Shown here: piece by piece, positions 1-64,000 of the stretch | How the letters are laid out: each line of letters begins with the position of its first letter | Numbering within the stretch: the first letter of the stretch is position 1 | DNA from: an uncultured Gemmatimonadales bacterium | Lineage (GTDB): Bacteria; Gemmatimonadota; Gemmatimonadetes; Longimicrobiales; RSA9 | Length of the DNA stretch: 64,000 nucleotides | Assembly: GCA_963798085.1 (NCBI GenBank) | Contig: CAWCRS010000002.1 | Location: 1 to 64,000 of the forward strand | Reading direction: 5' to 3' | The notes under the pieces: generated by a model | Told to the model about the DNA's origin: nothing | Database searches by the model: none | What the model saw: the letters and a program-made list of their open reading frames with translations, nothing else | Translations under genes and position numbers: made by a program

Positions 1-51
1 ACATCTGAGGTAGTCCGTCAAGGGTTTGGGTAGAAGTTATTGGCAAGAGTT

Positions 52-1338
52 TCACGCAGCTTTGGGTAATTGGAGGTCGAGTTTGCGGGCCAGGTATGAG
101 CCTCGGCGTTTGAGGCTGTTGAAGTAGGTGGTTTCGTCGTAGGGGACGCGGTCACGCCAGCAGACAAACATGATGCGTTGCCATTTGAAGGCGAGGGCGC
201 GCACGGCGCTGGGATAAGTTTTACCTCGCGCGATCTGCTCCTTGAGATAGAGCTTGGCCCATTGGCAATGGAGGACTGATTGGAGGGCGTATTCGAAGAA
301 GCTCTGGTGGACGAAGTGAGGCCGGGCCCAACGGCGATGGATCCAATGCTGGTTTTTGCCGCTCTTCTCCTGCACGGGAGCTATCCCGCTATACTGTTGG
401 ATGGCCAGGGCGTTGTGGTAGCGGGAGCGTTCACTCCCAAAAGCACAGGCCAGGCGCGGCGCCAGAGTAGGACCGGCTCCGGGGAAGCTCTTCCAAATGG
501 AAGCATCCTGATGTTGGGCAAAGAGGTGCTCGATCTTCGAGTCGTACTCTTTGAGCGCGACCCCGAGTTGGAGTAATTGATGTGCCAGCATTTTAACCTG
601 GACAAGGGCTGGTTGGATTAAGGCCGCATCGCGGCAGAGTGGGATCATTCCCGCGATGGTCTGGAGGCGTTTTTCAATCACATCCATGCGCCGGCAGTTG
701 TGGGCGTAGTAAAACTTGCGCACACTTTCCTGACGCGCTTTTTGCAGCTCCTGGAGCGAAGGCCACTTGAGCAGGAACTGGCAGCCCAACGGGGCAAAGA
801 GATCCTGGCCGGCCAGTTCCAATGCCTGAGGATAATAACTCTTGAGTGCGTCGCGCAGCATATTGGTAAGAAGAGTGCGCAGGTCAATTGTGCTGCGGCG
901 CGCTTCCAGCAAACGCAACAGCTCCCGGGTCGCTCCATCATTGGCCAGCCAGGGAGTGAGTTTCTCCCGATGATGCAAAACCAATTCCAGGCACACTTGC
1001 GCGTCAGCGGGATCATCCTTGGCCCGGCTGGTTTTAAAAGCCTGGCGATACCGCGCGGCCGTGGCCGGGTTGATCGGATAAAGGACAAAGAAGGGATACT
1101 CCAGGAGCGCGTAAATGAGGGGGCCGCGTGCCTGCTCCAGACAGAGAGCGATTTTCTTTCCCCCGAAACGTTGCTCTAGTCCCTGGGCCCATTGGGCAAT
1201 GGCCTCAGGCGTGTGCTTGAGCGTGGAATTTTCTCTCTTTCCCGTGGCGCAATCATAGAGACAAAGGGCGTGCTCCTGACTCGCCCAATCGATGCCGATC
1301 AAAGCGCCAAATTGGTTCCTGCTGGTGATCGTGTTCAT
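52..1338 (-). CDS. IS110-family DEDD recombinase/transposase
   Basis: N-terminal IGIDWASQEH, CLEQ and KDDPADA (RuvC-like DEDD); C-terminal FPGAGPTLA...YSGIAPVQEKSGK (Tnp domain with conserved Ser). Start at 1338 (MNTITS) preferred over 1428, which overlaps the RNA stem. Confidence 0.93.
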   Translation of the reverse strand: MNTITSRNQFGALIGIDWASQEHALCLYDCATGKRENSTLKHTPEAIAQWAQGLEQRFGGKKIALCLEQARGPLIYALLEYPFFVLYPINPATAARYRQAFKTSRAKDDPADAQVCLELVLHHREKLTPWLANDGATRELLRLLEARRSTIDLRTLLTNMLRDALKSYYPQALELAGQDLFAPLGCQFLLKWPSLQELQKARQESVRKFYYAHNCRRMDVIEKRLQTIAGMIPLCRDAALIQPALVQVKMLAHQLLQLGVALKEYDSKIEHLFAQHQDASIWKSFPGAGPTLAPRLACAFGSERSRYHNALAIQQYSGIAPVQEKSGKNQHWIHRRWARPHFVHQSFFEYALQSVLHCQWAKLYLKEQIARGKTYPSAVRALAFKWQRIMFVCWRDRVPYDETTYFNSLKRRGSYLARKLDLQLPKAA

Positions 1339-1420
1339 AAGTTTATTTTTTTGTGTGTGGTGTCGATGTGATGGTTGATGGTTTCTCTTTCTTTTTGCTG
1401 GGGAGGGGCGAACACGCTTG

Positions 1421-1575
1421 GCTTTCATTCGGCGAAGGCATTATTGTCTGAGATCTCGAATGGATTCTTCATCTGAGGATTCGTTACGAATGAAAGCACG
1501 CCCGGCACCACTCGAAAGTATGGTTAAAATCGTCGAGCGATCGGCGATGCACATTCGTAGTGGGCCGGTGCGTGC
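1421..1575 (-). ncRNA. Putative bridge RNA core: target-binding loop (1496-1575) and donor-binding loop (1421-1497)
   Basis: Stem 1421-1431/1487-1497 encloses ATTATTG (1440-1446) and CATCTGAGG (1470-1478), matching the IS ends. Stem 1496-1516/1554-1575 encloses ATGGTTA (1520-1526) and GGCGATG (1543-1549), matching the attC flanks. Transcript ends unknown. Confidence 0.85.
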
Positions 1576-1722
1576 CCTCTTTCCCAAGTCTAATTGAACA
1601 AGCTCTTGGCCAACCTTATCAACCATGATCATTCCCACCGCGGCAGAGTTATTCACACCCTCGCTCCGCCACCTCTTGAGACCCGCCTCGCTCGGCCATG
1701 AATAACTGTTGGATGACCAATA

Positions 1723-1822
1723 ATGCGATGGAGCCAACCGCGAACCGGCCTTATGCCCAGATTTTTCCGCTCATGAACGCCACTCGTACTTCACGCGGTG
1801 GCTCATCTTGTTCTCGTTAGAT
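1723..1822 (+). other. attC site 1 (R'' end cut off by IS110 copy 1)
   Basis: ATGCGATGGAGCCAACCGCG...CGCGGTGGCTCATCTTGTTCTCGTTAGAT; R' at 1816-1822. Confidence 0.88.
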
Positions 1823-2273
1823 GCCATCTGCGTTCCGAGCGGCCTTCCTGTCATTGTTCACCCTCACAGCGATTGCGAGTGAGCCCACTCAGCTAGAGAT
1901 TGCCTGGGTGTGCGACGTTCACATGGATCGCGGACGTGGCTTTGCGACCGGAACAATCGGTCTCCGCGTCAATTCACAAGTTACCGTCATCACCGACCGG
2001 CCGCTCAACGAGTGCTATGTCATTCCAAGAGATCGATATCAGCTATTCGGTATTCCATCAGATGCCATCACCGCGTGCCACCACGGGTTTGGACCTTCTT
2101 CGGAGGAGCTTTATGTTCTGCATCGCGCAGGCCAGCTCCTCGTTTATGAAAGCGAGAGTCCGATGAGCGCCGCCCAGAAAAACCGAAGATTATTAAGCGT
2201 ATCACATATCGCGCCGCGGGCATCTAACCATGCGATCGAGCGAACGGCGGACCGCTGTGCGCGCCACTTTTGA
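1821..2273 (+). CDS. Cassette 1: hypothetical secreted protein (ORF runs into attC)
   Basis: ATG directly after R'; signal-peptide-like N-terminus. Confidence 0.6.
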   Translation: MPSAFRAAFLSLFTLTAIASEPTQLEIAWVCDVHMDRGRGFATGTIGLRVNSQVTVITDRPLNECYVIPRDRYQLFGIPSDAITACHHGFGPSSEELYVLHRAGQLLVYESESPMSAAQKNRRLLSVSHIAPRASNHAIERTADRCARHF

Positions 2274-2345
2274 GATGACTTCCACACTCCCACTCCGAGC
2301 GACGCGCGGTCTCGTCCGCCGTCGCTCATCTTGTTCTCGTTAGGT
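2222..2345 (+). other. attC site 2
   Basis: ATCTAAC (2222-2228) ... GTTAGGT (2339-2345); internal GAGCGAACGGCGGAC / GTCCGCCGTCGCTC arms. Confidence 0.93.
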
Positions 2346-2347
2346 CC

Positions 2348-2704
2348 ATGGAAGCACTGGTCGCTGTTGTGATTTTCGCCGTCAGCCAAGTGTGCACAAA
2401 CGCCGCTACTTCAGACACAATCACGTTGAAGGAGGCCGTCCGTGATCATTTGCTACTGTTTCACCCCCGTCCGGATTATCCAGATGAGGCGCGTCGTCGA
2501 GGTATTGTCGGCATGGCGGACTTCGAGCTAACCTTTGATTATGAGACCGGCCATCTTCGCGAGGTCCACCTCGCAAAAAGCAGCGGTTCACCTCTGTTGG
2601 ACGCCGCAGCCATTGCTGCCCTGAAACAGTGGAAGGCCAAACCTCGCTCGATTCACCGCCTCCTGGTGCCGCTGGGCTTTGCCACACGCGAGCATTGGCC
2701 TTAA
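2348..2704 (+). CDS. Cassette 2: TonB C-terminal domain protein
   Basis: PRPDYPDEARRRGIVG...KSSGSPLLDAAAIAALKQWK motif. Confidence 0.85.
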   Translation: MEALVAVVIFAVSQVCTNAATSDTITLKEAVRDHLLLFHPRPDYPDEARRRGIVGMADFELTFDYETGHLREVHLAKSSGSPLLDAAAIAALKQWKAKPRSIHRLLVPLGFATREHWP

Positions 2705-2711
2705 GGATCAG

Positions 2712-2842
2712 ACCTAACCAGGCGATGGAGCCAACCCGCCTGAGGCGGGCCGGCGTACGCTCAAGTTTTCCATGACTCCAAGCTCACATCCCGCTGCCAC
2801 GCGCGCCCTCGCCAGTGGTGGCTCATCTTGTTCTCGTTAGAT
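2712..2842 (+). other. attC site 3
   Basis: ACCTAAC (2712-2718) ... GTTAGAT (2836-2842). Confidence 0.92.
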
Positions 2843-2843
2843 C

Positions 2844-3178
2844 GTGAGCGCACTTCGCAGGTTGGCAATCGTCTCTGTGTCTCCTTTAGCGTATTGTTAA
2901 CGCTGACGGTCATGCTATTCCTTGCCACTGAATGGGCGAATCGAAGTGCCCAATTTGCGTTCGGAGATAAGGCGCGTCGTTTGCAAATCGACGGAAAGTC
3001 GGAGGCCTATGTCTTAGAGCACTTCGGGCCGCCTAGTCACACAAACCCGTCGACAGATGGTTCGGGCCACGTGCTCGTATACGTGCCGTGCAAGTGGTCT
3101 TTCTGGCCTAGCTACTCCAAGATTGCCATAGATGATCGCACCAGCACTGTATCCTTTTGGATGATAAACTCCGACTGA
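2844..3178 (+). CDS. Cassette 3: small membrane-anchored hypothetical protein (start uncertain, possible frameshift)
   Basis: Hydrophobic segment then SEAYVLEHFGPP motif; stops just before the next attC. Confidence 0.55.
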
Positions 3179-3181
3179 GCG

Positions 3182-3304
3182 ATCTAACCAGGCGATGGAG
3201 CCAACCGCTACCCGCTGCGCGTTTACATTTTAGATGATTGAAACACTTACACTTCGATTGATGCTCGCCGCCGGTAGCGGTGGCTCATCTTGTTCTCGTT
3301 AGAT
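3182..3304 (+). other. attC site 4
   Basis: ATCTAAC (3182-3188) ... GTTAGAT (3298-3304). Confidence 0.93.
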
Positions 3305-3582
3305 CCAAACGCCCGCTGCGATGATGAGTCGTCATCCTTGTGTCGCCGCAGAGTTGCCGTTATCATGAGTCCAGCGCGTGATCTGCTTTCGATGAAGCTT
3401 TCGGATAATTTCACGATCAAACAGTTGCGAAACCGTAGCCGCTATCGCGAGATGGCACGGTTTCGATCTAACCAGACGCTGGAGCTAACCGCCACCCGTC
3501 GCGCGTTTACTTTTCAGATGGCTAAATCACTATTACTTCGAGCCGAGCGCGCCCTCGGTGGCGGTAGCTGAGCTTATTCTCG
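3299..3582 (+). other. Cassette 4: apparently gene-less cassette
   Basis: About 160 bp between R' and R''; no ORF of convincing length that ends at the attC; hairpin at 3428-3465. Confidence 0.65.
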
Positions 3583-3588
3583 TTAGGT
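3466..3588 (+). other. attC site 5
   Basis: ATCTAAC (3466-3472) ... GTTAGGT (3582-3588). Confidence 0.92.
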
Positions 3589-3591
3589 CTT

Positions 3592-4005
3592 ATGCGTCCT
3601 GGCTTCGTGTTGTTGCTTGCGATTGCCGGAATTCTCACTGGCTGCAAGGCTTTTGAGTCACACGACTTCCTCATTACGCGCGCCACCCCTGGAGACGCGG
3701 CTCGGGTGCAGGCCATTTTGCGAGACGTCGCCGCTGAAGCTGGTATACCACGCGGAAGACCAACGCCGTATGATTCGCCGACGATCGCGCTTTACAAAGA
3801 CCCGCAGGTTCAGCTTCGAGCGAGCGTTTCGCGGGGCAAGATCGGTGTTACACTCATGCGATACGATTGGCCTCCTCCCAAAGCGTTCATCCAAGCCGAT
3901 CGTCTCCTCGTGCAGGCGCTGTCTGCAAGTTTTGAGGGGCGCTTTGGCATCCTAAGCGACCGAGGGGCAGAAGCCGTCGCAGAGCGAACGATCACTGTGT
4001 ATTGA
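3592..4005 (+). CDS. Cassette 5: hypothetical lipoprotein
   Basis: Signal peptide with lipobox LTGC; ORF fills the cassette. Confidence 0.75.
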   Translation: MRPGFVLLLAIAGILTGCKAFESHDFLITRATPGDAARVQAILRDVAAEAGIPRGRPTPYDSPTIALYKDPQVQLRASVSRGKIGVTLMRYDWPPPKAFIQADRLLVQALSASFEGRFGILSDRGAEAVAERTITVY

Positions 4006-4008
4006 AGG

Positions 4009-4131
4009 ACCTAACAAATCGCTCGAGCCAACCGCTACCCGGTGATAAGTTTCACTTTCGATGATTAAAGCACTCATTCCGCATTTCGAGCTCGCCGCCG
4101 GTAGCGGTGGCTCAGCTTTGTCTCGTTAGAC
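4009..4131 (+). other. attC site 6
   Basis: ACCTAAC (4009-4015) ... GTTAGAC (4125-4131). Confidence 0.92.
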
Positions 4132-4134
4132 CTA

Positions 4135-4506
4135 GTGCGCACACGAGTGTTGCTGATTGGTTTTCTGCTTGGGTTCGCTATTGCGACGTCCGGTCAAGTG
4201 ACATCGCCAGATCTTGTGGGAAAATGGATCGGCGGCAGCCCTTCGATTCCCGTCGAGTACACTTTTCGTGCGGATCATTCTTTTCATTACTCGGGGGGCG
4301 ATGTTGTGGGAGCGGGCACTTGGAGGATTCATGGCGGAAAGAAACTAGAACTGATCTATCACTACGACACTAAGCCGATTTCCAGTTCATCGGCTAGGGA
4401 ATGGTTTTTCATTGACTCAATCGGTAAAGGTCGCATACGAGCAAGGCGCTACTCCCGACTCAATGGCCAACTCTTACCTGCCGAGGTATGGACGAAGCAA
4501 CTTTAA
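4135..4506 (+). CDS. Cassette 6: secreted hypothetical protein, lipocalin-like motifs
   Basis: Signal peptide, DLVGKW and GTWRI motifs; ORF fills the cassette. Confidence 0.7.
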   Translation: MRTRVLLIGFLLGFAIATSGQVTSPDLVGKWIGGSPSIPVEYTFRADHSFHYSGGDVVGAGTWRIHGGKKLELIYHYDTKPISSSSAREWFFIDSIGKGRIRARRYSRLNGQLLPAEVWTKQL

Positions 4507-4507
4507 G

Positions 4508-4631
4508 GTCTAACCAGGCGATGCAGCCAACCGCTAGACCGCGCGACGCCTCACTTTCCAATGACTAAAACACGTTCATTCCAGATCACGCTGGCCCTCA
4601 CTAGCGGTGGCTGATCTCGTTCTCGTTAGGT
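4508..4631 (+). other. attC site 7
   Basis: GTCTAAC (4508-4514) ... GTTAGGT (4625-4631). Confidence 0.93.
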
Positions 4632-4633
4632 CT

Positions 4634-5006
4634 ATGAGGCAGATCGTGCCGATAATCAGTGCCCTTGTTATTACCCACAGCGTCGTTGCAGGACAGCAAT
4701 CCGCGACGCCCCCGCGGTATGGGCCCAATGGGTGGGTCCCGTTGTATTGCCCGAAGCCCGAGTATCCTGAATGGGCGCGAGCCAGGCATCTGGAAGGGAG
4801 CGGAGTATTCCTTCTGCGGCTTCGGCCAAATGGCAGTGTCAAATCGGTCGAAGTCGCAGAGAGGTACAGGGCACGCCGTATTAGACCGGAGCTGTGTTCT
4901 CACATTTCGAGAGTGGCGGTTCCAACCGGGATTTGCTAAGAGTATCCCGCAAGTGAAGATCCCGATCAGATTCACTATGGATGGCGCACGCTACGGAGGG
5001 ACCTAA
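4634..5006 (+). CDS. Cassette 7: TonB C-terminal domain protein (frameshift near 4860)
   Basis: PKPEYPEWARARHLEGSG...GSVKSVEV in one frame continues as TGHAVLDRSCVLTFREWRFQP...IPIRF in another. Confidence 0.82.
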
Positions 5007-5124
5007 CCGGGCGATCCAGCGAACACCTTCCCGTGCCGCGTTTACTTTTTAACATGGCCAGTGTATCATTCATTGCAGTTCAGCCTCGCCCCGGAAGGTG
5101 TCGCTGATCTTGTTCTCGTTAGGT
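5001..5124 (+). other. attC site 8
   Basis: ACCTAAC (5001-5007) ... GTTAGGT (5118-5124). Confidence 0.92.
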
Positions 5125-5146
5125 CTGATCCTGCCGGCGCGCTCAT

Positions 5147-5908
5147 ATGGACGTCTTCATCCACAAGAATGACCAGCAGATGGGGCCATTCTCGCCTCAG
5201 GACATTCACGCGATGCTCGAGTGTGGTGAAATCACAACGCAAGATTTCGCGTGGACTGCCGGGCTGCCAGATTGGCAGCCTCTTTCCAGTTTGCTATCAG
5301 CAGAGGAGAAGCCGGCGCGGCCGTCTTCTCCTCTGCCTGCCCAAGTGCTCGCGGGCACCGCTGACCGGCTCAGCCCAGGCGGCGATGGTAACCACAAGAC
5401 ATTAAGCAAACCCTTTATCCTGCTGTCACTCGCGCTGGCGACTGGTATTTGCGTTTTGGGTGGTGGCGTTCTGCTTTACAAGACCCGATCAGATACAGCC
5501 GTTGCTGAAAAGAAGCGAGATGACGCCGCACAGAACGAGCGCTTTCGCTCAGAACTTAACGAGCTACTTGTTGAAGCTGAGCAGGTAAACCTACGCGCGA
5601 AGGAGATATTCACAAACAGAGTGTTGCAGAATCGAGCGCACGACGAAGGAGATCTTGACGAAGCAGTAAAGTATGAGCGAGAGGTAAATCGTGTTCGACC
5701 TCTTTTTGAGTCGCAGTTTCTGACGCTCAAGACGCGGTTTGAACACATGACATTCCCTCCCTCCGTAAAGGGACGTGCCGAGTTTGCGAATGCGGTAAGC
5801 AGCTGGGAACGGCTCGTAAACGAGTACAGCGGCGAAGCCGCTATTGATGCTGAGATGCACTTTGTTGAAGCTAAACGCCAATTCGAATTTTACTTCCGCT
5901 TCCACTAA
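5147..5908 (+). CDS. Cassette 8: GYF_2/DUF4339-domain single-pass membrane protein
   Basis: N-terminal QQMGPFS...GEITTQDFAWTAGLPDWQPL, then a TM helix and a helical C-terminus. Confidence 0.8.
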   Translation: MDVFIHKNDQQMGPFSPQDIHAMLECGEITTQDFAWTAGLPDWQPLSSLLSAEEKPARPSSPLPAQVLAGTADRLSPGGDGNHKTLSKPFILLSLALATGICVLGGGVLLYKTRSDTAVAEKKRDDAAQNERFRSELNELLVEAEQVNLRAKEIFTNRVLQNRAHDEGDLDEAVKYEREVNRVRPLFESQFLTLKTRFEHMTFPPSVKGRAEFANAVSSWERLVNEYSGEAAIDAEMHFVEAKRQFEFYFRFH

Positions 5909-5933
5909 GAACAGAGGAGTTGGATGGGACAAG

Positions 5934-6037
5934 ACCTAACCAATCGCTGGCCGGTTCTCCCTTTCCTTTATGAATACCCAATCATTCCAAGCCACAATCG
6001 TTCCCACCAGCGGTGGCTCAGCTCCGTCTCATTAGGT
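5934..6037 (+). other. attC site 9, degenerate
   Basis: ACCTAAC (5934-5940) ... ATTAGGT (6031-6037, G>A at crossover); left arm GAGCCAACC missing. Confidence 0.8.
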
Positions 6038-6045
6038 CCGCATTG

Positions 6046-6597
6046 ATGTCCTCGCGCGGCTCGAAAGGCATTTTCCACAATCCAGGCTACGACTTTTATC
6101 GAGCGGTTTACCTCATGGCGACCGAGTCCGATGAAGTGCCGGTGAAGCTGGTCGCTCCCTACTTTCGGCCCATTGTTGCACTTATGTGCGCCTGCGCCTG
6201 CGTTGAGGGGTATGTTCACACCTGTGCGCAGCGCAAGGATTCATCATGGCGACCGCAGATTCGCGGTCGGGAGACTATCAAGAGCCGGATGTCCCGCGCA
6301 TACTCGCTCATCGACAAACCTGTGGACTTTTCAACTCAACCGTTCAAGGACATCATGGATTTATTCTCGTGCCGACGGCGTCTTCTCCACCCCGTGCTGC
6401 AGTGGGAGTATCGGAAGCAGAAGAAACCCGTTCCGGATATTTTCGATGAAGTTGCGAAGCAGTTTCCTCTGGCGCGAGTGCTGGCTCTGGTCGAAGCGTT
6501 TCGCAAGCGCATCACAGGCGATTTTGGCCTGCGGGATACTTGGTGGATGCGCTCCACTAACACAACCATCTACGACCTCTCTGACGAACCGACCTAA
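6046..6597 (+). CDS. Cassette 9: hypothetical protein, possibly HEPN-like
   Basis: Helical protein with ACACVEGYVH and LFSCRRRLLHP (Rx4H); stop codon lies within R'' (ACCTAAC 6592-6598). Confidence 0.6.
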   Translation: MSSRGSKGIFHNPGYDFYRAVYLMATESDEVPVKLVAPYFRPIVALMCACACVEGYVHTCAQRKDSSWRPQIRGRETIKSRMSRAYSLIDKPVDFSTQPFKDIMDLFSCRRRLLHPVLQWEYRKQKKPVPDIFDEVAKQFPLARVLALVEAFRKRITGDFGLRDTWWMRSTNTTIYDLSDEPT

Positions 6598-6599
6598 CC

Positions 6600-6885
6600 A
6601 TACATCTGAGGTAGTCCGTCAAGGGTTTGGGTAGAAGTTATTGGCAAGGGTTTCACGCGGCTTTGGGTAATTGGTGGTCGAGTTTGTGGGCGAGATATGA
6701 GCCTCGGCGTTTGAGGCTGTTGAAGTAGGTTGTTTCGTCGTAGGGGACGCGGTCACGCCAGCAGACAAACATGATGCGTTGCCATTTGAAAGCGAGAGCA
6801 CGCACGGCGCTGGGATAAGTTTTACCTCGCGCGATCTGCTCCTTGAGATAAAGCTTGGCCCATTGGCAATGGAGGACTGATTGGA
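6600..6885 (-). mobile_element. IS110 copy 2, partial (3' end of transposase), inserted in attC 10
   Basis: ACCTAACC-AT-ACATCTGAGG...; near-identical to 1-284 with scattered substitutions; similarity ends abruptly at 6885. Confidence 0.93.
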
Positions 6886-8275
6886 CCGCGGCCGGCAGTT
6901 CACCATGTACGGCTTCAACGGCCAGGTGCCGGGGCCGCTCATCCGTGTGCCGCAGAACGCCACCATAACCGTGCGTTATCACAACGCGATCGACCTGCCC
7001 AGCACCGTGCACTGGCACGGTGTGCGCCTGGACAATCATTCCGACGGCGTGCCTGGCATCACGCAGCCCGAGGTGGCGCCGGGCGGCGATTTCGTCTACC
7101 GCGTGCATTTCCCCGATGCGGGCGTGTACTGGTATCACCCGCACGTGCGCGAGGACATCGAGCAGGCCATGGGCCTGTTCGGCAACATGCTGGTGGATTC
7201 GCCCGATCCCGCGTACTACGCGCCGGCCAACCGCGAGGAAGTGCTCACCCTCAATGACCTGCTGATCAACGGCGACACGCTCATTCCGTTCGGCCGGGAA
7301 GGCCCCGACTTCGCGCTCATGGGCCGAGTCGGCAATGTACTGTTAGTGAACGGTGAGCCGGGCTACGCGCTGCGCGTGCAGCAGGGGGCGGTGGTGCGCT
7401 TCCACCTGACCAATGTGTCCAGCTCGCGCACCTGGAACCTCTCCTTCAGCGGCGCACCCATCAAGGTGCTGGCGTCCGACGTCTCCCGCTTCGAGCGCGA
7501 GGAACGCGTGCCCGGCATCGTGCTGGCGCCCGCCGAGCGCTACGTGGTGGATGTGCGCTTCGACAAACCCGGCCGCTTCGCCCTGGTGAACGCCATCCAG
7601 GCCATCAACCACTTCCGCGGCGAGTTCGAGCCGGAAGTCGACACGCTGGGCACCGTCACGGTCGAGCCCGCGCCCGCCTCACCCGACTACGCCCGCCAGT
7701 TCAACACGCTGCGCGCGAACACCGACGTTACCCGCGACATCGACCGCTACCGCAAATACTTCGACAAGCCGCCCGACAAGAAGCTGACGCTGACCCTCCG
7801 GACCACCGGACTGCCACTGCTGACCATCCAGTTCATGAGCATCGACACGGCCTACTTCGCGCCCGTGGAATGGGTGGACGGCATGCCCGACATGAACTGG
7901 CTGTCCACCAGCAGTCAGGTGCACTGGATCCTGCGTGATGACGAAACGGGCAGGGAGAACATGGACATCGACTGGCACGTGCCGGCCGGCTCCGTGATCA
8001 AGCTCCGCCTCTTCAACGACCCGCGCTCCTTCCATCCCATGCAGCATCCCATTCACCTGCACGGACAGCGCATGCTGGTGGTGTCACGCGATGGCGTGCC
8101 CACGCAGAACCTGGTGTGGAAGGACACCGTGCTCATCCCCGTGGGCTCCACCGTGGATCTGCTGATCGACGCCTCCAATCCGGGCGCCTGGATGCTGCAC
8201 TGCCACATCGCGGAGCACCTGCAGTCCGGCATGATGACCGTGTTGCACGTGGACGGCCCCGGCCCCGGCCGGTAG
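6886..8275 (+). CDS. Multicopper oxidase (5'-truncated)
   Basis: HWHG, YWYHPH, HPIHLHG and HCHIAEH copper-binding motifs; no signal peptide or native start present. Confidence 0.92.
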
Positions 8276-8301
8276 CACAACTGGCGGATGAAGGCGACGA
8301 T

Positions 8302-9507
8302 TCAGTGTCGGGGGACCGGCGAGTAGCCCACGCCGTCGGACCACGTCCCGGTCTGTCCATAACCGACGATTACGCCCCGCTCCACATCGACAATCGCGAG
8401 GCGGTTGCGGCCCTGCAGTGTGACGAAGGCCCAGCGGCCGTCGTGCGAAACGGCGACGCCCTCGGGCGACGGCGAGCCCGGCACTTCGGCCGTCGTGACC
8501 AGGCTGTCACGGGCAACGGTGATCGTCGCGCGGGCGCGCCGCGTGGCGACGTCGTACAGACGGATCTCGCCCTTGACCGGATCCGAGATGACGGCGCGCC
8601 GGCCATCGCCGGAAATGCCAATGCGGTAGGGCAGACCGAAGCCGCGCAGCGTGTCGGCGGGAAGGCCGGTGCGCAGATTCACGATGACAACGACGCTGTC
8701 CTGGTTGCTGCCGGCCCACGCTTCGCGCCCATCCGGTGTGATGGCGATGCCCTCGGGCTGCCGCGCCACGCGGATCACGACCGGCTCCGTCGTCCCCAGC
8801 GGTTCGAGTGATGATATCGTGTTATCCGCGATGTTCGACGTGACCATCCGGTCGCCTGCCGCGGAGAGGCCGAGCATGTGCGTGGTGCGCCCGTTCGTGG
8901 GCACCGCGCGGATGACGTGGCCAGAGCGGAAATCCAGCAGCAGCACAGCATGACTGACCTCGGACGTGACCGCGACGAGGGTATCGCCCGGGAAGAACGC
9001 CATGCCGTGCGGCCTGCGGTATTCGCCCAGGTCGATCGTGCGCGTCACCTCGAGGCGGGCAATGTCGATCACCGTGATGCTGCTGCCCCCCTGTTCACGC
9101 GTGCCGTAATTGCTGACCAGGGCCCAGCGCCCGTCGCGCGAGATCGTCACTTCGTGCGGGCCCTGTCCCGTGGGCAGCGTCGCCAGCACACGGCCGGTCG
9201 CGGCCTCCAGCACGGTCGCCGTGTGGTCGCGCATGTTGCTCACCACGACCGTGCCGGGCGGACCGGGCGATTGCGGCCCTTCCCGTAACCCGCCTTCCGC
9301 CGTCAGCAGTGCCATGCCGGCCAGCAGCGCCACGCTTCGGGCCCTGCGCCAGCGCCGGCGCAGTGCCGCTGCGGATGCCGGCGCAATCGCGACCGGCCCT
9401 GCACGCAACATCCTGCCGTCTGCGGCCGCGAGCGCGTCACGCGAGACTCGACGGAACCGCCGTGCAGCGGATCGCGGCGCGTGTGTTTCACTGTGTGGTT
9501 GCCTCAT
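8302..9507 (-). CDS. YncE/YVTN-type beta-propeller protein (true start probably further downstream)
   Basis: Repeats GPHEVTISRDGR, PEGIAITPDGR, PEGVAVSHDGR. Confidence 0.8.
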   Translation of the reverse strand: MRQPHSETHAPRSAARRFRRVSRDALAAADGRMLRAGPVAIAPASAAALRRRWRRARSVALLAGMALLTAEGGLREGPQSPGPPGTVVVSNMRDHTATVLEAATGRVLATLPTGQGPHEVTISRDGRWALVSNYGTREQGGSSITVIDIARLEVTRTIDLGEYRRPHGMAFFPGDTLVAVTSEVSHAVLLLDFRSGHVIRAVPTNGRTTHMLGLSAAGDRMVTSNIADNTISSLEPLGTTEPVVIRVARQPEGIAITPDGREAWAGSNQDSVVVIVNLRTGLPADTLRGFGLPYRIGISGDGRRAVISDPVKGEIRLYDVATRRARATITVARDSLVTTAEVPGSPSPEGVAVSHDGRWAFVTLQGRNRLAIVDVERGVIVGYGQTGTWSDGVGYSPVPRH

Positions 9508-9684
9508 GGACTCAAACTGATGCGTCGCGTCGCTCCGCGCGAGTCAGCGGTGATGATGCGATGCGCTGACCGGACCAGCACCATGGCGCCGGGATGGATG
9601 CAGATCCGCCTGCCGCACAGGGGAGTTCGGCCGGTCGCATCCAGCAATCGGTGATCCAACCTGCAATCGCACATCCGGCCGGTA

Positions 9685-10188
9685 TTCCTGCGGACCGTCG
9701 CCGCACTCGAAGTTCACATGATCGCGGAGCACCTGACCGGGTTCGGGCCTGCCGTGAGCCGGCTCTGCGACATCAGCTGGACGGAACGATCGTTTCTTCT
9801 GGTCTTCACCTTCACCGGCCCCATTCTGTATGCGCTCACGGCGCTCGGGCTCTACTACCACGTGCCCATTGCCGGCTTCCTCGCGTGGTTCATCTTCATT
9901 GGCCCCGGCATGGCGGAATTCACGCACTTCATCTTTCCGCTGCTCCAGCCCGCCATCGCGCCGCATGTGCAGGGCACACTGTCGCAGGTGGTGTCTAACT
10001 GGCGGTTAGAGGCAGACATGCACAACTGCTGGATCGGCGCCACCGGGAGATCCTGCTTCCCGGGCCTGTATACGGCGGTGCTGCCCGTGATCCCCGGCCG
10101 CGAACAGCGGCTCGATTGCAACCGGAATGGCGGTGCCGAGGCAGAACCCCGGCGCGCGCTCCACGCCCATGTAAGCGTGACCCGGTGA
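9685..10188 (+). pseudogene. HXXEE-domain membrane protein, degenerate or partial
   Basis: ALEVHMIAEHLTGF, several TM segments and FPGLYTA; ends ill-defined. Confidence 0.5.
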
Positions 10189-10302
10189 CCGAGCCAGACC
10201 AGACGTCGCACCGCTGCGCCAGCGATCTGCGACCGCCCCGCACCCTTGCGGATTTGTCACCCGGCGGGTGACGGGGCGGCCGCGCTGTCCGCGGCGGGTC
10301 GC

Positions 10303-11136
10303 TCAGGTCCGCTGCGCCGCTGGTAGGCGATCGATCAGCTGCTGCGACTTCTCGCCAACCGGACCGGCCCTGCTCGCGTCCTGCGAGTAGCGCAACGACC
10401 CGGGCGTCGTCAGAAGCTCGCCGGTCTCCAGCAGCGTCTTGAGGCCGGAGAGCAGCATGGGCCAGCCGCCGTAGAGCTGCGGATTCGCGCCCTCACGCAG
10501 CTGGTCGTGCGTCACCGTCAACCGGCAGGAATCGCCCACCGGCTCGATCTCCCATGTGATGCGCGACGGCCCCTCGCTCTTCACGTCCTCGCCCCAGAGT
10601 GCCACCATCGTCTGCACCAGCCGCCGCGGCGGATCCACCTCCAGATTCTCACCCTCGCCCAGCTGCACGGATCCGTCCCGCGCGCCCATGCGGAAGCGCG
10701 AGCCCGGCTTCCAGTCCGACTCGATCGAGGCGCCGAAATTGTACTTCGCCCGCATCTCGGGATTCGTGATCGCCTGCCACAGGCGCTCGGGCGTCGTCTT
10801 GATGTAGATCTCGTAGACCTTCTCCATCGTCCTGTCCTCCAATTGGTGTTTGAGGTCGCTCAACGCCGACGTCCAGGGTTCCGCGTACTTGCTCACCCAG
10901 CGGTCATGGACCAGCTGGATCGGGACAGGGTTCAGGAAGTGCAGCTTCTCACGCCCTCGCCGCCGCGTCACAACCAGGCCCGCCTCCTCCAGCACCCGCA
11001 GGTGCTTCATCACGCCGAACCGCGTCATGGTCAGCCGCCGCTCGAGTGCGCTCAGCGTCTGGCCATCCTCGCGGAACAGCTCATCGAGCAGGCTGCGTCG
11101 TGTGGGGTCGGCGAGTGCCCTGAAGACCTTGTCCAT
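10303..11136 (-). CDS. ArsR-family regulator fused to SRPBCC/AHSA1 domain
   Basis: MDKVFRALADPTRRSLL...KHLRVLEEAGLV, then YIKTTPERLWQAIT...GGWPMLLSGLKTLLETG. Confidence 0.92.
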   Translation of the reverse strand: MDKVFRALADPTRRSLLDELFREDGQTLSALERRLTMTRFGVMKHLRVLEEAGLVVTRRRGREKLHFLNPVPIQLVHDRWVSKYAEPWTSALSDLKHQLEDRTMEKVYEIYIKTTPERLWQAITNPEMRAKYNFGASIESDWKPGSRFRMGARDGSVQLGEGENLEVDPPRRLVQTMVALWGEDVKSEGPSRITWEIEPVGDSCRLTVTHDQLREGANPQLYGGWPMLLSGLKTLLETGELLTTPGSLRYSQDASRAGPVGEKSQQLIDRLPAAQRT

Positions 11137-11143
11137 GGCGGGT

Positions 11144-11173
11144 ATTATATGTGACCGTTTGGTCACATGTCAA
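11144..11173 (-). promoter_or_regulatory. Consensus sigma70 promoter with palindromic operator
   Basis: Minus strand TTGACA-N18-TATAAT; palindrome ATGTGACC-N4-GGTCACAT at 11149-11168. Confidence 0.85.
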
Positions 11174-11208
11174 GCCCGGCAACGACCGGCGGGGTCTCTT
11201 CCGAACGA

Positions 11209-11235
11209 AAGGGCCCGCCGCGGTGGCGGGCCCTT
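11209..11235. terminator. GC-rich hairpin downstream of the SBP56-like gene
   Basis: AAGGGCCCGCC-loop-GGCGGGCCCTT; short T-run follows on the minus strand. Confidence 0.6.
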
Positions 11236-11302
11236 CCGCGCTTCAGGGCGGCAGCGGGCAGCGCGCGGCTAACGCAATGTTCGCTGACCGCGTCGCGCCG
11301 GG

Positions 11303-12642
11303 CTACTTCATGCCGATGCCGTGCGGGCGCGCCGGGCCCGTGGCAAACGCGGTGTTGAAGTCGATGATGTGGAAGTTGGGCGCTACGCTCAGGCCGTCAT
11401 CGCTCACGTCGAGGACGCGCACCATGTGGTCGCCTTCGAAATGGATCTTGCCGAAGTCATCCTCGTTGAGGAAGTAGTCGGTCACGACGAGGCGGCGGTC
11501 GTCGTGTGTGAGGTGAATCGAATGCGGCCCCGCGTTGAGTCCGAAGCTCACGACCGAGACCTGTTTGAACTGCGTCCGGTTCGTGATGTCGAGCATGCCC
11601 ACCTGGCCCGCCTGGAACGAGGAGAAGATGAGACGCCGCCCGCTGCGCGGCATGGCCAGCAGCTGCACCATGCCGCCGGGCACCGGTACTTCGACGTGCG
11701 GCACGATGTCCTCGCAGTCGAACGACTGCACGAAGCTGCCGTCCGTGGGATCGACGGTGTAGACCAGGCCCGTGAACATGTTCGCCGTGACCGCGCGGCC
11801 GTGCGGGTCGCCCGGGATCAGCTTCACGTCCATGGTGCCGGCATTGTCGGGCAGGAACACGCTGCGCGTGATGCGGCGCTCGCGCAGGTTCCAGAAGCGG
11901 AGCGAGCTGCGCAGCTCCAGCGGGCCGCTCCAGACGTTGAGCGTGGTCACCGGATTCATGTAGTCGCTGGTGACCAGCATGTTGCGCGTGAAGTCGGCAT
12001 CGATGCCGTGCGGATTGAACTGGCCGTCATCGGGCGAGTGCCGCGGGTACTCGCTCGACGAGTTTGAGGTTCCGGTCGAATTCGACGACGCGTCCGCCCG
12101 GCCCTCCGCTCGCCGAGCCCATGTTCGTGACCAGGAATCCGCCTTCCGGCAGCGGCAGGAAGTCATCGGTTATGCTGGAGTTAGGCGCGTGGGTCGAGAA
12201 CATGAACTTCGGATGCCGTGCATCCGTGATGTCGAAGAAGAAGATGTCGTTCTGGCCCTTGAGCACGCTGAGGAGCCCGCCGCACGCCAGCATCTTCTGG
12301 TCCCGCGGACGTGTGGCAGTGGTGCGGCTCGTTGCCGATGTTGCCGGGCGGCGGGACGGGCACGGTGCCGAGCACCTTGCCGTAGGTCTTCGAGTGCCGG
12401 TCGAAATCGATGACCGCGAGGAAGTCGGGCGAAGTGTGGGCCTGATTGCTGGCCCAGACATACAGCGTGGTGGCCTCGTCGTGCCAGCCGCCATGCGCTT
12501 CGCCGCCGCCGCCCACGCGATCCGCGGCAATACCGGTGGTGGACGACGTCACATCGTCGCCCCGATCACAGCTTCCGATGGCCGCTGCCGTGCCCAGTGC
12601 CGCCAGGAGTAGAGCCAGCCGAACCCGCGAATCCGTACGCAT
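11303..12642 (-). CDS. Selenium-binding protein (SBP56)/methanethiol-oxidase-like protein, frameshifted
   Basis: PDFLAVIDFD..S.TYGKV, GNEPHH, NPHGI and GPARPHG motifs across three frames; lipoprotein-like signal (AIGSC). Confidence 0.78.
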
Positions 12643-12717
12643 ACGACCTCGAGGTGAGAGACGTGCCGATTCTGCCTGACATGTCTCTGCGAAGTTTCCG
12701 GGCGGGGGTGGACATTG
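12639..12717. repeat. 79-bp direct repeat, copy 1
   Basis: GCATACGACCTCGAGG...GGTGGACATTG, identical to 19204-19282. Confidence 0.95.
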
Positions 12718-13350
12718 GCCGGCCTTCGCAGGGAGGGGTACCGGCTTGCAGGCCTTCCCGGGCCTATCGACGCATGGCCCCGGGGAACGCCAGGTTGCCT
12801 ACCGGGGATCTGGCCTGCGCGAGTTCAAACGAGGCCGCTCGGACTGCCGTTCCGAAGCAGAAGCCGTGCGACGTGCACTTTCATACAACCAACGGCACGC
12901 GCAGGTCGATCGCCCAATGTCATGTCGGCGCTTGATCCCTCCCTCAATTGGTACGAGCTGGATGGACCCTGGTAGCTGTTGAGCTTGTCAGACACACAAC
13001 ATATGTTCCTGAGGCATGCCGCAGATTTTTCGAGTAACCGGCGCCCACATCGTTTGACGCATCCGTCACTAACCGGCTCATTGAGCGAAGGCGCCTACCG
13101 AACCCGGCTTTAGCAGGTCATGTACAATTCTACCACAGATTTGGGCGAATCCGCTCGAGGTGACACTTGAGCTCTCGACCGCACTCCGCCCGCAGCCTCG
13201 AGGACCTGAAGCGAATTGCCCAACAGCACGAAGATGATGCCCACCGTGCTCCGTGAGCTGCATTCCGAGTTGTCTCACCGCTATACGTACGCCGCGCGTC
13301 ATCTTCGGCAGACGATTTCAGATCAGCTCGAGAAGCTCGGGGCGCCCGCA

Positions 13351-16300
13351 ATGATACCCGACCAACATCTGATCGCCCCTGACAGCCGTTCCCATGGCGT
13401 AGACGAACCAGGGGCCTTTGGAATCAGTGGGCCGGAAGACATCAAGCTCCTAGATGTCCTCAAGCGCATGCGCGAGCGCCTTCTTGACCTCACCGGGCGC
13501 AATGCTTTGTTGAACTACCGGCATCCGCGGACCGAATGCGTCCGAATGATCGACGAAGTCCCCGCGCAAGTTCTCGATAGGCTGCTGACCCAGGGGCCCA
13601 TGAGCATTGTGCCCCTCAATGGGCCCGATACCTCCATCGAAGACCGGCCGACCGAGCAATTGGCAGGTGAGACGGATGCCGGGGAATCTTGGCACGAGGC
13701 GGCGACCGAGAGCAGGGAAGAGGCGGCGCGTCGGAGGCGGCACGCGGAACGCCACGCGAGACAGGCAAAGCTCGAGGCGAGGCGTCGAGCGGTCGCCGAA
13801 CGCATGGGTCTGAACGCTTCCTTCGACCTCCCCGCAACCGCGCACACTAATGCGGTCGTGCACAACGACGCCCAGCTCCAAACACTCCTGTTTACGAATG
13901 AACTCGAAAAGCTCTTGCGCACACTATATCGCGACAGCACCACGGCAATTCAAGAGACTGGCGCCAACATGCTGCATCTAATGTTCGGGTTTGTCGAGTG
14001 GCGCGACGTTGGCAATGACGTTACTCAAGGCAACATGCGGCTTGCCCCACTAGTACTTCTACCTGTTGTTTTGACTCGAACGGAAGTAGACCTGCGGACG
14101 CGGACATATCGATACACCGTGCAGCCCACGGGCGAGGACTGGGACACAAACGTAACGCTTCAAGTGAAATGCAAGAAGGACTTTGGCTTCGACATTGCAT
14201 CGATACATCCGGAAGAGGACGACAACCTTGAAACATACTTCTCCAGAGTGGAGCGTCAACTGACTCAGGCGGACGGGTGGAAGCTCTGTCGGTATATCTC
14301 CCTCGGACTGGTGTCATTTGGAAAGATTCTAATGTGGCGAGATCTGGATCCCACTACGTGGCCAGTGAATACGCCCTTGCTTGGCAACAGCCTCCTGAGG
14401 GAGATACTGGGCGAGGTAAATGAGAATCAAGCTCCGGGCGATCCGATTGTTGAACCCTATCCGCTCAATGATCTTCCCGAAGACTTGCTCCCGCCTCCCG
14501 TGATAGTGATGGACGCGGATAGTTCGCAACACAGCGTCTTGATCAATGTGAGGAAGGGTAAGAACCTCGTTGTCCAAGGCCCCCCGGGCACAGGGAAGTC
14601 ACAGACGATCACGAACCTCATCGGAACCGCGCTTTCAGAGGGCAAGAAGGTACTCTTTGTCGCTGAGAAGAAGGCGGCGCTCAATGTGGTTCACAAGCGG
14701 CTAACCAATGCTGACCTCGGCCCCTTCTGTCTGGCGCTGCATAGCCATACATCGCAGAAGCGGCAGTTCCTCGACGACCTAATGGCGCGTTTGAGTTTAC
14801 GAGGATCAGGCCACCAGCCACGCGACGTTGGGCAGATTCGTTCGATCGCTGAAGAGGCGCGGACGTCGCTGCAGGAGCACGTTGCACGCCTGCATACTCC
14901 CATTGGTGCTCTGAGGCGTACGCCTTTCGAGATCCTCTGGCGTTCCCGCCGACTTGCTGCTGCGGTCGGTGATGAATGTCACACAGGCGCTCAAGGACTA
15001 CGCTGTTGCGGACGCGCTGAGTCTTGATGCTGCCAGTATCGTTCGCAGACGCGTCAACATCGATCGCTTTGCGGCCGAGGTGGCTGTCGTTCGCGGCCAA
15101 GCGACCGACATTGCGCAGCATGCCTGGGCAGGCGTCCACTGTGATGCGGTTGGATTCGAGGGATCGTAGAGCGGCTCCTCGAGCTGGCACGCGCATGGCA
15201 TTCAAGCATACAAGCCCTCAAATACGAGAAACGCAGACTCGAGGAAAGAACTGAATCCTCGCTTCCCCCGCACCCACATCGCCTGCAGCCGATTGTGACG
15301 GCTGCCGCAAGCGTGCAGGCACCGGACCCTTCAATGCCAACACACTTGCCCCGGACAATCTTGCAAGGCTCGCTGGAGCCCGTCGTGCGCCGCGCGATTG
15401 CCATTGTCGAAAAGTCTCGGCAGCTTTGGACTGCAGTGCCGGGTAACTGGGGAGTGCGCGGCAATCTCAAGCCAGAGCAGGTCGATCAAATTGAGACGCT
15501 CTTGGAAGATGCGTCTGAAATGTTTGGCTCGTCGCTAAGTCCAGCCCGTGCGATAGCATTGCGCATCCGGATCCAAGAGGTGTCGGAACTGTGTGATCGC
15601 GCAATGAGTCTGTTTCGCACGCTGGCCAATACACTTGATCTCACACTTGTTGCGACGGCTGAGTCGGTAGGGCGATTCGTTGACATCGTCGATTCGCTCT
15701 CCACTGTTGACGACGCAGCCCTCGCTCTCCGTTCAGCCGCGCTCTCCAGCCCAGAAGCTCCCCAAGTTCTGGAGGAACTCTCACATCGTGCAGAGGAGCT
15801 GCGGAAACAGGTTGGAGCGTTCGATCAAAAGTACGCTCGAAGCGTGCGGCCCGGCGTCGATGAGCTTCGCCAGCATGTTTGGGCTATGGCGACGGCGCCA
15901 CGATTCCTTCCTTCGCTTTTCTCGCGGGGCTACAGAAACGCAAGGGCTGCCTACCGTGTCATGACGGCACAAGCGGTTGACCGCCCGGAGATGGAGACCG
16001 GGTTTCGTCAATTGGTCGAACACACGACCGAGGTTACCGAGTTCGAGAATGCCAACCGTCTTGGCCAGTTTTTTGGGGCGGCCGCCTCCGGTCTGCGCAG
16101 CCCGTTTGGCAAGGCCAAGGAACTCCTTCGTTGGCGCTCTCGTGTCATGAAGCTCTGCCGCGGGCTAGAAGACGACGGACGGATCCTCGAAGGAGCTCTC
16201 TGGACCGGCCGGTCTGAAGGCTGGCGCGAGGCCGAGGCACGACTTCGCGACTCTAATGCAGTTGGAGCGTGCACAGGCCTTAAGTCTGCATTGTCGGGAA

Positions 16301-18692
16301 TCCAAGGCGCCTTGGCAAATCGCGAAGTGTTGAACCTCGCAATGCCCCTGCCAACAATTCTCCAGCTTTTGTCAGCAGCCACGGCAGTGCTGGACAACGT
16401 GATCGCCGCTTTCAACAGTGCTGGCGCCGAAACGGCGCGGACGTCGGTTGAGGAGTTGCGCCATCGCGTCCGACTGGTTCAGGACGCATGGGGCGCCGAC
16501 GCTGACCTTGAGCAATATCGATCGGCTCTCAAGACACTGGGGGTTTCTCTCGACGGAGGGTCAACTGATCTTTCGCCATTGCTGCATGCACTCCGCTTTC
16601 TCACCGTCCTAAACGCGGCGGGACTCCCCGGAATGACTTGAGAGACTGGATCGTCCAGTCGGACCCGGCAGCGAGACTCTCCACTATCCAGACACATGCC
16701 TACGCGCTTGCTGAGCAACTGGAAACTGAGCGGACTGCTCGGGACCACTTTCGTACCAAGGCAATGTTGCAAGAAACGGCGTGGCTTTCGGCAGTGCCCG
16801 GAGCCGTGGCAGTTAGAACCCTTGAGGACGCCGATATCGACGCACTCCTCGTCCGTGTCGATCATGCGATAAGAGCGCCGGAGACGCTCCATGCTTGGGC
16901 ATCCTACCTCGCCCGCCGTTCAGAAGCGGTGCGGGCCGGGCTCGAATCCTTTTGCGCGCTCGTCGAGACCGGAGACGTTCCGTCACAAGTTGCTGCGGAC
17001 GCCTACGAGGCGGCCGTTTTTCGTTCCCTTTCGGAGGAAGTTCTTCGCCGCGATCGACAAGGCCTCGGGGCATTTTCTGGCCCCGCACATGAACAGACAC
17101 GGCGGATCTATCAGCAATACGATCACAAATTGATAGAGTGTGTCCGAGCAGAAATCACATATCAGCTTCTCCGCACGACGCCCCAATTTGGTGTTGGATA
17201 CGGGCGCGTTGCCGAGCTAACGGGTGAGGCGCTGATCAGGCACGAGGCGGAGAAAACGCGACGTCACATCGCAATTAGGGAAGTATTCCGTCGAGCCGGC
17301 AGGGCGATCTTGTCGCTGAAGCCGTGCTTCCTCATGGGACCACAGGCTGTTGCTCAGTATCTTGCGCCGGGTGTTTTCCAATTTGACCTGATTGTGATGG
17401 ACGAAGCTTCACAAATGAGGCCCGAAGACGCACTCGGTGCTATCGTCCGTGGCAATCAACTCGTTGTTGTCGGCGATCCGAAACAGTTGGGACCAACCCG
17501 TTTCTTCGATCGCGTCGATGACGACGAAGACGAGTTCAATGAAGCGATTGCCCAGGTGGGCACTCTATCACGCGAAGCCACAGCGTCCAACTCAGGATTG
17601 GAGCAGCCCGCTGGTGCCTCAGTCCTTGAACGGTCGGAGAGCATCCTGCACGCGGCTGCCGCGCGTTATCCAACGCGCGTGCTACGCTGGCACTATCGCT
17701 CGCGGCACCCGAAACTCATTGCGTTTTCGAACAGAGAATTCTATGGAGAGAAGCTCATTCTCTTCCCGACTGTGAATAGCACGCCGGGCATTGAGCGGGG
17801 TGTACTTCCACAGGGTTGAAGACGGCCGTTACGAGCCCCGGGCGAGAAGGAACCTGCATGAGGCACGCGCCGTACTCGACGCCGTCAGAACTCACGCCCG
17901 TGTTCAACCGGGCCGCTCCCTGATGATCGCGACACTAAACTCGGTTCAGGCTGAATTGATCGACGAGCTGATTGAGGACGCAGAGAAGGACGATATGGAT
18001 CTTCAGGCGTTCAGAAAACGATACGCGCATAGTCTCGAGCCTCTGGCCGTGAAAAACCTTGAGAACGTGCAAGGCGACGAGCGCGACGCAATCATCGTGT
18101 CCGTTACATTCGGGCGCACGCATGATGGGCGTCTTCCTCAGACTTTCGGTCCGGTTAACGCGTGGGGTGGAGGACGTCGTCTCAACGTGCTGTTCACGCG
18201 GGCGAAATACAGGCTTGACGTGTTCTGCTCATTCGATCCATCTGACTTGCGGGTAGCTGCACGATGGTCCGCGCGGACTTCAGGTCTTCAGAGATTACTT
18301 GAATGTATGCCGCGGGAAACGACTGGGCATTGGGCCGAGAGACTGGCCGCCCACCAGACTCCGATTTTGAGGTGGCAGTTGCGGCCGCTCTTGAAGCGCG
18401 CGGCTATAATGTGCGCTGTCAGATCGGTGTAGCAGGATACTTTATCGACCTCGGAATAGTCCATCCACATCACCAGGGCCAGTTCATACTGGGTATAGAA
18501 TGTGACGGCGCGAGCTATCACAGTTCCAAGTCGACGCGGGACCGCGACCGGCTTCGTGAGGAGGTGCTGGTACGGGACTATGGCTGGAGAATCTTTCGGG
18601 TCTGGTCCACCGACTGGTTCCGCGACCCAATGGAGCAAGCAGCCCGAGTTGCAAGCGTGGTGGAGCAGGCCAGTGGCAAGCAATGCCAGTGA
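13351..18692 (+). CDS. DUF4011 / SF1 helicase / Vsr-like nuclease protein (Hhe-like), several frameshifts
   Basis: RLLDLTGRNALLNY (DUF4011), DADSSQ, QGPPGTGKSQTITNLI, DEASQ, GDPKQLGP, WHYRS, ENVQGDERD, RRLNVLFTRA; C-terminal SDFE...IDLGI...GIECDG...DRDRLR..VL...GWRIFRVWSTDW. Confidence 0.88.
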
Positions 18693-19033
18693 GCGAACGA
18701 CTGCGCGCATCATCTGAAACGGCCCCCGGATCGGCGCCTGTGATTGGCTCGACCCGCTCATGGCGCATCCAGACGCAGTCAAAACGCGAAAACCCCGGCC
18801 TGACTCGCCGAGCTCTGAACGTCTGAACTGCGAAACAAATCACGTCGTTCAGCGCCAACAAGGCGGTAGAGACTTCAAGTCGTAGAGAAGGGGTGGTGGC
18901 GCCGCATGTCGCCACCACCTCCAAAGCTGGTAATCCGCTGCTGCTGCGCTGCGTGCGCAAGACGGGACTTCTCAGGCGTCGGCCAGACAAGACTCGCTAT
19001 AGGTTGTCTTGGGGCCACCGTCAGCCTCCCTCT

Positions 19034-19207
19034 TTACCGGCCCACCGCATTGATCATGTCGAAGATCGGCAGGTACATGGCCACGATCATGCCGCCGACG
19101 ATCACGCCCAGGAACACGATCATCGAGATGGGCTCGAGGGCAGACAGCAGGGCCTGCACCGCCGCGTCCACTTCTTCGTCGTAGAAGCCGGCGATCTTGG
19201 TCAGCAT
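19034..19207 (-). pseudogene. Duplicated pilC 3' fragment (57 codons, open)
   Basis: [26 protein letters not shown]...[14 protein letters not shown], a diverged copy of 20569-20740. Confidence 0.9.
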
Positions 19208-19282
19208 ACGACCTCGAGGTGAGAGACGTGCCGATTCTGCCTGACATGTCTCTGCGAAGTTTCCGGGCGGGGGTGGACATTG
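19204..19282. repeat. 79-bp direct repeat, copy 2
   Basis: Identical to 12639-12717. Confidence 0.95.
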
Positions 19283-19447
19283 CCCGCTTGCGCGAGGCTC
19301 GTGTTACGCGTGGGGCGGTCGTTCCGGCGCGGTCGCCGAGGACGCCGGGCGAGCCTGAAGATCACGCTCCGCCGGGCGCGCTACGCCTGGCGCCCGCCGT
19401 GGACGCAGCGTCACACGGCGGGCCTTGTCAGGCGAGGCACTGTGCGG

Positions 19448-20383
19448 TCACAACGTCGTAATCGCCGTGATCGTGAACGCGACGACTGCGGTCTGGCCAG
19501 GAGTGACCGTCGGCGTGGCGCTCGCGGGACTCACGGTAATGCTCAGGCCTGCGGGCGCCACAAGGTCGACCGAGTACGGCCCGCCTGACGGATCCACGTA
19601 GCTGAACGTGGCACTGGCGGCGCCATTGGCATCCACCGTAAGCGGCTGCTCCTCCACGGAGCCACTGCCATTGTGCAGTCGAACGTGGAAGCTGCTGAGA
19701 CTCACCTGACTTCCGCCCACGGTCGGCAGCGTCACACCGGCCCCGAGCTGGGCTCCGACCTTGATGCTCGCCGCCAGGCTCGCAGAACTGGCCTTCACGA
19801 CCGGGTGCATCACCCACTTGCCCGAATTGCCCGCAGGTGAGCCGAAGCTCTGCGCCACGTCGAAATCGACAAGCAGCGTTTCAGTGGCGCCGTCGTCGAT
19901 GGTAAGACCGCCGGTCAACTGCACCTTCAGTCCGCTCTGCGCATAACTCGGCATTTGCAGACTGCCGGTCACGGTCGCACCCGGAGGCAGGCCGGGGTAC
20001 GCGGGTGAGCTGGCGTAGATGTGACCGTCCTCGGTCTCAATGTAGCCGCCCGTGATCACGAAACGCAGCTGCGAATAGGTGCCGGCCGGCACGGTCACGC
20101 CCTGCACCAGGGCCTGCACATCGTTCTGCAGCGCCACCAGGTCGGTCGTTACCGTCTCCTGACCGAGCCACACGCGATCGCTCGTGCTCAGCGAATCCTG
20201 GCCCGGCTGCAGATAGATGCCCGTGATGGTCACGACGGCGGCGCTGATGTCCCCAGGCGCATCCGTGAGCAGCAGTGACACGTGGCCCGTGCCCGACGCC
20301 GCGATGCTGCCGCCGTTGTCGCAGGCCGCGACCGTCACCATCAGGGCGCTGAGCAGGATGAATCTGCCTCGCGGGGAAATCAC
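19448..20383 (-). CDS. DUF4382-like lipoprotein
   Basis: AAGGAGG RBS, GTG start, lipobox VAAC, VSLLLTDAP, LVDFDVAQSF, MHPVVK. Confidence 0.8.
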   Translation of the reverse strand: MISPRGRFILLSALMVTVAACDNGGSIAASGTGHVSLLLTDAPGDISAAVVTITGIYLQPGQDSLSTSDRVWLGQETVTTDLVALQNDVQALVQGVTVPAGTYSQLRFVITGGYIETEDGHIYASSPAYPGLPPGATVTGSLQMPSYAQSGLKVQLTGGLTIDDGATETLLVDFDVAQSFGSPAGNSGKWVMHPVVKASSASLAASIKVGAQLGAGVTLPTVGGSQVSLSSFHVRLHNGSGSVEEQPLTVDANGAASATFSYVDPSGGPYSVDLVAPAGLSITVSPASATPTVTPGQTAVVAFTITAITTL

Positions 20384-20517
20384 ATGGGCCTCCTTCGCTT
20401 GCGGTCCTGTGTCGCTGGCCGTCGCGCGGGCGACGCGGCGCAGGGTAGCTGGTACGAAGCGCGGCGCGCTCTGAGAATGGCGCGACCTCTTGCGATAATC
20501 CGGGGAGGGGCAAGAAA

Positions 20518-20552
20518 GAGGCCGTCGCGGATGATCTTCCCGCGACGGCCTC
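20518..20552. terminator. Hairpin downstream of pilC
   Basis: GAGGCCGTCGCGG...CCGCGACGGCCTC followed by TTTCTT on the minus strand. Confidence 0.65.
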
Positions 20553-20568
20553 CCTGCTGTGGGGGTAA

Positions 20569-21779
20569 CTACCGGCCCACCGCGTTGATCATGTCGAAGA
20601 TCGGCAGGTACATGGCCACGATCATGCCGCCGACGATCACGCCGAGGAACACGATCATGATGGGCTCGAGGGCGGACGAGCAGGGCCTGCACGGCCGCAT
20701 CGACTTCTTCGTCGTAGAAGTCGGCGATCTTGGTGAGCATCTCGTCCAGACCGCCGGTCTGCTCACCGACGTTGATCATCTGCACCACCATGGGCGGGAA
20801 CACGCCGGACTTCTTGAGCGGCTCGGAGATCGTGTCACCACCGGCAATGCTGGCGCGCGATTCCATGACCGCGTCGTGCACCACGCGGTTGCCCGCCGTC
20901 TTCGCGGTGATCTCCAGACCATCGAGAATCGCGACGCCGGAAGACACCAGCGTGCCGAGCGTGCGCGTGAAGCGCGCGATCGCCGCCTTGCGCTGCATGG
21001 GCCCGAGAATCGGCATCTTCAGCAGCATCCGGTCGATCAGCAGCTGACCCTGCGGCGTCTTGTAGTAGCGCTGAATGCCGACGACGAGCGCCACGATGCT
21101 GCCGAGCGAACACGTACCAGCGTGATTTCAGGCCTTCGGCATCAGGAAGATCACGAACTGCGTCGGTCCGGGCAGCGCGACACCGGCCTGCGAGAACATG
21201 TCTGGAAGGTCGGGAATCACGAAGATCAGCAGGATCGCCACGGCGCCGATGGCCACGCTCATGACGACGCTCGGGTAGATCATCGCGCCCTTGATCTTGC
21301 GGCGCAGTGCGTCCGCCTTCTCGAGGAAGACCGCGAGACGCAGCAGAATCGTGTCCAGGATACCGCCCGCCTCGCCGGCCGCGACCATGTTCACGAACAG
21401 GTCGGTGAAGACCGTCGGATGCTGGCGCATGGCGTCGGCCAGTGTGTGACCGGCTTCCACGTCGTACTGGACCTGCTCGACCACCCGGCGCAGCGTCGGG
21501 TTCTCCGACTGCTTCGCCAGGATGTCGAGGCTCTGCACGAGCGGCAGGCCCGAGTTGATCATGGTGGCGAACTGGCGTGTGAAGATCACGATCTCGCGCA
21601 CGCCGATGCCGCGCCGCAGTCCCTTGATCGACAGACCCTGCTGCTTCTGTTCGATCTTGATGGGCACCATGCGCTGGCGCCGCAGGTAGCCGACGACCTC
21701 ATCGCGCGTCTTGAGGTTCAGCTCGCCAGCCTGCAGATCGCCGGTGGTCGGTACGTGCAGAGTATGCGAAGGTAGGCAT
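20569..21779 (-). CDS. pilC: Type IV pilus platform protein PilC (frameshifted)
   Basis: [48 protein letters not shown]. Confidence 0.92.
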
Positions 21780-21788
21780 GTGACCTCG

Positions 21789-22892
21789 TCAGCTGATGCT
21801 CTTTCCTGCCATGCGCAGGAACTCGTTGGGATCGGAGGAGAACTGCAGGCAGTCCTCCAGTGAAACCTCGCCCTGGATGTAGAGCTGATACAGCGCATCG
21901 TTCAGCGTCTGCATCCCGAACTTCTTGCCGGCCTGCATGATCGAGTAGATCTGGTGCACCTTGTCATCGCGGATGCAGGCGCGGATGGCCGGCGTGCAGA
22001 TCATCACTTCGCAGGCGCAGATGCGGCCGCCGCCGCGGGCGCGCGGCAGCAGTGTCTGTGTGACCACGCCTTCCAGCACGAACGACAGCTGCGCGCGCAC
22101 CTGCGGCTGCTGCGTGGGCGGGAACACGTCGATGATGCGGTTCACGGTTTCCGCCGCCGAATTCGTGTGCAGCGTCGCCAGCGCCAGGTGACCGGTCTCC
22201 GCGATCGTGAGCGCGGCCGCGATGGTCTCCAGGTCGCGCATCTCACCGATCAGCACGACGTCCGGATCCTGGCGCAGCGCGTACTTCAGCGCGCTCGACG
22301 AAGGAGCGGGTGTCCGCGCCCACCTCGCGCTGATTCACGATGCAGTTCTCGTGTTTGTGCACGAACTCGATGGGATCTTCCACCGTCAGGATGTGACCGC
22401 GCTGCTCGCGGTTGATCTTGTCCACCATGGAAGCGAGCGTGGTGCTCTTGCCCGAGCCGGTCGGACCGGTGAGCAGCACCAGGCCGCGCGGCTTTTCCGC
22501 CATGGTCTCGACAATGGGCGGCAGTCCCAGCTCCTGGAACGACTTGATGGCGTAGGGAATCTGCCGGATCGCCATGGATACGCAGCCGCGCTGCTTGTAC
22601 ACGTTGCCGCGGAAGCGCGAGAGGTTGGCGATGCCGAACGAGAAGTCCAGTTCGTCTTCCGTCTCGAAACGCTTCTTCTGCACTTCCGTCAGGATCGAAT
22701 AGGCCATGGCCAGCGTGTCGCGCGGCGTAAGGATGACCTCCGTGGACGCGTTGGTGATCTGTCCGTCAATGCGCAGTTTGGGACGCTCGCCTGCCGTGAT
22801 GTGCAGGTCGCTCGCTCCGCGCGAGATCATTTCGTCCAGCAGTGCACGCAGGTTTACGGCGCTGGTTCCGGGCGACGCTGTGGGCGTCATGC

Positions 22893-22896
<4 letters not shown>
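21789..22896 (-). CDS. pilT: Twitching-motility ATPase PilT (frameshift near 22300)
   Basis: [43 protein letters not shown]. Confidence 0.93.
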
Positions 22897-24633
<1,737 letters not shown>

Positions 24634-24707
24634 CGCTTCAGCGCGTCGCGGGCCGGTGCCGGCCCGGTATTGTGAACGGCATGTTTCCGCAGTCGGTGCG
24701 GACCATT

Positions 24708-25430
24708 TCAGCTTCCTGTTCGAACCATGGGACCGAGGCGCCGCACCAGCGCGGGACCAATGCCCCGGACTTCTTCCAGTTGTTCCACGGTCCGGAACCC
24801 GCCCACCGAGTCGCGGTAGGCGACGATCCGTCTCGCCAGCGACGGCCCTATGCCCGGCAATCGCTCCAGCTCTTCCAGGCTCGCCCGGTTCAGATCCACC
24901 GGCTCAGCCGGCCCTCTTCCTGCTCGCACGTCCGGCGCCCGCGCGCCGCCTGGTTCCGCCTCCTGCGCACGGATCGCAGGCGACGCGACACCCTCGGTCT
25001 CTGCGCCACGACGCCGCCCACCCGCAGCCTCTGCTTCCGGCACCCACGGCAGGCTCAGGTAGTCCTGCCAGCGGCGGACGGTGGCCGGGCCGATTCCTCT
25101 GACGCGCGTCAACTCGTTGGCGGTGAGAAACCGCGCCGTTTGTCGCTCGGCCACGATCTGCTCCGCCAGCGCCCGGCTCGCGCCCGGCAGCCGCATCAGC
25201 TGCTGCACCGTGGCAGTGTTCGGGTCCAGGCGCTCGGGCGGTTTCCGGCCGCTCGCCTTCTCCTCGAGCTTCTGCCGACTCGCCTCACGCAACGCCGCCA
25301 CGTCCACCGCGGGGGCCTCGATGTCGATGGACGCCGGCCGATCCAGCAGCCGTGCCGCCGCCGAGACGGTCAACAGCAGACCAATGAAGGCGACGGCCCG
25401 CGATTCATCTTTCGAGAGCCTGAGCGGCAT
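24708..25430 (-). CDS. comEA: ComEA-family HhH DNA-binding protein (two HhH domains)
   Basis: LDPNTAT..QLMRLPG and VDLNRASLEELERLPGIGPSLARRIV. Confidence 0.85.
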   Translation of the reverse strand: MPLRLSKDESRAVAFIGLLLTVSAAARLLDRPASIDIEAPAVDVAALREASRQKLEEKASGRKPPERLDPNTATVQQLMRLPGASRALAEQIVAERQTARFLTANELTRVRGIGPATVRRWQDYLSLPWVPEAEAAGGRRRGAETEGVASPAIRAQEAEPGGARAPDVRAGRGPAEPVDLNRASLEELERLPGIGPSLARRIVAYRDSVGGFRTVEQLEEVRGIGPALVRRLGPMVRTGS

Positions 25431-25898
25431 CCGGACCGGTATCCTCCCCGTTCCGGGCCGCCTCGATTTCGACCGAAGTATCGGCAGGCCCGACCGGGGT
25501 CATGAGGGAGTTTCAATGCGTCTGGAGGGAGTTTTCAGCGCATCCGGTAGTGCGCACCAGGCAGGCGGCCGCGCTGGTGGCTCGAACGACCGCGTTCGGC
25601 CTGAGGCTCGGGCCGGGACTCGGAACTCACGGACGCTGCGCCGGGGTCTGCCCGGCTCACCGCGACTCGTCCTTCGCGTTCGCGGTAGAGGCCTGCCACG
25701 CGGCGCCGCGATCGGCAACGCAGGCGTGCATCACGTCTCGGCGGCGGGGGAAGCGCTCGTGGCATTTCCCCGGCACCCTGGGACGCTTTCGTGCGCTGCC
25801 AGTTCGCGCGTCGACACCACCGTGCTGACCGCCGAGATCGGTCGAAGGTGCAACCGTTTCAGCCCCAGCCCCGGTCCGAGCCCGGGAACGCTGCCCGC

Positions 25899-26852
25899 TT
25901 ACCCGCCCTTGAAGATCAGCGCCGTCAGCACCCGGCCGCACGCATCCAGGCCACGAGGCGACGTGTGCGAGAGGTTGTCTTCCAGCGTGTGCCAGTACGC
26001 GTTGCCCGGACCGAAGTCGAAGTCGATGATGTCGATCGTCCGGATGCCCGCCTGGTTCAGCGGCGCGTGATCGTCCGTGATATACTCGCCGCCTCGCCGC
26101 ACGAAGATGTTGCCCAGCCCAAGGTCCTCTGCTGTGCGCCAGACCCGCTCGATCACTTCGGGCGCATCGTCCTGCGAGTTGCCTTCGATCGGGTAGACCG
26201 GATTCTCGTCCCCGATCATGTCCAGCAGGATGCCGTAGAGCGGTTTGTAGCCGGCCGGCAGATTGGCCGCGAAGAAATTCGAGCCCACCAGCAGGTCCGC
26301 CGCGCTGTAATCCTCCCCGTCGACGAAAAGTAGATCGACGCCGATGGGCGGAGAATGGCTCTTCAGGACATTCGCAAGTTCTAACAGGACAGCGGTGCCG
26401 CTGGCGCCATCGTTCGCACCCAGGATCGGCTGCGTGCGCTTCGCGGGATCCCGCTCCTGGTCCGCGTTGGGCCGTGTGTCCCAGTGCGCGAGCAGCAGCA
26501 CACGGTCCTTCGCATCCGGACGAAAGCGGGCAAACACGTTGGTAAGCTGGATGGTGTTGCCGTTGGTCGCCTGGTGCGTGAAATGCTGCTGCACCACCGT
26601 ATCCGCCCTGGCCTGCAGAAACTCCAGCATCCACGCGAGCTGCTTGTCATGCGCTTCCGTGCCCGGCACGCGCGGGCCATAACTCACCTGCTGGCGCACG
26701 TAGGCGTACGCCGTGTCCGCCGAGAACGGCGGGCCCGGCGGCGTGCCTCCGCCCGTTGTACCCGCACTCTGCCCCGTGCACGCCGCGACCAGCGGCAGCA
26801 GCAATGCCGCCATCATCATGAGCGTTCCGCGCTTTTTCATGGGCGTGTCCAT
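25899..26852 (-). CDS. M28-family peptidase / glutaminyl-cyclase-like lipoprotein
   Basis: AHWDTRP, GANDGASG, DGED, LLDMIG, DDH, YWHT. Confidence 0.88.
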   Translation of the reverse strand: MDTPMKKRGTLMMMAALLLPLVAACTGQSAGTTGGGTPPGPPFSADTAYAYVRQQVSYGPRVPGTEAHDKQLAWMLEFLQARADTVVQQHFTHQATNGNTIQLTNVFARFRPDAKDRVLLLAHWDTRPNADQERDPAKRTQPILGANDGASGTAVLLELANVLKSHSPPIGVDLLFVDGEDYSAADLLVGSNFFAANLPAGYKPLYGILLDMIGDENPVYPIEGNSQDDAPEVIERVWRTAEDLGLGNIFVRRGGEYITDDHAPLNQAGIRTIDIIDFDFGPGNAYWHTLEDNLSHTSPRGLDACGRVLTALIFKGG

Positions 26853-27101
26853 ACGGCCGGAAGTTAGTAGAGGTTCCAGGGCGAAGCCATTGCGGTGGGA
26901 GTTGCGATCGACGACGACGTATTTGCTGTATTTTCTCGACCTGCCCGGGATCCTGCTCGGCTGCCGATCCACCGGCCGGGGCACCGCGGCATCAGCCGCG
27001 AGCGGTTTCTCAGCCGGTCCGGCGCCCCGCTTCACCATCACCCCCCGGGCTGTGGCAGCCGTAGCCGGCGGCCGTGGACCACAGCACTCGATCGAGGGCG
27101 C

Positions 27102-29795
27102 TCAGTCGCTGCGCAGCGTCTGCACCGGGTCCAGGCGGGCCGCGCGTGAGGCCGGAATGAGGCATGCGGCCGCTGCCGTCACCACCAGCATCGCAACAAT
27201 GGCGAGGAACGTGAGCGGATCGCGCGCGTGCACGTCGTAGAGCATGCCGCTCAGGAAGCGCGTGAGCGCCAGCGCCAGCAGCATACCGAGCCCCGCGCCC
27301 GCCAGCACGGGCGCCATGCCGCGTGCCAGCACCAGCCCCAACACGCTGTTCGGCCGGCCACCCAGCGCCATGCGAATGCCGATATCCCTGCGCCGCTCCG
27401 CCACGTAGCCCGCCATGGTGCCGTAGATCCCGATCACGGCGAGCAGCAGCGCAACCGTACTGAAGGCGGCAACCGCCGCCGTCAGGTTGCGCGGCGCCGC
27501 GAGTGCGCGGCGGATCAGCTCATCGCCTGTAGCCACGTCGACGATGGGCACCGACGAATCCAGCTCGTGCACGACACCGCGCACCGCCTGCAGCAGCGCA
27601 AGCGGATCGCCCGCCGTGCGCACGAACAGGTACGTCGACCCGGGCAGCCACTGCGATTCCGGCACGTAGATCGTGCCGGTCACCGAGTTCTGCGCGTTGT
27701 CGAGGCCGTTGAAACGGATGTCCCCGACCACACCGACGATGGTCGGCACATCACAATCCGGCTGGTTGCAGCCACCCTCGTAGAGCCGCTTGCCGATGGG
27801 ACTGCCGCGCGGATAGAAGTGACGCGCCCACGTCTGGTCGACCAGTACGGCGGTCGTGACACCCCGCGTATCGTGTGCATTGAACATGCGACCGGCGATG
27901 AGCGGAATGTGCAGCGCCTCGAAGTATCCCGGTGAGGCCACGAGCCATGTCGCCACCGGTTGTGCCGCGCCCGGCGGCACAGGCTGATCGAGGAGCTCGA
28001 AATTGTTGATGTCGGTAGCCTCGGCTGGCGGCCTGCCGTTGTTCACGCCCGCGGAAAGCACGCCGGGCAGCGCGCGCACGCGCTCGATCAGTTCGCGGTG
28101 AAATGCGCCCGAGTCGGCACTGGCGTAGCGCGATCCCGCACGCGGCAGTGCCAGCGTCAGCAGATGATCGGTGGCAAAACCCGGATCCACACTTGCCAGA
28201 CGCATGAAGCTGTTGAGCAGGAGGCCGGCGCCCGCCAGCAGCGGCACCGCCACGGCGAACTGCGCGCCTGCCAGCAGGCTCCGGGTATTGTGCGCGCTGC
28301 GCGTGCCGCTGCCGCGTGCGCCTGCGCGCAGTGTCTGCGCGATGGGTCCGCCTGGACCGTGCCGCTCCAGTGCGGGCAGCACGCCGAACAGCAGGATGCT
28401 GCCCAGAGCGAGCAGCGCGGCGCTGCCCGGAACGGTAGCGTCCAGCGCAATTTCACCGGCCCGGGGCAGCACATTGGGCGGCAGGTGCTGCAACCAGCGC
28501 AGCGCGCCGCCGGCCAGCCCGAGCCCCAGTGCCGCTCCGGTCAGCCCTAACACGCTGCTTTCGGTGATCAGCAGGCGAGTCAGCCGTGCCCGCGATGCGC
28601 CCAGAGCGGCCCTCGCCGCCAGCTCGGTCTGTCGCTGCGCCGTCCGCGCCACCAGCAGAGCCGCCGCGTTCGCCGACGCCATCAGCAGGACGAAGAGCGC
28701 GGCGCCCAGCAGAATGTAGAGCCTGGCGCGGTAGCGGCCCACCACGAACGTGTCCAGCCCCATGATGCCGAACGTCGAGGTGGAATCCTGCCATGACCCT
28801 TTCCACTGCATGAAGATGTGCCGATCGATGGCGCGCAGCTCCACCTGCGCCGCCGGCACATTGATTCCCGGCCGCAGCCGCGCGACCACGGTCAGAAAGA
28901 ACGGGCCGCGCCGGGCAGGCGGCTGCAGCTGGAGCGCAGGGAAGACGTCGAAGCTCGCGTCCAGCGGGCCCGCGTTGCGCGGCAGTACGCCGATCACGGC
29001 GTAGTCCTCGCCGTCGAGCCGGATGCTCCGCCCGATCACATCCGGAGCGCCGCCCAGCGCACGCTGCCAGAAACCATGGCTCAGCAGGACGCGCCGCGGT
29101 CCGCCCGGCGCCGTCTCATCGTTCCGGAAGGTGCGCCCCAGGGCAGGCGTCACGCCCAGCAGCGGGAAATAACCCGCTGTTACCGCCTTCGCCCGCACCC
29201 GCTCCGATGCGTCGCGGCCGCTCCACGTGAACTCGCGATTCGTCCACGCCGCCACGCTGTCGAACCGCGTCTGCTGCGCCTCGATCGCCTGGTATCCCAC
29301 GACCGAGAGCGGAAAGCGATTCCCCTGGACGGCGTGATAAATGCGCACCAGCCGATCCGCGCGCGCGTAGGGCAAAGGCCGCAGCAGCACCGCGCGCACC
29401 ACGGCCAGCATCACGGTGGTTCCACCCATGCCCAGTCCGACGGTCAACACCACGGTCAGCGCGAGCGCGGGAGTGCGCACGAAGCTGCGCAGCGCCGGCA
29501 CGACATCCGCCCGCAGACCGGAGAACATGTCCGCGCGCTCGCCGCCGCTCCCGGCCACCGGCACGGCGTCACGCATCGGCCGGCGCACACGCTCGCGCAG
29601 CAGGCGCAGCGGGTAACGCGCGAGCTGGCGCCGATACCACCGGTCCGCGACCGCTGCCCCATCCCGCATGCGACGACGCTCCCACAGCTCGCTCAGCTCG
29701 CTCAGTACCTGGCGCCGCTCGGCTTCCGAAAGCAGCGTGCGCAACGCCAGCCGCACGGCCACGCCCGGGCGCGGCGGCTGCGCCTGCGGCGTCAT
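27102..29795 (-). CDS. Duplicated ABC permease (MacB/FtsX repeats, ADOP-type)
   Basis: VLLRPLPY...RLV, ELAARAALGASR, DPGF, DIGIRMALGG, IPASRAARLDP. Confidence 0.9.
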   Translation of the reverse strand: MTPQAQPPRPGVAVRLALRTLLSEAERRQVLSELSELWERRRMRDGAAVADRWYRRQLARYPLRLLRERVRRPMRDAVPVAGSGGERADMFSGLRADVVPALRSFVRTPALALTVVLTVGLGMGGTTVMLAVVRAVLLRPLPYARADRLVRIYHAVQGNRFPLSVVGYQAIEAQQTRFDSVAAWTNREFTWSGRDASERVRAKAVTAGYFPLLGVTPALGRTFRNDETAPGGPRRVLLSHGFWQRALGGAPDVIGRSIRLDGEDYAVIGVLPRNAGPLDASFDVFPALQLQPPARRGPFFLTVVARLRPGINVPAAQVELRAIDRHIFMQWKGSWQDSTSTFGIMGLDTFVVGRYRARLYILLGAALFVLLMASANAAALLVARTAQRQTELAARAALGASRARLTRLLITESSVLGLTGAALGLGLAGGALRWLQHLPPNVLPRAGEIALDATVPGSAALLALGSILLFGVLPALERHGPGGPIAQTLRAGARGSGTRSAHNTRSLLAGAQFAVAVPLLAGAGLLLNSFMRLASVDPGFATDHLLTLALPRAGSRYASADSGAFHRELIERVRALPGVLSAGVNNGRPPAEATDINNFELLDQPVPPGAAQPVATWLVASPGYFEALHIPLIAGRMFNAHDTRGVTTAVLVDQTWARHFYPRGSPIGKRLYEGGCNQPDCDVPTIVGVVGDIRFNGLDNAQNSVTGTIYVPESQWLPGSTYLFVRTAGDPLALLQAVRGVVHELDSSVPIVDVATGDELIRRALAAPRNLTAAVAAFSTVALLLAVIGIYGTMAGYVAERRRDIGIRMALGGRPNSVLGLVLARGMAPVLAGAGLGMLLALALTRFLSGMLYDVHARDPLTFLAIVAMLVVTAAAACLIPASRAARLDPVQTLRSD

Positions 29796-30115
29796 GTCGC
29801 CTCGTCCAGCTGCGAAGCGATGCCCTCCCACAGGCGCAGCAGCACCTGCCGCGATTCACGCAGCACTCGCATGCCCGCCGCCGTCAGCTTGAAATAACGC
29901 CGCGTCCGCCCGCTCTCCCCCTCCCCTTCCACCATGCGCGACCGCAGCAGCCCCTTCGCCTCCAGACGACGCAGCACTATGAACACCGCCGCCTGCGTCA
30001 CCTCCCGCCCCGCACTCTCCTCCAGCTCTACCACGATCGGCACACTGTACGACTCCCCGCCGTGCCGCAGAATCGACAGCAGGAGCCGGTGCTCGAATTC
30101 GCCCAGTGAACTCAT
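29792..30115 (-). CDS. PadR-family transcriptional regulator
   Basis: LGEFEHRLLL...LRRLEAKGLL...RRYFKLTAAG; directly upstream of the permease. Confidence 0.9.
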   Translation of the reverse strand: MSSLGEFEHRLLLSILRHGGESYSVPIVVELEESAGREVTQAAVFIVLRRLEAKGLLRSRMVEGEGESGRTRRYFKLTAAGMRVLRESRQVLLRLWEGIASQLDEAT

Positions 30116-30146
30116 CTTTGCCTCTGCAACTGCGTTATGGCGCCAG

Positions 30147-30165
30147 TGACTAAAAACTTTAGTCA
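30147..30165. promoter_or_regulatory. Palindromic operator candidate upstream of padR
   Basis: TGACTAAA-AAC-TTTAGTCA. Confidence 0.6.
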
Positions 30166-30198
30166 TGATGGATGCGCGGCCCGGCAGTGTCAACAGAG

Positions 30199-30487
30199 GC
30201 GTTGCTCGGGCTGGGCCTCGGGCTGGTTACTCGGGACGGATCGTATGGAAAACGGAAACTGCGTTGCTCGGGCTGGTGCTCGGGCTGGTTACTCGGGAGG
30301 ACGGACTGTCTTCCGCAATACGCCAAGCCGTTCCCCGGCGCCCACCCCTGAACGGGTGCCCGCGCCCGCGCCCGACCCCTGAGCCTCACCCTTCCCCCGA
30401 ACCCTTCCCCTGCAACAACGCCACTTCTAACACACGGTTTGAATCGGTTCCCGGGCAACCAGCCCAGGCAACCAGCCCCAGCAACGC
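30199..30487. repeat. Inverted-repeat element (GCGTTGCT..GGGCTGG family), nested or double
   Basis: Left arms at 30199 and 30261; right arm GTTCCCGGGCAACCAGCCCAGGCAACCAGCCCCAGCAACGC ending 30487. Confidence 0.75.
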
Positions 30488-30499
30488 CGTTTGGTCTTC

Positions 30500-33400
30500 C
30501 TACCTCCCGCCGACCCCGCCGACCGCTCCCTGCGCGAAGTTGAACTGTCCGAATATGGCGAACTGCAGCTGGCTGGAGCCGGTGGTGGTGCCGACGTGGG
30601 AGTCGCGGCCGGTGTAGTTCAGTCGCATGCCCACGGTGATGTCGGAGAGCACGGTGTCGAGCGTGAAGTTGATGTTGCGGTTGGCGGTATCGAGGTAGTT
30701 GACGCACGGATCGTTGCCCAGGCCGAGTGGTGTGATGCGGCAGCGGCGCTGATTGTCCTGCGTGAACATCAGGCGTGCGGAGATGGGGCTCTTGAACTTG
30801 GCCTTCATGAACGCGGGCGGCTGGACGATGCTGGCGAACTGGATCGTGTGTGTGGTGCCATCCTGCTGGCCGTTGCCGGTGGGGTCGAGTGTGGTGCCCC
30901 GCGTGATCGTCGCGTTCCACGACACGGTGACGCCGCCGGCGATTGTGACGCTGGTCTCGAACGGGTAGCGGTTTTCCAGCAGTCCCCTCGCCTGTGTGCC
31001 GCTGCCGCCGTACGCGCTGCGCTGGTCGCCGCGTTCGTAGCCGCCGCCAATGGATGCGGAGAGCAGCACGCGGGACAGTGCGGCGGGCAGCGGGATCTGG
31101 CTCCAGGACACGCGCAGGCTGGGCCAGGTGATGTTCTGCTGCGTGCGTGCGCCGCCGCGGATGTCGAAGCCGTTGCTGCTGGAGTTCGTGTAGCGCAGCG
31201 CCAGCTGTCCGCTCAGGGGCAGGCGGGTGATCCCGCCGGCCGTCAGGTCCATGCGCTGCAGTGTGGTGACCGCGGTGTCAGCACCCAGCGCGCGGAAGCC
31301 GGCCAGCCCGCCCAGTCCCAGCTGGTAGCCGGATGCCGCATTGCGGGTTTCGCGATCGAAGCTGGACGTGAGCCCGCTGTTCCAGGTCATCGTCAGGCTC
31401 TGCACGTTGCTGATCAGCCTGAGCAGGCTGCCGTGCACGGAGTCACGCTCCAGCGAGCGCACCAGCAGGCCCGGCTGGATGTCGAGGCGCCGGTCGATGC
31501 GGCGATCACTGCCGAAGCGGCGCTGCAGCACGGCGAGTGAATCGCCATTGTCGACATCCACCTCGAAGAAGCTGGGATCGCGGTTTGTCTGGAAGCGGTT
31601 GCTGAAGCTCCAGCTGGGGCGCAGCCAGTCGGCGACCACCGGCCTGATGGACAGCGACGATGTCAGTGAGCGACTCGTCTCCCAGCCGACGTCCGTGCCC
31701 GCGACGCTGCTGCGCGCGCGACGCAGTGCGTCCTGTGTGATCGGCAGCGCCGAGACGACATCCGGGTCCAGCAGGTCGCGGCTGCTGCGCGCCGACAGGC
31801 CAGCGACCACGGCATCGAAGGGCGCGAACGCGATGTCGGCGGTGTTGTCCAGCCCGCGCTGTGGCGAGAGAATCGGTGCCAGCGTGGCATCACCTGGGTC
31901 GGCGAGAATGCTGGAGTAGCGGAACGCCTTCGCATTGGCGTTCCGATAGAGTGTGCCGAAGCCCAGGCGTTGCGGTGTCCAGCGCATGCGCCCGCTCAGG
32001 AGCCGCTGGAAGAAGGCGCTCCGTTCGATGCGGTCGGGTGTGATGGCGCGCAGCGCGTTTTCCACGAAGCCCGGCAGGATGTCGATGTCGTGGCGCGCAA
32101 TGTCGCGATGGTAGTCGATGCCGCCGCGGAAGGCGCCGCTCTCGTTGCGCGACGTGATCGTGTTCGTGTGCGCGGCGTCGTAACCCAGGCTGATGCTCGT
32201 GCCATCCACCAGCAGGCCCAGCAGCGCGTTGGAGCTGGGCGTGCGTTTGCTGATGCGCATGCCGAAGCTGGTGGTGCCCGCGCCACTGTCGCGCAGTCCC
32301 TGCAGGCCGCTGGCGGGCACGTCGCTGCGCTCGAGGAAGCTGGGATTGCGCACCGATGCGCTGTGCGTGACGCTGATGGGAATGTCCAGGCCCCAGCTGG
32401 CCGGCAGCACGTGGTCCAGCTGCGCGCGTGTGCTCAGGCTCAGGTCGCCCGTACCCACGTAGCTCGCGTCCTGGCTGAGCGAGCGGAACACCGCGCTCTG
32501 GCTGGAATAGCCCAGCGTCGCCGACAGTGCGTCACTCTGCAGATCGAGCGTCACGTTGCTGGCGCCGCCGGGGTCCTGCACCGCGTGGTCCAGGCGGATG
32601 TCATCGATCCAGACTTCGCCTGTGACGGGTGCCCCGCCACCATTGTAGACAGCCAGCGAGAACTCGCGGATGGCGGCCAGGTTGGGCGCGCGCGCACGGT
32701 CCTCCAGCACCAGCGCGTACGTGCTGTCCGCGCTCCACACCGTGTCCTGCGTGTTGGTGCTGAAGCTGCTGCGCGCCAGCTGTTCTTCCGCCTGCGCGCG
32801 CAGGTCGAACCAGCGCTGGAAGTCGATGGTCAGCTCGGGCAGCCAGTCCGCCGTGTGCACCGCGCCGCCGCCCGCGCTGTGCGGCAGTCTTGCCATGTAC
32901 AGGTAGTAGTTGCGCGGATCCGTGCCCACCTTGATAACAAGGCGTTCCGGTCCGGTGGGCCCCCACTGTCCCGCGTGCGCCACCGCCCAGACGCGCAGCT
33001 GGCGATACGTCATGAACGGGCGAGGCTGCTGGGGATAGCGGAAATAGACTTCGGCGCGGTCTTCGGGCTGCAGCGACGTGTAGCCGATGCGCAGCGACTT
33101 CTCGTTCACCTCGACGCCGCTGGCGCCGAACTGCGCGCTGGGATCCTGCAGCTGGTCGCTCACACCGGGCGGCGGCGCGTAGTCGGCGCCCACGGTCACC
33201 GCGCTCACCGGGCCCACCTGCACCTCGGTCAGTCCGCCCGACGGACTGTCCTGGTCGCTCAGCAACCCGCTCAGCACGCCGCTCACATTGCGCTTGATCC
33301 AGCGCGATCCCACTATGTTCATGCGTGCCATAACCATCTGTTTGCGGATGCCGCCGGGCGCGCCCACCACGGTCATGCGCAGGTGCTTGATGAAACGCCA

Positions 33401-36400
33401 GGTGCCATCGTTGGCCCCGTTGACGGCCGCACCGTCGCGCAGGCGGATACGGTAGAGGCGAAACCCCGTGCCGGTCTGCGCCGTGTCGCGCACCAGATAG
33501 GGGGATGCCGCCTGGTCCAGCCGCACGACGTAGCGGAAATACGGCCCGTCGTTCTCGTCCAGCACGCCGTTGCCGTCCAGGTCTTCGGTGTCGGCAACGC
33601 CGTTGCCGCGTGTGCAGTTCGAGCGCTCATCGCCCAGCGGGTAGGACTGCAGCGCCGCGACCTGGCAGGGCTGGTCCCACAGGCCTCGCCCGTCGGCGGC
33701 CGAGCCCCACACCTCGTGCTGCGAGATCCTCGCCTCCTCGTCCAGCACACCCAGGCCCCAGGGCCGGCCGTCCTCCCGGTAGGTGCCGGTCGTGTGACCG
33801 GCGGAATCCACGTAGAACCCGTCCTCGCCCACCGAGCCGAAGTCGAAGATCAGCGCCATGGGCTCGGCGCCGCCCTCGCTGACGTAGAACTCGAAGTACT
33901 CGTCGCGCGTCATGTCGCGGCCCGTCGTCGATAACACTGTTGTTATCGAGCGCCACACCGTCTGACCCGTTACGTTGTTGTGGTCGCCGAATGTGAGCCA
34001 CATGGCGGGCTCGGGCAGCTGGTTGCCGACGATATTGATCTGCCGGTCAATGTCGCGCTGCGGCACCAGGCTGCCCGCCACCCCGCTTTCGCTGCTGAAG
34101 TCGTGCTGCCACACGAGCCTCGCCGCGTTGGTTGCGTCGCGGGACGGAGGCAGAAGGCCGTCGTCGCCTGTGGTATTGTCCGGCCTCGAGCCCAGCTTCC
34201 ACTGCTGGCGCCGCACATCGATGCTGATCTGGTCCGTCCCTTCGAAGTCATCGAAGTAGGCCTGGCCGCGCCGGTTGGGATCCGGATCCGACGTGGCCAT
34301 TTCACCCGACAGCGTGAGACGCGCGGGTGTGTTGGAGCGCATGCCCGGCATCCTCGCCAGTGCGTGATCGAGCCAGGCACCGCCCAGGTCGAGGTCCGCG
34401 CTCACGCCGCCCAGGAAGATCGCGGCGGGCTCGGTGCCCAGCTGCGGCCGCGCATACAGCGTGCGCTGCGACTGGTAGAGTCCCACGAAGTGCAGCGCGC
34501 CGCGTTCGCCCAGCCGGTACGTGAGATTGGCCCCGTAAATGCTCGTGGGCGCGATCTGGAACAGCGAGCGCTGCTCCAGCTGCACGCGGATCTCGGCGTT
34601 GGGGTTCGCTGCGAACAGCGTTGTTGGATCGGTGAGCGTGACCTGGCCGATCTCGTAGTCGATGTTGTAGTCGACACCGCGCTCCAGCTTGCGGTCGCCG
34701 ATGCTGACGCGTTCGCTGCCTTCGCGGATGCCGAACTGTCCCAGGCTGAACGAGGAAGCCAGCCCCTCCACCTGCACGCGATAGGCGAGGTTGAGGCGGA
34801 AGCGGCCGCCGCCATCGCGCGCCACCGGATCCGTGTTCAGGTAGATCGTCTGATTGGCATCACTCCCGAGCAGCGCTTTCGCAGCCGTCGCCGTCAGCCC
34901 CGCACTGGGCACGGGCGGCGGTGTCAGGAACGGCTCCAGCGTGGGAAACACGATGTACGTGCCCGTGATCTTCGCCGAGCCCTGTGTGCCGGTCAGTGCG
35001 TCCGGCTGGAAGATCTGGGCGATGTCGAGCTTGTCCGTGGGCGCGTCTTCGTCGAGTCCGAACAGACGCAGAAACGTGACCTGTGTGCCGCCGTTATCGC
35101 GGAACGTGCTGCCGCCCACGATGTCGCCCAGCGAGATGCGCAGGTCGACGGTCGACAGGTCGACGCCGCTCGAGCTGTTCACGCGATAGACCTGGTGCAT
35201 CTCGAAGCGCCAGGTCGGTGAACCGGGCTGGTGTGTGGCCACCGGGCTGCGCAGCAGGCGCAGCGTCGGCGTCGTGCCGGGCGGCGACTGTTCGGCGTTG
35301 ATCGTACCCACCGTGTCGCCCGATTCCGTCACGTAGGAAATGGCAAGCGCTTCATCGGTGCGCAGCGGTGAGCGCAGCATGATCCAGAGACCGCTCTGGT
35401 GCACGATGTAATCCTGGTCCGGATCCAGCCGGCGGAACTGGCCGCTGTGCTTCAGCTGACCATCCTCGGAAACGGCGTTCGCCAGGAACAGGTTCACCTG
35501 CTGCTGTCCGCTGGCGGGCGGAATGCGCTCGTCGCGGTAGATCTGGATGATGCCGCCCTGTGCGGGGCGCAGGCGGGTGGGTGCATCACTGGCGCGCAGC
35601 TGCAGCGCATCGATGTGCGGAGAGCTGGCGAGGCTGTCGGGATTGACGAGGAAGAAGAACTGGCCCTTCACGTAATCCGCGTCGTCGATTACGATCTGGT
35701 CATCCTGCACCAGGCCCTGCTGCGCGCCGCCGCCCAGGCGGAATTCCTTCGTGCTGAGATCGCCGCGCTGCTGCGCGCCCACGAACTGGAAGTCGATGGG
35801 TCCCAGCTGGCCGCTGGCCATGAGACCGAAGTTGCCGGCGGGAATGCCCTGCGTGAGGTAGCGCGAGCGGGGCAGTGCGAACTGCACGTCGCCCACTTCC
35901 ACGCGCTGCAGCACCTCATCCGGCATGCCCTGATAGAACACGTTGATCAGGTTGGAATTGAACGTCTCTTCGCGCGTCTGGTCGTAGTCCACATTGAGAT
36001 GCACGCGATCCGAGATGGTGCCGCCGACCTGCACACTGAACTGCACGTTGGGTTTGATCTGCGGAAAGAGTCCGGGATTGCAGTTGAGGTGCAGGCTCGG
36101 ATCACAGGGATGGAAGCGAGTCCAGGAGCCGCCCATCTCGCCCACGCCGCTGATCTTCATGCCAATGTCGGCGTAGCGGCCGAGCGCGCCCGGCAGCAGG
36201 TCCTTCGTCGTGTCGCGGCGCACGGGCGGTGGCGGCAGGAACTCCGCTGGCTGCGGCGCCACAGCGGCTTCGGCGATCAGTGTATCCGGTGTTCGTCCCG
36301 CGGCCAGACCGAGCCAGCCGACGGGATCGAAGCGCACGTTCGTCGCCCAGTCGCGGACATAGTCGTGGAAGCTCATGCGACTGAACAGCACGGTGTCCAG

Positions 36401-36589
36401 CTGGGGCAGGCGGAAATCGATGGGAACGACCGCAGGCAACCGCGCGAGGCCCAGCTGGATCGGCCGGGCCTTCGTGGTATCGCGTGCAAATGCGGGCGGA
36501 CGCGTCGCGCCCCCCGCTCCCGTGACCTGCGCGGCCGCCGTAGTCGTACGTGCGAGCAGCAGCAGAAAGAACAGCCAGAAATGCTTCAT
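30500..36589 (-). CDS. sprA: SprA/Sov-like very large outer-membrane protein
   Basis: About 2000 aa; VGGTISDRVHLNVDYD, GNFGL, LERGVDYNIDYEIGQV, TEDLDGNGVLD, GEVWIDDIRL; beta-rich C-terminus. Confidence 0.72.
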   Translation of the reverse strand: MKHFWLFFLLLLARTTTAAAQVTGAGGATRPPAFARDTTKARPIQLGLARLPAVVPIDFRLPQLDTVLFSRMSFHDYVRDWATNVRFDPVGWLGLAAGRTPDTLIAEAAVAPQPAEFLPPPPVRRDTTKDLLPGALGRYADIGMKISGVGEMGGSWTRFHPCDPSLHLNCNPGLFPQIKPNVQFSVQVGGTISDRVHLNVDYDQTREETFNSNLINVFYQGMPDEVLQRVEVGDVQFALPRSRYLTQGIPAGNFGLMASGQLGPIDFQFVGAQQRGDLSTKEFRLGGGAQQGLVQDDQIVIDDADYVKGQFFFLVNPDSLASSPHIDALQLRASDAPTRLRPAQGGIIQIYRDERIPPASGQQQVNLFLANAVSEDGQLKHSGQFRRLDPDQDYIVHQSGLWIMLRSPLRTDEALAISYVTESGDTVGTINAEQSPPGTTPTLRLLRSPVATHQPGSPTWRFEMHQVYRVNSSSGVDLSTVDLRISLGDIVGGSTFRDNGGTQVTFLRLFGLDEDAPTDKLDIAQIFQPDALTGTQGSAKITGTYIVFPTLEPFLTPPPVPSAGLTATAAKALLGSDANQTIYLNTDPVARDGGGRFRLNLAYRVQVEGLASSFSLGQFGIREGSERVSIGDRKLERGVDYNIDYEIGQVTLTDPTTLFAANPNAEIRVQLEQRSLFQIAPTSIYGANLTYRLGERGALHFVGLYQSQRTLYARPQLGTEPAAIFLGGVSADLDLGGAWLDHALARMPGMRSNTPARLTLSGEMATSDPDPNRRGQAYFDDFEGTDQISIDVRRQQWKLGSRPDNTTGDDGLLPPSRDATNAARLVWQHDFSSESGVAGSLVPQRDIDRQINIVGNQLPEPAMWLTFGDHNNVTGQTVWRSITTVLSTTGRDMTRDEYFEFYVSEGGAEPMALIFDFGSVGEDGFYVDSAGHTTGTYREDGRPWGLGVLDEEARISQHEVWGSAADGRGLWDQPCQVAALQSYPLGDERSNCTRGNGVADTEDLDGNGVLDENDGPYFRYVVRLDQAASPYLVRDTAQTGTGFRLYRIRLRDGAAVNGANDGTWRFIKHLRMTVVGAPGGIRKQMVMARMNIVGSRWIKRNVSGVLSGLLSDQDSPSGGLTEVQVGPVSAVTVGADYAPPPGVSDQLQDPSAQFGASGVEVNEKSLRIGYTSLQPEDRAEVYFRYPQQPRPFMTYRQLRVWAVAHAGQWGPTGPERLVIKVGTDPRNYYLYMARLPHSAGGGAVHTADWLPELTIDFQRWFDLRAQAEEQLARSSFSTNTQDTVWSADSTYALVLEDRARAPNLAAIREFSLAVYNGGGAPVTGEVWIDDIRLDHAVQDPGGASNVTLDLQSDALSATLGYSSQSAVFRSLSQDASYVGTGDLSLSTRAQLDHVLPASWGLDIPISVTHSASVRNPSFLERSDVPASGLQGLRDSGAGTTSFGMRISKRTPSSNALLGLLVDGTSISLGYDAAHTNTITSRNESGAFRGGIDYHRDIARHDIDILPGFVENALRAITPDRIERSAFFQRLLSGRMRWTPQRLGFGTLYRNANAKAFRYSSILADPGDATLAPILSPQRGLDNTADIAFAPFDAVVAGLSARSSRDLLDPDVVSALPITQDALRRARSSVAGTDVGWETSRSLTSSLSIRPVVADWLRPSWSFSNRFQTNRDPSFFEVDVDNGDSLAVLQRRFGSDRRIDRRLDIQPGLLVRSLERDSVHGSLLRLISNVQSLTMTWNSGLTSSFDRETRNAASGYQLGLGGLAGFRALGADTAVTTLQRMDLTAGGITRLPLSGQLALRYTNSSSNGFDIRGGARTQQNITWPSLRVSWSQIPLPAALSRVLLSASIGGGYERGDQRSAYGGSGTQARGLLENRYPFETSVTIAGGVTVSWNATITRGTTLDPTGNGQQDGTTHTIQFASIVQPPAFMKAKFKSPISARLMFTQDNQRRCRITPLGLGNDPCVNYLDTANRNINFTLDTVLSDITVGMRLNYTGRDSHVGTTTGSSQLQFAIFGQFNFAQGAVGGVGGR

Positions 36590-36824
36590 GCGGCGGAACC
36601 GCGCCGTACCGGAGCCGCACGGAGACCTCGGATTCAGTCTCCTTCCCACGCCGGCCGCGCGGACTGGTGACAGCGTGAAGGGCCGAATATAGTCTGCGTT
36701 CGCAATGTCCTCAACGCGCTCCGAGGCGTCCGCCTCTGCCCCGGCCACGGCCAGCGGACCCCGGCGACCGCCTCCGGCGTAGCACACGCGTCCGATCGGT
36801 CCTCCGGGGTTCAACGTCGAAGCC

Positions 36825-38297
36825 ATGCGAATACTGACGCGCTATCTGCTGCGGACGCATTTTCCGCCGTTCCTGTTCGCGCTGACCGTGCTCACCGGTC
36901 TGCTCTTCGTGAACACGATCGCGCGTCGTTTCGCCGATCTCGCCGGCAAGGGTCTGGGCGCTCACATCATTCTCGAGGTGTTCGGCCTCTCGCTGCCGCA
37001 CATTGTCGCGCTCACGCTGCCCATGGCGGTGCTCGTCGCGGTGCTCTACGCCTTCAGCCAGCTCACCGCGGACAACGAAATCACCGCGCTCAAGGCCAGC
37101 GGCACGAACCTGCTGCGCGTGCTCCTCCCGCTGCTCGGCGCCGCCATCCTGCTGGCACTCATCATGGTGTGGTTCAACGATCGCATTCTGCCCGAGACGA
37201 ATCACCGGCTGAAGAATCTGATGTCGGACATCGGACGCAAGAGCCCGACGCTCACACTGAAGGAGCAGGTGATCAACCCCATCCGCCCGCAGCAGGACCT
37301 GCGCGCACAATATTTCCTGCAGGCGGCGCACATCCACCAGGCCACGAATCGCCTGACGGACGTGACCATCTACGATATGAGTCTGCCGCAGAAGGTGCGC
37401 ACCATCTACGCGGACAGCGGGCGCATGGCCTGGAACCCCAGCCAGACCAACCTCATGCTGACGCTGTACGACGGCTGGGTCTACGAAGTCAGCACAGTCG
37501 AGCCGAACAAGTTCTCGCGCGTGCGTTTCGGCGAGCATCTGCAGGTCATGAAGGGCGTGGGCAGCGAGCTGACGCGTGTCAACGAGTCGTACCGCAGCGA
37601 TCGCGAGATGTCGCTCGAGATGATGGCCGCGCGCATGGACAGCTCGCGCTCCGAGATCGACTCATTGACGGCCGAAGCGCTCAAGAAGAACACCTTCGCC
37701 GTGCGCCAGGCGCTGGCCGGTCCGCGGGACCTCAGCCCGCTGGATCCCACACCCGTACTGCCGCCCAGTGCGGGCGGCATTCGCTACGCCGAGCTGGGCC
37801 CCGCCACGCAGCATCCCGGCGTCTGGGATGCGGAGGACCATCTCGTCCGCCGTACATCGCTCGAATTGCAGGTGCTGCGCAACCAGATCCAGGCGAGACA
37901 GCTCGAGATCAACCGGCTGACCGTGGAATACCACAAGAAATTCGCCATCCCTGCCGCGTGCATTGTGTTCGTGCTCGTGGGCGCACCCATCGCCGTGCGC
38001 TTCCCGCGCGGCGGCGCCGGCATGGTCATCGCCATCTCGCTGTTCGTCTTCGCCATCTACTACATGTCGCTGATCGGCGGCGAATCGCTCGGCGACCGCG
38101 GCCTGGTATTGCCCTGGTCCGGCCCCTGGGCGCCCAACATCGTGTTTACCGCCCTCGCCGTCTGGGGCCTGGCCCGCATCGGCCGCGAGACCAGCTCCGC
38201 CCGCGGCGGCGGCTGGGACGACCTCTGGCTCTCCATCCGAACCTTCTTCACCAGACCCTTCCGGCACCGTGCCGCCGTCCCGGCTGCGGGAGACTAG
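36825..38297 (+). CDS. lptF: LPS export permease, LptF/LptG family
   Basis: ILTRYLLR, LTLPMAVL, DNEITALKASG, EYHKKFAIP, WAPN. Confidence 0.85.
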   Translation: MRILTRYLLRTHFPPFLFALTVLTGLLFVNTIARRFADLAGKGLGAHIILEVFGLSLPHIVALTLPMAVLVAVLYAFSQLTADNEITALKASGTNLLRVLLPLLGAAILLALIMVWFNDRILPETNHRLKNLMSDIGRKSPTLTLKEQVINPIRPQQDLRAQYFLQAAHIHQATNRLTDVTIYDMSLPQKVRTIYADSGRMAWNPSQTNLMLTLYDGWVYEVSTVEPNKFSRVRFGEHLQVMKGVGSELTRVNESYRSDREMSLEMMAARMDSSRSEIDSLTAEALKKNTFAVRQALAGPRDLSPLDPTPVLPPSAGGIRYAELGPATQHPGVWDAEDHLVRRTSLELQVLRNQIQARQLEINRLTVEYHKKFAIPAACIVFVLVGAPIAVRFPRGGAGMVIAISLFVFAIYYMSLIGGESLGDRGLVLPWSGPWAPNIVFTALAVWGLARIGRETSSARGGGWDDLWLSIRTFFTRPFRHRAAVPAAGD

Positions 38298-38312
38298 AAC
38301 GGAACATGAGAT

Positions 38313-38650
38313 GCGTTGCTGAGGCTGGTTGCTCGGGCTGGTTGCCTGGGATCAGATTCGAGGACGGCCGAAACAGCGTTGCTGTTTGCTGGTTCAATTA
38401 CCGGGAAACGGATTCGAGGATGACTGCAACTCGCGTAAGGAAGCGTCCCTGACAGCGTGTTCGATGAAGCCATGCGCATGAATGGACTCGAGGCGCCGGC
38501 AAACCCATTTCAGGCGACGCTTCCCGGTCCGCGCCCTCTTCGCAACGCGGTCCGCTCGCTCCGTCGCGCGCCCTGCTACAGCACTGCCGTTTCCGCATTT
38601 CGTGCATCCGTTCCCCAGCAACCAGCCCCGGCAACCAGCCCCACCAACGC
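38313..38650. repeat. Inverted-repeat element between lptF and lptG
   Basis: GCGTTGCTGAGGCTGGTTGCTCGGGCTGGTTGC ... GCAACCAGCCCCGGCAACCAGCCCCACCAACGC. Confidence 0.8.
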
Positions 38651-38662
38651 CGTCAAAACCCA

Positions 38663-39736
38663 ATGATCCGCATCCTCGATCGCTACGTGACCCGCGAGTT
38701 CCTGCGGCTCTTCATCCTGTTCTCGCTGGCCGCGCCACTGCTGTTCGTATTGGGCGACTGGACCGACAACATCGACACCTATACCGAGCGGCAGCTGGCC
38801 ACCAGCCGTGTGCTGCTCGGCTATGCCTACAAGCTGCCGCAGTTCATCCTGTTCTCGCTGCCCATTGCTTCGCTGATCGCCACCGTGTTCACGGTCAGCG
38901 CCATGACGCGGCATTCGGAAATGTCCGCCGCCAAGGCGGGTGGCATCAGCTTCTACCGCGCGACGTTCATGCTGCCCGTGATGGGTGTGCTGGTCACGCT
39001 GGCCGGACTGGCGCTCGCCGAGCTGGTTCCCATCACCCTGGTGCGCGCCGCCGAGCTGTTCGGCGAACGCACGGGCTACATGGGCTCGCGCAGTGATTTC
39101 GTCTATCGCGCCGCGGATGGCGCCGTGTACGGCATCCGGCGCCTGGACCTCGACTCCAGGCGCATCGACCAGCTGACCATCGACCTCGAGGGCAACGGCA
39201 CGACCACGCCCACGTTCAGCGAGTATGCCCGCCAGGCGGCCTGGGACTCCATCAATGGCTGGACCCTGACCGACGGTTACCTGCGCATCCTCTGGCCCGG
39301 CCAGCCGGAACGCGCCGTGCGTTTCGAGCGCATGCGCCCGATTCGCCTGCACGAACGGCCCGAGGAACTGCTCGCCGAACCCAAGGAGCCGGACGAGATG
39401 CGCTACGCCGAGCTGGGACGCTTCATCGGTGCACTGCGCCGTTCCGGCGGCAAGCCTTTCAAGCTCATGTTCAGCCAGGCCGAACGCATCGCCATCCCTG
39501 TCGCCACGCTCATCATCATCCTGTTCGGCACACCGCTCGCCAACTCCACCTCGCGCGGCGGCCCCGCCTACGGCATCGGCATCTCACTGGGCATCACCAT
39601 CGTGTACCTGATGCTGTTCAACATGCTCAAGGCGGTAGCCGAAGCCGGCACCATCGACCCCCTCCTCGCCGCCTGGATTCCCAACATGCTGTTCGCCGTC
39701 GCCGCCGCATTCTTCACCGTGCGTGTCCGCACCTGA
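38663..39736 (+). CDS. lptG: LPS export permease, LptF/LptG family
   Basis: ILDRYVTREF, RHSEMSAAKAGGIS, AAWIPN. Confidence 0.85.
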   Translation: MIRILDRYVTREFLRLFILFSLAAPLLFVLGDWTDNIDTYTERQLATSRVLLGYAYKLPQFILFSLPIASLIATVFTVSAMTRHSEMSAAKAGGISFYRATFMLPVMGVLVTLAGLALAELVPITLVRAAELFGERTGYMGSRSDFVYRAADGAVYGIRRLDLDSRRIDQLTIDLEGNGTTTPTFSEYARQAAWDSINGWTLTDGYLRILWPGQPERAVRFERMRPIRLHERPEELLAEPKEPDEMRYAELGRFIGALRRSGGKPFKLMFSQAERIAIPVATLIIILFGTPLANSTSRGGPAYGIGISLGITIVYLMLFNMLKAVAEAGTIDPLLAAWIPNMLFAVAAAFFTVRVRT

Positions 39737-40079
39737 CTCTTCACCGCGGAGGGCGCGGAGGTTGTGGCCTTCCTCCGAGAGACCGCGCTCCGCGCGTGTT
39801 AGTCATCACATCGGCTTGCCAGTCCAGTGGTTCCGTGACATCTGCTCCCGTCCTCGTGCGGGGCGCTCCTGTTTTGAGTCTTCACAGAATACATCGCTCA
39901 GAGAATCAGATCTCACGCAAATGCCGCAGCGGCTGTTGAACGGCGGTGCAGGATCTGATTTCATGGATGAGCAGATTCGGATGAGCAGATTCGTCGGTGG
40001 AATCGCCGTGTGTGATCCTTCTTGCGCAGCGACCTCGCCGGAAAGCGACGGAACACCAGACTGGACTCAGATCCGCAGA

Positions 40080-40946
40080 TCACTCCGCGCCCTTCGCGCC
40101 TTCCGCGGTGAGTGTCAAGCCAGTGAGCCGGGCCTGGAAGAGGATGCGGGCGGGGCCGCGCAGGCGGATGCTGTAGCCCTCGCTCACATCGATGTCGGCG
40201 GCGCCGCCGGGCATGCGCACTTCCACGCGGCCGGGCCGGAGCAGGCCCTGGCGCACCGCCGCGGCGGCGGCCGCGCACGCGCTCGAGCCCGAAGCCAGCG
40301 TCTCCCCCACGCCGCGTTCCCAGATCCACATCTCCAGGGCGCCCTCATCGGCTACCCTGGCAAACTGCACGTTAGTGCCGCGTGTGAAGACCGGGTGCGT
40401 GCACAGCCGCGGCGCGCGCGCCAGGAAGTCGGCGCGCTCCAGGGCATCCACGAATACCACGCAGTGCGGATTGCCCATGGACACGGTGGTGACGGTGGCA
40501 CTGCCACCGCCGGCCAGCGGCAGCGTCCGGCTCACGACTTCACCGGGCGCATCCCAGCCGACATCTACGGCCCGGAAGGAAGCGCGGCCCATCTCGACAC
40601 GCACATCGAGCGAGCCGTCGGGCCGCTCACCCTCGACACGCATGCGCACGCTGTCGCGCGAGAGGCGCACCGTGAACCATTCATTGCGCACCAGACCGAG
40701 GCCGTGCAGGAATGCCGCAAGGATGCGCAGGCCGTTGCCGCTCTTCTCGGCTTCGCTGCCGTCCGGGTTCAGGATGCGCAGTGCAAAGCCGCGGCGCATG
40801 TCGGCAATCAGCACGCCATCCGCGCCCACGCCGTTGTGCCGGTCGCAGAGCGCGGCGCAGCGGGCGCGCGTGAGGGGCGCGGTCAGCGTGGCGGCGTCCA
40901 CCACGAGGTAGTCGTTGCCCAGCGCAACACCCTTGTGGACCACCAT
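40080..40946 (-). CDS. dapF: Diaminopimelate epimerase
   Basis: LGNDY, GVGADG, NPDGSEAEKSGNGLR, SMGNPHCV, ERGVGETLASGS. Confidence 0.92.
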   Translation of the reverse strand: MVVHKGVALGNDYLVVDAATLTAPLTRARCAALCDRHNGVGADGVLIADMRRGFALRILNPDGSEAEKSGNGLRILAAFLHGLGLVRNEWFTVRLSRDSVRMRVEGERPDGSLDVRVEMGRASFRAVDVGWDAPGEVVSRTLPLAGGGSATVTTVSMGNPHCVVFVDALERADFLARAPRLCTHPVFTRGTNVQFARVADEGALEMWIWERGVGETLASGSSACAAAAAAVRQGLLRPGRVEVRMPGGAADIDVSEGYSIRLRGPARILFQARLTGLTLTAEGAKGAE

Positions 40947-40968
40947 GCCGGCGTCGGCGCTGGTCAGT

Positions 40969-42936
40969 TCAGACAATGGCGGTGGCGTCCGATGTCTCGG
41001 GGTGGTCCGGCGGCGAGGCCCGCCGCGCGGGCGGCGTGAATCCCAGCGCCTCGCCCGGCTCGGGCAGTGGCTCGGTGATGGTGGAGTCGATGCCCGGGAT
41101 GCCGGCGAACACCTGCAGCGCAAAGGCCACGCGACCGAAGGGCGCACTCACCTGCACACCCTGCACGTACGGCCGCACACGACCCAGCATCTCGCGCGCA
41201 ATCGTGATGCCTTCCGCCAGCCCCGCTTCCTTGCCCTTTGCGCTGGCGCGCTGCATGCGCTCGACGATCTCGGGCGGCACCACCACGCCCGGCACTTCAT
41301 TGGCCATGAACTCCGCGTTGCGCGCCGAAACCAGCGGCCAGATGCCCGAGACGATGGGAATGCGCATGCCGCGCTTCTCGATCTCCTCCAGGAATCGCAG
41401 CAGCTGGTCCGGGTCGAACACCGGCTGCGTGATCGCGTACTCCGCGCCCGCCTCGACTTTCCAGTAGAACCGGTTCAGCTCGTACTCGAGGTCCACGGCG
41501 CCCGGATTGACGCCCACGCCAATGGTGAACGACGTGGGCTCGCCAATGGCATTGCCGCCCGGGTCCATCCCGTGGTTCAGCCGGCTCACCAGGTTGGTCA
41601 GGCCGATGGCATCAATGTCGAAGACGGCGGTCGCCTCGGGGTACGGCCCCATCTTGGGCGGGTCGCCCGTGATTAACAGCATGTTACGGAGCCCCAGGGC
41701 GTGAGCGCCCAGCAGGTCCGACAGCATGCCCAGCAGGTTGCGGTCGCGACACGTGTAGTGCACGATCGTCTCGATGCCCACCACCTGCTCGATCAGGGTG
41801 GCCGTGGGCAGCACGCCCATGCGCATCTGCGCGCGCGGACCATCCGGCACATTCACGCCATCAATGCCCGCGCGCTTCAGCAGCTTCACGCCGGCCAGCA
41901 TCTTCGCCGGCTCGATGCCGCGCGGCGGCACGATTTCCACCGTGGTCACCAGCTGGCCTGCGGCCAGCTTGCGGCCCCAGTTCGAGCGCTCGGCCAGCGG
42001 CATGACGCGCACGTCGGGTGCAGCCGCGTCCAGCGGGTGCGCGCGCACCACCACCCGCCGCGGCGCCAGCGCATACACCGCGTCAGCGATCGCCTTGATG
42101 TGTTCCGGCGTCGTGCCGCAGCACCCGCCCACCAGCTTGGCCCCCGCCTGGATCAGTCGCTTCGCGAACTTGCCCACGTACTCGGGCGAGGCCATGTACA
42201 TCTTGCGACCCTGGATCTCGCGCGGCAGTCCGGCATTGGGCTGCGCCGTCAGCTTGCGCTGCGTCACCGGCGCCATGCGCTCGATGGCTGCCAGAATGCC
42301 CGCCGGCCCCACCGAGCAGTTCAGCCCGATGGCATCCGCGCCCCACTGGTCCAGCCTCGCCGTCAGCGTTTCCGGCGATGTGCCAAACGCCGTGTTACCA
42401 TCCTCCAGGATCGTCATCTGGCAGATCACGGAAACATCGCCTGCCTCACGCACGGCCAGGAGCGCCTGCTGCATCTCCGCCAGGTCGCTGAACGTCTCCA
42501 GCAGGATGAAGTCCGCGCCCCCTTCCAGCAGCCCTTCCGCCTGCTCGCGGAAAATGGCACGCGCATCCGCCAGCGACGTGGGACCATAGGGCTCGATCCG
42601 GATGCCCAGCGGCCCCATCGCTCCGGCCACCAGCGCCCGGTCTCCCGCCACTTCCTTGGCAAGCTGCGCCGCCCGCGCGTTCACCTCGCGCACCTGCCCG
42701 TCCAGCCCGTACTCGCTCAGCTTCACCCGATTCGCGCCAAAGCTGTTCGTCTCCACCAGCTCCGCGCCCGACTTGATGTAGCGCCGATGGATGTCCCGGA
42801 TCAGGTCCGGCTCGCGCAGGTTCAGCTCGTCATAACACCGATTGATGAACACGCCCCGATGGTACAGCATCGTACCCATCGCGCCATCGAACACATGCGG
42901 TCTCTCATCCGTCAGGAAATCGAGGAGCGTTGGCAC
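40969..42936 (-). CDS. Bifunctional homocysteine S-methyltransferase / methylenetetrahydrofolate reductase (YitJ-like)
   Basis: DGAMGT, GLNCSVGP, GGCCGTTPEHI, HYTCRDRN, ITGDPP, AITQPVFD. Confidence 0.92.
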   Translation of the reverse strand: MPTLLDFLTDERPHVFDGAMGTMLYHRGVFINRCYDELNLREPDLIRDIHRRYIKSGAELVETNSFGANRVKLSEYGLDGQVREVNARAAQLAKEVAGDRALVAGAMGPLGIRIEPYGPTSLADARAIFREQAEGLLEGGADFILLETFSDLAEMQQALLAVREAGDVSVICQMTILEDGNTAFGTSPETLTARLDQWGADAIGLNCSVGPAGILAAIERMAPVTQRKLTAQPNAGLPREIQGRKMYMASPEYVGKFAKRLIQAGAKLVGGCCGTTPEHIKAIADAVYALAPRRVVVRAHPLDAAAPDVRVMPLAERSNWGRKLAAGQLVTTVEIVPPRGIEPAKMLAGVKLLKRAGIDGVNVPDGPRAQMRMGVLPTATLIEQVVGIETIVHYTCRDRNLLGMLSDLLGAHALGLRNMLLITGDPPKMGPYPEATAVFDIDAIGLTNLVSRLNHGMDPGGNAIGEPTSFTIGVGVNPGAVDLEYELNRFYWKVEAGAEYAITQPVFDPDQLLRFLEEIEKRGMRIPIVSGIWPLVSARNAEFMANEVPGVVVPPEIVERMQRASAKGKEAGLAEGITIAREMLGRVRPYVQGVQVSAPFGRVAFALQVFAGIPGIDSTITEPLPEPGEALGFTPPARRASPPDHPETSDATAIV

Positions 42937-42959
42937 TATTGCGCTCTCTGGCTCTTGAA

Positions 42960-43644
42960 TGCGTTGCTGGGGCTGGTTGCTCGGGCTGGTTGCTTGGGAA
43001 CGGAATCAAGCGCAACCGCGACGGGATGACCGATCGCTTCGGCGAATTGCCTGAATCGCCCCCCGCGGGAGAGTCGGCTCGAATCGTCCGCAGTCTCCGC
43101 CTTTCTGTAACCTGATCATTCGGGTCAACATTGCGCAGATAGTCTCGAGTCTGCCGTTCGCTGAATCCGCGATCGCTTGGTCGACCAACCGGCTTCGCCC
43201 CAGCTGGTCGAATGCCGTCGCCGCCTGCGCGGCCGAACGTCGCGCGATCCGATAGAACCGCACCTTCTCACGCGGTGCATACTCCGCTACACCCTCCGCA
43301 ATGTTCAATGCAATCGACCAGGTCGCCCGCAGCAACTGATCCGCCAGCGGCCAAGCAGCGTCGCGGCACATGACGCGTCGCTTGAAAAGCCACGTCGCTC
43401 ATTTCCAGCGCCGCCTCATACACCCGAGAGCGGTGTGCGAACGACCCCATGCTGATCCTCCGATGAACAGGAGGATCAGACTAATGATGCGCTCGTCAAC
43501 ATCAATAGCCAGACAAGCCGTCAATCCACCGCTGCTGAGCCGTGAATCTGTTCCCGGCCAGCCCGAGCACGAGCCCTGTAAATGCAGTTGATCCGTACAC
43601 GTCGTTCCCGGGCAACCAGCCCCAGCCCAAGCCCAGGCAACGCA
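42960..43644. mobile_element. Inverted-repeat element carrying a four-helix-bundle gene
   Basis: TGCGTTGCTGGGGCTGGTTGCTCGGGCTGGTTGCTTGGGAACG ... CGTTCCCGGGCAACCAGCCCCAGCCCAAGCCCAGGCAACGCA, between metH and the yitJ-like gene. Confidence 0.7.
43006..43450 (-). CDS. Four-helix-bundle protein (23S rRNA IVS protein family), frameshifted
   Basis: RVYEAA...LADQLLRATWSIALNIAEG...EKVRFYRIARRSA. Confidence 0.85.
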
Positions 43645-43648
43645 GGCC

Positions 43649-46600
43649 TCAAGCCCCGAAGTACTTGGCTTCCGGATGATGCACGACGAGCGCCGCCGTC
43701 GACAGTTCGGGCACCAGCGCGCCCGCTTCCGTGACATCCATGCCCAGACGTTCGCGCGCGGGCAGCAGGCGGAACACGATATGATGCTGGCGATGGTCCG
43801 GGCACGCCGGGTAGCCCCACGAATAGCGCAGCCCGCGATTCATGGGCAGTCCCAGCTCCTTGCGGATCATGCGGTGCACCAGCTCGGCGCTGGCTTCGGC
43901 CAGGCGCACGCCGAAACCGTGCAGGAAATAGCCCTCGCCGTAATCGCCCCCCTGCATCAGCGACTGTGACTTCTCGAGCAGCTTGTCGCCCAGCGTCACG
44001 AGTTGCAGGGCGACGACATCGCGTCCACCGTTTTCGAGCGGCTGAAAGTAATCGGCAAGGCAGAGTTCATCGCGATCGCTCTGCCGCGGGAAATCGAAGC
44101 GCTCGATCGCCCGCTTCGGGTCGGCGGGATCGAAGACCACAAGCACATCGCCATTGGCCGCCGCCGGGAAATAGCCATAGACCGCGCGCGGCGCGGCCCA
44201 TCCGCCCGCGAGCGCTTCCGTCCGGTACCGCTCCAGGCGCGGCTCGAACTCGTCCTTCACCAGCCGCTCCCACTGCTCGCCCTTCGCGTTCTTCGCGCCC
44301 CAGTGCAGGCGGTACAGCGTATTGAGGTCGATGAAGCGGAACACATTGGCAAGCGGCAGCCGCGGCAGCACCTTCACACCCAGGAACGGCGCCTTCGGAA
44401 TCTCGATGTCGCGCGACGGCCCGCCCGTGTTGCGCGGCTTCTGTGTCGCCTTCGCGCGTTCCTGCAGCGCGGCGCGCTTGGCCACACCCTCGCGCACCTC
44501 GTCATGACGTCGCCGCACGAACTCGCCGCGACAGGCCTCATCCACGAGTGCCTCGACGGACGCGAGCCCCTCGAACGCATCCTTGCAGTACCACACACCC
44601 GGTCCGTACAGCTCGGCCTGCGCATCATCCACGAACGATGCCATGCGGCCGAACGACGGATTGATGGCGGCGCCGCCGATCAGCACCGGGAAGCGCAGGC
44701 CGCGCGCGTGCAGCTCGCGCACACACAGCGGCATCTGCTTCGACGTCGACACCAGCAGCGCGGACAGGCCAATGGCATCCGCGTTCACTTCGACCGCTTT
44801 CTCGATGATGGTGTTGACCGGCACCTGCTTGCCCAGGTCGTACACGGTGTAGCCGTTGTTCGAGAGGATCGTGTTGACCAGGCTCTTGCCGATGTCGTGC
44901 ACATCACCGAACACCGTCGCCAGTACTACCTTCCCTTGGTCTGGCCCTCCACCTTGTCCAGGTACGTCTCCACCCTGGCCACCGCCCGCTTCATCACTTC
45001 CGCCGACTGCAGCACGAATGGCAGGATCAGCTCGCCCGCCCCGAACTTGTCGCCCACTTCCTTCATGGCGGGCAGTAACACGTTGTTAAGTACCCATACG
45101 CCTGCGTCGTTGGCGGTTGCAGCCGCGTTGCTCGCGCTGATTGCTGGGCTGTTGCCGGGAAACGGAATCCGGCTCCGCGCCGCTCTCTGCTCCCGGGAAA
45201 CCCGCCCCAGCAGCCAGCCCCAGCAACGCAGTTCGCTTCTCGACCGCCGCGTCGATGAGCGCCTCCACACCCTCCTTGCGCCGATGCAGAATGCACCAGT
45301 GGATGGCCTGCTCGGGCTCCATGTCGGCGGTAGGGTCGATAACAGTCTGTTCCTCGACCTGCACGGATTCGAAGAACGCGATGTAGCGCGCCAGCGCATC
45401 TTCGCGGCGATCGAAGATCAGGTCGTCCGCCAGCTGGCGCTGCTCTTCATCGACTTCCGCGTACGGCGTGATGTGCGCGGGGTTCACAATCGCCATGTCG
45501 AGGCCCGCTTCCACGCAGTGGTGCAGGAACACGGAATTGAGAACCGCGCGCGCGTGTTTGCCCAGTCCGAACGAGACGTTGGACACACCCAGGCTGGTGA
45601 GCACGCCGGGCAGCTCCCGCTTGATGCAGGCGGATGCCTTCGATCGTCTCGATCGCGCTGCGCCGGAACTCGGCATCGCCGGTCGCCAGCGTGAACGTGA
45701 GATCGTCGAAAATCAGGTCGCCGCGGCTCCAGGCCGTACTCCTGCGTGACCATGTCGTGGATGCGACTGCGCGATCTCCAGCTTGCGCTCCGCCGTCTTG
45801 GCCATGCCCGACTTCATCGATCGTCAATGCGACGACCGCGGCGCCGTGCTCGACGACGTGCGGCACCACCGCCTCGATGCGCAGCTCGCCCGTTCTCGAG
45901 GTTGATCGAGTTGACGACGGCGCGGCCCGGATAGCGCTTGAGCGCCGCTTCCACCACGTCCGCCTCGGTCGAGTCGATCACCAGCGGCGTCTCCACGCTC
46001 TGTGCCAGCAGCTTGACGACCGCGGCCATTTGGTCGCCTTCATCCTGCCGCTCCGTCAGCGCCACACACACATCGAGCAGATGCGCGCCAGCCTTCGACC
46101 TGGCGGCGCCCGACGCGCAGGATGCCCTCGTAGTCATCGGCCAGCAGCAGCCGCTTCACGGCGCGCGAGCCCTGACGTGTTCACACGCTCGCCGATCAGC
46201 GTGGGCGGCGGGTCCTGGTGCAGCGCTGTAGGCCGTCATGGCGCTGGCCGCACGCGCTACCGTGGGCACATCGCCGCCGCAGCGGCGCACGGCCCCGCAC
46301 GCGCTCCACGACCGCGCGCATGTGCTCCGGCGTCGTGCCGCAGCAGCCACCCACGATGGCGACGCCGATCTTCGTGACGAATTCCTCGTGCGCTTCCGCC
46401 AGCCCGTCGGGCGTCAGCGGATAGACCGCGACGCCGCCTTCATTGTGCGGGATGCCCGCGTTAGGGATCACGCTGACGGGACGGCGCGAATTCTCGCACA
46501 GATAGCGGACCGGTTGCCGCATGTGCTCCGGACCGGTCGAGCAGTTGAGCCCGACCATGTCCGCGCGCATGGCTTCCAGAATCACCAGCGACGCGGCAAT

Positions 46601-47243
46601 GTCGGTGCCCAGCAGCATGCGCTCCGAGGTGTCGAGCGTGACCTGCGCCTGGATGGGAACGCTGACACCACTTTCGCGGAAGTACCGGCGTATGCCCGCG
46701 ATCTGCGCCTTGACCTCGAGAATGTCCTGGCTGGTCTCGATCAGCAGTACGTCGACGCCGCCCTCGACCAGTCCCCGCGCCTGCTCCGCGAACGTCGTCG
46801 CGCAGCTCCTCGTAGGTGATGTTGCCCAGCGTGGGATCGGACGTGCTCGGCAGGAAACCACTCGGCCCGATGCTGCCCGCCACGAAGCGCGGATATTCGC
46901 TCGTCGCAAACCGGTCTGCCATGCGCCGCGCCAGCTGCGCCGCGACGCGATTCATCTCGAGCACACGATCGTGCAGCCCGTACTCGCGCAGCGTCAGACG
47001 ATTGGCGCGGAACGTGTTGGTCTCCAGCACGTCGCAGCCCACTTCCAGGAACGACGCATGGATCGATTCGATGGCGTCCGGCCGCGAAAGCACCAGGTGG
47101 TCATTGCAGCCTTCCAGCCCGGGGCCGCCGAAATCGGCTGCTGTCAGACCGAGCTTCTGGATGCTCGTGCCCATGGCCCCGTCGAAAATCAGAACGCGGC
47201 GTGTCGAGCAGTTCCAGGTATGCAGATTCCGTGCAGCGTGCAT
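43649..47243 (-). CDS. metH: Cobalamin-dependent methionine synthase (multiple frameshifts)
   Basis: IFDGAMGT, GLNCSTGP, GGCCGTTP, pterin domain LGVSNVSFG, GDVHDIGK, RYSWGYPACPD. Confidence 0.93.
45125..45229. repeat. Inverted-repeat element inside metH
   Basis: GCGTTGCTCGCGCTGATTGCTGGGCTG...CAGCAGCCAGCCCCAGCAACGC between codons for AVEKR and NDAGVWVLNNVLLP. Confidence 0.75.
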
Positions 47244-47258
47244 CCCGACCCCGAATGC

Positions 47259-47288
47259 AAAAAGGCCCCGCAATGAAAGTGCGGGGCC
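47259..47288 (-). terminator. Intrinsic terminator in the metH leader
   Basis: Minus strand GGCCCCGCA-CTTTCAT-TGCGGGGCC-TTTTT. Confidence 0.85.
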
Positions 47289-47314
47289 GGCTTGCTTCGC
47301 TATCCGTGTCCCGG

Positions 47315-47390
47315 CACTTTAGCTTTTGTTTGGCGCGCCTCCGGAGGCACGCGCGGCGGTAGCAAGCGGCCGTACAAATCCATCCGCCGG
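47315..47390 (-). promoter_or_regulatory. SAM-II-like riboswitch aptamer
   Basis: Minus strand GGCGG..GATTTG..CCGCTTGC..CCGCC..[hairpin]..CAAACAAAAGCTAAAG upstream of metH. Confidence 0.7.
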
Positions 47391-47430
47391 TTCATGTTAT
47401 CGGAAAGTGTAGCGTAGCACTTGAGGTACG

Positions 47431-49600
47431 TCAAGCTGCGGCCTCAGTGCGCCGAACAGTCACGATTTCCGCCGTCTGCCTCGAAGCCTTCTGCCCAGCG
47501 CACGGGCAGACGCACACGGAATCGCGTGCCTTTGCCCGGCTCGCTTTCCACACTGCACATCGCCACCCAGGACGCGCGCCAGCCGGCGCGCCACACTCAG
47601 CCCGAGTCCGGCACCGCCCGCGCGACGCGTCGACTGACTGGTCGACCTGCCAGAAGGGATCGAAGATGCGCGCCAGGTGTTCCGGCGCGATGCCGATGCC
47701 CGTGTCCTGCACCGTGAACGTGATCTCGTCCTGCTCCGCTACCAGCGCTGCTGAGAGATTCACTTCGCCGTGATCCGTGAACTTCAGCGCATTCGCCAGC
47801 AGATTGAGCAGGATCTGACGGAGCTTCGTCGCATCCGATTCGATGACCGCTTCGAGTCCGGGAGTCTGCACGCGGAAGCGAATGCCGCGTTCCGCCGCCA
47901 CGGGCTCTACCAGTCCCGCCGCCTCGCGCAGCATCTCGGCGACGCGCAGCCGCACGGGTCGCATGCGCTCGCGTCCCAGCTCGAGCCGCGCGTAGACCAG
48001 GATCTGCTCGATCAGGCTCAGCAGATGCGACGCCGCGAGGCGGATGCGCTGCACGTACGACGCGTGCCTTCTCCGGCAGCGGCTCGGGCACGCCCGCCAG
48101 CATCAGGTCGGTGTACCCCGTGACCGTCGTGAGCGGTGTGCGCAGCTCGTGTGACATCACGGCGAGGAAGTCGGACTTCGAGCGGTTCGCGATGAGCGCC
48201 TCCTCGTACAGCCTCGCCTGCTGGATCGCGGCCGCCGCGCGATTGGCCAGCTCTTCCGCCAGCAGCAGATCGCGGTCCTCGTAGTGAGGCTCGAGCGAGC
48301 CGCGATAGAACGAGATCGCGCCCAGCGTCCTGCCGCCCGCACGCAGCGGCGCGATGATCGCCGACTGGAAATCGAATTGCCGAGCCATGCCGCGTGCGCT
48401 TCATCGCGCGCGATGCTCTCGCGCACGGAATCGTTGATCACGGGAAGAAACGGATGAGGCCCGTGCGGATCACCTCCGCCACCGGATGGTCGGAATCCGG
48501 CGTCAGGTTCTGCGCCGGCGCGGTTCCGTCGGCGATTGCGCGGCCGGATCCACGTGCGCCGCCTCCAGCCGCCGCGTGGCGCCATCCTCGCCCACCATAT
48601 CCACGAGGCAGCAGTCCGCGAACGTCGGGAACACAAAGCCGCGCGACACTGCGCAGCGTGCGACTCGTAATCCAGTGATGCGGCCAGTGCGGAGCCGGTT
48701 TCGGCCAGCAGGCGCTGCGCCGTTCCACGTGCTTGCGCGCCGTGACGTCCGTCGCGATGCGTACCAGACCCAGTCGTTTGCCCGGCTTCATCGCGGATCG
48801 GCGAATCGCTGATGATCACGGCGACGCCGTGCCATCGGGCCGGCGACTTCCATCTCGCCCGACCCAGAAGTCGCCGCGCCGCAGGCGGGACAGCGTGTCT
48901 TCACGCGCCGCCGGCGGATCCGGCATGATGTCGGTGATGCAGCCGCCGCGCCGACTGCTTCGCCGATACCCGAACAGATCGCGTCGCCGGTCCGTTCCAG
49001 TAGACGACGCGCCCGTGACATCGGTCGCGATTACCGCCTGCCCGACCGCGTCCAGAAGCCGAGCCTGGAAGCGCACCGCCTCCTGCGCCCGCTCCACGCT
49101 GGCCAGCGCGCCCGCCAGCTCTCGCTGCTTCGCTTCCGCATCCGACAGCAGCTGGCGCTCCTTGCGCAGCAGCTCGTCGAGGCGGCGCCGGAAACGCCCC
49201 ACGAAAACGATCGTGACCACCACCAGTATGGCCAGACGATGGCGCGCAGGTTGGCCGTGGACTCGCTGTTGGGCGCGAGCAGCGCACCGTGCCACGTCAG
49301 GCTGTAGACTTCGTACAGTACAGCCACCACACCCGCGGCCGCGCCCACCCGCATGCCATCGAGGTACGTCGCGTATGCCACCGCTCCCAGCAGCACGATG
49401 GCGGGCTGCGGCACGGGCACGCCCAGCAGCTGCATCACTTCAATGGCAAAGGCGGTCAGCAGCGTGAGCAGCAGACCCGCCGAATGCGGCAGCGTAGTGC
49501 CCGGCAGGCGGGGCAGCTGCGAGAGCAGCCCGTGCGGGACTTCCTCCGGCGCGCGGTTCCTTCCCGTCTCCTCGCTCGTCGTCCGCTCCATTCGCTTCAT
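47431..49600 (-). CDS. Membrane PAS/GAF sensor histidine kinase (multiple frameshifts)
   Basis: TM helices, LLDAVGQAVIATD, ELANRAA, MSHELRTPL, NLLANALKFT, DTGIGI, IFDPFWQ. Confidence 0.85.
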
Positions 49601-49604
49601 CAGA

Positions 49605-50913
49605 TTAACGAGTGCTGCCACCGCATCCGGCTGCACCGGCAGCGCGGCGGTCAGCACTTCGGCCCCGTCTTCCGTGACCAGCACATCGTCCTCGATACGC
49701 ACAGCTATACCGCGCAGGGCCGCCGGTGCTTCCGTGTGCGCCGCGAATGTAGAGCCCGGGCTCAACCGTGAACACCATCCCCGGCTCCAGCACACGCGGC
49801 GCATCGCTCTGCACGTAGTCGCCCGCATCGTGCACATCCAGTCCCAGCCAGTGCGATGTGCGGTGCGGGTACCACTGGCTGATCTCGCGATCTTCCGCGA
49901 CCAGTGTGTCCACATCGCCGCGCACCAGCCCCAGCTCGACCATGCCGCGCACCAGCTCGCGCTGCGCCGCGTCGTGCACGTCGCGGATGCTGGCGCCCGG
50001 CCGCACCGCAGCAATGCCCGCACCGTGCGCCCCTAAAACAATGTCATACACGGCCCGCCAGGCGCCCTGCCAGCGTCCGGACACCGGGAACACGCGTGTG
50101 ATGTCCGCGCAGTACATTGCGGCCCGCGCACCCGCATCCAGCAGCACGCCGTCCGCAGCACGCAGCGGCTGATCATTCGCGACGTAGTGCAGCACCGTCG
50201 CGTTGGCGCCGCCCGCCACGATGCTGGGAAACGCCGGGCCGCTCGCACCGCGCCGCCGGAACCCGTTCTCCAGCGCCGCTTCCACCTGCCACTCGCCCGC
50301 ACCATCGCGCACAACCCGTACGGCCTCCGCGAAGCTCTCCACGCTGATGCGCGCCGCGGCGCGCATCGCCGTCAGCTCCCCGTCATCCTTGCGCAGGCGC
50401 AGTTCGTTCAGCAGCAGCCCCGGATCCACCAGACGCAGCGGACCATGCCCCGTGCGCGCGCGCCCCCGGCGCCACCGGCCACGGACCGTACCGGAATTGC
50501 ATCCAGTTCCGGACGGCCGCGCATCCAGCCTGGCGTACACCGTGTCCACGTCGCTCAGCGCCCGCCCCAGCTTCTCCGCCAGGTCCGACACCGGCCACGC
50601 CGCATCCGCGCAGAACTGCTCCCTCGCCGCTTCAACACCGCCTCGCACGCCCGTCCACTGCTCCTTCTGCGGGTCGCGCGGCCGTACGAATAGCGTGAAC
50701 GGCGCGCTCGCCGTCATCCGGCTTGAGCAGCAGCACCGCTTCTGGTTCGCTATAGCCTGTCAGATAGTATAGATCGGTATCGACGACATATTTCACCTCT
50801 GCGTCCTGACCGACACGCAGTTCCGGCGAGGCGCCCAGCACCAGCGCCGACCGCGCACCCATGGCCTGGAGCACGCGCTCGCGCCTTTCCGCATGCCGGT
50901 AGCCCGTGCTCAC
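49605..50913 (-). CDS. pepP: Xaa-Pro aminopeptidase (frameshifted)
   Basis: DLYYLTGYSEPE, LHY, DAG, ADITR, HWLGLDVHD, TVEPG, RIEDD. Confidence 0.9.
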
Positions 50914-51677
50914 GGTTTCTCCTGCGGGCCTGACGCCCGCACGCGCACTGTCCAGAAGAGTCGGGTGTCCAGTGTGATCAGCCCCAGGTAATCGCCGGGC
51001 GGATCCTGCAGATTCACCGATTGGCTGAAGATCAGTCGTGCCTCGATCGAGTCTCCCGCCGGTATCCAGCGGGCTGGAACGAAGATAGTATCGGGCGGCG
51101 GCCCATCGGCGCTGATGTTGAACGCACCGTCCTTTCCGCCCAGCCGCAGGAACCATTGCCGGATCGCCGGTTTCGGCTGGAGCGGACTGCTGCCCACCCT
51201 CACGCGCAGGCTCAGGTCCTGGCCCGCCTCCAGCCCCAGAGAATCCGGGCCGGCCCGCTCTACCGCCACCCAATCCATGGCCGGTGGCGGTGCGGTGACC
51301 GCCTTGACTGCAGGCGCCCGCAGGCTCACGGTCTGGCCCACTACGCCGGGATCGGTGCTCCAGCTCGCGAGATAGCGGCGGGTCCCGTTGCTCTGCACGC
51401 TGTCCGGTTCGAGTGCGCGACCCAGCACTTCCAGCGCATTGCCGCTCAACTCGCGCCGGAAGCCGTCCGCGCCCAGGCCCGGTACGAGGCGGGCGTCCAC
51501 GTCCACCGTCCCCCGATCGGTGAGACGGATCGTCGCCTCGATCACCGCCGGTGCACCCAGGTCCGGCAGGTCCGGCTCCACGAAATCGATACAGCCGGCC
51601 ACACCCGCGCAAGCGACCAGTGCACCCAGGGCCGCACTCCGCCTCAGCGCGCCAGGAAGATCGCCTCCATCTCCCAT
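50910..51677 (-). CDS. Hypothetical lipoprotein
   Basis: VAGC lipobox; packed in operon. Confidence 0.6.
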   Translation of the reverse strand: MGDGGDLPGALRRSAALGALVACAGVAGCIDFVEPDLPDLGAPAVIEATIRLTDRGTVDVDARLVPGLGADGFRRELSGNALEVLGRALEPDSVQSNGTRRYLASWSTDPGVVGQTVSLRAPAVKAVTAPPPAMDWVAVERAGPDSLGLEAGQDLSLRVRVGSSPLQPKPAIRQWFLRLGGKDGAFNISADGPPPDTIFVPARWIPAGDSIEARLIFSQSVNLQDPPGDYLGLITLDTRLFWTVRVRASGPQEKP

Positions 51678-52543
51678 GGTCGCTCACTGTGTTGGGGAAT
51701 GACGGTGCCCAGCGTGCGGAACAGCTCCGTGGTCAGGTTCACGGCAAGGAAACGCGTGGCTTGACGGATCCCCGGCACCGTTTGCGTGACGCGCCGGGCC
51801 AGCGGGTCGGTCCACAGCACGGCGAGCTGATCCTCCTGCAGCACGTGGATGCGCTCGTGCGCGAACGCGCGCCTGGCGTAGACGTCGCCATACGCCGGGA
51901 TGTCCGCCAGCAGTACAACGCCTGCGTTGGTCACACCACCCGCGTGAACCTGGTCATGACCGAACGCAAGCAGCTTGCCGCGCGTCCTGAATACGGGCGT
52001 GCCTGCCGACACGCTGCCGCCCGCGTCGAAATGCAGCTCCGGCTCAGCCACGGCATAGATCAGCCAGCCCAGCGCGGCCGCATCCACTCTCGCGCGAAAA
52101 TGAGGGCTGCCCCGGGTTTCGATATCCAGCCAGAGTGGCCCCACAGGAAGCGTCAGGGATGCAGGCGACGACGTTGCCGCGGCTGCGTTTCGTGCCGCTG
52201 ACGCACCGGCCGCCGAAATTTCACGGCCGGCGAACCCCGCACCCCAGAAGCGCTCGGACGCCAGCCGCTTGCCTGCGTAGGACAACGCACCGCCCGCGAT
52301 GCCGCGCACGAAGCCGTCCCCAAACGAACCGCCCCGGAAACGGCGCACCAGGCCGGCTGTCAGCCCGCCGATCACGCTGTTCGCGCTGAACGTGGCGAAC
52401 TCGCCCACCCAGCGCGGCGCACTGAAGACGCAGCCGCCATCGCCCTGCTCCGACCCCGTGAAGCAGCGATCCTGCGCTTCGCCGGGCGACGCCCGGAGCG
52501 ATGCCAGCGCTGCCAGCAGCAGCCAGGCGCATCTCGGCTTCAC
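51644..52543 (-). CDS. Hypothetical secreted protein with HExxH motif
   Basis: Signal peptide; AHERIHVLQ and PWEMEA. Confidence 0.6.
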   Translation of the reverse strand: MKPRCAWLLLAALASLRASPGEAQDRCFTGSEQGDGGCVFSAPRWVGEFATFSANSVIGGLTAGLVRRFRGGSFGDGFVRGIAGGALSYAGKRLASERFWGAGFAGREISAAGASAARNAAAATSSPASLTLPVGPLWLDIETRGSPHFRARVDAAALGWLIYAVAEPELHFDAGGSVSAGTPVFRTRGKLLAFGHDQVHAGGVTNAGVVLLADIPAYGDVYARRAFAHERIHVLQEDQLAVLWTDPLARRVTQTVPGIRQATRFLAVNLTTELFRTLGTVIPQHSERPWEMEAIFLAR

Positions 52544-52806
52544 GCCAGCTGCGCCTCAATGACCGCGACGACGCGCGGCGTCAGTGCGCTCCAATCGGTT
52601 TCCGCCTGCTTGATGACCGTGATGAAATCGTCGGCCATGAAAAGACTCGCCACGCCTTCGATGCCCAGCAGCGCGGACGCCACCGGATCACCGGCGGCCT
52701 GCGCCGCGTTGTAGTACGACTTGGTGCCGCCACCATCCACCACTGGTTTGCCAACCACGAACTTGCCTGCGTTCGGGTTGGGTGTCGCCTGAAACCTCAC
52801 ACCCAT
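52540..52806 (-). CDS. NifU N-terminal (scaffold-N) domain protein
   Basis: ATPNPNAGKF, IEGVASLFMADDFITV, DW. Confidence 0.85.
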   Translation of the reverse strand: MGVRFQATPNPNAGKFVVGKPVVDGGGTKSYYNAAQAAGDPVASALLGIEGVASLFMADDFITVIKQAETDWSALTPRVVAVIEAQLA

Positions 52807-52922
52807 GGACGCCTCCGCACGTGAATCGCGTTGTCCCGCAGAATGACGCGTCCGGCTTGCCCGGTTCTCGCGCCAGCGCATACCTTGCCGCCGCACTTCA
52901 TCACCCGCAACCACGCGCACGG

Positions 52923-53702
52923 ATGCACATCTTTCAAGAGCCCGTCATCTCCGTGCTCGCGCGCCAGCAGTTCCTGGGCGCGCCGCACATCCGCTGGAAC
53001 AGCGACAGCCAGGTGCCCGGTGAGGTCGCTGCCGAATTCGCCGGCCGGCTGTGCTACCTCAGCTTCGGCGCCGACGCCGGCATCGAGGGCGGCCACAAGC
53101 TGATAGCCGGCCGCACCACGAATCGTGAATACCTCAACAACATACTGAAAGTGCGACACGGCAGCGTGCTCGAGCACGCCGTGTGGACACTGCTGTTCGA
53201 AGGCGTGAGCCGCGCGCTCACGCACGAACTCATCCGGCATCGCCATTTCTCCTACTCGCAGCTGAGCCAGCGTTACGTCGACGAATCCAATGTCGCCTTC
53301 GTGCTGCCCCCCGAGATCAAACCTGACACACCCGCGTTCGTTACTTGGAAGCAGAGCTGTGAACGGTCGCTCGAGGAGTATCGCCGACTGCTCCAGCTCG
53401 TCGAGCAGCAGGTCCGCGACGAACCCTCCGCAACGCTCCGTCGCAAGCGCGCCCGCCAGACTGCGCGCGCCGCACTGCCCAACGCCGCCGAAACCAAGAT
53501 CGTGGTTACGGGCAACTGCCGCGCCTGGCGCCATTTCATCGAGCTGCGCGGATCCCCCACTGCCGACACCGAAATCCGGCGCCTCGCCCTGGGCGTGCTG
53601 CGCATCCTGCAGCAGGAAGCACCCGGCCTTTTCGGCGACTACCGCATCACCTGCTCCGACACCGGTGAGGAGTGCGCGGAGACGGATTTTCCCGGCGTCT
53701 GA
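52923..53702 (+). CDS. thyX: FAD-dependent thymidylate synthase
   Basis: HGSVLEH, SRALTHELIRHRHFSYSQLSQRY, ARAALPNA, WRHFIELR. Confidence 0.95.
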   Translation: MHIFQEPVISVLARQQFLGAPHIRWNSDSQVPGEVAAEFAGRLCYLSFGADAGIEGGHKLIAGRTTNREYLNNILKVRHGSVLEHAVWTLLFEGVSRALTHELIRHRHFSYSQLSQRYVDESNVAFVLPPEIKPDTPAFVTWKQSCERSLEEYRRLLQLVEQQVRDEPSATLRRKRARQTARAALPNAAETKIVVTGNCRAWRHFIELRGSPTADTEIRRLALGVLRILQQEAPGLFGDYRITCSDTGEECAETDFPGV

Positions 53703-53779
53703 ACGGATTCTCTCACCCGCGGATTCAGATCCCGACTCTGCGCCTACCGCCGCGCCCTCCGCGTTCTCCGCGGCGAGAG

Positions 53780-56073
53780 CTAGTGAGTGAGAAGCGCGAG
53801 ACGGGAGCGGGCGTCGGCAGAAAGTCTGTAGGCCGGGTCTGCGTTGCTCCACACCTGCAGCGCGCGCTGCAGATACTCGAGGGCGTGCGCGTTGTCTTTC
53901 GCGTCCAGGTGGGCCAGCGCCATTTCGTAGTTGGCGCGCGGCTGAAAGGGGATGGCGCGCAGGACCGGTTCCAGCTCGCTGATGCTGCGCTGCGGCTGCC
54001 CCAGCTCGCGATAACAGCGTGCTACGGAAACATGCGTGATCAGCGCATCCCCCGGCGCCAGCGCCTCGCTGCGCACGTAGGTGTCAATGGCATCCTGCCA
54101 CTGCGAACGCAGTTCGGCAATGCGGCCGTGCAGCAGCAGCAGCTGCGCCTCGAAATTGCGGAAGCCGAACTTGTGTGCGGACTCCTCCGCCAGCGTCAGG
54201 TTGCGCTCCGCCTCATCCGCCTGGCCCAGCTCGACATCCAGATTGGCAGTACCCAGCGGTACCAGCAGGTCGAGAGGCGGCTGCAGCTGCGCCGCCAGTC
54301 GCTTGAGGATCGCACTCGCCTCAGCCACCCGCCCGGCGCGCGCACTCAGGTTCGCCGTCTGCATCTGCAGCGCGGCAGCCACCAGCGGCGGCTGGAACTT
54401 CTTCGAGATGTCCACGTACCGCTGCCGATAATCCAGCGCACGCAGCATCTGGCCGCGGCGCTCGTAGTAGTCGCTCAGCCCGCTCAGAGCGCGCGCACTG
54501 TCTTCCACCGCCCTCGCCGCACCCAGCGCGTCCTCGTATGTCTTCAGCGCATCTTCGAAGCGGCCCTCATCGGCGTTCAGCCCGGCCACATCGATCATGA
54601 CGGATACATCACCCGGCGCCAGCAGCAGCGCCTTCTCGTAGTTGCTGCGTGCCTGCGCCAGATCGCCCTTGCGACGCTGTGGTGACGCCAGCGCGATGAA
54701 GGATTGCGGCCGCGTGGGAAAACGCTCCGCGAACTGCGCGTAGTAGCGCAGCGCGTTGTCGTAGTCGCCCAGGGTCTCGTATTGCGCGCCTATGGCGCTC
54801 AGGATCTCCTGACGTGTCGGGTCCAGCTCCAGGATCTTCTTGTACGATTCAATGATGCCCGCGTGATCGCCACGCAGAGTCTGCATCTGCGAGAGCAGCG
54901 TGTACGCGGCAATGTCCTCGGGAAACAGCGCCACGTTCATTTTCGCCACTGCGTTCGCCTTCTCCTGGTCCTGTTTCATGGCGTAGTACTCGGTCTTCAC
55001 CGCGTACTGCGACCGCTCTGGCATGTGGTAGAGATTATCCATCGCCTTCTGCAGCGGCGGCATGGACCGCGGGCCCTGATTGGACAGCAGGTAATGTTGT
55101 GCAGCGCGTACCACGCGAAGGCGAAGGTTGGATCCAGCTGCACGGCTTCTTCCAGCAGACGCGCGCCTTCCGGCCACTGATCACGCGTCTGGATGGCGCG
55201 AATGCCTTCCGCGTAGCGGCGGAAGGCGGCAGGCGACGACGTCATGATCTCTGACACCGGCACATCGCGGACGTTCACGTTCGGCGGCGAACCCAGATCA
55301 TCCTTCAGGTCCGCACTGATCCGGTCGATCAGCTGGAACACGTCGCTCCCGCCATAGCGATGCTCGCGCACGGGCTCGCCGCGACTCGTCATGTACAGCG
55401 CGGTCTGCACCACAATGCGACCGCTGTCGCGGGAAACGCGGCCATCGAAGAAGAACGGCAGATGCTGCTCTTCCGCGATCGTGCGCTTGAGACCGTCAGG
55501 CACATTTGCGGTGTCTGCCAGTCCCTGCTGCCGCAGGCGTTCCCGGAAGTAGGCCGCCGGGCGCACGTCGATGAACATGTTCTGAATCACATCCGCTTCA
55601 ATGCCCTGTGGCAAGGCATAGCGCAGCCAGCTCACCGCCGTATCCTGCGCATCGCCCTCGAAGTTGAAGAGCGCGAGCCGCGACCGGTACGTGGCGCGCG
55701 GCACCTCGCGCTGCACCGTCTGCCCTGACTCGTCCTGCGTGGTCACGGATGTCACCACCGCGCCCAGATCCTTCTCGTGGAATACCGCGAACAGCACACT
55801 CACCGCGATCAGCACGTTCAGCGGAATCCCGACCTTGTCGGATCGCGTCCAGGCATCCTTGCCCGGCTTGCCGTGATTGTAGGTGAAGAGCACGACACTC
55901 GGGATGAGCAGGCCCAGAGCGAGCAGCGCCACGTCGGTCAGATGCGGGGACAGCGAATAGCGACCTTCCAGGAAATCGAGAAACTGCACGAAGCCCCAGC
56001 CCGCGCCCAGATAGACGGCCAGAAAATGCGGTACCCGGCGCTCCATCAGGCCTTTCGCAATAGCCATCCTCAA
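53780..56073 (-). CDS. Membrane-anchored TolB-N-like/TPR protein (frameshift near 55090)
   Basis: ERRVPHFLAVYL N-terminal TMs, LALFNFE, AVQLDPTFAFA, many TPR-like repeats. Confidence 0.75.
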
Positions 56074-56201
56074 CCCTCGTCAGTGGCGGCCTGGGTGTCT
56101 TCCCGCCTCGCTGCGAGGGTCGCCGGGTTCCTCGCACGCAATATCGCGTTATACCGAATCGGCAAACAACCTGCAAGTCCAATGACGCGCGCCAGCGTGC
56201 A

Positions 56202-57836
56202 TCAGGTGCGCGGTTTCGGCGCCAGCCGCAGGATGCGTCCCGGCCTGGCGCCGGTGAGTGAGGCGTCCAGCAGCACCGGTACGCCATTCACCAGCACGTG
56301 CTTCACACCAATGGCGAACTGGTGTGGATCCGCGTACGTCGCGCGATCCGTGATGCGCTGCGCGTCGAACACCGCAATGTCGGCGTACATCCCCGGCGCC
56401 AGTCTGCCGCGCTGCGGCTGCGCAATGCGATCCGCCGGCAGCGAGGTCATCTTGCGGATCGCTTCTTCCAGCGTGAGCACATGCTGGTCGCGCACGTAGT
56501 GACCGAGCACGCGCGCAAACGCCCCGTAGTTGCGCGGGTGCGGGTGTCCCTCGCCCGGCACGCCAATCGAGCCATCCGACGAGAACATGGTGAACGGATA
56601 ACGCATGATGCGACGCAGATCCTGTTCATCGATCACGTGCCACACGCCGCTGGCGCCGCCGTTCTGCTGGATTTCGATTGCCAGCTGCACGGCAAAGTCC
56701 AGCGTGGGCGTCTGCCCGCGTTCACGGGCGATGTCGGCGAATGTCCAGCCGTTCCATTCCGGGTGCCAGGGCACGGACGCGAGCTGGATGCGCGTCAGGT
56801 CACCACCACCGCGCTCCTCGAGAATGGTCACGCGAATCCCCTGCTCAATGCGCGCACGCTGCGCCGGGTCGGCCAGGCGCGCACGCACCGAGTCGCGGCC
56901 GCCCGCCAGCGACCAGGCCGGAAACAGCACGTCCGTGCCTGTCGACGTGGCATCGTAGGCATACTCGTCAATGGTGACGTCCAGGCCTGCGGCGCGCGCG
57001 GAGTCCACGAGCGCCAGCGTGCGCACGCTCTGCCCCCACTGCGGCTGGCCCATGATCTTGTGATGCGAAACCTGCGCTGGAATGCCTGCCTCGCGCGCAA
57101 TGCGGATGACCTCGCGCACCGCGTCCACCACACCCTCGCCTTCATCACGGATGTGCGAGGAGTAGATCCCGCCTCCCCGCGCCGCCACCCGCGCCAGCTC
57201 GATGACCTCCTCCGTCTGCGCGTAGATGCCGGGCACGTAACGCAGCCCCGTCGACAGCCCTATGGCGCCTTCGTCCATGGCCTGCGACACCATGGCCTTC
57301 ATGCGCTGCAGCTCGGCCGGCGTGGGAGCGCGGTTGGCCGTGCCCATGACGCGGGTTCGGATGGTGTTGTGCCCGGCGAAGAATGCCGTGTTAGGCGAAT
57401 ACCCGGACTGCTGCAGTGCCTGCATGCTGGCCCCCAGCGGCCAGGGCATGCCGCCATCGGGCGCATAGATCACCGTGGTCACGCCCTGGCGGACGAAGCT
57501 CTCCGCCAGCGGCCGCTGGCGCAGCTCCTCCACGTGCGCGTGCACATCGATGAAACCCGGCGCCACCGCCATGCCCCGCGCATCCAGCACCTGCTTCGCC
57601 GAAAGTACCAGCGCGGTGTCCCGCTCGATCCGCACGATGCGATCGCCCTGGATGGCCAGGTTCGCGCGATAGCCCGGAGCGCCCGTGCCATCGTAGACCG
57701 TGCCGCCGCGGATCACGTAGTCGTACTGTGCTGTGGTCCGCGTCTGTGCCCGGGCCGCGTGTGCCGGAACGGCCATGGCCAGCAGGCCTGCGAACAGTGT
57801 TGTTCGCAAACCGGCCCGGACCGCACCCGCGCTCAC
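56202..57836 (-). CDS. N-acyl-D-amino-acid deacylase (amidohydrolase)
   Basis: IRGGTVYDGTG, APGFIDVHAH, GLSTGL.Y.PG, HIRDE, HPRNYGAF, ADIAVFD. Confidence 0.9.
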   Translation of the reverse strand: MSAGAVRAGLRTTLFAGLLAMAVPAHAARAQTRTTAQYDYVIRGGTVYDGTGAPGYRANLAIQGDRIVRIERDTALVLSAKQVLDARGMAVAPGFIDVHAHVEELRQRPLAESFVRQGVTTVIYAPDGGMPWPLGASMQALQQSGYSPNTAFFAGHNTIRTRVMGTANRAPTPAELQRMKAMVSQAMDEGAIGLSTGLRYVPGIYAQTEEVIELARVAARGGGIYSSHIRDEGEGVVDAVREVIRIAREAGIPAQVSHHKIMGQPQWGQSVRTLALVDSARAAGLDVTIDEYAYDATSTGTDVLFPAWSLAGGRDSVRARLADPAQRARIEQGIRVTILEERGGGDLTRIQLASVPWHPEWNGWTFADIARERGQTPTLDFAVQLAIEIQQNGGASGVWHVIDEQDLRRIMRYPFTMFSSDGSIGVPGEGHPHPRNYGAFARVLGHYVRDQHVLTLEEAIRKMTSLPADRIAQPQRGRLAPGMYADIAVFDAQRITDRATYADPHQFAIGVKHVLVNGVPVLLDASLTGARPGRILRLAPKPRT

Positions 57837-58078
57837 AGCTCGTCCGGCTCCTCCCATGGCTCACCCTCCCAGAAGCGCGCTTCTTCATCGCGGATGTGAT
57901 CCAGGTCCAGTGGCTCGTCCAGCTCCAGCCGGCCGGTTTCCTCGATGCGCTGGACCATGGCGTCGGAAAGGCCGCTGGTCTCGCCGCGGCGCTGTTCGAA
58001 GAGACGACGCAGGTACAGCCCGGCCGCGGCGAGAACCAGCAGTGCGGCAGATGTGCCGAAAAGCAGGGGGATCATCAT
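57833..58078 (-). CDS. Small membrane-anchored hypothetical protein
   Basis: One TM then LSDAMVQRIEETG..EPLDLDHIRDEEARFW. Confidence 0.55.
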   Translation of the reverse strand: MMIPLLFGTSAALLVLAAAGLYLRRLFEQRRGETSGLSDAMVQRIEETGRLELDEPLDLDHIRDEEARFWEGEPWEEPDEL

Positions 58079-58115
58079 GCGCGTGGACCGTCGCGGTGCT
58101 GCAATGCCGGCGCGC

Positions 58116-59303
58116 TCAGTCGCCGGCACCGCGCGTCGGGGACGCAGTGTCGCGCGTCGTGTGAATCGTATCACCGCGCGCAGCGCCGCCCACCCGGCCC
58201 GCACCACCTCGCCGTGCACTGCTGTCGCGCGGCAGCGTATCATGCGCTGCACGCGGCAGCGTGTCGTGCGGCGCACGCGACAACGCCGTGTCTCGCCGAA
58301 CACTGTCCGAACGCGTGGCGACGTTCCCGCCCCGCCGCGCCGCCGAGTCTGCGAGCGGGGGCGGGAGCGGCAGCAGAAACGGCGGAATCGGCCAGGACGC
58401 CGTGCGACTGGCCTCCAGGTGCCCGTCGCGATCGCCGTCCCACGCTTCCAGCTCAATGCGCCCATCACCATCGAGATCGTAGAGCAGCCGCCGCACTTCG
58501 CCCTCGCGGAAGATGACAATGAAGCGGCCTTTGCCGCCATCGGTGCGCCACACCATGGACTCCAGCGTAACACGCTGTTCCGGTGCACCGCACACGGCAT
58601 CGCGCCGACCCTCCAGAGCCATGTCGACAATGTGCGGCAACGGCACATCCGGCGGATGCAGCACCGTCGGACCGATGCGCATGTCCAGCGTGCCGCGCTC
58701 CCGCACCAGCGCCGTATCCAGGTGCAGCATGAGGACTCCGGTCTGGCGGTCGTTCCCGACTTCCAGTGAGTAGAACGCGCCGACGTTGGCGAGTGCGGCA
58801 GGATCGAAGGCGGGCATTGGCGTGAACTCCGGCACGCCATCCCAGCGCAGGCGACAGGTAATGTTGCCCAGGTCCGCCACCACCCAGAGCTGCTCCAGGC
58901 CGGCAGGCACCTGTGGCAGCGATCCGGGCTCGATCGCCTCGCCGTTCAGCGCCAGACGGTAACTCCGCAGCGCATCGTCGCCTGCATCCGCCGCGGGAAG
59001 CGGCGATCCGTCTGCTGCCAGCAGCCGGATCCAGCCCGGTACCGACAGGTGCAGCGCGCGCGGCGAGGCCGCGCGTTCACCCGTGTTGCGCAGCGCCAGA
59101 ATCAATGCGACGCGCGGCAGTGCGCCACGCGGCTGCGAGTCCGGTACGGCCAGGCGGGCGGTCGCACTGAAATGGCTGTCCGCATCCAGTGCCAGCAGCT
59201 CGAGTCGCGCGCGCGGCACGACGCCTGGCCCTGCCCAGTACGCGCCAACGCCCAGCAGAACGGCAAGCGCAACGACGCCAACCACCCAGCGGCGCAGGCT
59301 CAA
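58116..59303 (-). CDS. Hypothetical protein
   Basis: N-terminal TM; DLDGDG and DGDRDG motifs; low-complexity DT/DS tail. Confidence 0.6.
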   Translation of the reverse strand: MSLRRWVVGVVALAVLLGVGAYWAGPGVVPRARLELLALDADSHFSATARLAVPDSQPRGALPRVALILALRNTGERAASPRALHLSVPGWIRLLAADGSPLPAADAGDDALRSYRLALNGEAIEPGSLPQVPAGLEQLWVVADLGNITCRLRWDGVPEFTPMPAFDPAALANVGAFYSLEVGNDRQTGVLMLHLDTALVRERGTLDMRIGPTVLHPPDVPLPHIVDMALEGRRDAVCGAPEQRVTLESMVWRTDGGKGRFIVIFREGEVRRLLYDLDGDGRIELEAWDGDRDGHLEASRTASWPIPPFLLPLPPPLADSAARRGGNVATRSDSVRRDTALSRAPHDTLPRAAHDTLPRDSSARRGGAGRVGGAARGDTIHTTRDTASPTRGAGD

Positions 59304-61259
59304 TGCGTTCCTGACCCTTCTGGCAGCACGAAGGCCTGCAGCACGGCATCGCTGCCCGCGCCCGTCGCGATCACCACGTATTGGCGTCCATCACGCGTGC
59401 GGTACGTCATGGGCACGGCATAGCCGCGCGCACCGAGGTCGGCTTCCCACAGAATCAGGCCATTCTCCTTGTCCACCGCGTACAGTGTCGACCCGCCACC
59501 GGTGAGAAACACGACGCCGCCGGCAGTGACGATCGGGCCCGGTGATCCGCTCACGCCCAGTGGCGGCAGCTCCAGCCCGAGCTGGCGGATCAGCGGATGA
59601 TTCCGCACTTCCGGCGAGTCACCGATCGTGATCTGCCACGCATGCTGCCCGGTGTTCAGATCGATGGCGGTCAGCGTGCCGTAGGGCGGCTTGTTCAACG
59701 GCAGCGCCGGCATGCGCTGCCCGCTGGCTGCATCACCTCCCAGGCTGCGTACACCGGCGGACGCGCTGCGGTCGAATACGTAGTCGCCCTGCACCGTGTC
59801 CCCCTCCGTTGTCGCCGGCACACGCAGCCGCATCACCGCGGGGGTATTCGAAGCCTTCACATAGAGCACACCCGTTTCCGGATCGAACGCGCCGCCGCCC
59901 CAGCCCGCTCCGCCGATCACGCCCGGCATCTGTAGGGTGCCCTGCAGCGATGGCGGCGTGAACAGCGGGCCGTAGCGCCAGCGCTTCAGCTCCGCGAGCG
60001 CTGCCGCCTTGAGTTCCGGTGTGAAGTCGATGACGTCCGCTTCGCTGAATCCCTGTCGTGCGAAAGGCCTGGGCAGCACGGGCACCGGCTGCGTCGCGGC
60101 TGCGTGCTCGCCCGGCACATCACTGGCCGGTACCGGCCGCTCCTCGATGGGCCACACCGGCTTGCCCGTGACCCGGTCGAACACGTAGACGAAGCCAGTC
60201 TTGCCCGTGACCGCCACCATGTCGACGCGCCGGCCGTTCACGCGCACCGTGCCCAGCACCGGCGGCGCCGGCAGGTCGTAATCCCAGAGACCGTGATGCA
60301 CGGTCTGGAAATGCCACACGCGCCGGCCCGTGCGCGCGTCCAGGCACACCAGCGATTCCGCAAACAGGTTGTTACCAGGACGGGCGCCGCCGTAGTAGTC
60401 GTTGCTGGGCGTGCTCACCGGCAGGTACACCAGGCCGCGTGCCGAATCCACCGTGAACGGCGCCCACACGTTGGTGTGGCCCGTGTGCCGCCAGGAATCG
60501 CCACCCCATGTGTCGTGCCCCGGATCGCCCGGCTGCGCCACCGTGTGGAACACCCAGACACGGCGGCCCGTGCGCACGTCGAACGCCTGCACATCGCCGG
60601 GTGGATCGTTGGCGTAAATGAGCCGGTCGCCCACACCGTTGCCCACGATCACCAGATCGCCCCACACCACCGGCGGCAATGTGCTGGTGTAGTGCAGCCG
60701 GTTCACCGGCCACGTCAGCGCGGCCGTCAGGTCGACCTCGCCGTTGCGCGCCGAATGACGCGATGGGCCGGCCCGTCGCGGCATTGAGCGCAATCAGCCG
60801 CCAGCGGCTGTCCATGAAGATGCGCCGCTCCCGCCCATCGCTCCACGCCGCCACGCCGCGGTGCACGAAGCCCGTGCCATTGGAGGGCTGGCCCGCGCGA
60901 TACGCGCCCGGATCATAACTCCAGAGTAGCGAGCCCGTCCCCGCATTCAGCGCCACCACGCGGTTGAAGGGCGTGCTCAGATACATGGTGTCGCCGATGA
61001 CCAGCGGCGTCGCCTGGAAATTGCCCGGCCGCGCCGCCGGCGTGCTGTCGCTCTGCGGCACCGCCTGCTCACCCACGCGCCACTGCCACGCGGGCTGCAG
61101 CCGATTCACGTTGACGCGCGTGATGGTCCGCAGCGGCGAGTACTTCATGCCGCCCGCGTCCCCGCCATAGCTGGGCCAGCCACTGCTGCCCTGCATCTGC
61201 GCCTGCACCGGCCAGGCATGGGCGAGAACAACGAGGAGGAGGAACGTGTGTCGTCGCAT
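59300..61259 (-). CDS. PQQ-dependent glucose/quinate dehydrogenase family (frameshift near 60760)
   Basis: WPSYGGD...KYSPL, QATPL, HRGVA, FQTVHHGLWDYD, PPYGTL, PMTY. Confidence 0.92.
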
Positions 61260-61738
61260 GCGGTGTCTCGCGTCTGAAACGCTGCGGTGTTGACTGCGCA
61301 GTCTACCCGGTGAGGCGGTGTCGCGGCAAACGATCGTGAACCAGCGACGCCAATGCGGGGGCTCGATCTCGCGTTGGAACCGGGAAGCAGAAATCGCTTT
61401 TCGGTTCGCAGCGGGCCGCCGTGGGAGGCGAGCGATCAACGCATTGTTTCCGCGGCACCCGCCGCTCTTCCAATGCCGTCGCGAAACCCGCTCGTCCCGC
61501 CAGCTCTGGCCCATCGCGCAATTGTTTCGCACCAGTGGTCTGGGGCGTCGCGTTGGACGCACGGCTTCGCCTGTGCAAAACGCCTCCGAATCGCCGCCGC
61601 GAATGGGTATTCCGCGTTGCCGCGCAACCAGATGCACCCGTCGGCCCGCACGGGCACCCCGAGCCCTGCGAACCGGCATGGATCCTGACTCGCACAGCCC
61701 CGGGGTTCCTGCCTGACTTTCGCTCCGGAGGTATTGCG

Positions 61739-62212
61739 ATGCGCAAGTTCGCCCTCACGCTCGCCGCCGCAGGGTGCTGGGCCCTGTTGCCCGCCCACGC
61801 CGCGGCGCAGGCAAAACCCGCCGCCCGCCACAGGGCGGCCGGCCCCGCTTTCTGTCGCTCCGGCGGCGGACACCCCGTCTTCGGCCGCGCCTGGTGCATC
61901 GAGAAGGGCTACAGTCTCGGTCATGACCAGTGGCGCCAGGTCGACTTCGCCGTCGTGCTTGCCATTCCGGCTCAGCCGGGTCGCATGGAGCACGATTCGC
62001 TGCAGCAGATGCTGGGCGACGAAGCCTTTGCCCGGTTCGACGCGCAACGCACCGACCTGGGTCTCGCCGACCCGCTCGATGCCCGCTGGCTGCTCCCCGC
62101 CAAAGGCCCCGCCGTCCTGCAGCTCTGGTCCGGCCCCTGGCCCGTCGCCGAAATCGTCGACCACGAGCGCGACGGCAAGGCCGACTTCGTCGTGATGAAC
62201 TTCAGGCGCTGA
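61739..62212 (+). CDS. Hypothetical secreted protein
   Basis: GGAGG RBS, signal peptide, GPAFCRSGGGHPVFGRAWCIEKG. Confidence 0.7.
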   Translation: MRKFALTLAAAGCWALLPAHAAAQAKPAARHRAAGPAFCRSGGGHPVFGRAWCIEKGYSLGHDQWRQVDFAVVLAIPAQPGRMEHDSLQQMLGDEAFARFDAQRTDLGLADPLDARWLLPAKGPAVLQLWSGPWPVAEIVDHERDGKADFVVMNFRR

Positions 62213-62266
62213 AATGCATTTAACAGGCTGTTAAATGCATTGCCGGAGAGCCGCGCGACGGATTCC

Positions 62267-62509
62267 ACGACGTTGCTGGGGCTGCGGCTCGGGCTGGGGC
62301 TGGGAACTCACGGCTTGTCGGCGTGCCGGTCGGCCGTGGCTCCCGATTGCGGGACGTCCGGCTGCAGTGAACGGCGGCTGCTAACAGCTCGTTCACGCAG
62401 CCCCACTCGCCGCGAACCGGATCAGCCGTGTCCCCGGCCCCAGCAACGCAGTGGAATCCGTCTTGCCGTTCCCCAGCCCCAGCCCGAGCCCCCGCCTCAG
62501 CAACGTCGT
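62267..62509. repeat. Inverted-repeat element downstream of thrC
   Basis: ACGACGTTGCTGGGGCTGCGGCTCGGGCTGGGGCTGGGAAC ... GTTCCCCAGCCCCAGCCCGAGCCCCCGCCTCAGCAACGTCGT. Confidence 0.8.
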
Positions 62510-62519
62510 TCGGTAAGCC

Positions 62520-63715
62520 CTAAACGACGTACTTCAACCCACTCCCCGTGTTGAACAGCACCACCTCGTCGTCCGGCCTGATGACGCCCCGCGTGAGCAG
62601 TGGCGCGACCGCGGCGGCGGCCGCGCCGCCTTCGGGGGCGGCGAAGATGCCGGTCGTTGCGCCAATGAGCGCGACTGCGTCGGCCATGGCTTCGTCGCTC
62701 ACGGCCACGGCGGCGCCGCCCGATTCCCGCAGCGCCTGCAGCATGAGGAAATCGCCCACCGCGCGCGGCACGCGCAGTCCGGACGCGTACGTGTGCGCGT
62801 CGGCCCACGGCTCCGCGAATTCATCGCCCCGCTCCCAGGCGCGCACCACGGGCGCACAGCCCGTGGCCTGCACCGAGATCATGCGCGGCCGCTCGCTGCC
62901 CATCCAGCCGAGCGTCTGCATTTCCTGAAACGCCTTCCACATGCCCGACCAGGCCCGTGCCTCCGCCTGTGGGATACACGATGACGTCGGGCAGCCGGCC
63001 ATTCAGCTGCTCGAACAGCTCGTAGCCCATGGTCTTCTTGCCTTCGACGCGGTACGGCTCCTTGAGCGTGGACAGGTCAAACCACCCGTTAGCCGCACAC
63101 CCCTCGGCAACGCCGCCGGCCCGCATCGGTGATGAGCCCGTCGATCAGCTCCAGGTCGGCACCCAGCGCGCGGATTTCCTCGAGGATCGGCTTCGGTGTA
63201 TCCCGTGGCACCACGACATGCGCCGGAATCCCCGCCGCCGCCGCGTACGCCGCGGTGGCTGAACCCGCGTTCCCCGCTGAAGGGATTGCCACTGCCTGCA
63301 CCCCCAGCTCTCTCGCCCTCGCCACCGCCATGGCCAGCCCCCTCGCCTTGAAGCTGCCCGTCGGATTCTGGCCTTCGTCCTTGACGAGCACCCGCCTCAC
63401 TCCCAGTGACTGAGCCAGCCGCGGCGCGTCGATCAGCGGCGTGAAGCCTTCACCAAGCGTCAGTCGACCGCCTTCGCTCCGCACCGGCAGCACTTCCGCG
63501 TAACGCCACATGGTAGGCTCGCGCCCCGCCAGCACTTCCGGTCGGAACCCGCCCGCCAGCGCCGCCAGATCGTAGCGCGCATAGAGCGGCTTCTCGCAAC
63601 AGGGCGAAAGTCGCCACAGCCGCTCGCTCTCGTACCGCTTGCCGCACCGCGTGCACTCCAGATGCGTCGCCCCCAGCGCCTCTTTCGGTTCCGTGCGTGG
63701 CACTCGTCCTCCCAT
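62520..63715 (-). CDS. thrC: Threonine synthase (frameshifted)
   Basis: LGEGFTPL, NPTGSFKARG, SAGNAG, EGKKTMGYE, PTGGG, PEGGAA, FNTGSGLKY. Confidence 0.9.
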
Positions 63716-64000
63716 CGTGTTATTGCGAGTTCACACTCATGATCACGGGCGACGACCCCGTTCCTCTCCCGTCGCCTGTTCTCGATCATCCCTGAAGTCA
63801 ATACGCGCGTGTCGTGAACGCGCACGAGTCCTTTTCCGACCCGTCCCCTTCACATCCCAACGAACACCTCGCGCATGCCGCATCCACCCCGTCCCCATGC
63901 ACCCGCCCATCAACCCTCCCACGCCTCCTCCTCCGACCCCTCTCCCTTCCCGTCTCCCGGCCCAAACCCTCGCCCAGCGCCTTAAGCGAACCCATCGCCC

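Follow-up and report, generated by a model that had tools for sequence, protein, structure and literature searches.

An IS110-group element borders an integron array at the start of the contig

The window is a stretch of 64,000 nucleotides from an uncultured Gemmatimonadales bacterium, and all coordinates below are window positions. Its first part carries an IS110-group element, an integron cassette array and a fragment of a second element copy:

1-1722, minus strand: IS110-group element, copy 1, complete (ends from alignment with related loci)
9-16, no strand assigned: imperfect sub-terminal inverted repeat, right half (partner 1711-1718)
16-21, minus strand: right-end -35-like hexamer, conserved and directed towards the circle junction; putative promoter part
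52-1338, minus strand: DEDD recombinase, 428 aa (Pfam, NCBIfam, motifs, alignment to IS621)
1647-1707, minus strand: inverted repeat pair (1698-1707 and 1647-1656) at the 5' end of the left end
1711-1718, no strand assigned: imperfect sub-terminal inverted repeat, left half, short
1723-1724, minus strand: core dinucleotide of the copy 1 left junction, target-derived
1725-1822, plus strand: remainder of the attC that copy 1 interrupts (L'', variable region, L', R'), its R'' lost beyond the contig start
1823-6601, plus strand: array of about nine gene cassettes
2222, 2712, 3182, 3466, 4009, 4508, 5001 and 5934: eight intact attC, that at 5934 degenerate
6592-6601, plus strand: right junction of copy 2, with the R'' box (containing the stop codon of the cassette gene 6013-6597), then one spacer base and the core
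6602-6885, minus strand: copy 2, right end and last 77 recombinase codons only
6885/6886, no strand assigned: abrupt join of a 55% G+C foreign stretch to 67% G+C host sequence, probably chimeric
6886-8275, plus strand: multicopper oxidase of host-family type, 5'-truncated

Copy 1 is a real, intact IS110-group mobile element at positions 1-1724. It starts at base 1 of the contig (C2), so that its right junction is not seen; at the left junction the left end runs to 1722 and is followed by AT (1723-1724) and by GCGATGGAGCC from 1725. Its recombinase matched PF01548 (E = 1e-22) and PF02371 (E = 1e-8) and scored 150.1 bits against NCBIfam NF033542 (cut-off 140), which together with predicted catalytic residues at motif positions D17, E68, D109, D112 and S326 places it in the broad IS110 family, with weak similarity to the IS621 protein (E = 2e-5). 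With an upstream ATG (1428) as the start, the protein would be 458 aa long. The two other IS110 proteins of the host (L114 and L115) were considered and proved unrelated to this recombinase.

The ends conform to the IS110 group, in which a long non-coding region lies upstream of the gene (left end, 386 nt) and the right end is short (51 nt), as an earlier note on this DNA had read the layout. The same note saw no sub-terminal repeats, which holds for long perfect ones (best exact match between the 40-nt ends, 6 nt) but not for an imperfect 8-bp repeat, short in the way that the IS110 group allows, that flanks the donor site and is matched at 6 of 8 positions in copy 1. Over 20 distinct end pairs this repeat averaged 5.9 of 8 matches compared to at most 3.85 in shifted registers, its own register having been picked after the data were seen. 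By reading, no canonical -10 was found 16-18 nt from the -35-like hexamer, TATTAT being placed at 14-nt spacing, and a promoter scan of the linear element returned zero sites. Within the left-end inverted repeat, positions 1649-1657 form a 9-mer that we take to be DnaA-box-like, and the 5' hairpin alone folds no better than chance (z = -1.44). Perfect DnaA-like boxes are rare in the right end (4 of 66), and a symmetric DnaA model was therefore dropped.

The earlier note counted two element copies at attC. Both junctions are where it placed them, but copy 2 comprises only the last 284 nt (96.1% identical to copy 1), its left part missing; at its right junction ACCTAACC (6592-6599) and AT (6600-6601) precede the right end, which begins at 6602. 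The several substitutions noted between the copies number 11 (8 synonymous, 2 non-synonymous and 1 non-coding), with no indels, and this pattern is better explained by two alleles than by sequencing error. One could instead suppose that a circular 6.6-kb molecule with a single insertion was linearised so that its ends overlap, the differences being polishing noise, given that copy 1 shows only the left junction, copy 2 only the right, and the contig starts exactly at the element's end. We consider this improbable, as 8 of the 10 coding substitutions are synonymous, indels are absent, and copy 2 is nearer to the copy in another genome, G190 (5 differences), than to copy 1 (11).

The array is probably foreign to the host genome

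All eight intact attC stand between the two copies. They have the inverted arms R''-L''...L'-R' and an extrahelical base, and their bottom strands fold, seven of the eight at -21.9 to -27.0 kcal/mol and one at -9.0. Their L'-R' spacer is 8 nt; the usual attC spacer is 5-6 nt. Two cassette products are TonB_C proteins and one a GYF_2 protein, the others having no Pfam match. The window holds no integron integrase. An integrase above cut-off was present in 4 of 5 carrier genomes, and the same attC motif stood beside an integrase in 4 of 4 loci checked, so that these are true integron sites.

At the join 6885/6886 the second copy is cut in mid-gene and abuts the 5'-truncated oxidase. The attC motif occurred in none of 60 relatives of the host genome and in 5 of 5 Chthoniobacterales-type genomes, and G190 carries cassettes 93-99% identical to these together with a 95% identical element. 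Positions 1-6885 are most likely a Chthoniobacterales-type array, foreign DNA attached here through a chimeric assembly or read, and its source was probably another soil bacterium. That the array was truly transferred into the host genome, making the join biological, appears unlikely to us: the host does have its own integron integrase (contig C1), and one member of the element's clade lies in a Bryobacterales-labelled contig (L009), but both genes are broken within the reading frame at the join, a tblastn search of the genome with a paralogue's N-terminus did not recover the oxidase's missing 5' part, no other copy of the element or attC type was found in the host genome or the 60 relatives, and the stretch sits at a contig end. 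One sequencing run contained 8% of the words of 5900-7900; aligned to 1-9000, it matched only in short pieces from distant relatives, none across 6885/6886, and does not bear on the join. Neither the likely chimeric join nor the bridge RNA described below featured in the earlier note.

Related elements insert at one position of attC

The earlier note held that the junctions together rebuild an intact attC. The two halves belong to different sites, so the window alone is no proof of site-specificity; that comes from related loci. In 94 loci of the element's clade, one and the same attC position is used by 61 of 62 distinct right junctions and by 49 of 53 distinct left ones. Other copies are thus not at unrelated sites, the outcome that would have counted against the earlier note's reading. 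Two further left junctions are one base off by reading, and the exceptions, which are not attC, are the left junctions of L020 and L034 and the right junction of L029. Many of these loci are short-read contigs whose flanks may be mis-paired across the repeat. The insertions share one position and one orientation, at the R'' end and antisense to the cassettes as in the IS1111-attC group, and leave the upstream cassette's stop codon intact. All three attC parts were found by a strict motif in only 17 of 37 two-junction elements, and in 6 of 14 inspected misses the far half was not evident.

The claim that only AT is shared between the junctions did not survive, since only the T of the core is common. 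The 49 distinct left junctions carry 25 AT, 12 CT, 11 TT and 1 CC, while AT stands at 61 of 62 right junctions; a base other than A is thus seen at the first position in 24 of 49 left and 0 of 61 right junctions. An idea that AT cores in empty sites are scars of past excision was set aside, AT being present in only 1 of 47 empty attC in G190 and 1 of 8 here (counts made independently of the guide motif).

A predicted bridge RNA in the left end carries guides for attC

The left end encodes a predicted two-loop bridge RNA:

1421-1575, minus strand: predicted bridge RNA, in which the target-binding loop precedes the donor-binding loop (fold and covariation)
1543-1552, minus strand: left target guide, matching the L''-side arm of attC
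1518-1527, minus strand: right target guide and handshake bases, complementary to the core and GGTTA of the R'' side
1470-1479, minus strand: left donor guide, matching the element's right end
1437-1446, minus strand: right donor guide and handshake bases, complementary to the left-junction sequence

The predicted fold (-54.7 kcal/mol, z = -4.09) was equalled in stability by none of 200 shuffles, and two-sided changes were seen in 14 of 20 consensus pairs across 19 elements. Rfam gave zero matches in 1-7000 at E up to 1. As predicted from sequence, the attC target and the junction of the element itself can be read off the four guides, and in silico the loops are complementary to both substrates, as in the IS110 group. 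Within the clade (49 flanks), guide and target covary at position -7 (25/7 vs 1/10; p = 9e-5) and at position -4 (36/4 vs 2/3; p = 0.02), a signal that is partly phylogenetic in that most C-guides form one sub-clade. In sister elements the RNA scaffold is kept and guides and targets are altered together. Cognate guide-target scores averaged 14.0 of 16 over 9 target classes, compared to 8.4 (maximum 12) for 72 non-cognate pairs, in a set of 22 loci of which 6 were not parsed and 7 were left out as target-class repeats; the nearest named element, ISEsa2, scored only 10 because parsing assigned it a wrong left end. The handshake bases, read after PMC11208158 (Hiraizumi 2024) and PMC13626964 (Hiraizumi 2026), are GC in the donor loop of 76 of 76 loci and AC (56) or AG (20) in the target loop, loci not being de-duplicated.

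Together, these results make it highly probable that a bridge-recombinase lineage, mostly of Chthoniobacterales (Verrucomicrobiota), carries an RNA whose guides are set to the R''/L'' arm of the attC sites found in that group. It is very unlikely that the folded single-stranded attC hairpin is instead recognised by its structure, as by group IIC-attC introns or the integrase, with guide matches secondary. The attC bottom strands fold, and the three known attC-targeting classes all use the same strand and end (PMC3001079); yet where sister elements have targets other than attC, their guides follow the linear sequence, and several occupied sites have no far half able to fold.

The lineage is separate from the IS1111-attC group

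The clade is supported at 99/97 and nested among sisters with other targets. As the earlier note had proposed, sequence comparison places the lineage apart from the IS1111-attC group: BLASTP of the recombinase gave zero matches below E = 0.3 to ISKpn4, ISPa21, ISPpu24 or ISPa62, the transposase did not cluster with ISKpn4 and ISPa21, and a joint clade was rejected (p-AU = 6.6e-62). Further named members of that group are ISPst6 and ISPa25; the papers cited for it are Tetu & Holmes 2008 and Post & Hall 2009. That the element is an IS1111-attC member of atypical layout is scarcely credible. It shares target class, antisense orientation and attC end with that group (PMC3001079; L170, L172 and L173), and section 6 of PMC11187229 mentions a few IS1111 elements with an upstream non-coding region. 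Against this, besides the BLASTP and tree results, its recombinase has 428 aa vs 347 aa, it lacks the 12-13-bp sub-terminal repeats present in IS1111-attC loci L170-L173, its downstream non-coding region is 51 nt vs about 260 nt in those loci, and its core lies nearer to R'' (2-3 nt vs 5-6 nt in ISKpn4, ISPpu24 and ISPa62). An IS5075-based plasmid search showed the attC group absent among the 5000 matches listed, and the plasmid backbone examined held zero IS1111 elements.

A second relative (L022) came to attC separately, judging by the rejection of a single origin with the element's clade (p-AU = 0.002), while a single origin with L145, on a long branch, was allowed (p-AU = 0.12).

Proposed mechanism and significance

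By analogy with IS621, the element would circularise, its joined ends would fire a promoter, and the RNA with a recombinase tetramer would make top-strand cuts 3' of the core, followed by exchange of those strands; such a cut and exchange would leave the target core at the left junction and the donor's AT at the right. This footprint fits top-strand-only transfer or a one-base effective core, and is unlike the expectation for a two-base heteroduplex segregating at replication. The handshake bases would form 2 Watson-Crick pairs before exchange and 4 after, a bias to insertion. The 1.7-kb insert parts R'' from L'', and the split attC should therefore no longer serve the integrase; the element and the cassettes on either side of it would then move only together, as a single unit, by way of the flanking attC sites. 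The earlier note expected cassette excision to stay blocked until the element excises and restores the site, which seems optimistic: excision is probably disfavoured because the handshake bases favour insertion (by analogy with PMC13626964), and a preprint argues for copy-out with the donor site left occupied.

Transposition may be linked to replication through the DnaA-box-like 9-mers of the left end. We offer only tentatively, as a joint proposal that we would sooner expect to fail than to hold, that attC convergence arose at least 3 times among RNA-guided IS110-family elements, that the junctions bear a strand-transfer footprint, and that a DnaA or replication tie is possible. The lineages counted are the IS1111-attC group, the element's clade and the L022 lineage, with L145 and an IS621-related set perhaps to be added.

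The bridge-RNA mechanism and attC targeting by the IS1111 group are already published. Among the papers searched we found no named IS110-group attC element; bioRxiv supplements may name some, and attC-like targets are present, unannotated, in the 2024 supplement (PMC11208160). The present results show integron arrays colonised by a second branch of the bridge-recombinase family, its carriers belonging to a bacterial group that is among the commonest in soil, and indicate that guide reprogramming towards attC occurred more than once. The element offers a gene-neutral landing site, and insertion there could freeze cassette order. The many natural junctions in which the first core base is mismatched bear directly on the question in the 2026 literature of both-strand exchange vs one-strand transfer. 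Flagging the probable chimeric contig end also matters, as the array would otherwise be credited to the wrong phylum.

Comparison with known systems

IS621, known from the bridge RNA papers (Durrant 2024, PMC11208160; Hiraizumi 2024, PMC11208158; Hiraizumi 2026, PMC13626964), likewise belongs to the IS110 group and has its RNA in the long left end, the target loop before the donor loop, four guides, handshake bases favouring insertion, a DEDD plus serine recombinase, and a repeated intergenic palindromic site as target. That target is REP, whereas here it is attC and the protein has 428 aa; in this element the donor core is AT and the first target core base is free to vary. ISEsa2 (ISfinder IS110 family; grouped with ISCfr13, ISCps4 and ISCps5 in PMC11208160 Supplementary Table 1) is 40% identical over 415 aa and shares the RNA scaffold and similar ends, but has other guides and a non-attC target and resides on Enterobacterales plasmids. 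Group IIC-attC introns are also mobile elements that use the bottom strand near the same attC end, but are retroelements with an unrelated enzyme and targeting mechanism (PMC3001079). The IS1111-attC group shares RNA guidance and site- and orientation-specific insertion at the R'' end of attC, antisense to the cassettes; it differs in having the guide RNA downstream of the gene and 12-13-bp sub-terminal repeats (PMC11187229), and in inserting 3 nt further from R'' than the element described here.

Element copies in the window

We confirmed, at the same coordinates, the attC junction positions described in the earlier note. Base 1 of the contig is also the first base of the window, which carries a complete element (copy 1) and part of a second (copy 2):

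1-1722, minus strand: IS110-group element (copy 1), followed by AT at 1723-1724 and then by the L'' arm of an attC
52-1338, minus strand: intact recombinase gene of copy 1 (428 aa; PF01548 and PF02371)
6602-6885: copy 2 (284 nt), 96.1% identical to copy 1

The copy 1 protein scored 150.1 against NF033542 (cut-off 140). Copy 2, the sole further match to the element in the genome, differs from copy 1 by 11 substitutions (8 synonymous, 2 residue-changing and 1 non-coding). The stretch separating the copies contains eight intact attC sites, 7 of them with good bottom-strand folds. Because only one junction is visible per copy, site-specificity cannot be proved from the window alone. In this attC family (e.g. 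3182-3304) the L'-R' spacer is 8 nt and its R''-side counterpart 5 nt; attC sites usually have a shorter L'-R' spacer of 5-6 nt. One 284-nt cassette (3180-3305 to 3464-3589) has no clear ORF, and near-identical short cassettes stand in tandem in G190, a Chthoniobacterales-type carrier genome.

Origin of the stretch 1-6885

The G+C content is 53-55% in 1-6885 versus 67% beyond, and the most deviant 5-kb tetranucleotide window of the genome falls within this stretch. The attC motif of the window was found nowhere else in the host genome and in 0 of 60 host relatives (0 of 57 without three unpublished genomes), and it was present in all 5 genomes with close-clade members, the close clade being the close relatives of the window element. 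G190, which shares its order with a Ca. Udaeobacter genome, is 95% identical to the window in the IS and 93-99% in several cassettes. Sequence to the right of position 6885 matched host relatives in 24 of 40 (three of these unpublished), and in one relative the oxidase gene continues upstream of the join point. Judged from these sequence comparisons, the join at 6885/6886 is most likely chimeric, a question of which the biology of the element is independent. The host genome has an integron integrase of its own (G000:C1:447485-448429, L001); the cassettes there are toxin-antitoxin-like and the attC sites of another type. Elsewhere in the window, an 83-nt direct repeat (12639-12721 and 19204-19286; 99% identical, 6565 nt apart) encloses a region of lower G+C that includes a DUF4011/helicase gene.

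Insertion site and core dinucleotide across relatives

Scans yielded related loci in genome contigs (25) and metagenome contigs (79), and we defined the close clade as 94 loci, made up of those with at least 60% identity and three frameshifted ones. Among these 94 loci, the R'' box was reached at the identical base in 61 of 62 distinct right junctions, and the L'' arm was in register in 49 of 53 distinct left junctions; two of the other four were one base off, by reading of the alignment, and two were unrelated. Insertion at the same attC position, which the earlier note claimed for the two window copies, holds at most of the junctions compared. Since the junction motifs are oriented, all such attC insertions are antisense to the cassettes. 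Junctions were counted singly because short-read contigs may mis-pair flanks across a 1.7-kb repeat. The far half of the attC was present, by the strict family motif, in 24 of 41 flanks of sufficient length, and inspection of 14 misses gave 7 variant far halves, 1 probable and 6 with none. An integron integrase scored above cut-off in 4 of 5 carrier genomes, and the attC motif adjoins the integrase in 4 of 4 loci; the sites occupied by the close clade are integron sites. Some left flanks recurred with differing right flanks, or the converse (L048, L049, L052, L053, L067; L047, L050, L069; L037, L039, L043, L081), reflecting either short-read mis-pairing or cassette shuffling through recombination between IS copies.

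The core dinucleotide was AT in 61 of 62 right junctions, and at left junctions it was AT (25), CT (12), TT (11) or CC (1). Empty attC sites had AT in 7 of 30 (flanks), 1 of 47 (G190) and 1 of 8 (window). T occupied the second core position in 48 of 49 left junctions versus 24 of 30 empty sites (p = 0.01), and T there is therefore selected. The excess of AT would fit either favoured AT targets or a left core that is converted at times. A top-strand cut 3' of the core would leave, on the top strand, the target core at the left and the donor core at the right. The reciprocal class, with a non-A core at the right end, was absent among natural junctions, which suggests either inheritance of the top strand only or a one-base overlap.

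Predicted guide RNA in the left end

The left end of the element (386 nt) holds a predicted fold with four guides:

1421-1575: predicted two-loop RNA fold (z = -4.09)
1543-1552: left target guide, matching the L'' arm of attC
1518-1527: right target guide, matching the core and R'' side
1470-1479: left donor guide, matching the element's right end
1437-1446: right donor guide, matching the element's left end

The guides stand in the order of IS621, the reference bridge-RNA element; guide naming and the handshake concept follow PMC11208160 and PMC11208158. Two-sided changes were seen in 14 of 20 consensus pairs (19 elements). Within the close clade, two positions showed guide-target covariation (p = 9e-5 and 0.02; 49 flanks that are kin and so not independent), and sister elements with 40-47% identity retain the scaffold with different guides and different targets. 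We scored guide-target pairing from 22 chosen loci, 6 being unparsed and 7 left out as repeats of a target class. In 8 of the 9 target classes the cognate pairing scored 13-16 of 16, and the ninth, a mis-parsed case, scored 10; the 72 non-cognate pairs had a mean of 8.4 and a maximum of 12. In the donor loop the handshake bases were GC at every one of 76 loci; the target loop had AC at 56 of these and AG at 20. The window element has 2 Watson-Crick handshake pairs before top-strand exchange and 4 after.

A DnaA-box-like 9-mer lies at 1649-1657. Of 96 distinct left ends (kin, not independent), 58 have such a 9-mer; it was absent from all 65 upstream control windows and turned up in 2% of shuffles. 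It is one half of an inverted pair preserved down to 30%-identical relatives, and a literature search on DnaA boxes in IS110 ends found no paper.

Probable consequences for the integron

Insertion leaves the stop codon of the upstream gene, inside R'', untouched but puts 1.7 kb between R'' and L''. The interrupted attC would no longer work, and the IS would be joined with two cassettes into one unit; PMC11616780 proposes this kind of immobilisation for ISPa21 too and notes the evidence as limited. Since element and array point in opposite directions, transcription running on from the cassette promoter would not yield the element's RNA, and the opposed orientation may keep the element quiet. 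The earlier note expected excision to restore the attC. Such handshake asymmetry drives insertion and suppresses excision in IS621, according to PMC13626964, and a preprint (10.64898/2026.08.31.748434) argues for copy-out with the donor site staying filled; restoration is therefore possible, but probably rare.

Relation to known attC-targeting elements

The window protein is 40% identical to ISEsa2, the nearest named element. BLASTP against ISKpn4, ISPa21, ISPpu24 and ISPa62 of the IS1111-attC group, taken from plasmid records, gave no match below E 0.3. A 23-row tree placed the two attC-targeting groups far apart, and their common clade was rejected (p-AU 6.6e-62), so the separate lineage proposed earlier is borne out. 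In a 35-row tree, with target labels assigned by reading of flanks, the 11 close-clade rows came together in a single group (99/97), surrounded by sister elements whose targets differ.

Two further relatives lie at attC:

L022:2755-4290: frameshifted IS110-group element in a cassette array
L022:1660-1690: second right-end remnant, at another attC of the same array
L145:1290-1325: right end next to a box resembling R'' within a cassette array; the contig edge cuts off the left end

The L022 element (45% identical, Chromatiales-labelled) has guides that differ from those of the window element and groups with ISEsa2, and its single origin with the close clade was rejected (p-AU 0.002); for L145 (36% identical) a single origin was not rejected (p-AU 0.12). 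Both genomes have an integron integrase. From these trees, separate origins of attC targeting would be the simplest reading, and only that, because gains and losses cannot be told apart when the root of a tree is not firm. ISEsa2 (L113) and its close relatives (L179, L174) insert at a palindrome-like motif that recurs between genes of plasmids and prophages.

Targeting of attC by IS1111-group elements, with their seekRNAs, is already described in PMC11187229, a preprint and PMC3001079. In PMC11208160, targets 136-146 (Extended Data Fig. 5d file) look like candidate attC R'' ends, unannotated there, which counts against novelty; its main text mentions attC only within a reference. A literature search, with subscription papers and ISfinder outside its scope, found no named IS110-group attC-targeting element with an upstream guide RNA. 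An ISPa21-family plasmid copy (L171) lies at a non-attC site, an apparent off-target insertion. That the window element is a real new lineage is well supported: mechanism and target class are known, and the combination was not found named in print. The lineage adds repeated convergence on attC, together with a core asymmetry that can be tested. In the named IS1111-attC elements the sub-terminal repeats measure 12-13 bp, about 260 nt follow the gene, and the distance from element end to the GTTA of R'' is 6 nt, whereas it is 3 nt in the window element.

Follow-up and report, generated by a model that had tools for sequence, protein, structure and literature searches.

The first 1724 nt of the window (the whole 64,000-nt stretch of DNA analysed here) very probably represent an element of the IS110 group, the left end of which encodes a two-loop bridge RNA aimed at integron attC sites and at the element's own ends; a probability of about 0.88 is assigned to this reading. 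The anatomy of the RNA-coding region, the insertion site, the conservation of the structure and the co-variation of loops and flanks in close and distant relatives are directly shown by the comparisons presented below. As to the class of mechanism, this is an IS110 bridge RNA, or IS110-type seekRNA, that is, a known kind and not a new system; the finding is less novel than first rated, since attC-aimed RNA-guided DEDD elements of the IS1111 branch are already described by Siddiquee et al. 2024 (PMC11187229).

The extent of the insertion sequence (1–1724, minus strand) was set by the junctions of a truncated second copy and of about 60 homologues. In the orientation of the transposase gene, its right end is window base 1, its left end is base 1722, and the copy of the core dinucleotide AT occupies 1723–1724. 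The gene (52–1338, minus strand) encodes a transposase/recombinase of 428 aa with matches to PF01548 (E 1.1e-22, 80.9 bits) and PF02371 (E 1.3e-08, 35.5 bits), both exceeding the curated cut-offs; comparison with PDB sequences revealed distant matches to the solved structures of ISCro4 (E 1.7e-06) and IS621 (E 2.2e-05), and the residues D17, E68, D109 and D112, invariant in the protein alignment, point to a DEDD RuvC-like domain. A longer reading frame from 1428 crosses the RNA core; the extra stretch of this frame is unconserved as protein and contains indels among relatives. The gene is preceded by 386 nt of non-coding DNA (1339–1724) and followed by 51 nt. An inverted-pair search found no inverted repeats, terminal or subterminal, joining both ends, and the upstream non-coding region together with ends of this kind indicates the IS110-group layout and not that of IS1111, following the distinction drawn in PMC11187229. 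The 6.2-Mb assembly of 12 contigs contains one full copy and one 284-nt fragment only. Base 1 of the contig that carries the array (C2) is exactly base 1 of the element, though the assembly has a single full copy; a repeat or a heterogeneous junction is a possible assembly cause of this break.

Integron attC sites have the R'' box (RYYYAAC) and the R' box (GTTRRRY) at the ends of an imperfect palindrome. An nhmmer search with the array's own profile located nine attC-like sites of 104–132 nt at 1719–6037, all on the plus strand and all on the same contig as the element. Every repeat has ..CTAAC.. at its start, ..GTTAG(A/G)(T/C) at its end and an imperfect palindrome inside, with short plus-strand ORFs between the repeats, and the repeats thus have the form of attC. 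The element lies in the R''-L'' arm of the attC at the start of the array, and the rest of the split site occupies 1725–1822 (plus strand; E 3.7e-10 with the array profile). The junction at 1724/1725 reads ..GACCAATAAT|GCGATGGAGCCAACC.., or, from the IS end to the attC remainder, CCAATAAT|GCGATGG. The flank beyond window base 1 is invisible at the full copy, because the IS end coincides with the start of the contig; the attC flank TAACCAT, which had been postulated from the sequence of the window, is supplied instead by the truncated copy (6602–6885, minus strand). The latter, located in the array's last attC, comprises 284 nt from the 3' side of the element, with an identity of 96% to window positions 1–284. 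The flank of this copy at 6590–6601, CCTAACCAT, forms the junction CCTAACCAT|ACATCTGAGG (in the wider context, ..CGACCTAACCAT|ACATCTGAGG..; in short, TAACCAT|ACATCTGAGG). In both copies the insertion point lies 3 nt past the R'' box, and the element runs antisense to the cassettes. At the place of the core, the intact sites of the array read CAGG, CATG, CGGG or CAAT.

The array stops at the 284-nt remnant, and from 6886 onward the sequence is unrelated. Pseudomonas arrays reportedly often end in a degenerate footprint of an IS1111-attC-type element (Tetu & Holmes 2008); the fragment at 6602–6885 ends its array likewise. A gene of an integron integrase is present in the assembly at C1:447485–448429 (TIGR02249, 409.9 bits against a cut-off of 265), on a contig different from that of the array; a profile search of the assembly found no attC of the array's family outside contig C2, the neighbourhood of the integrase gene included, and the array itself starts at a contig end. 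Some contigs from soil and permafrost metagenomes join positions 1821–1824 to 2220–2223, omitting a cassette of 395–401 nt, which probably reflects attC ends common to the arrays of other organisms.

The MFE fold of the minus strand of 1339–1724 contains a 5' hairpin of the left end (1647–1707), conserved in homologues and located upstream of both loops, followed by two modules, each built of a stem, an internal loop and a hairpin, so the two tandem modules of the original prediction are both recovered. The fold z-score of the whole non-coding region is weak (only -1.74). The two modules make up the core of the bridge RNA (1420–1576, minus strand), which is delineated by the folds and by conservation of pairing. 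The target-binding module (1496–1576) includes an outer stem, an internal loop and a central hairpin at 1528–1542 and is supported by folds and conserved pairing. The donor-binding module (1420–1497) consists of an 11-bp outer stem, a CGAA/UUCG inner stem, an internal loop and a variable central hairpin; the perfect 11-bp stem 1421–1431/1487–1497, pointed out earlier, is present and was also returned by the inverted-pair search.

Each module carries two guide segments, all read from the minus strand. On the 5' side of the first module, the left target guide (1543–1552), RNA GUGCAUCGC followed by C (GUGCAUCGCC), reads like the top strand of the left target; on the 3' side, the right target guide (1520–1526), RNA UAACCAU, is the reverse complement of AT+GGTTA. 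In the second module, the left donor guide on the 5' side (1470–1478), RNA CCUCAGAUG, has the sense of the right IS end (the reverse complement of window positions 2–10) and ends 1 nt short of the core, and the right donor guide on the 3' side (1440–1446), RNA CAAUAAU, is the reverse complement of AT+TATTG, the left IS end at 1718–1724. The partners, in element orientation, are ..GGCTCCATCGC, core AT and GGTTAGG.. for the target, and ..ACCTCAGATGT (right IS end) and TATTGGTC... (left IS end) for the donor. The corresponding words of the plus strand, ATGGTTA at 1520–1526, ATTATTG at 1440–1446, CATCTGAGG at 1470–1478 (equal to 2–10) and CAATAAT at 1718–1724, are found exactly where they had been reported. 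The word GGCGATG at 1543–1549, proposed as the attC sequence on the other side of the insertion point, is also present and occurs in full in three of the eight intact attC sites, but the element's own flank, AT|GCGATGG, matches only the 6 nt GCGATG. The left target guide agrees with its own flank at 7 of 9 positions, with the attC at 4507–4631 (plus strand; …CTAACCAGGCGATGCAGCC…), the intact site that fits the target loop best when compared by eye, at 8 of 9 positions and the first core base; in close relatives, the agreement of guide and flank reaches 8 of 8.

The target loop precedes the donor loop in the RNA, and in both loops the 5' segment has the top-strand sense of the left half, while the 3' segment is the reverse complement of the core and the right half. 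This order and polarity, anticipated as being of the IS621 type, agree with PMC11208160 and PMC11208158. Of the guides around the 2-nt core, those on the 3' side include the core and end in AU; those on the 5' side do not read the T of the core and stop at the core or read its first base only (...CAUCGC-CG in the left target guide and ...CAGAUG-AAG in the left donor guide, versus AT).

A feature that the original prediction did not contain, and that this analysis adds, is the fit of the handshake guides. The target-loop handshake guide (1518–1519, minus strand), RNA AC, complements the donor GT 5' of the core and not the target GC, and the donor-loop handshake guide (1438–1439, minus strand), RNA GC, complements the target GC 5' of the core; both bases of both guides fit in the window copy. 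Since the handshake bases complement the other partner, a right guide and its handshake bases together match 9 nt at the respective junction of the element in its integrated state.

The expectation by chance was estimated with 20000 dinucleotide shuffles of the non-coding region, using words anchored at the junctions. Single guide words appeared in 4805 shuffles (the 6-mer), 265 (TAACCAT), 54 (the 9-mer) and 562 (CAATAAT), and all four words appeared jointly in 0 of 20000. Single 6–7-mers are unconvincing by themselves; it is their combination, their position in the loops and the comparative data that convince. Two additional words resembling the target, CATGGTT at 1621–1627 and GTTGGC at 1609–1614, both located upstream of the target module, were found in the window and one relative (L004) only and were for this reason treated as chance. 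A scan of positions 1–6000 against Rfam 15 (E up to 1) gave no matching family.

Soil genomes and metagenomes supplied about 100 relatives. Scanning genomes of species representatives with the protein as guide produced 25 loci, mostly from MAGs labelled Verrucomicrobiae, Chthoniobacterales, Ca. Udaeobacter or Spartobacteria, with one Bryobacterales; 13 of them align across the whole element and into the flanks, with a nucleotide identity of 73–80%. A scan of metagenomes added further relatives, 80 of 265 being kept. In the close relatives, the 155-nt two-module core is the best-conserved part of the non-coding region. When the two-module structure with both central hairpins was laid over ten sequences, 95.6% of cells were paired, compared with 31–45% when the 3' partners were slid, and five compensatory pairs, with both sides changed, were counted, a number matched by 0 of 500 shuffles; as these ten sequences average 92% identity, the covariation rests on few changes. 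A 22-nt insertion, a perfect GC-rich hairpin (CCCCGAATGCTTTCGGGG..), is located just 3' of the donor module in L005, L013, L014 and L017 and has no counterpart in the window; a terminator at the 3' end of the RNA and a tiny mobile repeat are two possible identities for it.

The flanks of the close relatives are uniform on the right and variable on the left. The right flank is GGTTAG in 59 of 62 loci, and the right core is AT in 61 of 62. The left target guide has three forms, ..UCCAUCGC, ..UGCAUCGC and ..UGCAGCGC, which are tracked by three variants of the attC flank. Comparison of guide and flank classes in the 43 loci possessing both the guide and the left junction showed a CT flank in 9 of 11 loci with a guide of class CT, a GT flank in 15 of 21 loci of class GT, and a GG flank in 4 of 11 loci of class GG, where a further 4 had one mismatch. 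At least 7 of 8 guide-flank identities were found in 36 of the 43 loci, and none of 20000 permutations of the flanks reached the observed sum (31 distinct insertions). The correspondence has exceptions. The window copy itself, with the guide form UGCAUCGC, is a mismatch in its TCCATCGC site, and the attC at 4507–4631 has TGCATCGC; donor-guide variants CCUCAAAUG (L011, L013, L014 and L017) and CCCCAGAUG (L008) are unmatched by the invariant end CCTCAGATG, and so is the right target guide variant UAACCCU of L005 by its flank GGTTAG. In three members of the close family with intact guides (L014, L015 and L033), the flanks bear no relation to the attC arm, perhaps because the insertions were off-target or the flanks were rearranged.

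The core dinucleotides of the left junctions are AT in 21 loci, TT in 12, CT in 9 and CC in 1 (n=43), so that the second base is T in 42 of 43. Variable left junctions, set against AT at 61 of 62 right junctions, lead to the conclusion that the targets are NT and the donor core is AT. According to PMC11208158, the top strands in IS621 are cut 3' of the core, so the target core stays with the left target; an AT donor meeting NT targets fits the junction pattern, given that the target core travels with the left target in that scheme. The junction statistics are, in this respect, a natural record consistent with the order of strand exchange in IS621, with the left core coming from the target and the right core, AT, from the donor. 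The earlier contrast between an AT core here and the CT of IS621 is accurate for the donor core but not for the NT targets, and the AT core is no departure from IS621, because IS621 itself tolerates AT: the same source describes a nearly invariant T as the second core base and GT, AT and TT as working cores.

A more distant set, with proteins 44–53% identical, consisted of 24 metagenome loci and L016; 23 could be aligned upstream of the gene, L103 and L106 having too little sequence there. The scaffold is retained in these elements (a stem ending in ACGA(A/C)N, a hairpin, then a stem AACGAAN ... (C/T)TTCG), and the loops differ. To place their ends, the donor guide was used on the left and a conserved right-end motif on the right, a procedure by which junctions could be biased by one base; L092 and L094 seem to be one base out of register. 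Similarity between the left guide and the left flank averaged 7.0 of 9 for cognate pairs (16 unique pairs) against 4.26 for non-cognate ones (n=234), and similarity between the right guide and the right flank averaged 5.36 of 6 (11 unique pairs) against 2.43 (n=96); 0 of 20000 permutations matched the observed values in either comparison. L098 and L107 differ by a single base of the guide (CAGG/CAAG), and the same base is changed in the flank. The left guide of L102 agrees with its flank at 4 of 9 positions only, a search with the donor guide recognised no left end in L093, and L089 and L097 were left out of the left-guide test because their left-guide region does not align. L016 (45% identity), when read alone, has an ambiguous core placement and a frameshifted gene, and it is interpretable only beside the other distant loci.

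Most of the distant relatives also appear, from their flanking sequences, to occupy attC-like sites. The right flank starts with GTTAG, GTTAT, GTTGG or TGTTAG in 13 loci; in 10 of these, the longest ORF of the right flank lies on the opposite strand and ends 2–66 nt from the junction, which is the geometry seen in the window, two of the remaining three have no ORF of 60 aa in flanks of 44 and 288 nt, and L112 does not fit. In reconstructed empty sites of L092, L094–L096, L105, L109, L112 and L016, inspected by eye, a TAAC-type box about 60–110 nt upstream pairs with the GTT box; the folds of the reconstructed sites have z-scores below -2 in only 5 of 15 cases. Several distant elements have targets that do not resemble attC: L098, L100, L102 and L107 lie at ..CGACAGG-CT-CAGGGCC.. 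and L089 at ..CT-CTCCCG.., and both loops and targets of these five differ from those of the window, so the case in which homologues keep the same loops in spite of different targets was not encountered. Together with L097 and L103, they share the scaffold and sit in non-attC repeats (..CGACAGG-CT-CAGGGCCCCGAG.. and ..CT-CTCCCGAGGGAGAG..), which look like other repeat families of the host.

The supposition that the loops address attC and the IS ends is supported by this co-variation in close and distant relatives, with 0 of 20000 permutations in all three tests, and the check for covariation across homologues that had been suggested at the outset turned out positive, as guides track flanks and the stems show the five compensatory pairs. 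The handshake rule was examined in 24 tabulated loci. As given in PMC11208158, the two bases 3' of the right guide in IS621 pair with positions 6–7 of the other DNA once the top strands have been exchanged, and pairing with their own DNA has to be avoided. In the target-loop handshake guide, base one suits the donor in 20 of 20 loci and base two in 17 of 20, and this handshake is AG where the donor end is CT (L092 and L112); the first base of the donor-loop handshake guide fits the target in only 14 of 22 loci.

The proposed course of transposition follows from the assignment of the guides. The first loop would pair with both strands of the attC R''-L'' arm, the target being CTAACC-AN-GCGATGG in the sense of the cassettes and ..C(C/G)CATCGC-NT-GGTTAG in the orientation of the element, and the second loop would bind the ends of the element where they abut after excision (..CCTCAGATGT-AT-TATTGGTC..). 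Recombination would take place at the 2-nt core, as in IS621, and once the top strands have been exchanged, the handshake bases 3' of the right guides would each find their complement in the other partner. We infer that the RNA is made, is bound by the protein and directs recombination.

Compared with the IS621 papers (Durrant et al. 2024, PMC11208160; Hiraizumi et al. 2024, PMC11208158), the element shares with IS621 a DEDD + Tnp recombinase, an RNA encoded in the left end 5' of the gene with the target loop preceding the donor loop, a 2-nt core with T as the second base, and handshake bases 3' of the right guides. Differences from IS621 lie in the donor core, AT; in the 5' guides, which stop at the core or go no further than its first base (IS621 guides cover the core); in the right target guide of 7 nt; and in the natural target, the arm of an integron attC site. 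With 428 aa, the protein exceeds the 328 aa of the IS621 chain, to which it has only a distant relationship (E 2.2e-05). The presence of the core in all four guides is a feature of IS621, though not necessarily one that defines the family. Another IS110 element, the seekRNA-encoding ISEc21, resembles the element of the window, by the description in PMC11187229, in its upstream non-coding region, in the 5' position of the bottom-strand match and in the promoter at the circle junction, for which there is a candidate here, and differs in its target, a conserved stretch of IS3-family transposase genes, and in its class of transposases, 345–385 aa.

A promoter scan detected no sigma-70-like promoter at 1300–1900 of the integrated copy. 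The right end contains an invariant candidate -35 element, TTGACG (16–21, minus strand), and the left end a weak candidate -10 element, TATTGG (1717–1722, minus strand); read from the sequence, they would form a promoter with a spacing of 17 nt only when the ends are joined across the circle junction. The distant relatives have TTGACG, 18 nt and then TATAGT. The main source of bridge-RNA expression may be a promoter that arises where the ends meet in the circle; a promoter in this position is described for ISEc21 in PMC11187229. Words from the stretch are contained, to the extent of 5–6%, in 24 sequencing runs, none of them registered as RNA. The contigs of four runs from soil and permafrost included none that spanned the element or the circle junction and showed only fragments of relatives and repeated attC ends.

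The alternative explanations differ in how much of the above they can accommodate. The conserved 155-nt region might be a feature of the DNA level, such as subterminal protein-binding sites or a translational leader, the matches then being repeats of the ends and not guides. The donor-side segments do literally copy, or reverse-complement, the IS ends, and no sequencing run holding the stretch is recorded as RNA, as this explanation would allow; however, the segments on the target side correspond to host sequence beyond the element and vary along with it, the stems stay paired through compensatory changes, and the polarity of the four segments and the handshake bases are predicted by the RNA model and are not required by DNA repeats, which makes this explanation highly improbable. 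Still less credible is the assignment of the element to the known IS1111-attC group (the ISKpn4, ISPst6 and ISPa21 type) with a short seekRNA. According to PMC11187229, members of this group such as ISKpn4, ISPst6 and ISPa25 are DEDD-family elements that also target one end of attC sites, in a fixed position and orientation, and are also guided by a short RNA from the non-coding region of the element, the RNAs of ISKpn4 and ISPst6 having been shown to carry attC matches; the protein superfamily is common as well. By the same account, though, these elements, known from Pseudomonas and clinical integrons, have their RNA and non-coding region downstream of the gene, subterminal inverted repeats, shorter transposases (330–350 aa being stated for IS1111) and the top-strand match before the bottom-strand match, whereas here the long non-coding region is upstream, subterminal inverted repeats are absent, the protein has 428 aa, and the match to the bottom strand precedes that to the top strand, as in IS110.

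A different question is whether the copy in the window still moves. It could be a fossil of bridge-RNA design, intact in sequence, in an array that holds relics only; the single full copy and single 284-nt fragment in the 6.2-Mb assembly, the mismatch between the left target guide and its own flank, and the integrated copy's want of a promoter-like site at 1300–1900 would all suit this scenario. On the other hand, the reading frame is open and aligns over its full length with that of L004 at 83% identity, both ends and all four guides are intact, and the contig breaks exactly at the IS end, as a repeat or heterogeneous junction would cause, the last point being a weak one. Loss of activity is rather unlikely, if clearly less so than the two preceding alternatives, and we infer that the copy of the window, with its bridge RNA, is still active.

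In the literature, no description of an upstream-RNA IS110-type element aimed at attC was found, and the supplements of PMC11208160 and PMC11187229 may list such targets; a full-text search for 'bridge RNA' together with attC returned a mention in a reference list only. It is about an even question whether the relatives constitute a clade of IS110-type bridge-RNA elements, with proteins 44–90% identical, that specialises on cassette arrays. Such a clade would be represented in Verrucomicrobiota, in one MAG each of Bryobacterales and Chromatiales, and on many contigs of soil, wetland and marine metagenomes; its attC-type members would all be inserted antisense to the cassettes, just behind the stop and the R'' box, with the right target guide fixed on the R'' box (GTTAG, GTTGG or TGTTAG in element orientation) and the left target guide diversifying after the L'' sequence of each attC family. 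If this is true, elements of the clade split attC sites and leave array-ending footprints like that at 6602–6885, and they shape the evolution of integrons beyond the clinical Proteobacteria, where the IS1111 relatives first showed it. The insertions described here show that DEDD elements of the IS110 branch, presumed to be RNA-guided, parasitise the chromosomal cassette arrays of soil Verrucomicrobiota in parallel to the IS1111-attC elements of Pseudomonas. The relatives also offer a natural and well-replicated series of bridge RNAs, in which one scaffold carries guides re-aimed at different variants of attC or, in part of the relatives, at repeats other than attC; the series can be useful for studying guide length, core tolerance and handshake rules in a branch of long proteins far from IS621.

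Related genes are present on plasmids, too. In the one Klebsiella plasmid example looked at (H12), the gene adjoins relBE, with no integron around it; altogether, 885 plasmid records, including 250 of Klebsiella, contain IS110-family genes 41–46% identical to that of the window (e.g., L113, NZ_CP100521.1, 46101–47339).
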